DNA from: an uncultured Clostridia bacterium
Lineage (GTDB): Bacteria; Bacillota; Clostridia; TANB77; CAG-508
Reading direction: 5' to 3'
NCBI GenBank assembly: GCA_947385375.1
Contig: CANDKR010000001.1
Span: forward strand, 1,333 to 65,332
Length of the DNA: 64,000 nucleotides
Below the pieces are notes generated by a model. That model did no database searches. It saw only the letters and a list, made by a program, of their open reading frames with translations, and was not told where the DNA came from. Below are positions 1 through 64,000 of the stretch, one piece after another (position 1 is the stretch's first letter; each line of letters opens with the position of its first letter). The translations under genes and the position numbers were made by a program.

Positions 1-162
1 CAAGGATATAACTAGCAGAATAAGACAGTATAACAAAGAGTATATATAAATATAATAGATAACTGTAATTAAGTATGTATATAAGAACAACCTCGCAAAC
101 AGGCTTGAAATAGCCAAGAGTGGAGGCTGTTTGATATATATTATATAACTTCTTACACTCTG

Positions 163-188
163 TTGCACAAAATCTTGATTTTGTGCAA
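163..188. promoter_or_regulatory. Perfect 26-bp palindrome TTGCACAAAATC-TT-GATTTTGTGCAA, a candidate operator or hairpin
   Basis: Read directly from the sequence. The 12-bp arms are exact reverse complements. It is intergenic, downstream of the A2M-like gene. Confidence 0.5.
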
Positions 189-203
189 TGTTCAATATCA
201 CCC

Positions 204-240
204 AAAAGGGGTCTATCTATCTAACCCCCTCTTTCTTTCT
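204..240. terminator. Bidirectional Rho-independent terminator (GGGG..CCCC hairpin with T/A runs on both sides)
   Basis: The plus strand reads aaaaGGGGtctatctatctaaCCCCctctttctttct. The minus-strand reading places a U-run after the stem, directly downstream of the gene's stop at 257. Confidence 0.55.
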
Positions 241-256
241 AGGTGTTATTTAAAAA

Positions 257-3200
257 TTATTCTGCTATTGTTATATTTACTGGTTTGCTATATCCTTCAT
301 TACTTGGATTGTAATAATCATAAGTTCTAATCATTGCTCCAGAGATTTGTTCTGGATAATTTGCTCTAAATTCTAAATCTAAATTCAAACTTAAATCAGA
401 ATTCAAATTTCTAATATACAAATTAATTTTGTTATAATTATATTCATATTTTTCAATAATTCCTGAAAGTTCTAATTTTGCTAAACTCTCCTCTATTACC
501 GAACAACCTTGTGGTATAGAGACCTGTATTAAGCCATTTCTTATCGTGTCTTCTGTGTTGTTTGTTACTGTAATGTTTGAATGAATAATATCATTTACTT
601 TTACTGATGTATCAATAGTTTGCTCTACTTTTATCTTTTGTTCTTCTGTGTTTAAATTATCATATTCAATATAGTATTCTTCTACTATTTCATAATGCAA
701 TTTGCCTTTTTTAGCCTCTATTTCGACTTTATTCTCCTCTTTTATGTCTTCAAATACTAATTCATATATATCTAAAGGATTATCTTTAATTTCTATTTCA
801 CGTGCATCATCATTAACTTTAACTTGTAGTTTTTGATTTTTAATATTACTATTTGAATTTGCACAGTTTATAGCTTTTAAAGCAAGTATTGTTCCTTGTG
901 TAGTTGACCATGTTCCGTAAGAATCTTTATGCGCAATAATATATTGTAAAAATGCGTTATTAGTTGAAAGATTAGCATTTGATTTTGTTAATGCCATTGA
1001 AGCTAGTGCTGTTGTTTGTATATTTTGATAATATCCATAGCAACCCCAATAATCTTTTATAGGAGATGTTATATAAGCTCCTCCCTCTTCGTCTTCTTCT
1101 ACTGCTTCCATTAATTTTTTGATAGTTTTACTTGCTAATCCACTATTAGTATTTTCGAACACATTCGCCATTAATGATAAGGTATAATTATCAGTAACAT
1201 CATCTACTTTGTCTTCTAAGTAGTTTACAGACTTATTAAGTCTTGTATCTTCTGGACAAGCCTCAGATAATGCCCATATAATATATGCACTCATTGCTAA
1301 ATTATCAGTTGAAGACGCATTACCAATATAGGTTGAGCCTATTTCAAAACTTCCGTCTAAGTGCTGTTCGCTAAACAAATATTCAATCATATTATTTGTA
1401 ATATTTTCGTCAATTTCATAAACTTCTTTTAAATTAGTAAATTCCATTAGTCCAAAGGCTGTTATTACAGTTTCTGGTGGATTACCACCATATAACGAAT
1501 ATCCGCCTTTTGTACTTGTTTCATAAGTTAATAGTTTTTGATAACCTTTTGAAATGAAATCTAAAGCTTTTTCTTTTATTTCTGGGTCATTTAAGCCTGT
1601 GTCCTCTAAGTATTTAAGTGCTAGTATATCTGGATATAACGATGAAGAAGTCTGTTCAAAACATCCAGTTGGCATTCTAAATATGTTTTCCATACCCTCA
1701 ATTGTTTGAGAAATTACTGATGGATATAATTTTACTCTTAGTTTTCTAGTTCCATCAATTGCAGGTTCAGTTGTAAAGTGGTCTAGTTTTAAAGTTTTTT
1801 CTGCTACTCCACTTGCGACTACTTTAGTTTTCTCAAAGCCGTTTGGACTTACTGTAAAGCTCTTTTCAACAATATCAGAAAGCCCGTTTGCTGATGCTTC
1901 TATTCTTAAAGTATTGTTTCCTGCTTTTATTAGTTCAATTGGTACATAAATCATTTTTGTAGAATTAGATAAAACATCAACTGTTTTGTCATAGTTGTCA
2001 ATTGTAGACCAATCGTTTGCTTTTACATCAAGTGTTACTTTTAATTCTGAATCAGTATAATTATAGATAGTTACTGGTATGTTAGTTTTATCTGTAACTA
2101 CTGAATTTGTAGGCATAGTAAAATCTATGAAGAATTCTTGAAATACCTTAAAATCAGCAGAGGTAAATCCAACTCTACCATCTTTTGTATTTCCTACTGC
2201 TTGTATGTTCCAAGTAGTAATATTATCACTTATATCTAAGCTTGTACTAACATTTCCATTTTTAGCTACTAGCTCTGGTATAAAAGCTAAGCTTTCTAAG
2301 AAAATATTTCTTACATTTTCTGTTACTTCTTCATTTGCACTTGGTGCTGTTTCTGATATTATTTCTTCTGGAACTGAATTTTCTGCTTCTACCCTATCAG
2401 ATTTTTGAGCAGTCGATAATACTCCATCAAAACTTATTTCTTCCCTCATTGAACCACCGCTAAAGCCATCATTCATTACCATATCTACTGGTATTTGTCC
2501 AGCAGCATTTGTGATAGAATTTGTTGAAGAATTATATATATACAAAAATGCCATTCCAGCGATTATTCCTATAATTACCCAAAAAACAGCAAAATTTGTA
2601 ACTTCTGTAGGTGTCTTTTTATCAGAATTTTTAACAGTCCTATTATAAATTTTCTCTGAAAGCCAATATAATACTAAAGCAATAAGGATTCCTACTACTT
2701 CACTATAAATATCAAATGCAGATACTATAACTCCAGTAAGTACATATATAATTTCTGATTTTGTACATTGACTTAGTACAGTTTTTAGCTTGTCCCAAAA
2801 AGCATTTAATTTATATTTTCTTGAAATCACAATCAATATAGTCATTAAAATTGCAGGTATTAATAATATTGCAATTCCAATTGCTTCGTTATATAAATTT
2901 TGAACTACTAAAGCTATTAAAAATATAGAAGCTGGTAATATTGCTAAATTAATAATTGCATTAAATAATTGTATATAATATCTATATAAAACTAATACAT
3001 AAAGTATTATAGTAGCAATTCCTATTAGTATAAGAGTTGCAATTTCTGATAAATTCATTTCATAACATAGGTAATCTCCAAAACATAAGCATATTAATAA
3101 GAAAACGGCCGTTAACGAAATCATATTTACTATAACAGTTTTAATTTTTGGAAATCTACTAGCTAATAATAAATATAGTAAAGCTATTGCTATAACACCG

Positions 3201-5203
3201 AAAATTAATGCTCTTATAATGTATTCCTCTACATCGTTATTACTATAATATGGGCTCGTAGTTTGCGTTATATTAGGAGTTGTAGGTGCTTGTTTTAATA
3301 GTGCAATTCTTAATTTGCTTTCAGCTTTTTCGTCTAATATTTCAGCATATAAATCAGCTGCCGTGACACCTTCTGTAAGCTCTATATCTTGCAAAGCAAG
3401 TTTTATATTATCTATTGATAAATCATTATCTGCTAAAGATAAAATTGCTTCATCTAATATGCTAACTAAAAGTGCTGTATCAATGTTTTCACCATTTTCA
3501 TTTTTACTTGTAAGATTTAAGTTTAGCTTTTCACCTGGCTTATATTCTTCTTTATCAGTTGTAACTGCAAGATCTAAAGTCTTATTTGGTGAGATGAATA
3601 TAGTCTTCTTTGAGTAAAAGGTTGAAATACTAGAAACAGAACTATCATAACGAACAATGCTATTTACTGGCATAACATCATCATAGTAATAATTATAATA
3701 ATCTAGTCTATTTTTTGAGTATATATCAATTAAACCATAAGTATCTTCTAAATTAAAAGTAACTTCATCTGAATCTGTTGAAATAACTTTTAATAGTTCT
3801 TCATTTTTACAAATATAAATTTCTTTTTTTGAAGTATCTGTTGTTCCTTTTAAGTTCAATGTGATATCTTCATTTTGTTTATATTTTACTTTATCTAAGC
3901 TAACTATTGTACCTACATATTCTGTAATATATGTTGGATATCCTGTATTTACAGTATTTCCGTCCATATCAGTAGCAGATATTGTTATAACATCATTACT
4001 AAGTTCATTACCTCTCATTTTTATATCTTGAGCTGATAATTCAAGAACACCAAGACCTGAGTCATCAGTAACAATTTGCCTTGTTATATTACCTAAACTT
4101 GCTTCAATATGAGTTTTTACAGGTGTTCCATCTATATTTTTTGTAAGGAAATATATTTTATTATCTACCCCTTTTACAATTGCATTATTTTCAGGCATAA
4201 CTTCGACTTCAAATAAATCAGTTCCCACATAAACAGTTTTTGAAGCTTCAATTAAATAATTTGAAGAGTCTATTACTTCTGCTTTTATATCATATTTTCC
4301 TGATAAATCTATTTTTTCAGAATATTCAAAAATACCTTCTGCATTAGTAAGTCCAGAAAATTCTTTATCATTTATAGTTCCTTTTACTGTAGCATTTGCT
4401 ACTGGTTCACCAAAGAAATAATTTGCTTTTACAGTAAAGCCTACATCATTTCCAATTAAATATTTATCTTGTGTAGTTTCTAAATTTACTTCAAAAGTAG
4501 GGATTACATATGGATTTACAGTAAATGACTTACTGTTTTTCATAGTTTTTGTTGAAATTGTAATTTTATATTCCCCACTATTTACTTCATTTGCTAAAGC
4601 AAATTTTCCAGTAACAATACCAAATTCAGAAGTTTTAGTTCTATCTATATATACCCTATTTTCATTTCCATCATATATAGAAATTTCTACATCTTCTTCT
4701 AGTGGTGTGTCATCTTTTTTAGAAAGTAATAATGCTCTAAAATTAACTTCATCACCTGGTTTATAAATTCCTTTATCAAGTGAAATTACCGCTGTTTCTG
4801 TTGTTTTATTAGTAATATTTAAGTTTATTTTTTCAGAATCACTATCAAAACCACTTTGAGCAGTAAATATCAAAGTATATTTCCCAGTGTCTAAGTTTTC
4901 AGGTAAAGGTATTGAAAATTTTGCCTTCTCCCCTTCCTCTATCTTATAATTTCCCTTGAATTTTTTTACTTTTTTGTTATTACTGTCGCGCATTTCTACT
5001 GTTATTTTACTTTTTACAGATTTTTCTGTTTTCTTTTTAGTTACTCCTACTACGGCTTCTACTGATCCAGAAGTAGAAAGTTCACTTGCAGTTACTATAT
5101 CCAGTACAAGCTTATTTGTTGTAAAAATCTTGAAACTATTATAAGCACATAAGATTACAGCAACTAGAAAAATCAAAATAAATAATGGTTTTAATTTTTT
5201 CAT
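257..5203 (-). CDS. Alpha-2-macroglobulin family protein (1648 aa). It has an N-terminal signal or anchor, MG-like Ig domains, an internal block of about 8 TM helices, the A2M domain, a thioester-type motif GCFEQ, a TED and a receptor-binding-like C-terminus
   Basis: RBS AAGGGGAAGAAT precedes the ATG. Motifs: DNITTWNIQAVGNTKDGRVGF (A2M domain), PTGCFEQT (CxEQ thioester) and an alpha/alpha-toroid region. A hydrophobic stretch of about 260 aa lies between the MG region and the A2M domain. Confidence 0.8.
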   Translation of the reverse strand: MKKLKPLFILIFLVAVILCAYNSFKIFTTNKLVLDIVTASELSTSGSVEAVVGVTKKKTEKSVKSKITVEMRDSNNKKVKKFKGNYKIEEGEKAKFSIPLPENLDTGKYTLIFTAQSGFDSDSEKINLNITNKTTETAVISLDKGIYKPGDEVNFRALLLSKKDDTPLEEDVEISIYDGNENRVYIDRTKTSEFGIVTGKFALANEVNSGEYKITISTKTMKNSKSFTVNPYVIPTFEVNLETTQDKYLIGNDVGFTVKANYFFGEPVANATVKGTINDKEFSGLTNAEGIFEYSEKIDLSGKYDIKAEVIDSSNYLIEASKTVYVGTDLFEVEVMPENNAIVKGVDNKIYFLTKNIDGTPVKTHIEASLGNITRQIVTDDSGLGVLELSAQDIKMRGNELSNDVITISATDMDGNTVNTGYPTYITEYVGTIVSLDKVKYKQNEDITLNLKGTTDTSKKEIYICKNEELLKVISTDSDEVTFNLEDTYGLIDIYSKNRLDYYNYYYDDVMPVNSIVRYDSSVSSISTFYSKKTIFISPNKTLDLAVTTDKEEYKPGEKLNLNLTSKNENGENIDTALLVSILDEAILSLADNDLSIDNIKLALQDIELTEGVTAADLYAEILDEKAESKLRIALLKQAPTTPNITQTTSPYYSNNDVEEYIIRALIFGVIAIALLYLLLASRFPKIKTVIVNMISLTAVFLLICLCFGDYLCYEMNLSEIATLILIGIATIILYVLVLYRYYIQLFNAIINLAILPASIFLIALVVQNLYNEAIGIAILLIPAILMTILIVISRKYKLNAFWDKLKTVLSQCTKSEIIYVLTGVIVSAFDIYSEVVGILIALVLYWLSEKIYNRTVKNSDKKTPTEVTNFAVFWVIIGIIAGMAFLYIYNSSTNSITNAAGQIPVDMVMNDGFSGGSMREEISFDGVLSTAQKSDRVEAENSVPEEIISETAPSANEEVTENVRNIFLESLAFIPELVAKNGNVSTSLDISDNITTWNIQAVGNTKDGRVGFTSADFKVFQEFFIDFTMPTNSVVTDKTNIPVTIYNYTDSELKVTLDVKANDWSTIDNYDKTVDVLSNSTKMIYVPIELIKAGNNTLRIEASANGLSDIVEKSFTVSPNGFEKTKVVASGVAEKTLKLDHFTTEPAIDGTRKLRVKLYPSVISQTIEGMENIFRMPTGCFEQTSSSLYPDILALKYLEDTGLNDPEIKEKALDFISKGYQKLLTYETSTKGGYSLYGGNPPETVITAFGLMEFTNLKEVYEIDENITNNMIEYLFSEQHLDGSFEIGSTYIGNASSTDNLAMSAYIIWALSEACPEDTRLNKSVNYLEDKVDDVTDNYTLSLMANVFENTNSGLASKTIKKLMEAVEEDEEGGAYITSPIKDYWGCYGYYQNIQTTALASMALTKSNANLSTNNAFLQYIIAHKDSYGTWSTTQGTILALKAINCANSNSNIKNQKLQVKVNDDAREIEIKDNPLDIYELVFEDIKEENKVEIEAKKGKLHYEIVEEYYIEYDNLNTEEQKIKVEQTIDTSVKVNDIIHSNITVTNNTEDTIRNGLIQVSIPQGCSVIEESLAKLELSGIIEKYEYNYNKINLYIRNLNSDLSLNLDLEFRANYPEQISGAMIRTYDYYNPSNEGYSKPVNITIAE

Positions 5204-5283
5204 ATTCTTCCCCTTTTTTACTATTTATCTAATTAAATTATATCTAAAACAAATAGCAAAAACCATTATTCTACAAAATTGTA

Positions 5284-5314
5284 ATAAAAAAGACATACTT
5301 TTAACAAGTATGCC
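5284..5314 (-). terminator. Rho-independent terminator downstream of rho
   Basis: Minus-strand hairpin GGCATACTT-GTTAA-AAGTATGTC followed by TTTTTTATTAC. Confidence 0.6.
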
Positions 5315-5327
5315 TTAATAATTATTT

Positions 5328-6617
5328 TTAGTCTTTTAAAGTTTTTGAAAAAGTTTCAATAAACTCTTTATTAGTCTTTGTTTTAATCATTCCAGTAAGT
5401 ATTTTCTCTGTCATATCAGCTGTTGACAATGTGCTTAAAGCTTTTCTGATTGCATTTACTGTTTCAAGCTCATTATCTTGTAATAACAAGTCATCTCTTC
5501 TAGTACCTGATTTGTTTATATCAATAGCTGGGAAAATTCTTCTTTCTGATAAACTTCTGTCTAAACAAACTTCCATATTACCAGTACCTTTGAATTCTTC
5601 AAAAATTACTTCATCCATTCTACTTCCAGTTTCTACCAAAGCAGAAGCAAGTATTGTTAAGCTACCTGCATCCTCAGTATTTCTAGCAGCACCGAAAAAT
5701 CTTTTTGGCTTATATAAAGCACTTGGATCAAAACCACCAGATAATGTCTTTCCAGAAGAAGGAACTACTAAGTTATAAGCTCTTGCAAGTCTTGTGATAC
5801 TGTCTAATAAAATAACAACATCTTTACCTTGTTCAGTAAGTCTCTTTCCTCTTTCAACAACCATTTCTGCTACTTTTACGTGATGTTCTGGCTGTTCGTC
5901 AAAAGTTGAATAAATAACTTCACCTTTTACAGAACGTTTCATATCAGTAACTTCCTCTGGTCTTTCATCTATTAATAATACTATAAGTTCGACTTCAGGT
6001 TTATTAGTAGAGATACTGTTTGCAATTTTCTTCAAAATAGTTGTTTTTCCAGCTTTTGGTGGAGCAACTATCATACCTCTTTGACCTTTTCCTATTGGTG
6101 ACATTAAGTCCATAATTCGCATTGTGTAATCAGTTGAAGAAGTTTCTAATTTCAATCTTTCGTTTGGATAAATAGGTGTTAAGTCATCAAAGCTTGTTCT
6201 TTTCATAGCTTTATCAGGGCTTTCACCATTAACTTCACCAACGAAAATTAAAGCAGGAAATCTCTCACCTTCTTTAGCTTGTCTTTTTATACCTTTTACA
6301 ACGTCACCAGTATCTAGTTTAAATCTTCTAATTTGAATTGGTGAAACATATACGTCTTTTGGTGTTGATAAATAGTTATTACCTCTTAAAAATCCGTATC
6401 CATCTGGTAATAACTCTAAGATACCTTCAACAAATTCGTCTGAAGCTGAATTCAATTCAAATTTTTCTTTGGGTTTCTTATCTTCTTCCTTATGCTCTTT
6501 CTCGTATTCTAATAAAGCATCTAGAAGCTCATTTTTCCTAAGTTTTGCAACATTTTTAATGCCCCACTCCTCTGCAATTTCGCGTAGTTCAACCATAGAG
6601 CGTCCTACTAAATCCAT
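5328..6617 (-). CDS. rho: Transcription termination factor Rho
   Basis: N-terminal Rho domain; ATP-binding motif [16 protein letters not shown]; RecA-like core and C-terminus. Confidence 0.93.
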
Positions 6618-6706
6618 AAATTACCTCCTAAAATATGTTTATATAATTAAAATTTGTATGTTTGGAAATTTTTCAAAGAATAATTTGAAAATTAGAAAAA
6701 AAGAAA

Positions 6707-6985
6707 TTATTTAGACATATCAACAAATACCTTTTCATTAGGTAAATACATATCTAATTTTTCTCTTGCTATATCTTCGATATATTCTGGAGAATTAACA
6801 TTTTCTTTTTCTGCAATAAGTTCTTCTTTTTGTTCATTTAAATCATTAATTTGATCTTGATAGTATTGCTTCTCAGAAGCATAGCTATCTAACTTTACTT
6901 GTTGATTGTAAAGTATATAAACCGCATAAATAACTAAAGCTACAACTATTAACTTATAAAGTTTTGATTTAAAAAACTCTCTCAT
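6707..6985 (-). CDS. divIC: Septum formation initiator family protein (DivIC/FtsB-like)
   Basis: About 92 aa with an N-terminal TM and a coiled coil. It follows yabP-yabQ as in Bacillus. Confidence 0.7.
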   Translation of the reverse strand: MREFFKSKLYKLIVVALVIYAVYILYNQQVKLDSYASEKQYYQDQINDLNEQKEELIAEKENVNSPEYIEDIAREKLDMYLPNEKVFVDMSK

Positions 6986-7326
6986 TTGTGCATCTCCATT
7001 ATTTTATTTACTAAGAATCTTATTGCTTTAAAAATACTCTTAAACATTATAACACATACTTTACTTATTGTCAAAGAATATACTAAAATTCCCAAGCACA
7101 CAGCTAAAATGATATAAAATCGTAACATTCCTTTTGAAATTAATAATATACTACTAACTACTATCACAGCGCTTAAGCTTAAGAAAATTCCATCTTCTAT
7201 ATATGTTATTAAATCTGAAGTTTTAAAAATATATCTACTACTTCTAAAAATATCGAATATAAAACATAAAAACATTCCTACTATACAATAGCATAAAAAC
7301 TCTTGTCCTTGATTTAAGCCTTCCAT
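6982..7326 (-). CDS. yabQ: Spore cortex biosynthesis membrane protein YabQ-like
   Basis: Small multi-TM protein lying between a yabP-like and a divIC-like gene; the call rests on this synteny. Confidence 0.6.
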   Translation of the reverse strand: MEGLNQGQEFLCYCIVGMFLCFIFDIFRSSRYIFKTSDLITYIEDGIFLSLSAVIVVSSILLISKGMLRFYIILAVCLGILVYSLTISKVCVIMFKSIFKAIRFLVNKIMEMHK

Positions 7327-7337
7327 CTTCCCTGCCC

Positions 7338-7616
7338 TTATTTAAAAATTTTACTTAATATATTTGTATTTTTCGTTCCTTCAAAGCCACCTTCTGAGTA
7401 AGCTAAGCTTGAAATATGGCCATTCAAACTAAAGTCGGAAGTATCGATGTTTAGCTTGTTTATTTTCAAGTTTTCTCCTTTGATAGTAAGAAGTCCTAGC
7501 TCAGTTTCTACAATTACAATTTGATCATCAAAACTTAAAACATCCGATACTCCACTAATAGTAAGCTTTTCTCTACTTTCTAACAAAATATTTTGCATAA
7601 TATTCTTATCTTCCAT
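7338..7616 (-). CDS. yabP: Sporulation protein YabP
   Basis: 92 aa with a YabP-like sequence (LTISGVSDVLSFDDQIVIVETELGLLTIKGENLKI). Confidence 0.75.
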   Translation of the reverse strand: MEDKNIMQNILLESREKLTISGVSDVLSFDDQIVIVETELGLLTIKGENLKINKLNIDTSDFSLNGHISSLAYSEGGFEGTKNTNILSKIFK

Positions 7617-7671
7617 AACTTATCTCCTTTCTAAGTTTTAGTAAATTATATTCGGAAGTTTCAAAGATATG

Positions 7672-7712
7672 ACAAAAAAACTCTACTTTTAAATAAGTAG
7701 AGTTTTAAATTT
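7672..7712. terminator. Bidirectional terminator downstream of the aspartate kinase gene
   Basis: AACTCTACTT-TTAAAT-AAGTAGAGTT, a 9-10 bp perfect stem flanked by an A-run and a T-run. Confidence 0.65.
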
Positions 7713-8942
7713 TTACTTAAAGAATTTTTCGTGTATTGCTTTTACTGCTAAATCTGCTTTGTTTGCGTCTACTAGAACTGAAATCTTAATCTCAGAAGTA
7801 GTTACCATATGCATATTTATATTATTTTCATATAATGCTTCAAACATATCTGCCGCAACTCCTGGTTTGTTTGCAATGCCAACACCAATTATTGAGACTT
7901 TACTTAAGTTTTCACAATGCAAAATTTCTTTAGCATTTATTTCTTCTTTGTGATTTTCTAAAACTTCTAAAGTCTTAGGTAAATCGCCCATTTTTACTGT
8001 GAAAGCTAAGTCTTTTGTAATATGTTCTCCAAAAGATTGAACAATTATATCTACATTTATCGAATGTTCTGATAATAATTTGAAAAGTGAATAAGTCCTG
8101 CCGATTTTATTTTCTAAGCCAACGACCGTAATTCTAGAGATGTAATCATCTTTAGTAACACCATTGATTACTAAATCTTCTAAATTATTATCTTTTGTAA
8201 CTAAACTTCCAATACTGTTTTTCTCAAAAGTTGATTTTACATATATTGGAACATCATATTTCTTTCCAATCTCTACACATCTGTTGTGAAGTACTTTTGC
8301 TCCCATGCTTGAAAGTTCAAGCATTTCATCATAAGAAACAGCATCCATTTTTCTAGGTTCTGGAATAATCCTTGGATCTGCTGAGAAAACTCCATCAACG
8401 TCTGTATATATATCACATCTATCTGCGCCTAAGCTTGCAGATAATGCTACTGCTGTTGTATCTGAGCCACCTCTACCTAAAGTAGTGATGTTTCCATTTT
8501 CATCTACTCCTTGGAAACCTGCAACAATAACAACGTTTCCAGCTCTCAAATATTCTGTAATAGTTTCATTATGGATATATCTAATCCTACTATTAGAATA
8601 ATTTGAATTTGTTACTATTGGGATTTGCCAACCAGTTAACGAAATAGCTTTTATTCCTTGTTGTTCTAAAGCCATACTAAGTTTTGCTATTGTAATTTGC
8701 TCACCTGTTGAAACTAAAACATCATGCTCTCTAGGTGAAGGATTTTTTGCTATTTCCTTCTCTTCTGCAATAAGTCTATCAGTTGTTTTCCCTTGTGCTG
8801 ATACTACCACTACTACTTGGTTTTTTAAGTCTAATTCTTTCTTAATGTGCTCTGCAACTAATTTCAATTTTTCTGTAGTTGCTACAGAACTTCCTCCAAA
8901 TTTTTGTACAATTAACCCCATAAGTTGTACCCTCTTTATCAA
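7713..8942 (-). CDS. Aspartate kinase. The start is probably at the internal Met (MGLIVQKFGGSS), about 8921
   Basis: Glycine-rich kinase N-terminus KFGGSSV; aspartokinase catalytic domain plus two ACT domains. Confidence 0.88.
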   Translation of the reverse strand: MIKRVQLMGLIVQKFGGSSVATTEKLKLVAEHIKKELDLKNQVVVVVSAQGKTTDRLIAEEKEIAKNPSPREHDVLVSTGEQITIAKLSMALEQQGIKAISLTGWQIPIVTNSNYSNSRIRYIHNETITEYLRAGNVVIVAGFQGVDENGNITTLGRGGSDTTAVALSASLGADRCDIYTDVDGVFSADPRIIPEPRKMDAVSYDEMLELSSMGAKVLHNRCVEIGKKYDVPIYVKSTFEKNSIGSLVTKDNNLEDLVINGVTKDDYISRITVVGLENKIGRTYSLFKLLSEHSINVDIIVQSFGEHITKDLAFTVKMGDLPKTLEVLENHKEEINAKEILHCENLSKVSIIGVGIANKPGVAADMFEALYENNINMHMVTTSEIKISVLVDANKADLAVKAIHEKFFK

Positions 8943-9042
8943 TTGAATAACAGTAACTTTTAATTATAAAAATTACATAATCTAAGGCTTAATATATTAT
9001 ATTTTCCTGAAATATAATATGTGAAGATAATATCATATTTTA

Positions 9043-19350: not shown

Positions 19351-19695
19351 TTATTTTATTAAAACGTCTACTTCCCCATTTTCAAACAAGAAAGCGTCTT
19401 CATATTTTTCTACATCACGTACTGGTAAGAACACTGATAATTTGACCGCTTCGTGCAAACATTCAGGACATTTATATGCAATAATACCGCAAGCATATTG
19501 ACCAGTAGGTATTTCTGCTTTTTTATTTACTGGAGTTACATTTTTTATGTAATACTCTGGCTCACTATGAGAAACATAATGTCCAACCATCATTGGCAAA
19601 GCGTATAGTCTTTTATTTTTTACTTCCATTTCGCTTTTACACTCTTTGCACCAATCGTCATGAAAAACAGAGCGGATATTTCTTATAAATCCCAT
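19351..19695 (-). CDS. Hypothetical CxxC..CxxC zinc-ribbon protein
   Basis: Two Cys pairs (CKEC, CPEC); no other recognisable domain. Confidence 0.5.
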   Translation of the reverse strand: MGFIRNIRSVFHDDWCKECKSEMEVKNKRLYALPMMVGHYVSHSEPEYYIKNVTPVNKKAEIPTGQYACGIIAYKCPECLHEAVKLSVFLPVRDVEKYEDAFLFENGEVDVLIK

Positions 19696-19697
19696 TC

Positions 19698-20282
19698 TTA
19701 GTTCACCTTCTTGCGTGCATTTTCTAGTACTTCTACCATCATATCAGCTTTAGAAATTCCTGTAAGTATGTATTCGCTATCCATACGCCAACGAGTATTT
19801 GAAGTAAAGGTATTTACTCTAATTTTTGTATCATCTATTGTAAATAAGAAACTTACTCTTCCACTACCTTCAAAAATTCCAAAACCTGATTTTCCATCAT
19901 CCACCCATGTTTTTGTAACACGGTTAGCAGATACTATGTAAGGCTCAAATGGGTTCCAGAAAGACACTAGCGCAATTTTACCGTTTTCAATATCTACTAC
20001 AACAGTCCAGCCATCGCCATAGAAAGTATGATTTTTAACAAAACCACTTTCATCTAATTCTTTTTCTAATTTTTTTTGTGCTTTTTTATATAAGAAATTA
20101 CCTGCAAATACCCACCAAATAAAAGATAAGAAACTTGGTCCCATAAGTAAAATTACTGCCATATTTCCTTTTGGAAAGAATGTTGCTGAAAGCCAGAAAC
20201 ATATTGCACATATTATCATTGGTACAAAAATATATGATAATAAATAAACTAAATTAATTTTTTTAACTTTTTGATTTTCCAT
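19698..20282 (-). CDS. Hypothetical membrane protein (2 N-terminal TM helices)
   Basis: ORF with hydrophobic N-terminal helices; compact gene spacing. Confidence 0.5.
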   Translation of the reverse strand: MENQKVKKINLVYLLSYIFVPMIICAICFWLSATFFPKGNMAVILLMGPSFLSFIWWVFAGNFLYKKAQKKLEKELDESGFVKNHTFYGDGWTVVVDIENGKIALVSFWNPFEPYIVSANRVTKTWVDDGKSGFGIFEGSGRVSFLFTIDDTKIRVNTFTSNTRWRMDSEYILTGISKADMMVEVLENARKKVN

Positions 20283-20297
20283 TTTTACTCCTCTTTT

Positions 20298-20969
20298 CTA
20301 TTCCCATTCTGATTTTTGTTTATTCTTTGGTGCCCAGAAATATGGGAAAATCCCTAATCTTGCACCAAGTGCATGAAGTATTGGGAATGCTATTATTACA
20401 GTTATTACTTGTATCATTGTGATAGTGTTTTCTGAATAGTCTTCTTCAGAAACTTTGCCACCATTTCCTAACATATCAATATAGAAATCTTTACGAGTCA
20501 GCGGTTCTTTATATTCGATTTGAGATATAAAGCTTTCACTGCTAGTCAAATCTTCATAAACTATTTTACCTACTGGCAAAGTTGAATTTCCGCTATAATA
20601 CTCTCCATCAGTTTTTACTGAGTCCATATTGATAGCTGCTGCAACTCTTTCACCTGACGGAAGTGTTACAGAATATAAATAATAACTATTATAGTATCCT
20701 GCACCACGATTTCTGTACTCAATTCCAGGTGAAACTATCGTAAATGTGTCGTGTGCTAATAAGTCTTCAACGCTTTGTGCCCTAAACACTTCTTCTCCTG
20801 CAACACCACCAATATCTCCATCGCTAACTGTATGCTCTTCAGAATATGTTTCATACTTTTGTGGTATTACTTGTTCAGCTATTTTAACAGGAATAAAGCT
20901 AATCAAAACACTTAATAATAGGCATAACCAAATATCAAATCTAAGACTACGATATCTCACTGTTCTCAC
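20298..20969 (-). CDS. Hypothetical membrane-anchored protein with a C-terminal TM
   Basis: ORF with an N-terminal signal anchor and a C-terminal hydrophobic segment. Confidence 0.5.
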   Translation of the reverse strand: MRTVRYRSLRFDIWLCLLLSVLISFIPVKIAEQVIPQKYETYSEEHTVSDGDIGGVAGEEVFRAQSVEDLLAHDTFTIVSPGIEYRNRGAGYYNSYYLYSVTLPSGERVAAAINMDSVKTDGEYYSGNSTLPVGKIVYEDLTSSESFISQIEYKEPLTRKDFYIDMLGNGGKVSEEDYSENTITMIQVITVIIAFPILHALGARLGIFPYFWAPKNKQKSEWE

Positions 20970-21026
20970 CTCTTTTGCTTATTTTATTTACTATAATATT
21001 ATATAGATTTCAATATTTAATGTCAA

Positions 21027-21575
21027 TTATTCTACATTTAATTTTTTTATAACTTTACACGGACTTCCAATAGCTACTGAGTTTGAAGGAATATCTTTAG
21101 TAACTATACTTCCTGCCCCAATAGTTACATTATCTCCAATTGTAATTCCTGGCAAAACTACTACATTACCACCTATCCATACATTATTACCTACTTTTAT
21201 AGGTTTTTTAGTTGCTATACCTTGATTTCTTAACTCCGGATCAACTGGGTGTCCGACTGTGTAGAAATTGCAATTTGGTCCAATTAATACATGATCTCCA
21301 AATTCTACTGGCGCTGGATCTAAAATTGTACAATTATGATTCATATAGAAGTGTTCTCCGACTGAAATATTATATCCGAAATCACACCAAAAATCTTGTT
21401 CAACAATTGGTCTTCCTTTAGTTTTTCCAAATAAATTCTTTATCATTTCAACACGCTCTTCTACTTTTGAAGGCTCGGTATGGTTATATTTATAACATAT
21501 ATCTTGTGCCCAGTATTTTTTAGCTTTAAGTTCTTCATCTCCACCTGCATTATATAGTTCTTCTTTAATTTCCAT
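21027..21575 (-). CDS. Sugar O-acetyltransferase (Maa/LacA-like hexapeptide-repeat transferase)
   Basis: Left-handed beta-helix hexapeptide repeats ([LIV]G.N..IG...VV.PGI.IGDN..IGAGS.V). Confidence 0.8.
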   Translation of the reverse strand: MEIKEELYNAGGDEELKAKKYWAQDICYKYNHTEPSKVEERVEMIKNLFGKTKGRPIVEQDFWCDFGYNISVGEHFYMNHNCTILDPAPVEFGDHVLIGPNCNFYTVGHPVDPELRNQGIATKKPIKVGNNVWIGGNVVVLPGITIGDNVTIGAGSIVTKDIPSNSVAIGSPCKVIKKLNVE

Positions 21576-21626
21576 AGCTATTCTCCATCTATTTTTATTG
21601 TTTATTTCTAAATTTTAAAAGTGATA

Positions 21627-22157
21627 TTACTTAATTACACTATAATGTACTTGTAAAATATCTTCTCTTTCTTTTACTACTTTTTCAAGTTTCAATTTAT
21701 TTTCAAAAAACTTTCCATCAAATAAAGGTATGCCTTTATTTAATATATAAGGATTGTAATTTAAAATAATTTCATCAACAATTCCTTTTTCCATAAAAGA
21801 ATTATTTATTTTTGCTCCACCTGAAATAAATAGTTTACTAAATTTATTTTCTTCACAGCATTTTAGGCAATCTTCTACTGAATTGCAATATGTAACTTTA
21901 GGGATTTCAGCTTTTCGTTTTTTTGAATTACTTAAGACTATGATATTTATATCTTTTAAAGCTTCTATATACTCATCTCCCCAAGATAATATATTATCCC
22001 AAGTTTTTCTTCCCCAGATAAGTACATCATATTCTTTTAAGAATTCTAGCATTATCTCCCATCCTCTTTCAGATAAGAAATCTTCTTCTCCCTCTTCTCT
22101 TGCAATTAGACCATTTATAGAACAAGCCATTTCAACTGTTATTATTCTATTATTCAT
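21627..22157 (-). CDS. Dihydrofolate reductase-like (RibD C-terminal domain family) protein
   Basis: Similarity to bacterial DHFR/RibD_C family proteins (IITVEMACSINGLIA...). Confidence 0.65.
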   Translation of the reverse strand: MNNRIITVEMACSINGLIAREEGEEDFLSERGWEIMLEFLKEYDVLIWGRKTWDNILSWGDEYIEALKDINIIVLSNSKKRKAEIPKVTYCNSVEDCLKCCEENKFSKLFISGGAKINNSFMEKGIVDEIILNYNPYILNKGIPLFDGKFFENKLKLEKVVKEREDILQVHYSVIK

Positions 22158-22171
22158 ATTAATTCTCCATA

Positions 22172-22805
22172 TTATAAAATTTCACATCTAATAGAAGGTT
22201 TTATATTTTCTTTAAATTTTAAAGCATCTTCTTTAGTTCCTACTATACTTCCATAATGAATAGGTATAACTAACTTAGGTTCAATTATATTTGCAAGTTC
22301 TGAAGCTTCATTATATGTCATTGTATATGTTCCGACCTACTGGTAAAAAAGCAATATCACATTTTACTTGTTTTGCTTCTTCTGTTATATCTGTATCACC
22401 TGCAATATAATATGACATATTATTAGTGTTTATAATATATCCTACCCAATTATTTGTCTTAGGGTGAAATTGTTTATTGATGTTATATGCTGGTACTGTA
22501 CTAAAAGTTATATTTCCTATTTCATAATTATTGTTTGGCATAACCTTAATTATATTTTCTGGTTTAAAACCTAAACTTAAAGTTTTATCATATAAATCGT
22601 CTGTTACTACTATCTTAGTATTTTCATTAATACATTTCTTAATATCCTCTTCTGAGAAATGGTCGTAATGACTATGTGTTATAAATATAATATCAGCATC
22701 ATTATAGCTTTCTTTTATCTTAAAAGGATCAATATATATAATTTTATCGCCTAATAGTTTTATTGTACTATGACCTAACCATTTAATATTTTCTTCTTTT
22801 TTCAT
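22172..22805 (-). CDS. MBL-fold metallo-hydrolase. It requires a +1 shift at an in-frame CGG (plus 22332-22334)
   Basis: HxHxDH motif (FITHSHYDHF). cca gta ggt C gga aca tat restores LPVGGTYTMTYNE and extends the frame to a stop near 22172. Confidence 0.75.
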
Positions 22806-22823
22806 TACCTATACTTCCTAACA

Positions 22824-23564
22824 TTAAAAATTTTCTATAATTATGTTATCTATTTCTTTGAAACTAGCATTTTCAGTTAATACAATATCAAAAGTTGACT
22901 TATATAATTCTAAATTTTCTTCTATTTTTTTATCTAAAAATCCAACTGTTATGGTATTATTCAATCTCGTTTTTGTTACCATATTTATATCGTCTACTAT
23001 ATCTCCGAATAACAATGTGTATTTTTTAGATTCTATTTCAATATTTAATTCTTTCGAAAAAACAACTTGATTTTTATTAATTGGTGTAACATTATAAACG
23101 TCACTTTCTCCTTCTATACCACAATTATTAGCGTATATATGAATGTTGTCATAATAACAATTATTAAATTTAAGATATTCTTTGATTACATTTTTTAAAC
23201 TACAAGAAATTATTATTACTGGTACATTATAATAGTTCATTTTTTGTAAAAATTCTTTTGCTCCATCTCTAAGTTGTAAATTTGATTTTTTGATAGCTTC
23301 TCTTATTAGTTTATAATCTAAATTTCTATCATGCAACAGCTCTAAATAACCTTTAAATATATCTTCCCATGATAAATTAGTATTGTCATGTATTTCATCA
23401 TACTCTTTAGCAAATTCATTTCCTAATAGTTCTGAATAATATAACACTCCCCAACCACTTATACTATTTCCTTTTGTCAAAGTTCTATCAAAATCAATTA
23501 AGACATAAAAATTTTCTTTAGTTAATTTTATACTATCTAATTTCTTAGAATTAACATATTTCAT
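22824..23564 (-). CDS. HAD-superfamily hydrolase (pyrimidine 5-prime-nucleotidase-like)
   Basis: DxDxT motif (IDFDRTLT). Confidence 0.6.
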   Translation of the reverse strand: MKYVNSKKLDSIKLTKENFYVLIDFDRTLTKGNSISGWGVLYYSELLGNEFAKEYDEIHDNTNLSWEDIFKGYLELLHDRNLDYKLIREAIKKSNLQLRDGAKEFLQKMNYYNVPVIIISCSLKNVIKEYLKFNNCYYDNIHIYANNCGIEGESDVYNVTPINKNQVVFSKELNIEIESKKYTLLFGDIVDDINMVTKTRLNNTITVGFLDKKIEENLELYKSTFDIVLTENASFKEIDNIIIENF

Positions 23565-23573
23565 AGATACCTC

Positions 23574-24224
23574 TTATCTTTCCATTTCATATACCATATC
23601 TTTAGATAATCTTAGCAGTTTTCTGCATTCTTGTTCAATATTATCTGCTGCAAAAATAGCGGAAACCATAGCAACACCATCTACGCCTGTTCCTGATAAT
23701 TTTGATATCGTGCCTCTTTCCATACCACCTATTGCTACTACTGGAATTCTTACTGCTCTGCATATTCTTTTAAGTTCAGACACAGGTACATAAGAAGCGT
23801 CTGGTTTAGTAGTTGTTGCATATATAGCGCCAACTCCAAGATAGTCTGCACCACCAGCTTCTGCTAGTTTTGCCTCTTCAACATTATGAGCAGAAACACC
23901 AATAATCATATTCTCTCCTACTAATTTTCTAACTTCACTTAATGGCATATCTGACTGACCAACGTGAATTCCACTTGCTCCTGATTGTATTGCTACTCTA
24001 ACATTATCATTAATTATCAGTGGCACATTATATCTTTTACATAATCTTTGCATTTCGATTGCTCTTGCAAGAAAAGCCTCATCGTCCAAATCTTTTTCTC
24101 TTAACTGTAAACATGTAATTCCACCTTTTAATGCTGCTTCTACTTGTTCCATTAATGGTAGTTTACTTGGTAATTTACTATTAGTTACCGCATAAAGTAA
24201 CATCATATTTTTATTACATTTCAT
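23574..24224 (-). CDS. thiE: Thiamine-phosphate synthase
   Basis: ThiE/TMP-TENI fold; RBS AAGGAG before the ATG; no TPP-riboswitch consensus in the 150-nt leader. Confidence 0.85.
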   Translation of the reverse strand: MKCNKNMMLLYAVTNSKLPSKLPLMEQVEAALKGGITCLQLREKDLDDEAFLARAIEMQRLCKRYNVPLIINDNVRVAIQSGASGIHVGQSDMPLSEVRKLVGENMIIGVSAHNVEEAKLAEAGGADYLGVGAIYATTTKPDASYVPVSELKRICRAVRIPVVAIGGMERGTISKLSGTGVDGVAMVSAIFAADNIEQECRKLLRLSKDMVYEMER

Positions 24225-24253
24225 ATTCTTTCTCCTTAATATGTTTATCTCTT

Positions 24254-24284
24254 TTCAACTGTCAACAATTCCTTGACAGTTCAA
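24254..24284. promoter_or_regulatory. Near-perfect 12+7+12 inverted repeat TTCAACTGTCAA-n7-TTGACAGTTCAA in the thiE leader. It contains TTGACA and is a candidate operator or promoter
   Basis: Read directly from the sequence; 11 of 12 arm positions match. Confidence 0.4.
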
Positions 24285-24380
24285 TTTTCATTTAATTACT
24301 CTTGTATTGTCCATCACGAACATTTGTATTTTATCATACATTTATTATACTTTCAATACTTTTACGATTTTTTACAAAAA

Positions 24381-24413
24381 TAGAGCTATGTTTCTCACAT
24401 AGCTCTTTAAACA
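24381..24413 (-). terminator. Terminator hairpin AGAGCTATG-TGAGAAA-CATAGCTCT followed by a U-run (minus strand). It is copy 1 of a repeated element
   Basis: Perfect 9-bp stem followed by ATTTTTG on the minus strand. It is nearly identical to the element at 25040-25072. Confidence 0.65.
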
Positions 24414-24533
24414 CTAGTTATTTGGCAGGTGTACCAATTCCTGCATCTCTTTTGACCTCTAGGGTGTGTGGATGGCACTATTGTCCACTTCAAATAACCT
24501 ATTTCTATTGTACTTTTATTATACAACTTTTAT

Positions 24534-24935
24534 TCATTTTTGTCCAGTCTTTCTGCTTTTCCAAATTATTTTTCCTCTGTTTTTAATAGTTTGATTCCAA
24601 GTTCTTCTATTCAATTTCATTAAAGTTATAATTGAATTTTTACCATGCTCTTTATCATTTCCTAAGGCTAATTTTATCACACCCCTACCATTTTTGCCAA
24701 TATTTTCAATTTCCTTTAAGTATATCATTGTATCTTTATGTCTATTATCTTCAACAATATAATCTGGATTTTCAATTATACTTTTAATATATGGTCTTAA
24801 TTGTTTGTATTCTTCTCTATGAAATAAAAGTATATGCTCATATAATCTTTCATCTGTTAAAATAACTTCTTCTGTTATTAACTTATTTTCGTATAGTCCT
24901 AACTTTTTTCTATCTAAATTTGTTATATATTGCAA
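24534..24935 (-). CDS. Hypothetical small basic protein (133 aa), possibly nuclease- or toxin-like
   Basis: ORF bracketed by two near-identical terminator-like hairpins; no confident family assignment. Confidence 0.45.
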   Translation of the reverse strand: MQYITNLDRKKLGLYENKLITEEVILTDERLYEHILLFHREEYKQLRPYIKSIIENPDYIVEDNRHKDTMIYLKEIENIGKNGRGVIKLALGNDKEHGKNSIITLMKLNRRTWNQTIKNRGKIIWKSRKTGQK

Positions 24936-25039
24936 TCTGTTACCTTCTTTTGATTTATATGTTTATTGTGTAAGTTATCAAAATGTATGTTCGCATTATA
25001 TAAGAATTTAATTCAATTGTCAATACATTATGCAAAAAA

Positions 25040-25072
25040 TAGAGCTATGTGAGAAACACAGCTCTTTTAGTT
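25040..25072 (-). terminator. secA terminator hairpin AGAGCTGTG-TTTCTCA-CATAGCTCT followed by a U-run. It is copy 2 of the repeated element
   Basis: Same flanks and stem as 24381-24413; loop reverse-complemented; followed by ATTTTTTG on the minus strand. Confidence 0.65.
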
Positions 25073-25105
25073 TATTGATTTCTACCACAGCAGTTCTTAT
25101 ACTTC

Positions 25106-27871
25106 TTACCGGCTACCACAAGGGCAAGGGTCGTTACGACCAACTTTTGGTCCATTGTTTACTATCGGTTGTGGTTTACTATCAGAAGTTTTGTTTGGTG
25201 CAGATTCTCCAACTGGAGTAATTGTATCAACTGCACTAGTATCTAATCTTGTATTTGTTATTCTTATACTATTTACTCTAGCTCCTGGCATTGGTCTTTT
25301 AGTTAGATGAAGAATACATTGAGCTACTTCTACTTTTATTCCTGAAACCATTTCATCAAACATATCTGCGCCTTCTATTCTATATTGAATAACTGGATCT
25401 TTTTGACCATAGGCGCGAAGTCCAATACCATTTTTTAATTCGTCCATTGCATCTATATGATCCATCCATTTAGAGTCAACTTTCATTAGCATAATTCCTC
25501 TTTCAAGTTCTCTCATATCTGGACCAATTTCTTGTTCTTTGGCTTCATATTTAGCAATAACTTTTTCTTGTAATTCTGAAACAAGTTCTGCTGGATTTAC
25601 ATTATCTTTATTTAATTCCTTAAGTTCTGCAATTTCTTCTTGTGGCATATTAAAAGTAGTTCTAATCTCATTTACTAAAGGTGCTTTGTTGAAGTTTTCT
25701 TCTGACATATCAGCACTATATGTTTCTACTACAAGCTCACAAGCTGACTCTAACATATTTACAATATTATCTCTAATATCTGTACCATTTAAAACTTGTC
25801 TTCTCTCGCCATAAATAATCTCTCTTTGTACATTTATAACGTCATCGTAGCTTAGGATATATTTACGAGCTGAGAAATGTTGACCTTCAACTCTTGACTG
25901 AGCACGTTCGATAGTTTTTCCTAAAAGCCCAACTTGGAATGGTTGATCATCTGGAAGCTTATCAGTATTTACAAGTGAAGAAATTAAGTCACCACCAAAT
26001 ATTTTTAATAAATCATCATCTAAGGCTAAATAAAACATTGTTGAACCAGGGTCTCCTTGACGTCCACTACGTCCACGAAGCTGATTATCAATTCTTCTTG
26101 ACTCATGTCTTTCAGTACCGATAATTCTTAAACCGCCTACTTCAATTACTTTTGCTTTTTCTTCTGCAATTTCATTTTCATGTTTTTCTTTTAACTCTTT
26201 AAACTTCTTTCTAGCATCTAAAATTTCTTGGTCTGTTGTTTCATTAAAAGCTGTTGCTTGCTCTACTAATTCGTCAGAATATTTTAATTTACGCATTTCT
26301 TGTTTAGCTAGATATTCACTATTACCACCAAGCATAATATCAGTACCACGACCAGCCATATTTGTTGCAATTGTTACTGCACCAAATTTACCAGCTTGAG
26401 CTATGATTTCTGCTTCTTTTTCATGGTTTTTAGCATTTAATACTTCGTGTTTTAAGCCTTCTCTTTGCAAAAGAGCACTTAATTTTTCTGATTTTTCAAT
26501 AGAAACAGTACCAACAAGAACTGGTTGCCCTTTTTCATGACAAGCCTTTATATCTTTAACAATGGCAGTATATTTTGCATTCTCATTTTTATAAACTGCA
26601 TCTATTTCATCTTTTCTAATAAGTGGTCTATTTGTAGGAATAGCAATAACATCTAAATGATAGATTTCTCTAAACTCGTCCTCTTCTGTCATTGCAGTAC
26701 CTGTCATACCAGCTAATTTATCATATAATCTAAAGAAATTTTGATAAGTAATAGTAGCAAGTGTTCTAGACTCGTCAGCAATTTTAACGCCTTCTTTAGC
26801 TTCAATTGCTTGGTGAAGTCCATCACTATATCTTCTACCATACATAATTCTTCCTGTAAATTCGTCAACAATTAAGACTTCCCCATCTTTTACGATATAG
26901 TCTATGTCTTTTTTCATAATACCATTTGCACGAAGTGCTTGTGTAACATTATGAACAATATCTGAATTCTCTAAATCATTATAATTTTCTAGATTAAAGT
27001 ATTGTTCTGCTTTTGCGATACCTTTTCCAGTAAGTGCAGCAGTTTTAGCTTTTAAATCTATAATATAGTCATAATTCTCATTATCTTCGGTTTGCTCAAT
27101 GTTTTTAACATCATCTTCTACAATAGTTTTTGCTTGCAATCTCTTAACAAAACTATCTGCTTTTTTATATAAATCAGAAGTTTTATTTTGTGACATACCA
27201 GATATAATAAGTGGTGTACGAGCCTCGTCAATTAAAATACTATCAATCTCGTCTAAAATAGCATAGTGCATACCTCTTTGCACCATATCTTCTTTTCTAA
27301 CAACCATATTATCTCTTAAATAATCAAATCCAAGCTCACTGTTTGTACAATATGTAATATCTGCATTATATGCTTCACGTTTTATAGAACTTTCTTGTTG
27401 TCCTAATACAAGTCCAACAGATAATCCTAAAAATCTATATACTTTACCCATCCATTCGCTATCTCTTCTAGCTAGGTATTCGTTAACAGTAATAACATGT
27501 ACACCTTTCCCTTCTAGCGCATTAAGATATACTGGCAATGTAGCAACAAGTGTTTTACCTTCACCAGTTTTCATTTCAGCAATTCTACCTTGATGCAAAA
27601 TAATACCACCTATTAATTGCACATCAAAATGTCTCATACCTAAAACTCTTTTTGAAGCTTCTCTCATAACTGCAAAAGCTTCTGGTAATATATCATTTAG
27701 TGTTTTACCATTTGCAAGTTCGCCTTTGAAATATGCTGTTTTGGCTCTTAATTCCTCATCAGATAATTTCTCCATCTCTGGCTCTAAACTATTAATTTTC
27801 TCAACTAATGGCATAACCCTATTAACTTCTTTTTCACTATAACTTTTAAAAATTTTACTTAAAAATCCCAC
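25106..27871 (-). CDS. secA: Preprotein translocase ATPase SecA (GTG start)
   Basis: Full-length SecA with DEAD motor, PPXD and C-terminal zinc-binding CPCGS. Confidence 0.95.
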   Translation of the reverse strand: MGFLSKIFKSYSEKEVNRVMPLVEKINSLEPEMEKLSDEELRAKTAYFKGELANGKTLNDILPEAFAVMREASKRVLGMRHFDVQLIGGIILHQGRIAEMKTGEGKTLVATLPVYLNALEGKGVHVITVNEYLARRDSEWMGKVYRFLGLSVGLVLGQQESSIKREAYNADITYCTNSELGFDYLRDNMVVRKEDMVQRGMHYAILDEIDSILIDEARTPLIISGMSQNKTSDLYKKADSFVKRLQAKTIVEDDVKNIEQTEDNENYDYIIDLKAKTAALTGKGIAKAEQYFNLENYNDLENSDIVHNVTQALRANGIMKKDIDYIVKDGEVLIVDEFTGRIMYGRRYSDGLHQAIEAKEGVKIADESRTLATITYQNFFRLYDKLAGMTGTAMTEEDEFREIYHLDVIAIPTNRPLIRKDEIDAVYKNENAKYTAIVKDIKACHEKGQPVLVGTVSIEKSEKLSALLQREGLKHEVLNAKNHEKEAEIIAQAGKFGAVTIATNMAGRGTDIMLGGNSEYLAKQEMRKLKYSDELVEQATAFNETTDQEILDARKKFKELKEKHENEIAEEKAKVIEVGGLRIIGTERHESRRIDNQLRGRSGRQGDPGSTMFYLALDDDLLKIFGGDLISSLVNTDKLPDDQPFQVGLLGKTIERAQSRVEGQHFSARKYILSYDDVINVQREIIYGERRQVLNGTDIRDNIVNMLESACELVVETYSADMSEENFNKAPLVNEIRTTFNMPQEEIAELKELNKDNVNPAELVSELQEKVIAKYEAKEQEIGPDMRELERGIMLMKVDSKWMDHIDAMDELKNGIGLRAYGQKDPVIQYRIEGADMFDEMVSGIKVEVAQCILHLTKRPMPGARVNSIRITNTRLDTSAVDTITPVGESAPNKTSDSKPQPIVNNGPKVGRNDPCPCGSR

Positions 27872-28000
27872 TTGACTTATCCTCCTTCAGTTTTACTTAT
27901 AAACTATATCATTTTTCATACTGTTTTGCAAGTTTTATTCATAAAAAATGGCTCTTTTGAATAGACTTTACAAAACTACTTTAAAGGAAGGTCTTATACT

Positions 28001-28555
28001 ATGTTTGTTTGTAATGTGAAATTTAATAAAAATACTTGTTTTAAATGGATTTTAGGCTTTTTTGCTATTATTTGTATATGTCTCGCTGTTGTTGCAGGTT
28101 TCAAAATTTTCAAAGGCTATAACAGAGAAACTTTCGAGGATTTAGAATGTCTGCCAAATACCGATATTGCTATAATTCGTGATGAAGATTATACTAATAT
28201 TTTAAAAATGGTAAATGATGATATTGATACTTATATAGGTCAAAAAATCTGTTTTACAGGATATGTTTACAGAGTTTCTGATATCAAGGACGATGAATTT
28301 ATTTTAGCTCGTGATATGATTATTTCAGATTCTCCAAGGCAAAGTCTTGTGGTTGGTTTTTTAAGTAAATGCAAAAATGCTACTAGTTTTGAAAATAATG
28401 CTTGGGTAAGAGTTGTAGGTACTATTGAAAAAGGCGAATATTCAGGAGAAGTTCCAATTATTAATATAACTGAAATTGAGAAAACTACAAAGCCTGAAAA
28501 TCCTGATGTACCAGTTCCTGACGACTATTATGTTCCAACTAGTGTAATTTACTAA
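28001..28555 (+). CDS. Hypothetical membrane-anchored protein
   Basis: RBS AAAGGAAGG; N-terminal TM; plus-strand gene converging on the transporter. Confidence 0.6.
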   Translation: MFVCNVKFNKNTCFKWILGFFAIICICLAVVAGFKIFKGYNRETFEDLECLPNTDIAIIRDEDYTNILKMVNDDIDTYIGQKICFTGYVYRVSDIKDDEFILARDMIISDSPRQSLVVGFLSKCKNATSFENNAWVRVVGTIEKGEYSGEVPIINITEIEKTTKPENPDVPVPDDYYVPTSVIY

Positions 28556-29678
28556 AGAATATCTAAAATACTATTTACAAGTCCTTTATCTATGGTATTT
28601 GAAAAAATATTTTTAAGAATTATCAAGATAATCGGACCTGCAAGTAGTCCTAAAAGTCCTAAAAACTTAAATCCGGTATACATTGCAATTAAAGTAAAAA
28701 TTGGATGTATACCTATTTTATTACTCACAATCTTTGGCTCTATAAATTGTTTTGCAAGTAGTGTAAAAACATACAATCCTAAAAGTGCTGAGCCTAGTGA
28801 AATATCTGAATTTATGAAAGAAATTAATGCCCATGGTATTAGTACTGTACCACTTCCGAAGTATTGGTAGTGCATCTACAAATCCTATTATTAGAGCCAT
28901 TAGAAGAGGATATTCCAGTGGTAAACCTATCAAATTAAAAATTGACATGCCTACTAGAACTATTATAAAAGATATGAAAATCATTATAATCTCAGCTTTC
29001 AAATATCCACCTAAACTTTCTTTTATATTTCTAGTTTTCTCTCTCACCTTCCCTATCCATTTTTTAGGAAAATGATATTCCATTCTATCCAAAATATAAA
29101 ATTTATCTGATGATATGAAATATGTGCTAAGTATTGTTATTACTAAATAAACAAAGAAATTAGGTATTTTTCCAATCCATTTTATAAAACCACTTAAATA
29201 ATTTTTAATAATATTTCCGGGCTTCATTTATAAAGCTAACTGTTGCATTTTCGATTATTGGTTTTATATTGCTATTTATGTTCCAATTATCAATATTTAT
29301 GGATTGTACTTTATCCATAACAATTTCAATATACCCGTTCATTCCAGATAAAGCATCTGTTACTTCTGAAATTAAAAAAATACTGCCTAATGAAATTAAA
29401 CTTATACATATTGCAAAGAATATAACAAGTACAAGTATACTACTTGTCTTTCTAGTTAAATTGCTTTTGTTTTTAATGCTAATTATTATAGGGTCTAACA
29501 GTTCTGCAATAACAAACCCTATCAAAAATGGTATATAAAATACAAATAGTTTAAAACTAATAAACACTGATAGGATAACGAAAATACCAAATATAATAAT
29601 TTTTGAAATCGCCTTTAATTTTTCTACATTCACTTTAAAACTCACCTCTAGAAATATATTACCCCAAATTCCCAGCAA
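28552..29678 (-). CDS. AI-2E family transporter (PerM/YhhT-like). It requires two +1 shifts at in-frame CGG codons (plus 29217-29219 and 28856-28858)
   Basis: The three ORF-track fragments form one 8-TM AI-2E protein when the C of gcc C gga and of ctt C gga is skipped (…FINEAGNIIKNY… and …ALPILGSGTVLIPWA…). Confidence 0.75.
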
Positions 29679-29720
29679 AATTTGAAGAATTATGTAACAA
29701 GTGATATAAAAAATAAAATT

Positions 29721-29748
29721 ACGCCTTAATAGTTAATTATTAAGGCGT
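29721..29748 (-). terminator. Terminator of the patatin gene (11-bp perfect stem ACGCCTTAATA/TATTAAGGCGT followed by a U-run)
   Basis: Overlaps the patatin stop; followed by AATTTTATTTTTT on the minus strand. Confidence 0.65.
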
Positions 29749-30592
29749 AATTCTTTTAATTTACTTTTTGTCTGTTTGTATCCTATTTCATAAAGTTCGT
29801 CTAAGTGTTTTACATCTAATAAACCAACATTATTATGCTCAATTTCTATTAGATAATCTGTACCAAAAATCTCGTACTTTGCAAGTTCGTGGCACATTAC
29901 ACTAAAGGATTTATCTAATACTTCAATAAGGTTATGACAGCACCTCTTACCTTCAATATCTTTAAAAGTAATACTTAAAACTTTATCTGCTCCAACTCTT
30001 TTTAGTTCGCTCCAAGGTACATTTTCTGCAATACCACCATCAACTAAAAGTTCGCCTTTATAATTATATGGTGAAAATATACCGAGGATAACTACAACTT
30101 GCTCTTATTGCACCTGCAAGCTCAATATCATTTATATATTTTATTTTGGAATTACCCAAACCGCTTATGCTTTTTGAATAAAACACATACAAATCTTCTG
30201 TCTTAATATTTACAGCAGGTATTAGAAGAGGCATTTGAACTTCATCTATTGTCTTTATTCCTTTTGCATTTGTTATATCTTTAGCAAGATAATATATGGA
30301 ATTACCACTATTTAAGCCTGATACCATTATGTCTCTATGTAACACCAAGTCTTTCACAAATTTAAAAACATTTCTACTATCAAAATATTTAATATTTCTC
30401 GCATATTTTTTGAAAATATTATACATTTCTGTGGTAGTATAACCACAAGCATACATACTCGCTACTATACTGCCAGAAGAGGTTCCTGATATATAATCAA
30501 TTGAAACGCCTTCTTCTTGCAAAGCCTTTATTGCTCCTATATGTGCTACACCTTTTATTCCTCCGACCTGCTAAACTTAAACCTAATTTCAT
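29744..30592 (-). CDS. Patatin-like phospholipase. It requires two +1 shifts at in-frame CGG codons (plus 30563-30565 and 30082-30084)
   Basis: ggt C gga gga restores the GGGIKG oxyanion motif. GTSSGS is the GxSxG nucleophile. cct C ggt restores the DGG-containing C-terminus. Confidence 0.75.
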
Positions 30593-30625
30593 AAAAAATC
30601 ACCTAGAACATATTATTCTAGGTGA
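30593..30625 (-). promoter_or_regulatory. Hairpin TCACCTAGAA-n7-TTCTAGGTGA plus U6, immediately 5-prime of the patatin ATG. Its 3-prime arm is the SD (AGGTGA). It is a terminator or SD-sequestering element
   Basis: Read directly from the sequence. The anti-SD arm TCACCT pairs with the AGGTGA arm. It sits in the fabI-patatin intergenic region. Confidence 0.5.
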
Positions 30626-30717
30626 TAAGATTTTGTTACTATAAATACCAGTTTAACTGGTATTAGCCGCATAACCCAGTAAACTCTCTAGTTCTGCCAC
30701 TGACAGCGTGCGTTTAC

Positions 30718-31485
30718 TTAGCCCATGATATTATATCCGTTATCAGCATAAACTACTTGACCAGTAATTGCATCTGACATACTACTTAGCATAAATGCAA
30801 CTGTGTTACCTACTTGCTCTTTTGTTACATTTCTACGAAGAGGGGCTTTTTCCTCAACTATATCTAAGATTGAGTTAAAGTCTTTTATACCTTTAGCTGA
30901 AAGTGTTTTAATTGGTCCAGCAGATACTGCATTTACTCTAATTCCCATTGGTCCTAAATTGTCTGCTAAATATCTTACACTACATTCTAATGCTGCTTTT
31001 GCTACTCCCATTACATTATATCCTGGCAAAACTTTTGTAGAGCCATGATATGTAAGTGAAATTAAGCTTGCATTTTCATTTAACATATCCATATCTTTAG
31101 CAATTCTTGCAACTGCTACCATTGTATATGCACTGACATCAACTGCGTGTGTATAGCCTTCTTTACTAGTTTCTATAAAATCATTATGTAAGTCCTCAGT
31201 AAAAGCATGTGCAATGCAGTGAACTATTCCGTCTAATTTCCCGTAATCTGCTTTAATTTTTGTATATAAGTTTTCTATATCGCTATCTACTGAAGCATCA
31301 CAAGTATATGCTTTTGCACCTTCAAATTCAGAAATTAGTTCTTCTATTTTAGGTCTATTGTCTTCTCCCATAAATGTGAAGCATAATTTTGCACCTTGTT
31401 CAGATGCAGCTTTTGCAGCACCATAAGCAATACTCCATTTATTTCTAATTCCCATAATAAGAATTGTTTTGTCTTTTAAAATCAT
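30718..31485 (-). CDS. fabI: Enoyl-[acyl-carrier-protein] reductase (NADH), FabI
   Basis: SDR-type FabI with catalytic Tyr/Lys; last gene of the fab/acc cluster. Confidence 0.85.
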   Translation of the reverse strand: MILKDKTILIMGIRNKWSIAYGAAKAASEQGAKLCFTFMGEDNRPKIEELISEFEGAKAYTCDASVDSDIENLYTKIKADYGKLDGIVHCIAHAFTEDLHNDFIETSKEGYTHAVDVSAYTMVAVARIAKDMDMLNENASLISLTYHGSTKVLPGYNVMGVAKAALECSVRYLADNLGPMGIRVNAVSAGPIKTLSAKGIKDFNSILDIVEEKAPLRRNVTKEQVGNTVAFMLSSMSDAITGQVVYADNGYNIMG

Positions 31486-31495
31486 TTATTTATCC

Positions 31496-32450
31496 TCCCT
31501 AATATATTCACCCATATTTCTAAACTTTTGATAACGCTCATTTACAAGAGTGTCAACATCTTTAGCTTTTAGGTCTTTAGTAATTTCTATAATTCTTTGT
31601 TTTAAATTTTCTCCAACACTTTCTAAAGCAGTTCTTTCTACTCCACCGTATTGGCTCTTTAATTATTTCATCTATTACTTTAAAGCCATATAAATCCTCT
31701 GCTGTAAGTTTCATTTTTTCTGCCGCTTCTTCTTTTCTTGAGCCATCTTTCCAAAGGATACTTGCAAAACCTTCTGGACTTAACACTGAATAAACTGAAT
31801 TTTCAAGCATTAATATTTTATCTCCAACACCAATAGCTAGAGCGCCGCCACTTGATCCTTCTCCAATAACAATAACTATAATTGGAGTTTTTAATTTTGA
31901 CATTTCAAACATACTTCTAGCAATAGCTTCGCCTTGCCCTCTCTCCTCTGCTGTAATGCCTGGATAAGCTCCTTTTGTATCTATGAAAGTAATTATCGGT
32001 CTGCCGAATTTTTCTGCTTGTTTCATAAATCTTATACCTTTTTTATAGCTTTCTGGGTTTGGCATACCAAAATTTCTTTCGATATTTTCCTTAGTATTTC
32101 TGCCTTTTTGCTCAGCAACTATCGTATAATTTTGTTCACCAATTCTTGCTAAACCACACACCATTGACTTATCATCTGTAGAAGTTCTATCTCCATGTAA
32201 TTCCATAAACTCATCAAATATGTAATCAACATATTCCAAAGCTGTTGGTCTATTTGGAGATCTTGCAATTTCTACTTTTTCCCAAGCAGTAAGATTTCCG
32301 CTCACTAATTCTTTCTAAATTTTTAAGTCTCTTTTTTGCTTCCTCAATATCGCCTGTAACATCAATCATCTTGTCTTTATTTATATTTTCTAATTCTTTT
32401 ATTTCTTCTTTTAACTCTTTAATTTGTTCTTGAATTTTACTATTTGCCAA
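31496..32450 (-). CDS. accA: Acetyl-CoA carboxylase carboxyltransferase alpha subunit. It requires two +1 shifts at in-frame CGG codons (plus 32298-32300 and 31646-31648)
   Basis: gag C gga aat restores …ISEGNLTAWEKVEIARSPNRP. ata C ggt gga restores …KEPIGGVERTALE. Confidence 0.8.
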
Positions 32451-32462
32451 AATCTCACCACC

Positions 32463-33311
32463 TTACTTATTAAATTTTATAAGTTTATATAAAGTGTCCT
32501 TCATATCTTTTCTCTCAACGATTTTATCTATAAAACCATGTTCTAATAAAAATTCTGCTGTTTGGAAGCCATTTGGTAATTTTTGATTAATAGTTTGCTC
32601 GATTACTCTAGTTCCAGCAAAACCAATCATTGCTCCTGGTTCAGCTAAAATAACATCACCAAGTGTAGCAAAACTTGCAGTTACCCCGCCATAAGTAGGA
32701 TCTGTAAGAATTGATATATACAAAATTCCTGCTTCATTTGCTTTTGCAACTGCACTAGAAGTTTTAGCCATTTGCATTAATGATATTATTCCTTCTTGCA
32801 TTCTAGCTCCGCCAGATGCAGAGAATATAATAAGTGGAAGTTTTAACTCTATTGCTTTTTCAATAGAATAAGTTATTCTTTCTCCAACAACACTTCCCAT
32901 ACTTCCCATAAAGAAATTAGCATTCATAACGCAAATTACAGCTTCTTCGCCTTTTATTTTGCCAATACCACAATAAACAGCCTCTGTCATACCAGTTTTT
33001 TCTTGTAAACTTGTTAGTTTATCTATATATTCTGGCATATTTAAAGGATTAACAGTTTTTATATTTTGCAATTCTTCAAAAGGTTTAAAACTATCTTCGT
33101 CAGTTATTTGCCAAACTCTTCTTCTAGCAGATAATCTAAAGTGATAATTACAAAGTGGACAAACACTATTGTTTTCATGTAATTTATCTTTATAAATTAT
33201 TTCACCACATTTGTTGCATTTTACCCATTTCCCAACAGGTATATCTGCATGGCTAGAAGAAGCAGGTTCTTCGCCAATTGTAGACCTTTTCTTAATTTTA
33301 TCTATTATCAT
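32463..33311 (-). CDS. accD: Acetyl-CoA carboxylase carboxyltransferase beta subunit
   Basis: N-terminal Zn ribbon ([10 protein letters not shown]…CPLCNYH) plus the crotonase-like CT domain. Confidence 0.9.
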
Positions 33312-33323
33312 AAATCCTTCCTT

Positions 33324-34669
33324 CTAGGCTAGATTTTCCTTCTTAATGAAAGAAGTATCATAATTACCTTTTTGAAAATTCTCATTATCTAAGATTTTAT
33401 ATAGGAAATCGATATTTGTATCAACTCCATCAATTACACACTCGTCTAAGGCTCTTTTCATTTTTATAATAGCCTCTTCCCTATCTTCTCCATGTACAAT
33501 TATTTTTGCAATCATAGAATCGTATGAAGCAGGGATTGTATAACCTGAATAAACTGCTGTATCAATCCTTATGCCATTTCCACCAGGTAAATTAAGTTCT
33601 TTTATTTGACCGTGGACTTGGTAAAAATCCTTTTTCTGGACTTTCTGCATTTATTCTACATTCAATACTTGCTCCGCGTGGTTGTATATCATTTTGAGTA
33701 AATCTTAATTTTTCACCTGAGGCAATTCTTATTTGCTCTTTTACTATATCAATTCCAGTTGCCATCTCTGTTACAGGATGTTCTACTTGAATTCTCGTAT
33801 TAACTTCCATAAAATAGAAATTTTTATTTTTATCAACTAAAAACTCTATTGTTCCAGCATTTGCATATTTAGAAGTTTTTATAGCATTTATAGCAGCTTC
33901 TCCCATCTTCTTTCTAAGTTTATCATCTAATGCCATTGATGGTGTTTCTTCAATAACTTTTTGATTTCTTCTTTGAACAGTACAATCTCTTTCTCCGAGA
34001 TATACTGCATTACCATATTCATCTGCTAAAATTTGCATTTCTACGTGTCTTGGATTTTCTACAAATTTTTCTATATATATTTCATCATCTCCAAAAAACG
34101 CTTTTGCCTCTTGTTTTACTAAATTATAGCAATCTTCTAAATCTTCTTTCTTAGTAACTAAACGAATAGCTTTTCCGCCACCGCCAGCGGCAGCTTTAAT
34201 CATTATTGGATAGCCAATTTTATCTGCAAGATCTACAGCTTCTTTATAACCTTTTATACTACCATCTGAACCTGGTACTACTGGCACTTTGGCTTTTTTC
34301 ATAAACTCTTTTGCATGTGATTTATTTCCCATTAAATCAATTATTTGATAAGATGGACCTATAAATTTTATATTACTTTCTTCGCACATTTTAGCAAAAT
34401 CAGCATTCTCAGATAAAAAGCCAAAACCGTGGATGTATACTATCTGCGTGAGTTAAGCAAGCTGCTTCTAATATATTTTTAATATTCAAATAACTCTTTT
34501 TTGAAGGCGCAGGGCCTATGCAAACAGCTTCATCAGCAAGTCTTGTATGTAAGGCATCTTTATCTGCTTCTGAATATACAGCAACAGTTTTGATACCAAG
34601 TTCTCTACAAGCTCTAATTATTCTAATCGCTATTTCTCCACGATTTGCTACTAATACTTTATTTAGCAT
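33324..34669 (-). CDS. accC: Acetyl-CoA carboxylase biotin carboxylase subunit. It requires two +1 shifts at in-frame CGG codons (plus 34427-34429 and 33610-33612)
   Basis: cca C ggt ttt restores [11 protein letters not shown]. cca C ggt caa restores …LPSPGQIKEL. Confidence 0.85.
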
Positions 34670-34675
34670 TTAAAA

Positions 34676-35113
34676 CTACTCTCCTTTATTATCCACTACC
34701 GCAAAAGTAAGCTCACCTTTAGCTGCAACTTTTCCATCAACTGTAGCAACCGCTTCACCTACTCCTATTGGTCCTTTTTGTTTTATAATCTTAACTTCTA
34801 ATTTCAAAGTATCACCAGGTACTACTGTTTTTTTAAAACGTAATTTATCTATTCCACCAAACAAAGCATTTTTTCCTTTATTTTCTTCCATAGATAAAAT
34901 CGCAACAGCACCAGTTTGCGCTAAAGCCTCTACAATTAGTACTCCTGGCATAATTGGTTGACCTGGAAAATGCCCTGCAAAATGAGGTTCATTTATACAT
35001 ACATTCTTATAAGCTATGCAGCTTTGCCCCGGCACATATTCCTCAACTCTATCTATCATTAAAAATGGAGCTCTTTGAGGAATTATTTTCATAATTTCAT
35101 TTATATCTAACAT
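34676..35113 (-). CDS. fabZ: 3-hydroxyacyl-ACP dehydratase FabZ
   Basis: Hotdog fold; [19 protein letters not shown] motif. Confidence 0.9.
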
Positions 35114-35124
35114 ATTTTACCTCA

Positions 35125-35568
35125 CTATTTAATGATAAATAATGGTTGTCCGTATTCTACCATATCATCATCTTTTACTAAGATTTCTACTACTTCACCA
35201 TCAAATTCACTTTCGATTTCATTCATAAGCTTCATAGCTTCAATTATGCAAAGTGTATCACCTTTTTTTACTTTACTTCCAACAGTAACAAAGCTATCGG
35301 CAGTTGGTGCAGATTTTGAATAAAAAGTTCCTACCATTGGAGATTTTACAACATTTCCTTCTTGTTTTTGTTCTTGAACTACTAAATCAGCAGGTGCTTT
35401 AACTGCTGGGCTATTAACTTCTTGTACCATTGGAACTGGACTTGATAATTTAAGTCCACTATCTTTTTTCATACTAATTTTTATTCCGTCTGGAAATTCA
35501 ATTTCTATCTCAGATAATTTTGAGTTTCCCATATCGTCCATTAATTTTTTTATTTCATCATAATTCAT
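35125..35568 (-). CDS. accB: Biotin carboxyl carrier protein of acetyl-CoA carboxylase
   Basis: Biotinyl domain with EAMKLMN. Confidence 0.9.
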   Translation of the reverse strand: MNYDEIKKLMDDMGNSKLSEIEIEFPDGIKISMKKDSGLKLSSPVPMVQEVNSPAVKAPADLVVQEQKQEGNVVKSPMVGTFYSKSAPTADSFVTVGSKVKKGDTLCIIEAMKLMNEIESEFDGEVVEILVKDDDMVEYGQPLFIIK

Positions 35569-35634
35569 ATCAATAATTCCTTTCTATATAGGGTATTATT
35601 ATATCATTTTTTTCTTATCTTTTCAAGCTTTTGA

Positions 35635-36870
35635 CTAATCTACATACTTTTTGAAAATAATAGAACTATTGTGTCCACCAAAGCCTAAAGAATTTGACAT
35701 TGCATATTCTACTTTATGCTCTCTTGCTTTGTTTGGAACAATATCTAAATCACATTCTTCATCAGGTACTTGATAATTTATTGTAGGTGGTACAATGTTA
35801 CTTTCAATTGCTTTTACACAAACAATCGCTTCAACTCCACCAGCAGCACCAAGCAAGTGTCCTGTGTGACCTTTAGTAGAACTCATCATAACTGTTTTTG
35901 AAGCCTCGCCAAAAGCTGCTTTTACTGCTGAAGTCTCACCACTATCGTTAAGATGTGTTGATGTTCCATGTGCATTAATGTATGTTATATCTTCTGGTTT
36001 AATATTTGCATCTTTCATAGCAGTTACCATTGCTCTTGCACCGCCTTCTCCACCTGGCGCAGGTGCTGTTATATGGTAAGCATCAGAGCTTGCAGCATAT
36101 CCAACCATTTCAGCATATATTTTAGCTCCTCTTTTCTTAGCATGTTCTAATTCTTCTAAGATTATTACTCCACAGCCTTCACCCATTACAAATCCAGATC
36201 TCTCTTTATCAAATGGAATGCTTGCTCTATTTTTATCAGTAGCTTGTGAAAGTGCTTTTATATTTGTAAAACCAGCAATTCCAGTTTCATTAACAGAAGC
36301 TTCTGTTCCACCAGCAATCATTATATCTTGATATCCATGACGAATAATTCTAAAAGCTTCTCCAATTGCATGTGTTCCACTAGCGCAAGCTGTTGTCATA
36401 CAAAAACTTTCTCCTTTTGCACCAACATCAATTGAAACATTTCCAGAAGCCATATTGCTTATTGCCATTGGTATAAACATTGGAGATACTCTGTCTGGAC
36501 CTTTTTCCCATAAAGTTCCAATATCTTTTTGCATTGTTTGAAGTCCACCAATACCAGAAGCAATTGCAACACCAAAACGTGTAGCGTCTATTTCTTCCAC
36601 ATTTATTTTTGCATCTTTTACAGCTTCTCTTGAGGCAATCATAGCAAATTGAGCATATCTGTCAATTCTTTTTGCAGATTTTTTATCTAGAATATTTTCA
36701 ACATCTAAGTCCTTTGCCTCTCCTGCAAGTTTCACTTTGAAATTAGTAGTATCAAAGGATTTAATCTCATCAATACCACATTTTGCTTCTACTATTCCCT
36801 TCCAAAAATCTTCTACATTATTTCCAATAGGAGTAACTGCTCCTAAACCTGTAATAACAACTCTTTTCAT
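35635..36870 (-). CDS. fabF: 3-oxoacyl-ACP synthase II
   Basis: KAS II with active-site Cys (ACASG) and His/His motifs. Confidence 0.92.
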   Translation of the reverse strand: MKRVVITGLGAVTPIGNNVEDFWKGIVEAKCGIDEIKSFDTTNFKVKLAGEAKDLDVENILDKKSAKRIDRYAQFAMIASREAVKDAKINVEEIDATRFGVAIASGIGGLQTMQKDIGTLWEKGPDRVSPMFIPMAISNMASGNVSIDVGAKGESFCMTTACASGTHAIGEAFRIIRHGYQDIMIAGGTEASVNETGIAGFTNIKALSQATDKNRASIPFDKERSGFVMGEGCGVIILEELEHAKKRGAKIYAEMVGYAASSDAYHITAPAPGGEGGARAMVTAMKDANIKPEDITYINAHGTSTHLNDSGETSAVKAAFGEASKTVMMSSTKGHTGHLLGAAGGVEAIVCVKAIESNIVPPTINYQVPDEECDLDIVPNKAREHKVEYAMSNSLGFGGHNSSIIFKKYVD

Positions 36871-36904
36871 ATTTTCCTCTCCATTCTAAATTTTGATATT
36901 ATGC

Positions 36905-36993
36905 GAGCAGTACAAGGCAGCAGTCTACAAAAAGGCAAGGGCGCGTACGAATTGTACGTAACCGCGTTTTTGTAGACGATAACGCAGTAATGC
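36905..36993 (-). other. GC-rich nested hairpin element in the fabG-fabF intergenic spacer. The outer 11-bp stem GTCTACAAAAA/TTTTTGTAGAC encloses a CG-rich inner stem
   Basis: Read directly from the sequence. About 50% GC in an otherwise 25-30% GC spacer; no U-run follows; acpP is absent here. Confidence 0.45.
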
Positions 36994-37012
36994 GATGCAT
37001 AAGATTAAAATT

Positions 37013-37753
37013 TTACATCACCATTCCGCCATCAACATTAATAACTTGCCCCGTAATATAACTACTATCTTCTGAAGCTAAGAACTTAACAACTTTTGCA
37101 ATATCCTCAGCTGTTCCCATTTTCTTAAGTGGTATTTGATTATTTATATTTTCCTTAACACTATCTGATAAAACACTAGTCATATCTGTTGCAATAAATC
37201 CTGGTGCTACTGCATTTACTAAAATATTACGACTAGCTACTTCTTTTGCTAAACTTTTTGTGAAACCTATTATTCCTGCTTTTGAAGCTGAATAATTTGT
37301 TTGACCTGCATTTCCTGCAACACCTACAACTGATGAGATACTAATTATTCTACCTGATTTTTGTTTAACCATTTGTGGTATAACATTTCTAGTCATATTA
37401 AAAGTTCCAACTAAATTTGTATCTATTACTTTTTCAAAATCTTCTTTTGCCATTCTCATTAAAAGTCCATCTTTTGTAATTCCTGCATTATTTACTAGAA
37501 CATCAATTTTTCCAAATTCATTAATAGTTTCTTGTGCAATTTTTTCTGTTTCTTCAAAATGTGTAACATCTCCTTGAACTAAAAAACATTTTACTCCACA
37601 TTCTTCAATTTCTTTTTGTAAATTATCTACTTCATCTGATTTTGTTCTAAAATTCAATGAAATGTCATAACCATTTTTAGCCATTGTAAGCGCTATTTCT
37701 CTTCCTATACCTCTTGCTGCACCTGTAACTAATACTACTTTTCTATCTCCCAT
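37013..37753 (-). CDS. fabG: 3-oxoacyl-ACP reductase
   Basis: SDR fold with TGAARGIG. Confidence 0.92.
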   Translation of the reverse strand: MGDRKVVLVTGAARGIGREIALTMAKNGYDISLNFRTKSDEVDNLQKEIEECGVKCFLVQGDVTHFEETEKIAQETINEFGKIDVLVNNAGITKDGLLMRMAKEDFEKVIDTNLVGTFNMTRNVIPQMVKQKSGRIISISSVVGVAGNAGQTNYSASKAGIIGFTKSLAKEVASRNILVNAVAPGFIATDMTSVLSDSVKENINNQIPLKKMGTAEDIAKVVKFLASEDSSYITGQVINVDGGMVM

Positions 37754-37756
37754 TTT

Positions 37757-38689
37757 CTACTCTCCTTTTAATTCAGAAATTGCTTGTTCTAAGCTTTCTT
37801 TGCTATTTATATTTATAAGTTTTACTTCTCTACTAACTCTTTTTACTAAACTTGTTAGCACTCTACCAGGTCCAATTTCTACAAAAGTATCAACTCCATC
37901 AGCTATCATATTACTAATTATTCCTGAAAAATGTACTGGACTTTTAGTATGAGCTGTTAGTATTTCTACTATATTATCTTCTGTGGTATATTCTTTGCTA
38001 TCAAGGTTTTTATATACTTTTATGTTTGGCATTTTTATATTAATTTTTGAAAGCTCATCATGTAGAATATCTGCTGCTTTTTCCATTTTCTCTGTATGGA
38101 AAGGACCTTTTGCATTAAATATACTTACCTTTTTAGCTCCAAGTGCTTTTGCTTTTTCATCTAGCTCAGCAATGCCTTCACTACTTCCAGCAGCCACTAC
38201 TTGACCTGGACAATTATAATTTGCAGGAACAACAAAACCTTTAGTAACATTCTTGCAAGCTTTTTCTGCTTCTTCATCTGGTAATCCTAAAATTCCTGCC
38301 ATTTGCCAATTTCCTTCTGGAATATTAGCTTCCATTATTTCGCCTCGTTTAGCAACCAACTTTACACCAGTTTCAATATCAAAACATCCTGCATAAGTTA
38401 ACGCTGTGTACTCACCAAGACTTAAACCTGCTATTTCTTCAGCTTCTATTCCATTTGCTTTAAGAATTTCTAAAATTCCTAAGCACATTGTATATATTGT
38501 AATTTGAGAATTATTCGTTTGAGCTAAAATCTCATCTGATGAATTGAAAGTTAACTCTGCTACATCTATACCAGTAGCTTTTTGTACTTTTTCATATAAA
38601 TTTCTTATTTCTTCATAAGCTTCATACAAGTCTTTTCCCATTCCTACGCTTTGTGCACCTTGACCTGAGAATAAAAAACCAATTTTCAT
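37757..38689 (-). CDS. fabD: Malonyl CoA-ACP transacylase
   Basis: FSGQGAQ N-terminus; GLSLGEY active-site Ser. Confidence 0.92.
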   Translation of the reverse strand: MKIGFLFSGQGAQSVGMGKDLYEAYEEIRNLYEKVQKATGIDVAELTFNSSDEILAQTNNSQITIYTMCLGILEILKANGIEAEEIAGLSLGEYTALTYAGCFDIETGVKLVAKRGEIMEANIPEGNWQMAGILGLPDEEAEKACKNVTKGFVVPANYNCPGQVVAAGSSEGIAELDEKAKALGAKKVSIFNAKGPFHTEKMEKAADILHDELSKINIKMPNIKVYKNLDSKEYTTEDNIVEILTAHTKSPVHFSGIISNMIADGVDTFVEIGPGRVLTSLVKRVSREVKLININSKESLEQAISELKGE

Positions 38690-38809
38690 TTTTACACCTC
38701 TCTAGTTTTTTTCATCTTTAACATTATACTATAAAACTATTTTAAATAAAATATGATAGGTGGTCAGTTTTTTACATTTATATTTACTAGTTTTTAAAAC
38801 TAAATAAGA

Positions 38810-38853
38810 ATAATTTAAAAATTCGAGCCCAAGATCTTTAATCTAAGGCTCGA
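38810..38853 (-). terminator. Terminator downstream of the carboxypeptidase gene (TCGAGCC..GGCTCGA stem plus a U-run)
   Basis: Minus-strand hairpin followed by ATTTTTAAATTATTC. Confidence 0.5.
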
Positions 38854-38858
38854 TACCT

Positions 38859-40070
38859 TTATCTTAATAAGTTAATCCAAGCATCAGTAATACGTGTATA
38901 CATTGAAAGTACTGACATCTTGCTAATATCTTTTTCAGCTACTAAGTTAACACTATCTAAAAGCTGACCATCTAAATAGAAATGTACAGTTCCTAGCACA
39001 TCACCTTTTACAATTGGCGCAGAAATATTGTCATTAATAACAACTTCTTGTTCTATGCTTGAAGCATTTGATTTTTGTACTAGAATTCCATTATCTTTCT
39101 CATATACTAGGTTCAGTTCTTTTTCTACACCTTTATTTACATTTACTGTCTGAACTACATTATCTTTAGTACTAGTTTTTTCAAATTTAAAGTTAGTAAA
39201 TCCGTAGTCTAATAATTTTTTCGCATCTCTAAAACGTATCTCACTAGTTGGTCCTCTCATTACCACACTAATTAATGATAAGTCATCTCTTGTGGCAGAA
39301 GCTGACAAATTATATAAAGCAAGACTTGTAGAACCTGTTTTTAAACCTGTACAACCTTGATAATTTCTTACTAATTTATTTGTATTTACTAAGCTAGATT
39401 TCCCATCTCTTAATGAATCCATCCATATTGTTGTATATTTTTTTACATTAGGATGATTTTGCAAAAGCTCTCTAGACATAAGTGCAATATCATAAGCACT
39501 TGTAATATGCCCATCTTCATCAATGCCATGACAGTTTTTAAAAACAGTATCATTCATACCTAAAGCTTTTGCTTTTTCATTCATTAGCCCTACAAATACC
39601 TCTTCTGAGCCTGCTAAAAATTCTGCTAAACACATTGCACAATCATTTGCAGATACCACACAAACTGCCTTTAGCATTTCATCTACTGTTAAAGTTTCTC
39701 TTGTATCTAACCAAATTTGTGAACCACCCATTGCACTTGCATTTTCTGAACAAGGTACAGTATCTTCTAAAGAAATTTTTCCACTATCTAATGCTTCCAT
39801 GGTAAGAAGTATCGTCATAATTTTTGTAACACTTGCAGGACGTAACTGTTCATGAGAATTCTTCTCATATAATACCTTTCCTGTCGTTTGTTCAATTAAA
39901 ACACAGCTTTCACTTTCAATATTCAAAAAATTCTCTCCTAACGCTTCTGCATTTGCTTTTTCTATTGCCTCAGTCTCAGACCATACAGGTAATGCTAAAT
40001 CTAAACCATAAGATACATTTGATATACAAAGTACAAATAATATAAAACTTGCTAAAATTTTCTTATTCAT
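38859..40070 (-). CDS. Serine-type D-Ala-D-Ala carboxypeptidase (PBP5/DacB-like). The start is MNKKIL at 40070
   Basis: Signal peptide; SVTKIMT (SxxK), SAND and KTG motifs; RBS GGGAGGAAAT. Confidence 0.85.
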   Translation of the reverse strand: MNKKILASFILFVLCISNVSYGLDLALPVWSETEAIEKANAEALGENFLNIESESCVLIEQTTGKVLYEKNSHEQLRPASVTKIMTILLTMEALDSGKISLEDTVPCSENASAMGGSQIWLDTRETLTVDEMLKAVCVVSANDCAMCLAEFLAGSEEVFVGLMNEKAKALGMNDTVFKNCHGIDEDGHITSAYDIALMSRELLQNHPNVKKYTTIWMDSLRDGKSSLVNTNKLVRNYQGCTGLKTGSTSLALYNLSASATRDDLSLISVVMRGPTSEIRFRDAKKLLDYGFTNFKFEKTSTKDNVVQTVNVNKGVEKELNLVYEKDNGILVQKSNASSIEQEVVINDNISAPIVKGDVLGTVHFYLDGQLLDSVNLVAEKDISKMSVLSMYTRITDAWINLLR

Positions 40071-40182
40071 ATTTCCTCCCCAAAACAAAAAAATAATTTT
40101 GTACATTGTATGCACAAAATCATTTTTTATCACATATCTTATTGTCTTAGATAATATTTCTATTGAATTTTACTTTTACATA

Positions 40183-40998
40183 TTATTTTACAATTTTATC
40201 AAAGTAATAATTATCTCCTGATTTTTCAAAAGTATATTTATAAACGCCAACTTGACCATCGTAAGTTACTTCAAAAGTTAGTTTGTTTCCTACCTCATAA
40301 GCATTTGTTATTTTATAGTTTGCCTTAATGCTTGGAATTACTGTGGCACTTTCTGCTATATAAGTATCATTAAAATACAAAAATTTTAAATTTTCATATT
40401 CAAAAACTGTATTTTCTAAACTTACCTTATCACCACATACATTTTGGAAAGCTTCTAATAAACTGCCACTATCAAATGTTAAAACTTCTCCATTGATAGT
40501 TTTTTTGTCTTCTTTTAAATTTTTATACGCAATTTTTAGTTTCAAAGTATTTGTCATATTATCTTTTGAAGCACCATTTTCAATTTCTTGTAACATATTT
40601 GGAACTTGCATATTTTCTACTAAGTCACCGTAATTTTTTATGTAATAATCTTTATTTTTAACTTCTTCTTGTTTTGAGCTTTCCACTACTTCAGTTTGTA
40701 CTGGTAAATTTTTGTTAAAATATCCTATATCATATAAACAATATCCTAAATAAGCTATTATTGCAATTAAAAGAATAATTACAATATCTCTTCTAATAAT
40801 CTTACCAGTTTTTCCTCTTATCAATTTTTTGGCTTCTAAATCAACTCTTTTTTGAACGCTAGTTTCAATTTGCTTGTCCATTTCTTTTTTGAATTCTTCA
40901 AACATTTCTTTTTTCTTGTCATTAATTTGACTATCAATTTCTTCTAAAATTTTTTTCACATCTTTATCTTTTGTAATATCATCTTTTTTATTCGCCAT
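40183..40998 (-). CDS. Hypothetical membrane protein with an N-terminal coiled coil. The start is MANKKDD at 40998
   Basis: RBS AAAGGAG; single TM; no known domain. Confidence 0.5.
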   Translation of the reverse strand: MANKKDDITKDKDVKKILEEIDSQINDKKKEMFEEFKKEMDKQIETSVQKRVDLEAKKLIRGKTGKIIRRDIVIILLIAIIAYLGYCLYDIGYFNKNLPVQTEVVESSKQEEVKNKDYYIKNYGDLVENMQVPNMLQEIENGASKDNMTNTLKLKIAYKNLKEDKKTINGEVLTFDSGSLLEAFQNVCGDKVSLENTVFEYENLKFLYFNDTYIAESATVIPSIKANYKITNAYEVGNKLTFEVTYDGQVGVYKYTFEKSGDNYYFDKIVK

Positions 40999-41182
40999 AA
41001 TTCGAAATCTCCTTTCAATTATTGAAATTATTATATATCGATTTTGCCAAAAAATCAATGTTAAATTCTAACTTTTGTTTTTGCAAATTTTGTTAGCATA
41101 TTTTAAACATAAAAATCAATAATAAATATTGAAATGAAAATTTGAATTTTCATTTTTTAAGATAGATTTTTAGGAGGACACT

Positions 41183-41623
41183 ATGACTAAGAAAGTATTT
41201 ATAGGTATTTTAGTTAGTATTCTTCTTTCATTATGTACAAGTTTTTGCTTTGCAGCAACTGATACAGATAAAGTAAATTTAGGTAATGATGTAAGCTCAT
41301 CAATAAATAAAGGTATGGACTCTGTTGGAAATGCTGTAAGAGATGTAGCAGGTTTTGGAGAAAGAACTGCTGATGATGCAGGTTCTGCCATCGATAATAT
41401 AGGAAACGGAAATAATAGAACAAATACAAGAAACAATAATGGTACTAATAATAATGGTATGTATAATGGAAATTATAGCACTACTAGAACAAGCGCAGAT
41501 GGTGCAGCTACAACTGCTGGTATGTCAACAACAACTTGGATGTGGGTAATATTTGCAATCGCTGCTGTAATAATAATCGCAGCTATTTGGTATTATGCTA
41601 TGCAAGGTAATGATAGAGACTAA
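41183..41623 (+). CDS. Hypothetical secreted low-complexity protein with a C-terminal TM anchor
   Basis: Strong RBS TAGGAGGA; signal peptide; Asn/Thr-rich region; C-terminal TM. Confidence 0.6.
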   Translation: MTKKVFIGILVSILLSLCTSFCFAATDTDKVNLGNDVSSSINKGMDSVGNAVRDVAGFGERTADDAGSAIDNIGNGNNRTNTRNNNGTNNNGMYNGNYSTTRTSADGAATTAGMSTTTWMWVIFAIAAVIIIAAIWYYAMQGNDRD

Positions 41624-41660
41624 CAACTAATAAAAGTCGGTATTACATACCGACTTTATT

Positions 41661-41993
41661 TTATGTTCCGCTTTTTTTCAATCTAATTAAAATTGCTATT
41701 GCAAATAATATAAGTAAAACTCCTATCGAAATCAATATTACATTCAATATATTATTTAAACCTAAATTTGCTTCAGGCAAATTTGAAAGTGGATCTACTT
41801 TGGTTACTTGCGCACTAATATCTGAAGATGAACCTGAACTGGTTGAGTTTGTACTAGTAGTTGTATTTGTTTCTTCTTCATCTAAAGTTGCACGATCTAA
41901 GTCCGCCTCATCTCCTTGCAACGCCATTGAAACATTCATAAACAAACAAGTTATTACTGTTATCACTAATATAATTTTAAATACTTTTGACAT
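41661..41993 (-). CDS. Hypothetical small surface protein with a signal peptide and a C-terminal TM plus KK tail
   Basis: The C-terminus (…LPEANLG…hydrophobic…RLKKSGT) resembles a cell-wall sorting signal without being a canonical LPXTG. Confidence 0.45.
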   Translation of the reverse strand: MSKVFKIILVITVITCLFMNVSMALQGDEADLDRATLDEEETNTTTSTNSTSSGSSSDISAQVTKVDPLSNLPEANLGLNNILNVILISIGVLLILFAIAILIRLKKSGT

Positions 41994-42058
41994 AATTTGC
42001 TCCTTAAATTAAACCTTAATAATATGATAACTCAAATTAAATAAATATTCAAGATATT

Positions 42059-43483
42059 TTAGTTATTTAACATTTGACTTTTTAAATCATATAACTTTTG
42101 TGAAATATCTACATAGTATTTTTGTGGATTTCTTAAACGTTTTACTTCATCCCAAATTGTATTTAATTGCTCTTTAGAATATTTTGCAATTTCTTTTAGA
42201 TTTGGTGATTTATATATTAGTTTACCATTTTCAAATATTTTTTCTTGTAATTCTTTTACATAATAATTTGAAATATGTTTTTTCTTCCATGTGTTATGCT
42301 CATCAAATAATTCATAACCATCTTCTGAAACTACTTCATCTGCAAGAGTAATAACATCTGCAATTGCATAATTTGTTTCTTTACTGTAAAATCTGTAAAC
42401 CCTTTTGAAACTTGGATTTGTGATTTTCTCTACGTTTTCACTAATCTTTATTTTAGGTATAATCTTTCCGCCTTTTTCAATTGCAACTAGTTTATATACC
42501 CCACCAAAAACTGCATCGCTTTTAGCTGTAATTAAGTTTTCTCCTACTCCAAAGCTATCAATTTTTGCGTCCTGTTCTAAAAGTGAAGTGATTAAATGTT
42601 CGTCAAGCGAATTGCTTACACAAATTTTAGCATCAGAATATCCTGCTTCATCAAGCATAATACGTACTTTCTTTGATAAATAAGCTAAATCTCCACTATC
42701 TAATCTAATGCCAAGTGGACGTATTCCCTTTGGTTTTAAAACTTCATCAAATACTTTTATAGCATTTTTAACTCCACTTTCTAAAGTATTATAAGTATCA
42801 ACTAAAAGTAGGCAGTTATTAGGATATAATTCAGCATAAGCTTTAAATGCCTCATATTCACTAGGAAAACTTTGTACCCAGCTATGTGCCATTGTTCCAC
42901 TTGCAGGTACATTAAATCTTTGTGCAGTAAGTACACAAGAAGTTCCTACTGCTCCTCCTATAATAGAAGCTCTAGCGCCATAAACTGCTGCTGATACTCC
43001 ATGCGCACGTCTTGCACCAAATTCCATAATTGGTCTATTGTTTGCGGCTCTAACTATTCTACTAGTTTTTGTAGCTATCAAACTTTGGTGATTAAGTAAT
43101 AAAAGCATTGCTGTTTCTAAAATTTGTGCTTCCACAATATTTGCTCTTACAGTAATTAATGGCTCTCTTGGAAATACAACTGTTCCTTCAGGAATAGCCC
43201 AGATATCTCCAGTAAATTTGAAACTAGATAAATAATCTAAATATTTATCTGTAAATATATTTAAGCTTTTCAAATAATTTATATCTTCTTCATCAAAGCT
43301 CAAATTTTGCACATAATCTATTATTTGTTCTAGACCTGCAACAATTGCATATCCACCTTTATCAGGTACTTTTCTAAAAAAAATATCAAAATAAGCTATC
43401 TCATCTCTGTTTAATTCAAAATATCCATTTGACATTGAAAACTCATAAAGATCTGTTACTAACTCTAATTTTTCACTATTCAT
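42059..43483 (-). CDS. pncB: Nicotinate phosphoribosyltransferase
   Basis: NAPRTase family, 474 aa. Confidence 0.85.
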   Translation of the reverse strand: MNSEKLELVTDLYEFSMSNGYFELNRDEIAYFDIFFRKVPDKGGYAIVAGLEQIIDYVQNLSFDEEDINYLKSLNIFTDKYLDYLSSFKFTGDIWAIPEGTVVFPREPLITVRANIVEAQILETAMLLLLNHQSLIATKTSRIVRAANNRPIMEFGARRAHGVSAAVYGARASIIGGAVGTSCVLTAQRFNVPASGTMAHSWVQSFPSEYEAFKAYAELYPNNCLLLVDTYNTLESGVKNAIKVFDEVLKPKGIRPLGIRLDSGDLAYLSKKVRIMLDEAGYSDAKICVSNSLDEHLITSLLEQDAKIDSFGVGENLITAKSDAVFGGVYKLVAIEKGGKIIPKIKISENVEKITNPSFKRVYRFYSKETNYAIADVITLADEVVSEDGYELFDEHNTWKKKHISNYYVKELQEKIFENGKLIYKSPNLKEIAKYSKEQLNTIWDEVKRLRNPQKYYVDISQKLYDLKSQMLNN

Positions 43484-44064
43484 TATAATTCCTCCACTAC
43501 CTTTATTCCAGCATTTGCCATTAATTTAAAGGCTATTTCATTATATTCATCTCTATTATGGTTAGGTGCATTATACGTTTCTACCATATTTTTAGGAACT
43601 ATAACTTCTACATCTAAATCATATTCGTTTAAAAAAGTCTTTATTGGTATTGCAGCTTGAAGCACACATATATCAGTACAACAACCAACTACTGTAATAC
43701 GTTTCAAATTAGTCATTTTTCTAATATCTTCAAAAAAGCTTCCTACATGAGCTATACTAGTTGAATTTTTCTCATAAATTAAACTGTCATCATTTTCAAA
43801 TTTTTTAAGCTCATCAACTATATTTTCTTCTCCAGTTCCTCTTACACAGTGTTCTGGATAGCTTAAAAACTCTACACAATTTTTATTATGACTATCTTTT
43901 ACAATTCCTATAACAGATTTTTCATCTTGAAATTTATTTAATAAATTTATTTGAGCTGGGATAATACTTGCAATTTCTTTATCGTGCATATTTCCATATT
44001 TCACAAATCCATTTATCATATCAATAACCACAGCATAATTTTCAACTTTACTTAAATCTTTCAT
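43483..44064 (-). CDS. Isochorismatase-family hydrolase (nicotinamidase PncA-like)
   Basis: Cysteine hydrolase fold (VGCCTDICV). Located between pncB and nadE. Confidence 0.7.
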   Translation of the reverse strand: MKDLSKVENYAVVIDMINGFVKYGNMHDKEIASIIPAQINLLNKFQDEKSVIGIVKDSHNKNCVEFLSYPEHCVRGTGEENIVDELKKFENDDSLIYEKNSTSIAHVGSFFEDIRKMTNLKRITVVGCCTDICVLQAAIPIKTFLNEYDLDVEVIVPKNMVETYNAPNHNRDEYNEIAFKLMANAGIKVVEEL

Positions 44065-44074
44065 TTTATCTCCC

Positions 44075-44836
44075 TTACATATCTAATAAACAATTTTTTC
44101 TGTCAAATTTATAAGTTGGCACTCCGTCCCTCTTATGTTTTGAACTATTAAATCTTTTTAAAATATTCTCTTTTGCAATTTTATCTGCGATATCACCTGT
44201 TTCAATCATTTCTGCTATTTGAGAATATCTTACACCCATTTTCTCCTCGTCTGTTTTTCCGCCAAGTCCGTCATTTGGTGCTTTTTTTATTATACAATCA
44301 GGAACGCCTAGATATTCACCCATTTTTAAAACTTCTGCTACTGTAAAATTTGCTATTGGATTAAAATCTGAAGCACTATCTCCCCACTTTGTTGTATATC
44401 CTACCATTGCTTCACACAAATTTCCTGTTCCAATAACTAAATAACCTAGACTTTGTGCTATTCCATATAAAGTCGTCATTCTAAGTCTTGGCTTTATATT
44501 AATGCAAGCTTCACTTGAAAGTTCTTGGACTTTAGAAACTTCTTTTTCTAAGTCAGCATAGGTACTACTTAAATCTACTGTAAGTAATTTTACTCCAAAT
44601 TTATCTGCGCATTCTTTGGCATCATTAAAATCAGAAACAATAGAATCACAAGGCATTGAAACTGCTATTACATTTTCTTTGCCTAATGCTTTAACTGCCA
44701 TTGCAAGAACTACCGCAGAATCTTTGCCACCACTTAAGCCAAGAACAACTCCTTTTACTCCTGATTTTTTAACATATTCTGCAATCCATTTAATTGCACC
44801 TTCCATTTGTTTTTTTAAATTTTCCTCATCTAACAT
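44075..44836 (-). CDS. nadE: NH3-dependent NAD+ synthetase
   Basis: PP-loop SGGKDS. Confidence 0.9.
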   Translation of the reverse strand: MLDEENLKKQMEGAIKWIAEYVKKSGVKGVVLGLSGGKDSAVVLAMAVKALGKENVIAVSMPCDSIVSDFNDAKECADKFGVKLLTVDLSSTYADLEKEVSKVQELSSEACINIKPRLRMTTLYGIAQSLGYLVIGTGNLCEAMVGYTTKWGDSASDFNPIANFTVAEVLKMGEYLGVPDCIIKKAPNDGLGGKTDEEKMGVRYSQIAEMIETGDIADKIAKENILKRFNSSKHKRDGVPTYKFDRKNCLLDM

Positions 44837-45445
44837 TTATTTTACCTCATATAATTTATTTTCTTTTATATAATTATAAACCTCATCTGGTGTCAAATAT
44901 CTAATACTTTTTCCCTCTCTTAATTTGCTTCTTGCAAAAGTTGAACTAAGATCTGTTCTTGTGTTATCTCTAAGTTTGATAAATGTATCCTTATTTGCAT
45001 TTAAAAACGAATTTGAGGCAATTATATCTTCCATCTTATCAGCATCTCTCTCAAAAATTAAAACCTTGTATTTTTCAGTTATTTTATCTGCGCCTTCCCA
45101 CGTGTCAAATTCTTTTAAATTATCTGTACCTGTTGCAAATAAGATCTGGTGCTTTGGATACTCTTTTTGTAATATATCCAAAGTTTCTATTGTAAATAAA
45201 GGTCTGTTACTATCTATCTCAAGACGTGACACTTCAAAATTTTCATTTTTATCGCAAACCATTTTTAACATATTATATCTGTCTTCACTCGAAATTATAG
45301 CTTCGTTTTTCTCATATTTTATATTTACTGGAACAAATATTACTTTATCTATATCTTCTACTTCATTTACAATTTGCTGTGCCAGCAAAAAATGTGAGTT
45401 AAGTGGCGGATTAAAAGCCCCTCCAAACATTATAATTTTTTTCAT
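44837..45445 (-). CDS. nadD: Nicotinate-nucleotide adenylyltransferase
   Basis: GGAFNPP (H/T)xGH-type nucleotidyltransferase motif. Confidence 0.85.
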   Translation of the reverse strand: MKKIIMFGGAFNPPLNSHFLLAQQIVNEVEDIDKVIFVPVNIKYEKNEAIISSEDRYNMLKMVCDKNENFEVSRLEIDSNRPLFTIETLDILQKEYPKHQILFATGTDNLKEFDTWEGADKITEKYKVLIFERDADKMEDIIASNSFLNANKDTFIKLRDNTRTDLSSTFARSKLREGKSIRYLTPDEVYNYIKENKLYEVK

Positions 45446-45636
45446 AAATTCTAAATCTCCTTAAAGCATTTTATATCATAAATTACAAAAAAATACAATA
45501 TAAAAAGTCGACAATAAGATTTTCTAACAAGTGCAAACTGGACATATTTATACAGCAAGGAGCTTTCATCACACTATGAGAAAATTCCAACTGTATAAAA
45601 AAAGAACTGGCTAAATCCAGTCCTATTTTTGTATTA

Positions 45637-45834
45637 TTAAGCAATACCATATTTTTTCTTAAATCTATCTGCTCTACCGCCAGTAGTATTTTGTTTTAAG
45701 CTTCCTGTCCAAAATGGATGACATTTTGAGCAAACATCAACTTTCATTTCTGGTTTTGTAGAATTTGTTTCAATAACATTTCCACAAGCACAAATGATTT
45801 TTGAAGCTGTATAATTTGGATGTATATCTCTCAT
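45637..45834 (-). CDS. rpmE: 50S ribosomal protein L31 (Cys-containing type)
   Basis: 65 aa with CxC…CxxC. Confidence 0.9.
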
Positions 45835-45925
45835 TGTAACTTCACCTCTTTCTTAATTATCTAAACAATCTTATATATCATAACATAATTAAAATTATAA
45901 TGCAAGTATTTATTTCCAATTTTCA

Positions 45926-46330
45926 TTAATTATTAAATGAACCATCTATAACTTTATCGATAAACTGTGTTACTGTCATACCTTTGGGCTCTTCTGGTTC
46001 TGTAACTTCTTCTGGAACTTCCTCAGGATTTTCTTCGGGATCTTGCTCTAAGTTCTCTACTGGTTGCTCATCTGAAATTTCTTGTTCATCTACAACAGCA
46101 TTATCAGTTACAGCATTATTTACCATTGTATTACCATAAGTGCTTACTTTATCAGTCACTACTTTTGGTGTGTCTGTTATGTTTAATAATTTTATAACAT
46201 CAACACCTTCTTGCTGAGTAGAAATCACTTTTTCAAGTGAAATCCTATTAACTAATTTATATGTTATATTAAATAAACAAGCGATTATACATATTGCTAA
46301 TAATAATTTTTTCCAAATTTTTGCTAGCAT
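45926..46330 (-). CDS. Hypothetical membrane-anchored protein with an acidic C-terminus
   Basis: ORF with an N-terminal TM. Confidence 0.45.
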   Translation of the reverse strand: MLAKIWKKLLLAICIIACLFNITYKLVNRISLEKVISTQQEGVDVIKLLNITDTPKVVTDKVSTYGNTMVNNAVTDNAVVDEQEISDEQPVENLEQDPEENPEEVPEEVTEPEEPKGMTVTQFIDKVIDGSFNN

Positions 46331-46400
46331 ATTTTTCTCCCTTCATAAAAGCAATCAATCACTATATATTATACCACTTTTTACCGAAAAGTCAAGATTT

Positions 46401-47885
46401 TTAAAGCTCTTCGTCATTTTCTTCCATAGCTTCCCATTTTGCTTTTTCTTGTTCCCATTCTAAATCTTGTTGTATTTTCTCTTCCTTTGTAGTAATATCC
46501 TCTTCAATTTCATCTTGCAAATGGTCCTGAGTATATGCTGAAAATGCCTCATAATATTCAACTTCCTCGTCTACTTGTGAGAAATCATAAGAATTAACTT
46601 CAACAGCTGGCATTGTTCTTGCTTTAGCTACAATCTCATCTTTATGTTTTCTAAAATAGTCTAAATCAAGTTCTGATACATATCCATTATAATTATAGTA
46701 ATGCTTTTCATTATCACTTGAACCATCATAATAATACATGATAGATACCATATATGCTTTATCTGGATTTTGCTTAGATATTTCAAAGTAATGGTTAAGT
46801 TTTTGATTTATTTTTTCTTCAACCTTAGCTTTAACTTCTACATTTTCATCACCATTTGGATAAGCTAAAATCTCATAATAAAAATTATCACTTTTTAACC
46901 CTTCAACCTCAACACTATCTGCTATATATCCGTCAGTACAAGCATAAAATTCTTTTTGCAAACTTGAACTTTCATATAATTTTTCTGCTCTATATTTTGT
47001 AAAAATTGCAAGTTCGCTTGCACAGTCCTTCATATTAATTGAAAACTGAAAATCTCTTATTATGGCAAAAATCGCACTTGGAGTAAAATAGAAATCAATA
47101 TCTGGATTTTTATTATATTCTGCCACTGCTTTAAAGGTTTGATTTTCAATATACCCATAATCTGTTTTATCAAAATTACTTGAAAATTCATCTTGCTCAC
47201 TATAAGCGTGATTCCATGCAAAAGCCTCATAAAGTGCTTGTGATAATATTGTCTTAATACTAGTGTCTTTTCTAAATAAATCATTAAATTTTAATTTCTC
47301 ACCAGTATCTAATCTATAATTCAAACCAGTGCTTTGATAACTATTATATTCTCCATCAAGGTCGATTAAAGAATACGCAAATTCTACTGAAAGCACATCT
47401 GAAAAACTTCCTGATATATATGAATTAATAGCAATCCTATCATATTCAGAGCCTTCCACTAGCTTATCTTTTAAAGAATTTATTTTTTCTTCAATTTCTT
47501 TATTTATCGCATTTTCTACTTCCTTATTTTTTAAGCCTGAAATTTGTTCATAATTTATTTCATATTTATGTGGCAAATTTTCTGTGCTAAAAATATAATT
47601 GCTAACAACATCACCTTCTGAATATTCAACTGTCTTTGTTTCTAATCCATTAATCCAAATCCTATCTCCAAGCGCTATTCTATCAGCAGTTTCACTGCTT
47701 CCTTTATGAGAAAGTGCTTCTAATAAACTCTCATCTCCTGTTTTCTTAGAATTTATTGTTATAGTAATACAAATTACAGTTACAAGGATTGCAAAAATTG
47801 CAAAACTTATTAAGAAAACAATCGTCTTATCAAGCTTTTTTGTTTTTGCTCTAGTCTTTCGACCACCACTACTTAACTGGGACAT
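46401..47885 (-). CDS. Hypothetical membrane-anchored extracellular protein. The start is MSQLSS at 47885
   Basis: RBS AAGGAGG before the ATG at 47885; single TM; no confident domain. Confidence 0.5.
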   Translation of the reverse strand: MSQLSSGGRKTRAKTKKLDKTIVFLISFAIFAILVTVICITITINSKKTGDESLLEALSHKGSSETADRIALGDRIWINGLETKTVEYSEGDVVSNYIFSTENLPHKYEINYEQISGLKNKEVENAINKEIEEKINSLKDKLVEGSEYDRIAINSYISGSFSDVLSVEFAYSLIDLDGEYNSYQSTGLNYRLDTGEKLKFNDLFRKDTSIKTILSQALYEAFAWNHAYSEQDEFSSNFDKTDYGYIENQTFKAVAEYNKNPDIDFYFTPSAIFAIIRDFQFSINMKDCASELAIFTKYRAEKLYESSSLQKEFYACTDGYIADSVEVEGLKSDNFYYEILAYPNGDENVEVKAKVEEKINQKLNHYFEISKQNPDKAYMVSIMYYYDGSSDNEKHYYNYNGYVSELDLDYFRKHKDEIVAKARTMPAVEVNSYDFSQVDEEVEYYEAFSAYTQDHLQDEIEEDITTKEEKIQQDLEWEQEKAKWEAMEENDEEL

Positions 47886-48817
47886 AACCTGCCTCCTTTG
47901 CAACCGCCTGTCCTCTAGTTGATAACATTGCATCTACTAACTTTCTAGTATTGCTGTCTTTTGGCTCTTTTTTATTTATTACAATATAATATGCTGTTTG
48001 TAAAGGATACGTATCATTTTTAATTGTCTCATTGTTTGGCTCTATACCATCTATTCCAAGCAATCTAATTCTGTTTGTAATATCTTTATCCATATCTTCA
48101 AACATTGTTGTTGCATAATAATAGTATGAATATCCAATTGAAGCTTCTCCATTATCATAGTTTGAAACTAAATTTACAATCTCAAACATTGTTTCAATTA
48201 AATCTTCTTTTGGAGCTTCCATTATCTCTTTATTTTTCATAACAAGAGAATACATACCTGTTTGGCTTCCTGAGTTTTCTGGTCTTTGATAAGCTTTTAT
48301 CTTGCTATCTTTTCCACCAACTTCTTTCCAATTTGTAATCTTACCTGTATAAATATCTTGTACTTGTTCTAAAGTCAAACTTTTAACTGGATTTTGTGAA
48401 TTTACATAGAAAACAAAACCTTCTTTTACAACTGGTATGACTTCAAGTTCAACATCTTTTTCTTCAGCAAGTTTAAGCTCTTCTTCACTTGGTTCTGTAA
48501 CTACTAATAAATCCACTTCATCATTTATTAATCTAACATATCCGTGGGTGTGTATTTGTATAATCTAATTCTCCTTCACTAGGTAGTGTACCCGTGAAAT
48601 TTTCTATAAACGCATCTGTAAGAGGTTGTGTTGCAAGTGAAGCATCAACTTTTGGATAATCTTCTAAAGTAAATAAGGCTTCAGTTCCAATTTTAGCATT
48701 TAAGCCGTCTTCCACCTTATCTTGTTTATTTTGAACACTAATTACAAACATATATGCACCTATACATATAGCTATAATTAAAATCATTGTTAACACAGTT
48801 CCTAAAACTTTTTTCAT
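47869..48817 (-). CDS. PstS-like (phosphate-binding-protein-fold) substrate-binding protein. It requires a +1 shift at an in-frame CGG (plus 48542-48544)
   Basis: RBS AAGGGGGA; N-terminal TM anchor. cca C gga tat restores …YTNTHPGYVRLINDEVDLLVV. Confidence 0.65.
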
Positions 48818-49027
48818 AAAAGTCCCCCTTAATCTAATTTCAAGATGTATCATATCATTTATGTATATTCTTTTCAATACATAAAAAGAGAATACTATAA
48901 ATTATAATATTCTTTTTTATCTTAAAATACGATAATGAAGTTTTTTTGAAAAAAACTTGCATTTTTTTTGTAACTATGGTAAACTAATAAATAGTCAGTT
49001 TATTATAATAAATGGAGGTGCTTAAAG

Positions 49028-49228
49028 ATGGCAAAATGCGCATTTTGTGATAAAGAAACAAGCTTTGGAAAACAACTAAGTATTACACGTTCACACATTA
49101 GTAAAAGAACAACTAGAACAGTAAAACCTAATTTAAGAACTGTTAAAGCAATTATTAACGGAGAACCTAAAAGAATAACAGTTTGTGCTAAATGCTTACG
49201 TTCTGGAAAAGTACAAAGAGCTAACTAA
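49028..49228 (+). CDS. rpmB: 50S ribosomal protein L28
   Basis: 66 aa with CxxC…CxxC; RBS GGAGGTG. Confidence 0.9.
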   Translation: MAKCAFCDKETSFGKQLSITRSHISKRTTRTVKPNLRTVKAIINGEPKRITVCAKCLRSGKVQRAN

Positions 49229-49233
49229 TTATA

Positions 49234-49270
49234 AAAAAAGCGGGTTAATCATTAGATTAACCCTTTTTTC
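49234..49270. terminator. Bidirectional terminator (GGGTTAAT..ATTAACCC) after rpmB
   Basis: Stem flanked by an A-run and a T-run. Confidence 0.7.
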
Positions 49271-49373
49271 ATTTTATTTCTATGTATTATCTTTTACACC
49301 AAATAAAAATTTTACAATTCCTCTAAAGGCTTTAGGAACTTTTTTTACTACAATTGTCATTTTCACCCCTCCT

Positions 49374-49529
49374 CTATTTTCCGCATAAATAACATATTCC
49401 GCCTATAATAAGTCCTACACCTATTATACAAAGCCACGCTGTTAAAGGAAGAAATAATACTAAAATTATTCCAAGCCCTAACCCCATCATACAACCTGAT
49501 ACAATTCTTTTTCGTTTTACAAAAAACAT
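49374..49529 (-). CDS. Small hydrophobic protein of 51 aa (MFFVKRKRIVSGCMMGLGLGIILVLFLPLTAWLCIIGVGLIIGGICYLCGK)
   Basis: Strong RBS AAAGGAGGAAATGAT; two predicted TM helices; not in the ORF track. Confidence 0.5.
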   Translation of the reverse strand: MFFVKRKRIVSGCMMGLGLGIILVLFLPLTAWLCIIGVGLIIGGICYLCGK

Positions 49530-49644
49530 ATCATTTCCTCCTTTATATATAATATTTTTATATTTAAAATTATGTGAACAAAAAATTGAATTTATTTCGG
49601 TTTTGTATTATAATATGAATAGTTTTAATGAAAGGATAATAATT

Positions 49645-50094
49645 ATGGATAAATTAATTGCAAAAAATCCTACTGCTTATCATAATTACGATATAAAAGA
49701 TAAGATTGAAGCTGGTATAGTGCTTACTGGTACTGAAATAAAATCTATTAGAAATGGAAAAGTAAATATTAAAGATACTTATGTCAGCATTAAAAATGGA
49801 GAAGTTTTCGTTTACGGTATGCACATTAGTCCTTATGAAATGGGAAATCGATTTAATGTTGATCCTGTTAGAGATAGAAAACTTTTACTTAATCGTAGAG
49901 AAATAGATAAACTTACAGGTCAAGTTATGCAAAAAGCCGTATCTCTTGTTCCTATATCAATTTATTTTAAAGGAAATAAAGTAAAGCTTGAAATTGGTAT
50001 CGGAAAAGGCAAAAAACTATACGATAAACGTGAAGATTTAGCAAAAAAAGACGCTGAAATGAAAATTAAAAGAGCATTAAAAAATAACCCATAA
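49645..50094 (+). CDS. smpB: SsrA-binding protein SmpB. The start is MDKLIAKN at 49645
   Basis: SmpB family; a terminator hairpin follows. No tmRNA gene downstream. Confidence 0.9.
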   Translation: MDKLIAKNPTAYHNYDIKDKIEAGIVLTGTEIKSIRNGKVNIKDTYVSIKNGEVFVYGMHISPYEMGNRFNVDPVRDRKLLLNRREIDKLTGQVMQKAVSLVPISIYFKGNKVKLEIGIGKGKKLYDKREDLAKKDAEMKIKRALKNNP

Positions 50095-50104
50095 GGGTTA
50101 TTTT

Positions 50105-52083
50105 TTATCTATATCCTAAATCTTTATCTTGTATTTTATATTCTCTATCATATTTATTATCTTCTGTTAAAACTATGTCTCTTCGATAAGCTCCGCGCTC
50201 CTATCTTTGCAACTGTAGCAAATGAAACATTATATGATATTTCTCCATGCCCAACTCCTAGATGTGCTGTAAGTTCTCCTTTATCTAAATCATAATCAAG
50301 GCTAAATTCTTTTATGTTATCGCTATCTTTACCATATAAACTAGACCTTCTAGTACCTGTTATATAATCTTCTATTATATTTGCAGCTTGATTGTCTTCC
50401 ATTTCTCTACCAGTTATAAGTTCATGGTATGTACCTAGCCTTCTAAAAACATCTTCAAACTGTTCTATAAGCTTACTGTCTTGTCTGAAATTTTCATCTT
50501 TTCCGAGCTGAATATAAAACTGTTTCAATATCTTCAAATAGCTCATATATTTCACTATCTACTTCAATTACATCTCTTTTAGTTATACCAGCAATTTTAT
50601 TAGTTAATACTGTTTGTAAGTCAAAACCGTAAAAACCTTCTCTAAAAGCTTCATCACCAAAAGCCTCTACACAAAGCATTGCCATAGCAGCTTCTGTTTT
50701 ATATCTATCTGTACTATTAGCTTGTGATAACTGAGTATATCCTTCATTTAACAAGCTTGCAGTATAATAACTCAAATTACCATTTATATGATTGCTTTCA
50801 TGATCAAAAGTAGAAGTTTTATTGTCATCTTTCATAGTATCATCAAAAGACTCTGCGTCATGAATTGTTATTTTACTTTCAAAGCAATTGCCTAAATCTT
50901 CTTCTCCTTGTGCTAAAATACCTCTATGTAAGTATGTTCCTGCAATACGTTCATGCGGATTATAAGTCAAAGATTCTTTTGAAATTTTTCCGCCTTCTAT
51001 ATAGTCGAACTCTGTTTCTAACATAGAAAACCTATTTATAAGTTCATATATATTAAGATATTGTTCATTTTTAGACCAAATTGGAGTATAAGTATCAATA
51101 ATATGCGATTTCTCTGCTTCAGATAATTTAGAATTTGAATTTATCGCCTGAATAATTCTTTGTATATCATCAGATACTTGTATATCAGCTTTTGGAAATT
51201 TGTCCCTTGCTCTTTCAATTGCCTCATATATATAAACTACTTCATTTTTATCGTTATCATAATAAAAACTAATATTGTCTTTATCTTCTTCAAAAACAGA
51301 AATAATATCAAGTTGTAAGGCAATCTCCCAAGGCTCTAATCCAGCCGTTTCAAATTGTTTTGCTATACTGTCATACTTTTCTTTTAAAGCTTTTTGGGCA
51401 TCTGTATCTGCCTTTGTATCAAAATCTTTTAAAGAATTTTCTAGCTCATCTGTTTCAGCAATAATTGCATTTGCTGCTTCAAGATCTGGTAAACTAGATG
51501 CAGATAATACCTTATACCCTCCAAAAGTAATGGAAGCTGATATCGCCACTCCAGCAATTACAATAACTATTTTTTTAGCTATTCCCTCTGCTTTATGACC
51601 TTTATACCTTTTTCTAGGAATAGGCTCGTCCCATAAATCCTTATAATTATCATAACCACTCCTATAATTACTATTGTAATTATTATTATAGTCATATGGA
51701 CTGCTTCTTCTTTTATTTGGTCTTCTAGCCATACAAAATATTTGCTTACCATTGTATTCATTATATAAATCTTTATATTCTAAATATGGGCATGACTGAG
51801 GAGAGCCATTTTCCATTTTTGCAAAATAGCTCATCCCTGTATACCTATTTACATATCTTATGAAATTTTCGTCATTAAAAATTACGTCTCTTCTTCTGAT
51901 ATACTTTCTATTTAATTTACGTATTATTTCATTTAATATTGTTAATTCTTTTTGATTAGTCACAAAACCAAATTCTTTAGTCTTTTTATCATAAAAACTA
52001 GCATTTAGCTTTGAGCCTTTTTCTTTTTCAAAAATACAATAATTTTTATTCAAAACACTTATATTTAATAATACTTTACTCAT
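50105..52083 (-). CDS. Hypothetical membrane-anchored protein of about 659 aa. It requires two +1 shifts at in-frame CGG codons (plus 50503-50505 and 50193-50195)
   Basis: gct C gga aaa joins the two ORF-track pieces. gcg C gga gct extends the C-terminus to a stop at 50105. Confidence 0.5.
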
Positions 52084-52105
52084 TTTTTTCTCCAGTATAT
52101 TTTAA

Positions 52106-64000: not shown

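Follow-up and report, generated by a model that had tools for sequence, protein, structure and literature searches.

Why a bacterial alpha-2-macroglobulin (A2M) family protein should carry a bundle of membrane helices in the middle of its chain, at the site where a protease bait region would be expected, is the question raised by one gene in a 64,000-nucleotide stretch of DNA from an uncultured Clostridia bacterium (contig CANDKR010000001.1, hereafter the window). A first-pass annotation had described the gene as a single 1648-residue open reading frame, and this was confirmed: the frame runs unbroken along 257..5203 of the reverse strand from an ATG start with no internal stop codon. Database cluster P0001 is near-identical to the window protein (100% identity as listed, with a few residues differing), and the strings SRFPKIK, RKYKLN, DNITTWNIQAVGNTKDGRVGF and GCFEQ were all located in the translated frame. 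The gene and the parts of its product are laid out as follows.

257..5203, reverse strand: complete open reading frame for a membrane-integrated A2M/TEP-family protein, 1648 aa (open reading frame, Pfam, homologues)
5117..5203, reverse strand: K-rich and hydrophobic N-terminal segment, residues 1-29 (hydropathy; N-termini of 20 homologues)
3452..5116, reverse strand: extracytoplasmic MG-domain array, residues 30-584 (Pfam; alignment to the C3 beta chain and the N-terminal half of CD109)
3227..3451, reverse strand: conserved helical pre-TM segment, residues 585-659, LDEAILSLADNDLSIDNIKLAL...LLKQ (conservation; low-confidence helix prediction)
2528..3226, reverse strand: eight-helix transmembrane (TM) bundle, residues 660-892, predicted N-out/C-out (hydropathy, AlphaFold2)
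2336..2527, reverse strand: hypervariable acidic disordered linker, putative bait, residues 893-956 (conservation, composition, predicted disorder)
2027..2335, reverse strand: alpha'NT-like motif (ENVRNIFLESLAFIPE) and A2M domain, covering MG7 and the latter half of MG6, residues 957-1059 (Pfam, alignment)
1718..2026, reverse strand: stretch linking the A2M domain to TED, residues 1060-1162 (alignment with CD109, A2M and TEP1)
869..1717, reverse strand: thioester domain, TED_complement, residues 1163-1445 (Pfam, 1e-39)
1652..1666, reverse strand: GCFEQ thioester motif, residues 1180-1184 (translated frame; alignment)
533..868, reverse strand: stretch from TED to the C-terminal domain, residues 1446-1557 (alignment with CD109 and A2M)
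296..532, reverse strand: A2M receptor-binding-like (MG8) domain, A2M_recep, residues 1558-1636 (Pfam, 4e-10)

Analysis of the domain content with Pfam recovered the full set expected of the family. The MG domains said to precede the bundle were matched by MG2 (4e-23 in three stretches, with the feature placed at residues 139-229) and MG3 (1e-5, residues 232-271), and the alignment of residues ~70-460 to the C3 beta chain and CD109 indicates that the N-terminal MG array is present. The bait-region model A2M_BRD was matched by its end alone, slightly below its cutoff, at residues 535-590. The canonical A2M domain (PF00207; 3e-19, residues 973-1059), the alpha/alpha-toroid TED, the GCFEQ motif and the receptor-binding-like end were likewise all found as first described, and an alpha'NT-type motif precedes the A2M domain, ENVRNIFLESLAF being aligned with human A2M ETVRKYFPETWIW. 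The segments on either side of the TED are presumed, from the architecture of the family, to be the first and second halves of a CUB domain. An NCBIfam search of the whole protein gave no match, and the sole bMG family detected by Pfam was bMG5, at E=0.01 and below its cutoff. The predicted signal peptide stands as an N-terminal hydrophobic segment that is probably an uncleaved signal anchor; its sequence (MKKLKPLFILIFLVAVILCAYNSF) holds no lipobox (VILC does not qualify) and no conserved AXA site, and the N-termini of 20 sampled homologues share no conserved Cys. Taken together, the complete domain set and the intact CxEQ support assignment of the window protein as a genuine member of the A2M/TEP family.

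The same MG-TM-A2M order is kept by more than 200 homologue clusters drawn from independent assemblies in NCBI, ENA, JGI and Logan, and all homologous loci come from metagenome-assembled genomes of uncultured gut Clostridia. A central hydrophobic block and CFEQ are both present in each of the 120 top-ranking homologues, which span 40-100% identity and 1529-1718 aa. These results bear directly on whether the hydrophobic block belongs to the same polypeptide, as had been proposed, or is instead the product of another gene, an assembly error, or a fusion arising from a sequencing error or a recoding site. Frameshifts do occur in five homologous loci (L024, L033, L030, L031 and L034) and a few TM-only frames exist (L048-L053), as an artefact might predict. 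However, the frameshifts are scattered single-base events; in L024, L030, L031 and L033 the break falls upstream of the bundle, which is still fused to the C-terminal half, and in L034 it falls after the bundle. The TM-only frames, for their part, appear mostly to be remnants or partial duplicates of A2M genes. Together with the continuous frame in the window and the same continuous architecture in the independently assembled clusters, this leaves an artefactual origin of the block effectively refuted.

A profile of the family searched against the PDB matched CD109 (5e-78), TEP1 (1e-73) and A2M (3e-72) best, with A2ML1 and C3 also among the matches, and neither ECAM nor Sa-A2M appeared among the 60 best profile matches (weakest E=2e-11). 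The close match to animal TEPs might be read as recent transfer from animals, a reading that was set aside; bacterial relatives lacking TM helices (P0214-P0220) carry the same Pfam set.

The genomic surroundings of the gene are housekeeping in character. In the window the neighbours are rho, divIC, yabQ, yabP, an aspartokinase and a rhamnosidase, so that sporulation genes adjoin the A2M gene, and the homologues lie near gap-pgk-tpi-gpmI, rho, aminoacyl-tRNA synthetases or a polysaccharide deacetylase. No conserved partner gene was found beside the homologues, synteny being confined to one sub-clade and to housekeeping genes; conserved two-component, other signalling or conflict-system genes were not found nearby, and pbpC (PBP1c) is absent among the neighbours of the window gene and of its homologues. 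Two control features flank the gene.

5278..5316, reverse strand: upstream intergenic control region (consensus matches only)
204..229, reverse strand: weak terminator-like hairpin, GGGGTT...AGACCCC followed by TTTT (read by eye, missed by the hairpin scan)

In the upstream region a hairpin (5316-5290) resembling a terminator for the preceding rho gene overlaps a promoter-like TTGTTA-18-TACAAT (5307-5278), and a consensus AAGGGG ribosome-binding site stands ahead of the ATG. The weak downstream hairpin lies ~30 nt past the stop codon. Since the gene has promoter-like and terminator-like signals of its own, it is unlikely to be part of an operon.

Kyte-Doolittle analysis of the window protein detected the N-terminal hydrophobic segment and a single internal block at residues 660-892. 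The block had been described as about 260 residues with seven or eight helices; a hydrophobic TM block is indeed present, and it measures 233 residues with eight segments (665-680, 691-709, 720-738, 749-768, 773-791, 813-829, 836-850 and 870-888, from family-averaged hydropathy of 118 homologues). Averages over the same 118 homologues demonstrate K/R-rich loops after segments 1, 3, 5 and 7 with acidic loops in between, and this pattern places both flanks of the bundle outside the cell, in agreement with the first description. AlphaFold2 modelling of residues 651-900 returned eight TM helices, the fifth with a short break, at a pLDDT of 82 and a pTM of 0.69. The block is the least conserved region of the protein, with 38-46% column identity compared to 50-81% in the other 50-residue bins. 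Its sole invariant residue is Y735, and a Lys six residues further on is conserved across 90% or more of the TM-block alignment, the window protein having Arg741 instead; the pair is located at the cytoplasmic end of TM3.

The bundle matches no Pfam family, and its model (residues 651-900) found no structural match in the PDB and no described membrane-protein family. Nor was the bundle found as an independent family outside the A2Ms. TM-only frames returned by the profile search (P0133, P0143, P0147 and P0151) were considered as a stand-alone bundle family and rejected on inspection. Loci L051-L053 hold an MG1 fragment (55% identical to the N-terminus of a homologue) followed by a TM-only frame; the frame of L050 is 50% identical to the bundle of an adjacent full-length A2M and so represents a partial duplication in tandem; in L049 the bundle and a CUB/TED piece are joined out of frame; and L048 is the sole TM-only frame whose origin is still ambiguous.

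The number of helices is stable across about 200 clusters. Eight is the mode, counted in 126 of the 175 full-length members by a crude counter in which sevens and nines are counting noise, and wherever the count is clear the number is even. Rarer relatives carry four helices (P0211 and P0289) or two helices (27 clusters) at the same site and keep everything else. A lipobox-like motif ends helix 2 in all 27 two-helix proteins and in none of 209 eight-helix proteins, a distribution which suggests that in both clades the site serves to attach the C-terminal half to the membrane. In the two-helix sister clade, signal peptidase II may perhaps cleave this internal lipoprotein signal within a polytopic chain, and such cleavage may yield an A2M of two chains, as in C3, whose alpha chain carries a lipid anchor. 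In the two-helix protein P0210, the 31-residue second segment was split in two by the crude counter.

Eight helices exceed what an anchor needs, two being sufficient in the sister clade, and the bundle may therefore do something more than anchor. Its confident, compact model has no known relative among solved structures, so that homology leaves room for a function of its own. Such a bundle could be a functional membrane module (a channel, a transporter, a lipid- or precursor-binding unit or a signal transducer) whose state changes upon bait cleavage or with the conformational change of the A2M part, which would make the protein a protease sensor or effector, and the stable helix number, the invariant Y735 and the conserved Lys near it would fit this reading. 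However, the bundle is the least conserved part of the protein, and conserved charged or polar residues within the membrane were not found in the family alignment and hydropathy. The cytoplasmic loops do not exceed ~22 residues and include no cytoplasmic or output domain, no Pfam family recurs among 36 members, no conserved signalling partner lies nearby, and relatives with two or four helices retain all else. We consider a functional module of this kind quite unlikely.

Where the bundle sits relative to the bait was evaluated by alignment to human A2M and C3, which maps it inside the bait-region/anaphylatoxin slot of MG6. The conserved pre-TM segment forms the N-terminal part of this slot, residues 957-1057 align to residues 724-825 of the human A2M precursor, directly past the annotated bait, and residue ~980 is aligned with residue ~35 of the C3 alpha' chain. 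Between TM8 and this alignment lies the 64-residue linker; the stretch that directly follows it on the C-terminal side is the one aligned with the point where the human A2M bait ends. The linkers of homologues (67-123 residues, measured over 893-961) are rich in S, E, D and T, have a median net charge of -13 and are hypervariable in both length and sequence. Residues 893-972 have a pLDDT of 25-35 and almost no secondary structure in a model of residues 540-1070, whose overall pLDDT of 58 restricts its use to per-residue confidence. The linker after TM8 is the positional equivalent of the bait and probably the bait itself, where proteases would cut. The first-pass statement that the bundle sits where the bait would be is consequently right as to the slot and needs correction as to the bait: as judged from the alignments, the bundle appears to be inserted at the N-terminal end of the bait slot and does not seem to replace the bait.

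Alignment of 33 sequences demonstrated that G, C, F, E and Q of the GCFEQ motif are each invariant, and CFEQ was present in every homologue checked. At the position of the catalytic His of C3 and CD109, the Clostridia family has a nearly invariant Gly (G1294), which points to A2M-like amine reactivity and not to complement-like hydroxyl reactivity. Human A2M has an Asn at this position. Because the Gly differs from both the His of C3 and this Asn, the reactivity of the thioester is uncertain. These observations bear on the possibility that the activated thioester is used for complement/TEP-like tagging, in which the protein would be bound covalently to some other surface, be it host mucus or epithelium, a rival microbe, a phage or the wall of the cell itself, as a tethered covalent adhesin or opsonin-like marker. 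The top sequence matches include the surface-tagging proteins CD109, insect TEP1 and C3, the protein sits at the cell surface, and a role in conflict between microbes has been proposed for archaeal A2M homologues that contain a TED (PMC8416519). Despite these parallels, replacement of the His behind the hydroxyl reactivity of C3 and C4B, retention of a hypervariable bait-like linker as in inhibitors, and housekeeping neighbours with no conserved conflict-system genes all argue against tagging, which we regard as unlikely.

The explanation that we consider probable is a thioester-type A2M integrated in the cytoplasmic membrane of a gut Clostridium that forms spores and whose envelope is assumed to have a single membrane and no outer membrane, with the bundle serving mainly as an anchor and the linker after TM8 as the bait. 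A signal anchor would start the chain and leave MG1-MG6a outside the cell; the chain would then cross the membrane eight times and re-emerge outside, where the disordered acidic linker would lead into MG6b-MG7-CUB-TED-MG8. The even-numbered bundle would act mainly as a membrane anchor and orienting device. A protease, either host digestive or microbial, would cut the linker at the membrane surface, the C-terminal half would rearrange as in other A2Ms, and the Cys1181-Gln1184 thioester would capture the protease covalently at the cell surface. Thioester formation, bait cleavage and protease capture are steps that we infer, trapping by analogy with the rest of the family. The earlier suggestion of a membrane-embedded protease trap or sensor is therefore retained in its first half, with anchoring favoured. 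Anchoring is better supported than a sensor role, for which the absence of a cytoplasmic domain, the low conservation of the block and the relatives with four or two helices leave little support. A reading in which the bundle forms a new membrane fold with mechanical coupling to the A2M spring is very unlikely; on that view cutting of the linker, which leaves TM8 directly, would free tension and the rearrangement would switch the bundle (for example by pore opening, a change of oligomeric state or signalling), making the protein a protease-gated membrane device and more than a tethered trap.

Helices spliced into the bait slot would represent an undescribed way of fixing an A2M trap to a membrane, one that solves surface retention otherwise than by lipid or partner anchoring and from which the bait would emerge straight from the membrane. 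In this family, complete A2Ms that look thioester-competent are found across a large clade of gut Clostridia. If the trap function holds, these proteins would form a covalent anti-protease shield on the membrane, and since the habitat is rich in pancreatic and microbial proteases this may bear on commensal persistence in the gut. The natural series of two helices with a lipobox, four helices and eight helices could serve to ask how a soluble machine of several domains is turned into a polytopic membrane protein, and the eight-helix bundle itself is without relative among solved structures.

Our literature search turned up neither an A2M with TM helices inside its chain nor any account of A2Ms in Clostridia. 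In the literature consulted, the bacterial A2Ms described are only the lipoprotein-anchored type I and the MagB-associated type II of Gram-negatives (PMC5764988), consistent with the initial statement that known bacterial A2Ms are lipoprotein- or signal-anchored. Type I proteins (ECAM/YfhM of E. coli and Sa-A2M of Salmonella) resemble the Clostridia protein as monomeric bacterial CxEQ A2Ms on the outer face of the cytoplasmic membrane, where they are thought to trap proteases that reach the membrane, bait cleavage giving N- and C-terminal fragments (PMC5764988). ECAM has an N-terminal lipoprotein signal, a pbpC neighbour, a Gram-negative periplasmic setting and domain families of the bacterial type (bMG3, bMG5, bMG6 and bMG10), whereas the Clostridia protein lacks the N-terminal lipobox and pbpC, has the sub-threshold bMG5 match alone and carries an eight-TM bundle in the bait slot. 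Further literature on type I proteins includes PMC4498604 and PMC3328433.

Among animal proteins, CD109, the best solved-structure sequence match, is likewise a membrane-tethered thioester A2M with the MG/A2M/TED/receptor-binding-like set, its tether being a C-terminal GPI anchor. CD109 differs in having no membrane helices in its bait region and a His where the Clostridia family has Gly. Human A2M and A2ML1 share the bait in MG6 followed by an xVRxxFPETW-type motif (ENVRNIFLES in the window protein), a sequence match that is strong from residue ~957 onward, up to the C-terminus, and, as proposed for the Clostridia protein, cleavage-triggered thioester capture of proteases. In contrast, both are soluble with the bait-region domain alone in the slot, and A2M is tetrameric. 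C3 and C4 also hold an inserted module in the MG6 slot, the anaphylatoxin domain, at the site of beta/alpha chain processing, and a comparable split into two chains may occur at this place in the two-helix sister clade, which has the internal lipobox; these complement proteins are nevertheless soluble, with a His-catalysed hydroxyl-reactive thioester, a C345c domain and no membrane helices. Type II proteins, defined by the lack of CxEQ and a six-gene mag operon (MagD/YfaS), are unlike the window protein, which has CFEQ and whose gene appears to lie in no operon. The type II MagD of P. aeruginosa with its partner MagB nevertheless offers a parallel in that TM protein segments, and not a lipid, hold a member of the A2M family at the cytoplasmic membrane. 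MagD has neither a thioester nor a TM segment of its own, whereas the Clostridia protein carries its helices in the same chain as an intact thioester motif.

The A2M gene of the window lies immediately downstream, on the same strand, of rho, divIC, yabQ, yabP, an aspartokinase gene and a rhamnosidase gene, and the yabP-yabQ-divIC set indicates that the host is a spore-forming Firmicute. The gene region has a G+C content of 27-32%. The gene and its flanking signals, each of the latter a consensus match only, are as follows:

257-5203, minus strand: A2M open reading frame, 1648 codons, ATG start, zero internal stops
5316-5290: terminator-like hairpin after rho
5307-5278, before the A2M ATG: promoter-like TTGTTA-18-TACAAT
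5' of the A2M ATG: AAGGGG ribosome-binding site
about 30 nt past the A2M stop codon: weak hairpin followed by TTTT

Judged by these matches, the gene looks monocistronic. No family-wide conserved neighbour was found among the homologous loci; a sub-clade has rho upstream and gap-pgk-tpi-gpmI downstream, and the other loci have different neighbours. Both pbpC and a mag-type operon were absent from the neighbourhoods of the A2M loci. Large ORFs adjoin the A2M gene at several loci (1644 aa from ~13083 onward in L020, and upstream ORFs of 1701, 2272 and 1882 aa in L007, L013 and L018, respectively), none of which clustered with the A2M family. Elsewhere in the window, a peptide-chain release factor gene (11521-12628, minus strand) is split into two ORFs of 149 and 222 aa in different frames that overlap at 12179-12189, the 222-aa ORF beginning midway through the PCRF domain (profile positions 121-193). 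The split does not fall where prfB usually carries its early frameshift, and so could reflect either a true frameshift or an error of assembly.

Pfam searches of the window protein returned the domains listed here, while NCBIfam gave zero matches:

three stretches: MG2 (4e-23)
MG3: Pfam match
residues 535-590: A2M_BRD, end part of the model only
residues 973-1059: A2M (3e-19)
residues 1163-1445: TED_complement (1e-39)
residues 1180-1184: GCFEQ thioester motif, invariant across a 33-sequence family alignment
residues 1558-1636: A2M_recep (4e-10)

The closest PDB sequences were CD109, TEP1, human A2M, A2ML1 and C3, and a family profile searched against PDB sequences matched CD109 at 5e-78, TEP1 at 1e-73 and A2M at 3e-72; A2Ms from E. 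coli and Salmonella were absent from its best 60 matches. These domains and PDB matches place beyond doubt the A2M/TED-like nature of the C-terminal region, which the first-pass annotation had treated as open to refutation. The thioester-catalytic histidine of CD109 aligns with G1294 (about nt 1320-1322), a glycine that is nearly invariant in the family. It differs both from the histidine of the complement proteins and from the asparagine of human A2M, and would argue for an A2M-like rather than a complement-like thioester reactivity.

Kyte-Doolittle analysis identified two hydrophobic regions, an N-terminal segment and a block at residues 660-892. When hydropathy and charge were averaged over 118 aligned homologues, the block resolved into eight segments:

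residues 665-680, 691-709, 720-738 and 749-768: hydrophobic segments 1-4
residues 773-791, 813-829, 836-850 and 870-888: hydrophobic segments 5-8

In these homologues the loops after segments 1, 3, 5 and 7 are rich in K/R and the alternate loops are acidic, so that by the positive-inside rule both flanks of the block are extracytoplasmic, as had been proposed from the single sequence. An AlphaFold2 model of residues 651-900, built from a 36-sequence alignment, likewise contains eight transmembrane (TM) helices with a short break in the fifth (pLDDT 82, pTM 0.69). The N-terminus consists of a K-rich stretch followed by 16-20 hydrophobic residues; neither a lipobox nor a conserved AXA site is present in the homologues sampled, which suggests an uncleaved signal anchor.

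The block is part of one protein rather than a separate gene product. In addition to the uninterrupted ORF of the window, both the central hydrophobic block and CFEQ recur in every one of the 120 top-ranking homologues, which match with full coverage at 40-100% identity and measure 1529-1718 aa, and two further searches brought the collection to about 200 clusters of the eight-helix type. Single-base frameshifts occur at scattered positions in a few homologous loci; the break is upstream of the bundle in L024, L030, L031 and L033, leaving it fused to the C-terminal half, and falls after the bundle in L034. These homologues may be pseudogenes, assembly errors or cases of recoding. The frameshifts of L024 (~9737-9820) and L033 (~9662-9718), from two rabbit-gut MAGs, coincide in position, some 90 residues ahead of the bundle. 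Among species-representative genomes the family was present at 47 loci, every one in a MAG of uncultured Clostridia, some named Candidatus Scatovivens, with mouse, rabbit, sheep, deer, chicken and human (Hadza) guts as sources. An A2M with an internal membrane bundle is thereby confirmed.

Human A2M precursor residues 724-825 (EEPHTETVRKYFPETW...) align with residues 957-1057 of the window protein; the UniProt bait region of human A2M is 690-728, which puts the start of this alignment at the bait end. On the C3 alpha' chain, the counterpart of residue ~980 is residue ~35. Taken with the A2M_BRD end at 535-590, these alignments indicate that residues 600-956 occupy the MG6 slot, that of the bait-region domain in A2M and of the anaphylatoxin domain in C3. 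The linker that follows TM8 (893-956, 64 residues) is the most gap-rich region of the family alignment and ranks among the least conserved; in homologues the segment 893-961 ranges from 67 to 123 aa, is enriched in S/E/D/T and carries, at the median, a net charge of -13. A second, low-confidence model (mean pLDDT 58) gave residues 893-972 a pLDDT of 25-35 and almost zero secondary structure. The bait is most naturally sought in this linker. The earlier interpretation was largely right and needs a single correction: the bundle does not replace the bait, as a putative bait is kept after TM8 in the form of a hypervariable acidic linker.

A search seeded with L042, the family's most divergent member, and next with cluster P0208 uncovered relatives whose insert at this site is smaller. 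Clusters P0211 (residues ~675-790) and P0289 are intermediate forms with four internal TM helices, no lipobox and a G/S/Q-rich linker of ~130 aa after the helices. Just two helices occupy the bait-slot site in a sister clade made up of 27 clusters (P0208 [L054 1670-6022], P0210, P0213 and P0226-P0249), whose proteins are 1432-1589 aa long and in some cases bear the name 'MG2 domain-containing protein [Defluviitaleaceae bacterium]'. Every clear count of helices is an even number; in the two-helix P0210 a second segment of 31 aa was split in two by the crude helix counter. In 27/27 two-helix proteins K/R stands ahead of helix 2, and the helix has a lipobox-like end (LFFLSSCG, LIFLTSCG and the like) that leads into a linker rich in P/A/E; this has the appearance of an internal lipoprotein signal peptide, whereas no lipobox-like motif lies upstream of the alpha'NT motif in any of 209 eight-helix proteins. 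This comparison indicates that the pre-bait site serves to fix the thioester-bearing half to the membrane in both clades, through a lipoprotein-type signal in one and TM8 of the bundle in the other. The two-helix A2Ms could be C3-like two-chain proteins with a lipid-anchored C-terminal chain, or bear the trace of a two-gene fusion. The nearest relatives without internal helices, P0214-P0220, have an N-terminal signal only and 26% identity, scoring 330-345 bits as opposed to at least 659 bits within the family. They are bacterial A2Ms with CFEQ, additional CarboxypepD_reg-like or TonB-plug-like domains and the 'eukaryote-type' Pfam set (TED_complement, A2M_recep), and hence this signature is not unique to the Clostridial clade. 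One neighbouring match, P0217, has CGEQ and is named from Candidatus Acidoferrum.

The bundle itself appears confined to these A2Ms. No Pfam family matched the block, alone or across all 36 members, Foldseek with the bundle model gave nothing better than E = 7 (TM-score 0.23), and a bundle profile searched against 1.84 billion representative proteins matched 45 sequences and no more. The long matches agree with this A2M family in length and match position, and those short matches that were examined are fragments of its members. Four short matches resembled stand-alone membrane proteins, a reading that their loci speak against, since three derive from A2M genes as remnants or as partial duplicates. 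L051 (1890-3080), like L052 and L053 from other samples, has an MG1 fragment and a TM-only ORF; the TM-only ORF of L050 (5143-5772), 50% identical to the bundle of the adjoining full-length A2M, is by sequence a partial tandem duplication; and in L049 (1148-2358) the bundle is joined out of frame to a CUB/TED piece. The fourth, a TM-only ORF downstream of a GGDEF response-regulator gene (L048 6001-6741), is ambiguous. A bundle with a switchable function of its own carries some weight, given that eight helices exceed the need of an anchor and that the fold has no structural match. Nevertheless, the bundle is the least conserved part of the protein (column identity 38-46% compared with 50-81% in the other 50-aa bins), there is no output domain, and relatives make do with two and four helices. 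Y735 is the sole invariant residue of the TM block, and a lysine six residues further on, at the cytoplasmic end of TM3, is kept across 90% or more of the TM-block alignment, with Arg741 as its counterpart in the window protein.

The data show the architecture, the parity of the topology, where the insert sits and the character of the linker, and a membrane-integrated A2M is the best-supported reading. The signal anchor and eight-helix bundle would hold the ring of MG domains against the cytoplasmic membrane, on its outer side, with the acidic disordered bait leaving the membrane at TM8. A protease reaching the membrane would cut this bait, triggering the canonical A2M rearrangement and covalent capture of the protease by the thioester. 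We infer thioester formation, bait cleavage and capture by analogy to the A2M biochemistry of ECAM, Sa-A2M and A2ML1; a rival reading is a role in covalent tagging or adhesion.

On every criterion that can be assessed from sequence, the window protein is a member of the A2M/TEP superfamily. In the literature searched, accounts of bacterial A2Ms cover just the type I and type II proteins of Gram-negatives, and the archaeal homologues described have signal peptides; no description of an A2M with internal TM helices or of Clostridial A2Ms was found there, and an internal membrane bundle in the bait slot is, to that extent, a previously undescribed arrangement. None of three type I features (N-terminal lipobox, pbpC neighbour and bMG domain families) is present, and the CD109/TEP/A2M group is closer in sequence than type I bacterial A2M, yet it is the type I proteins that the window protein is proposed to resemble most in the way it works.
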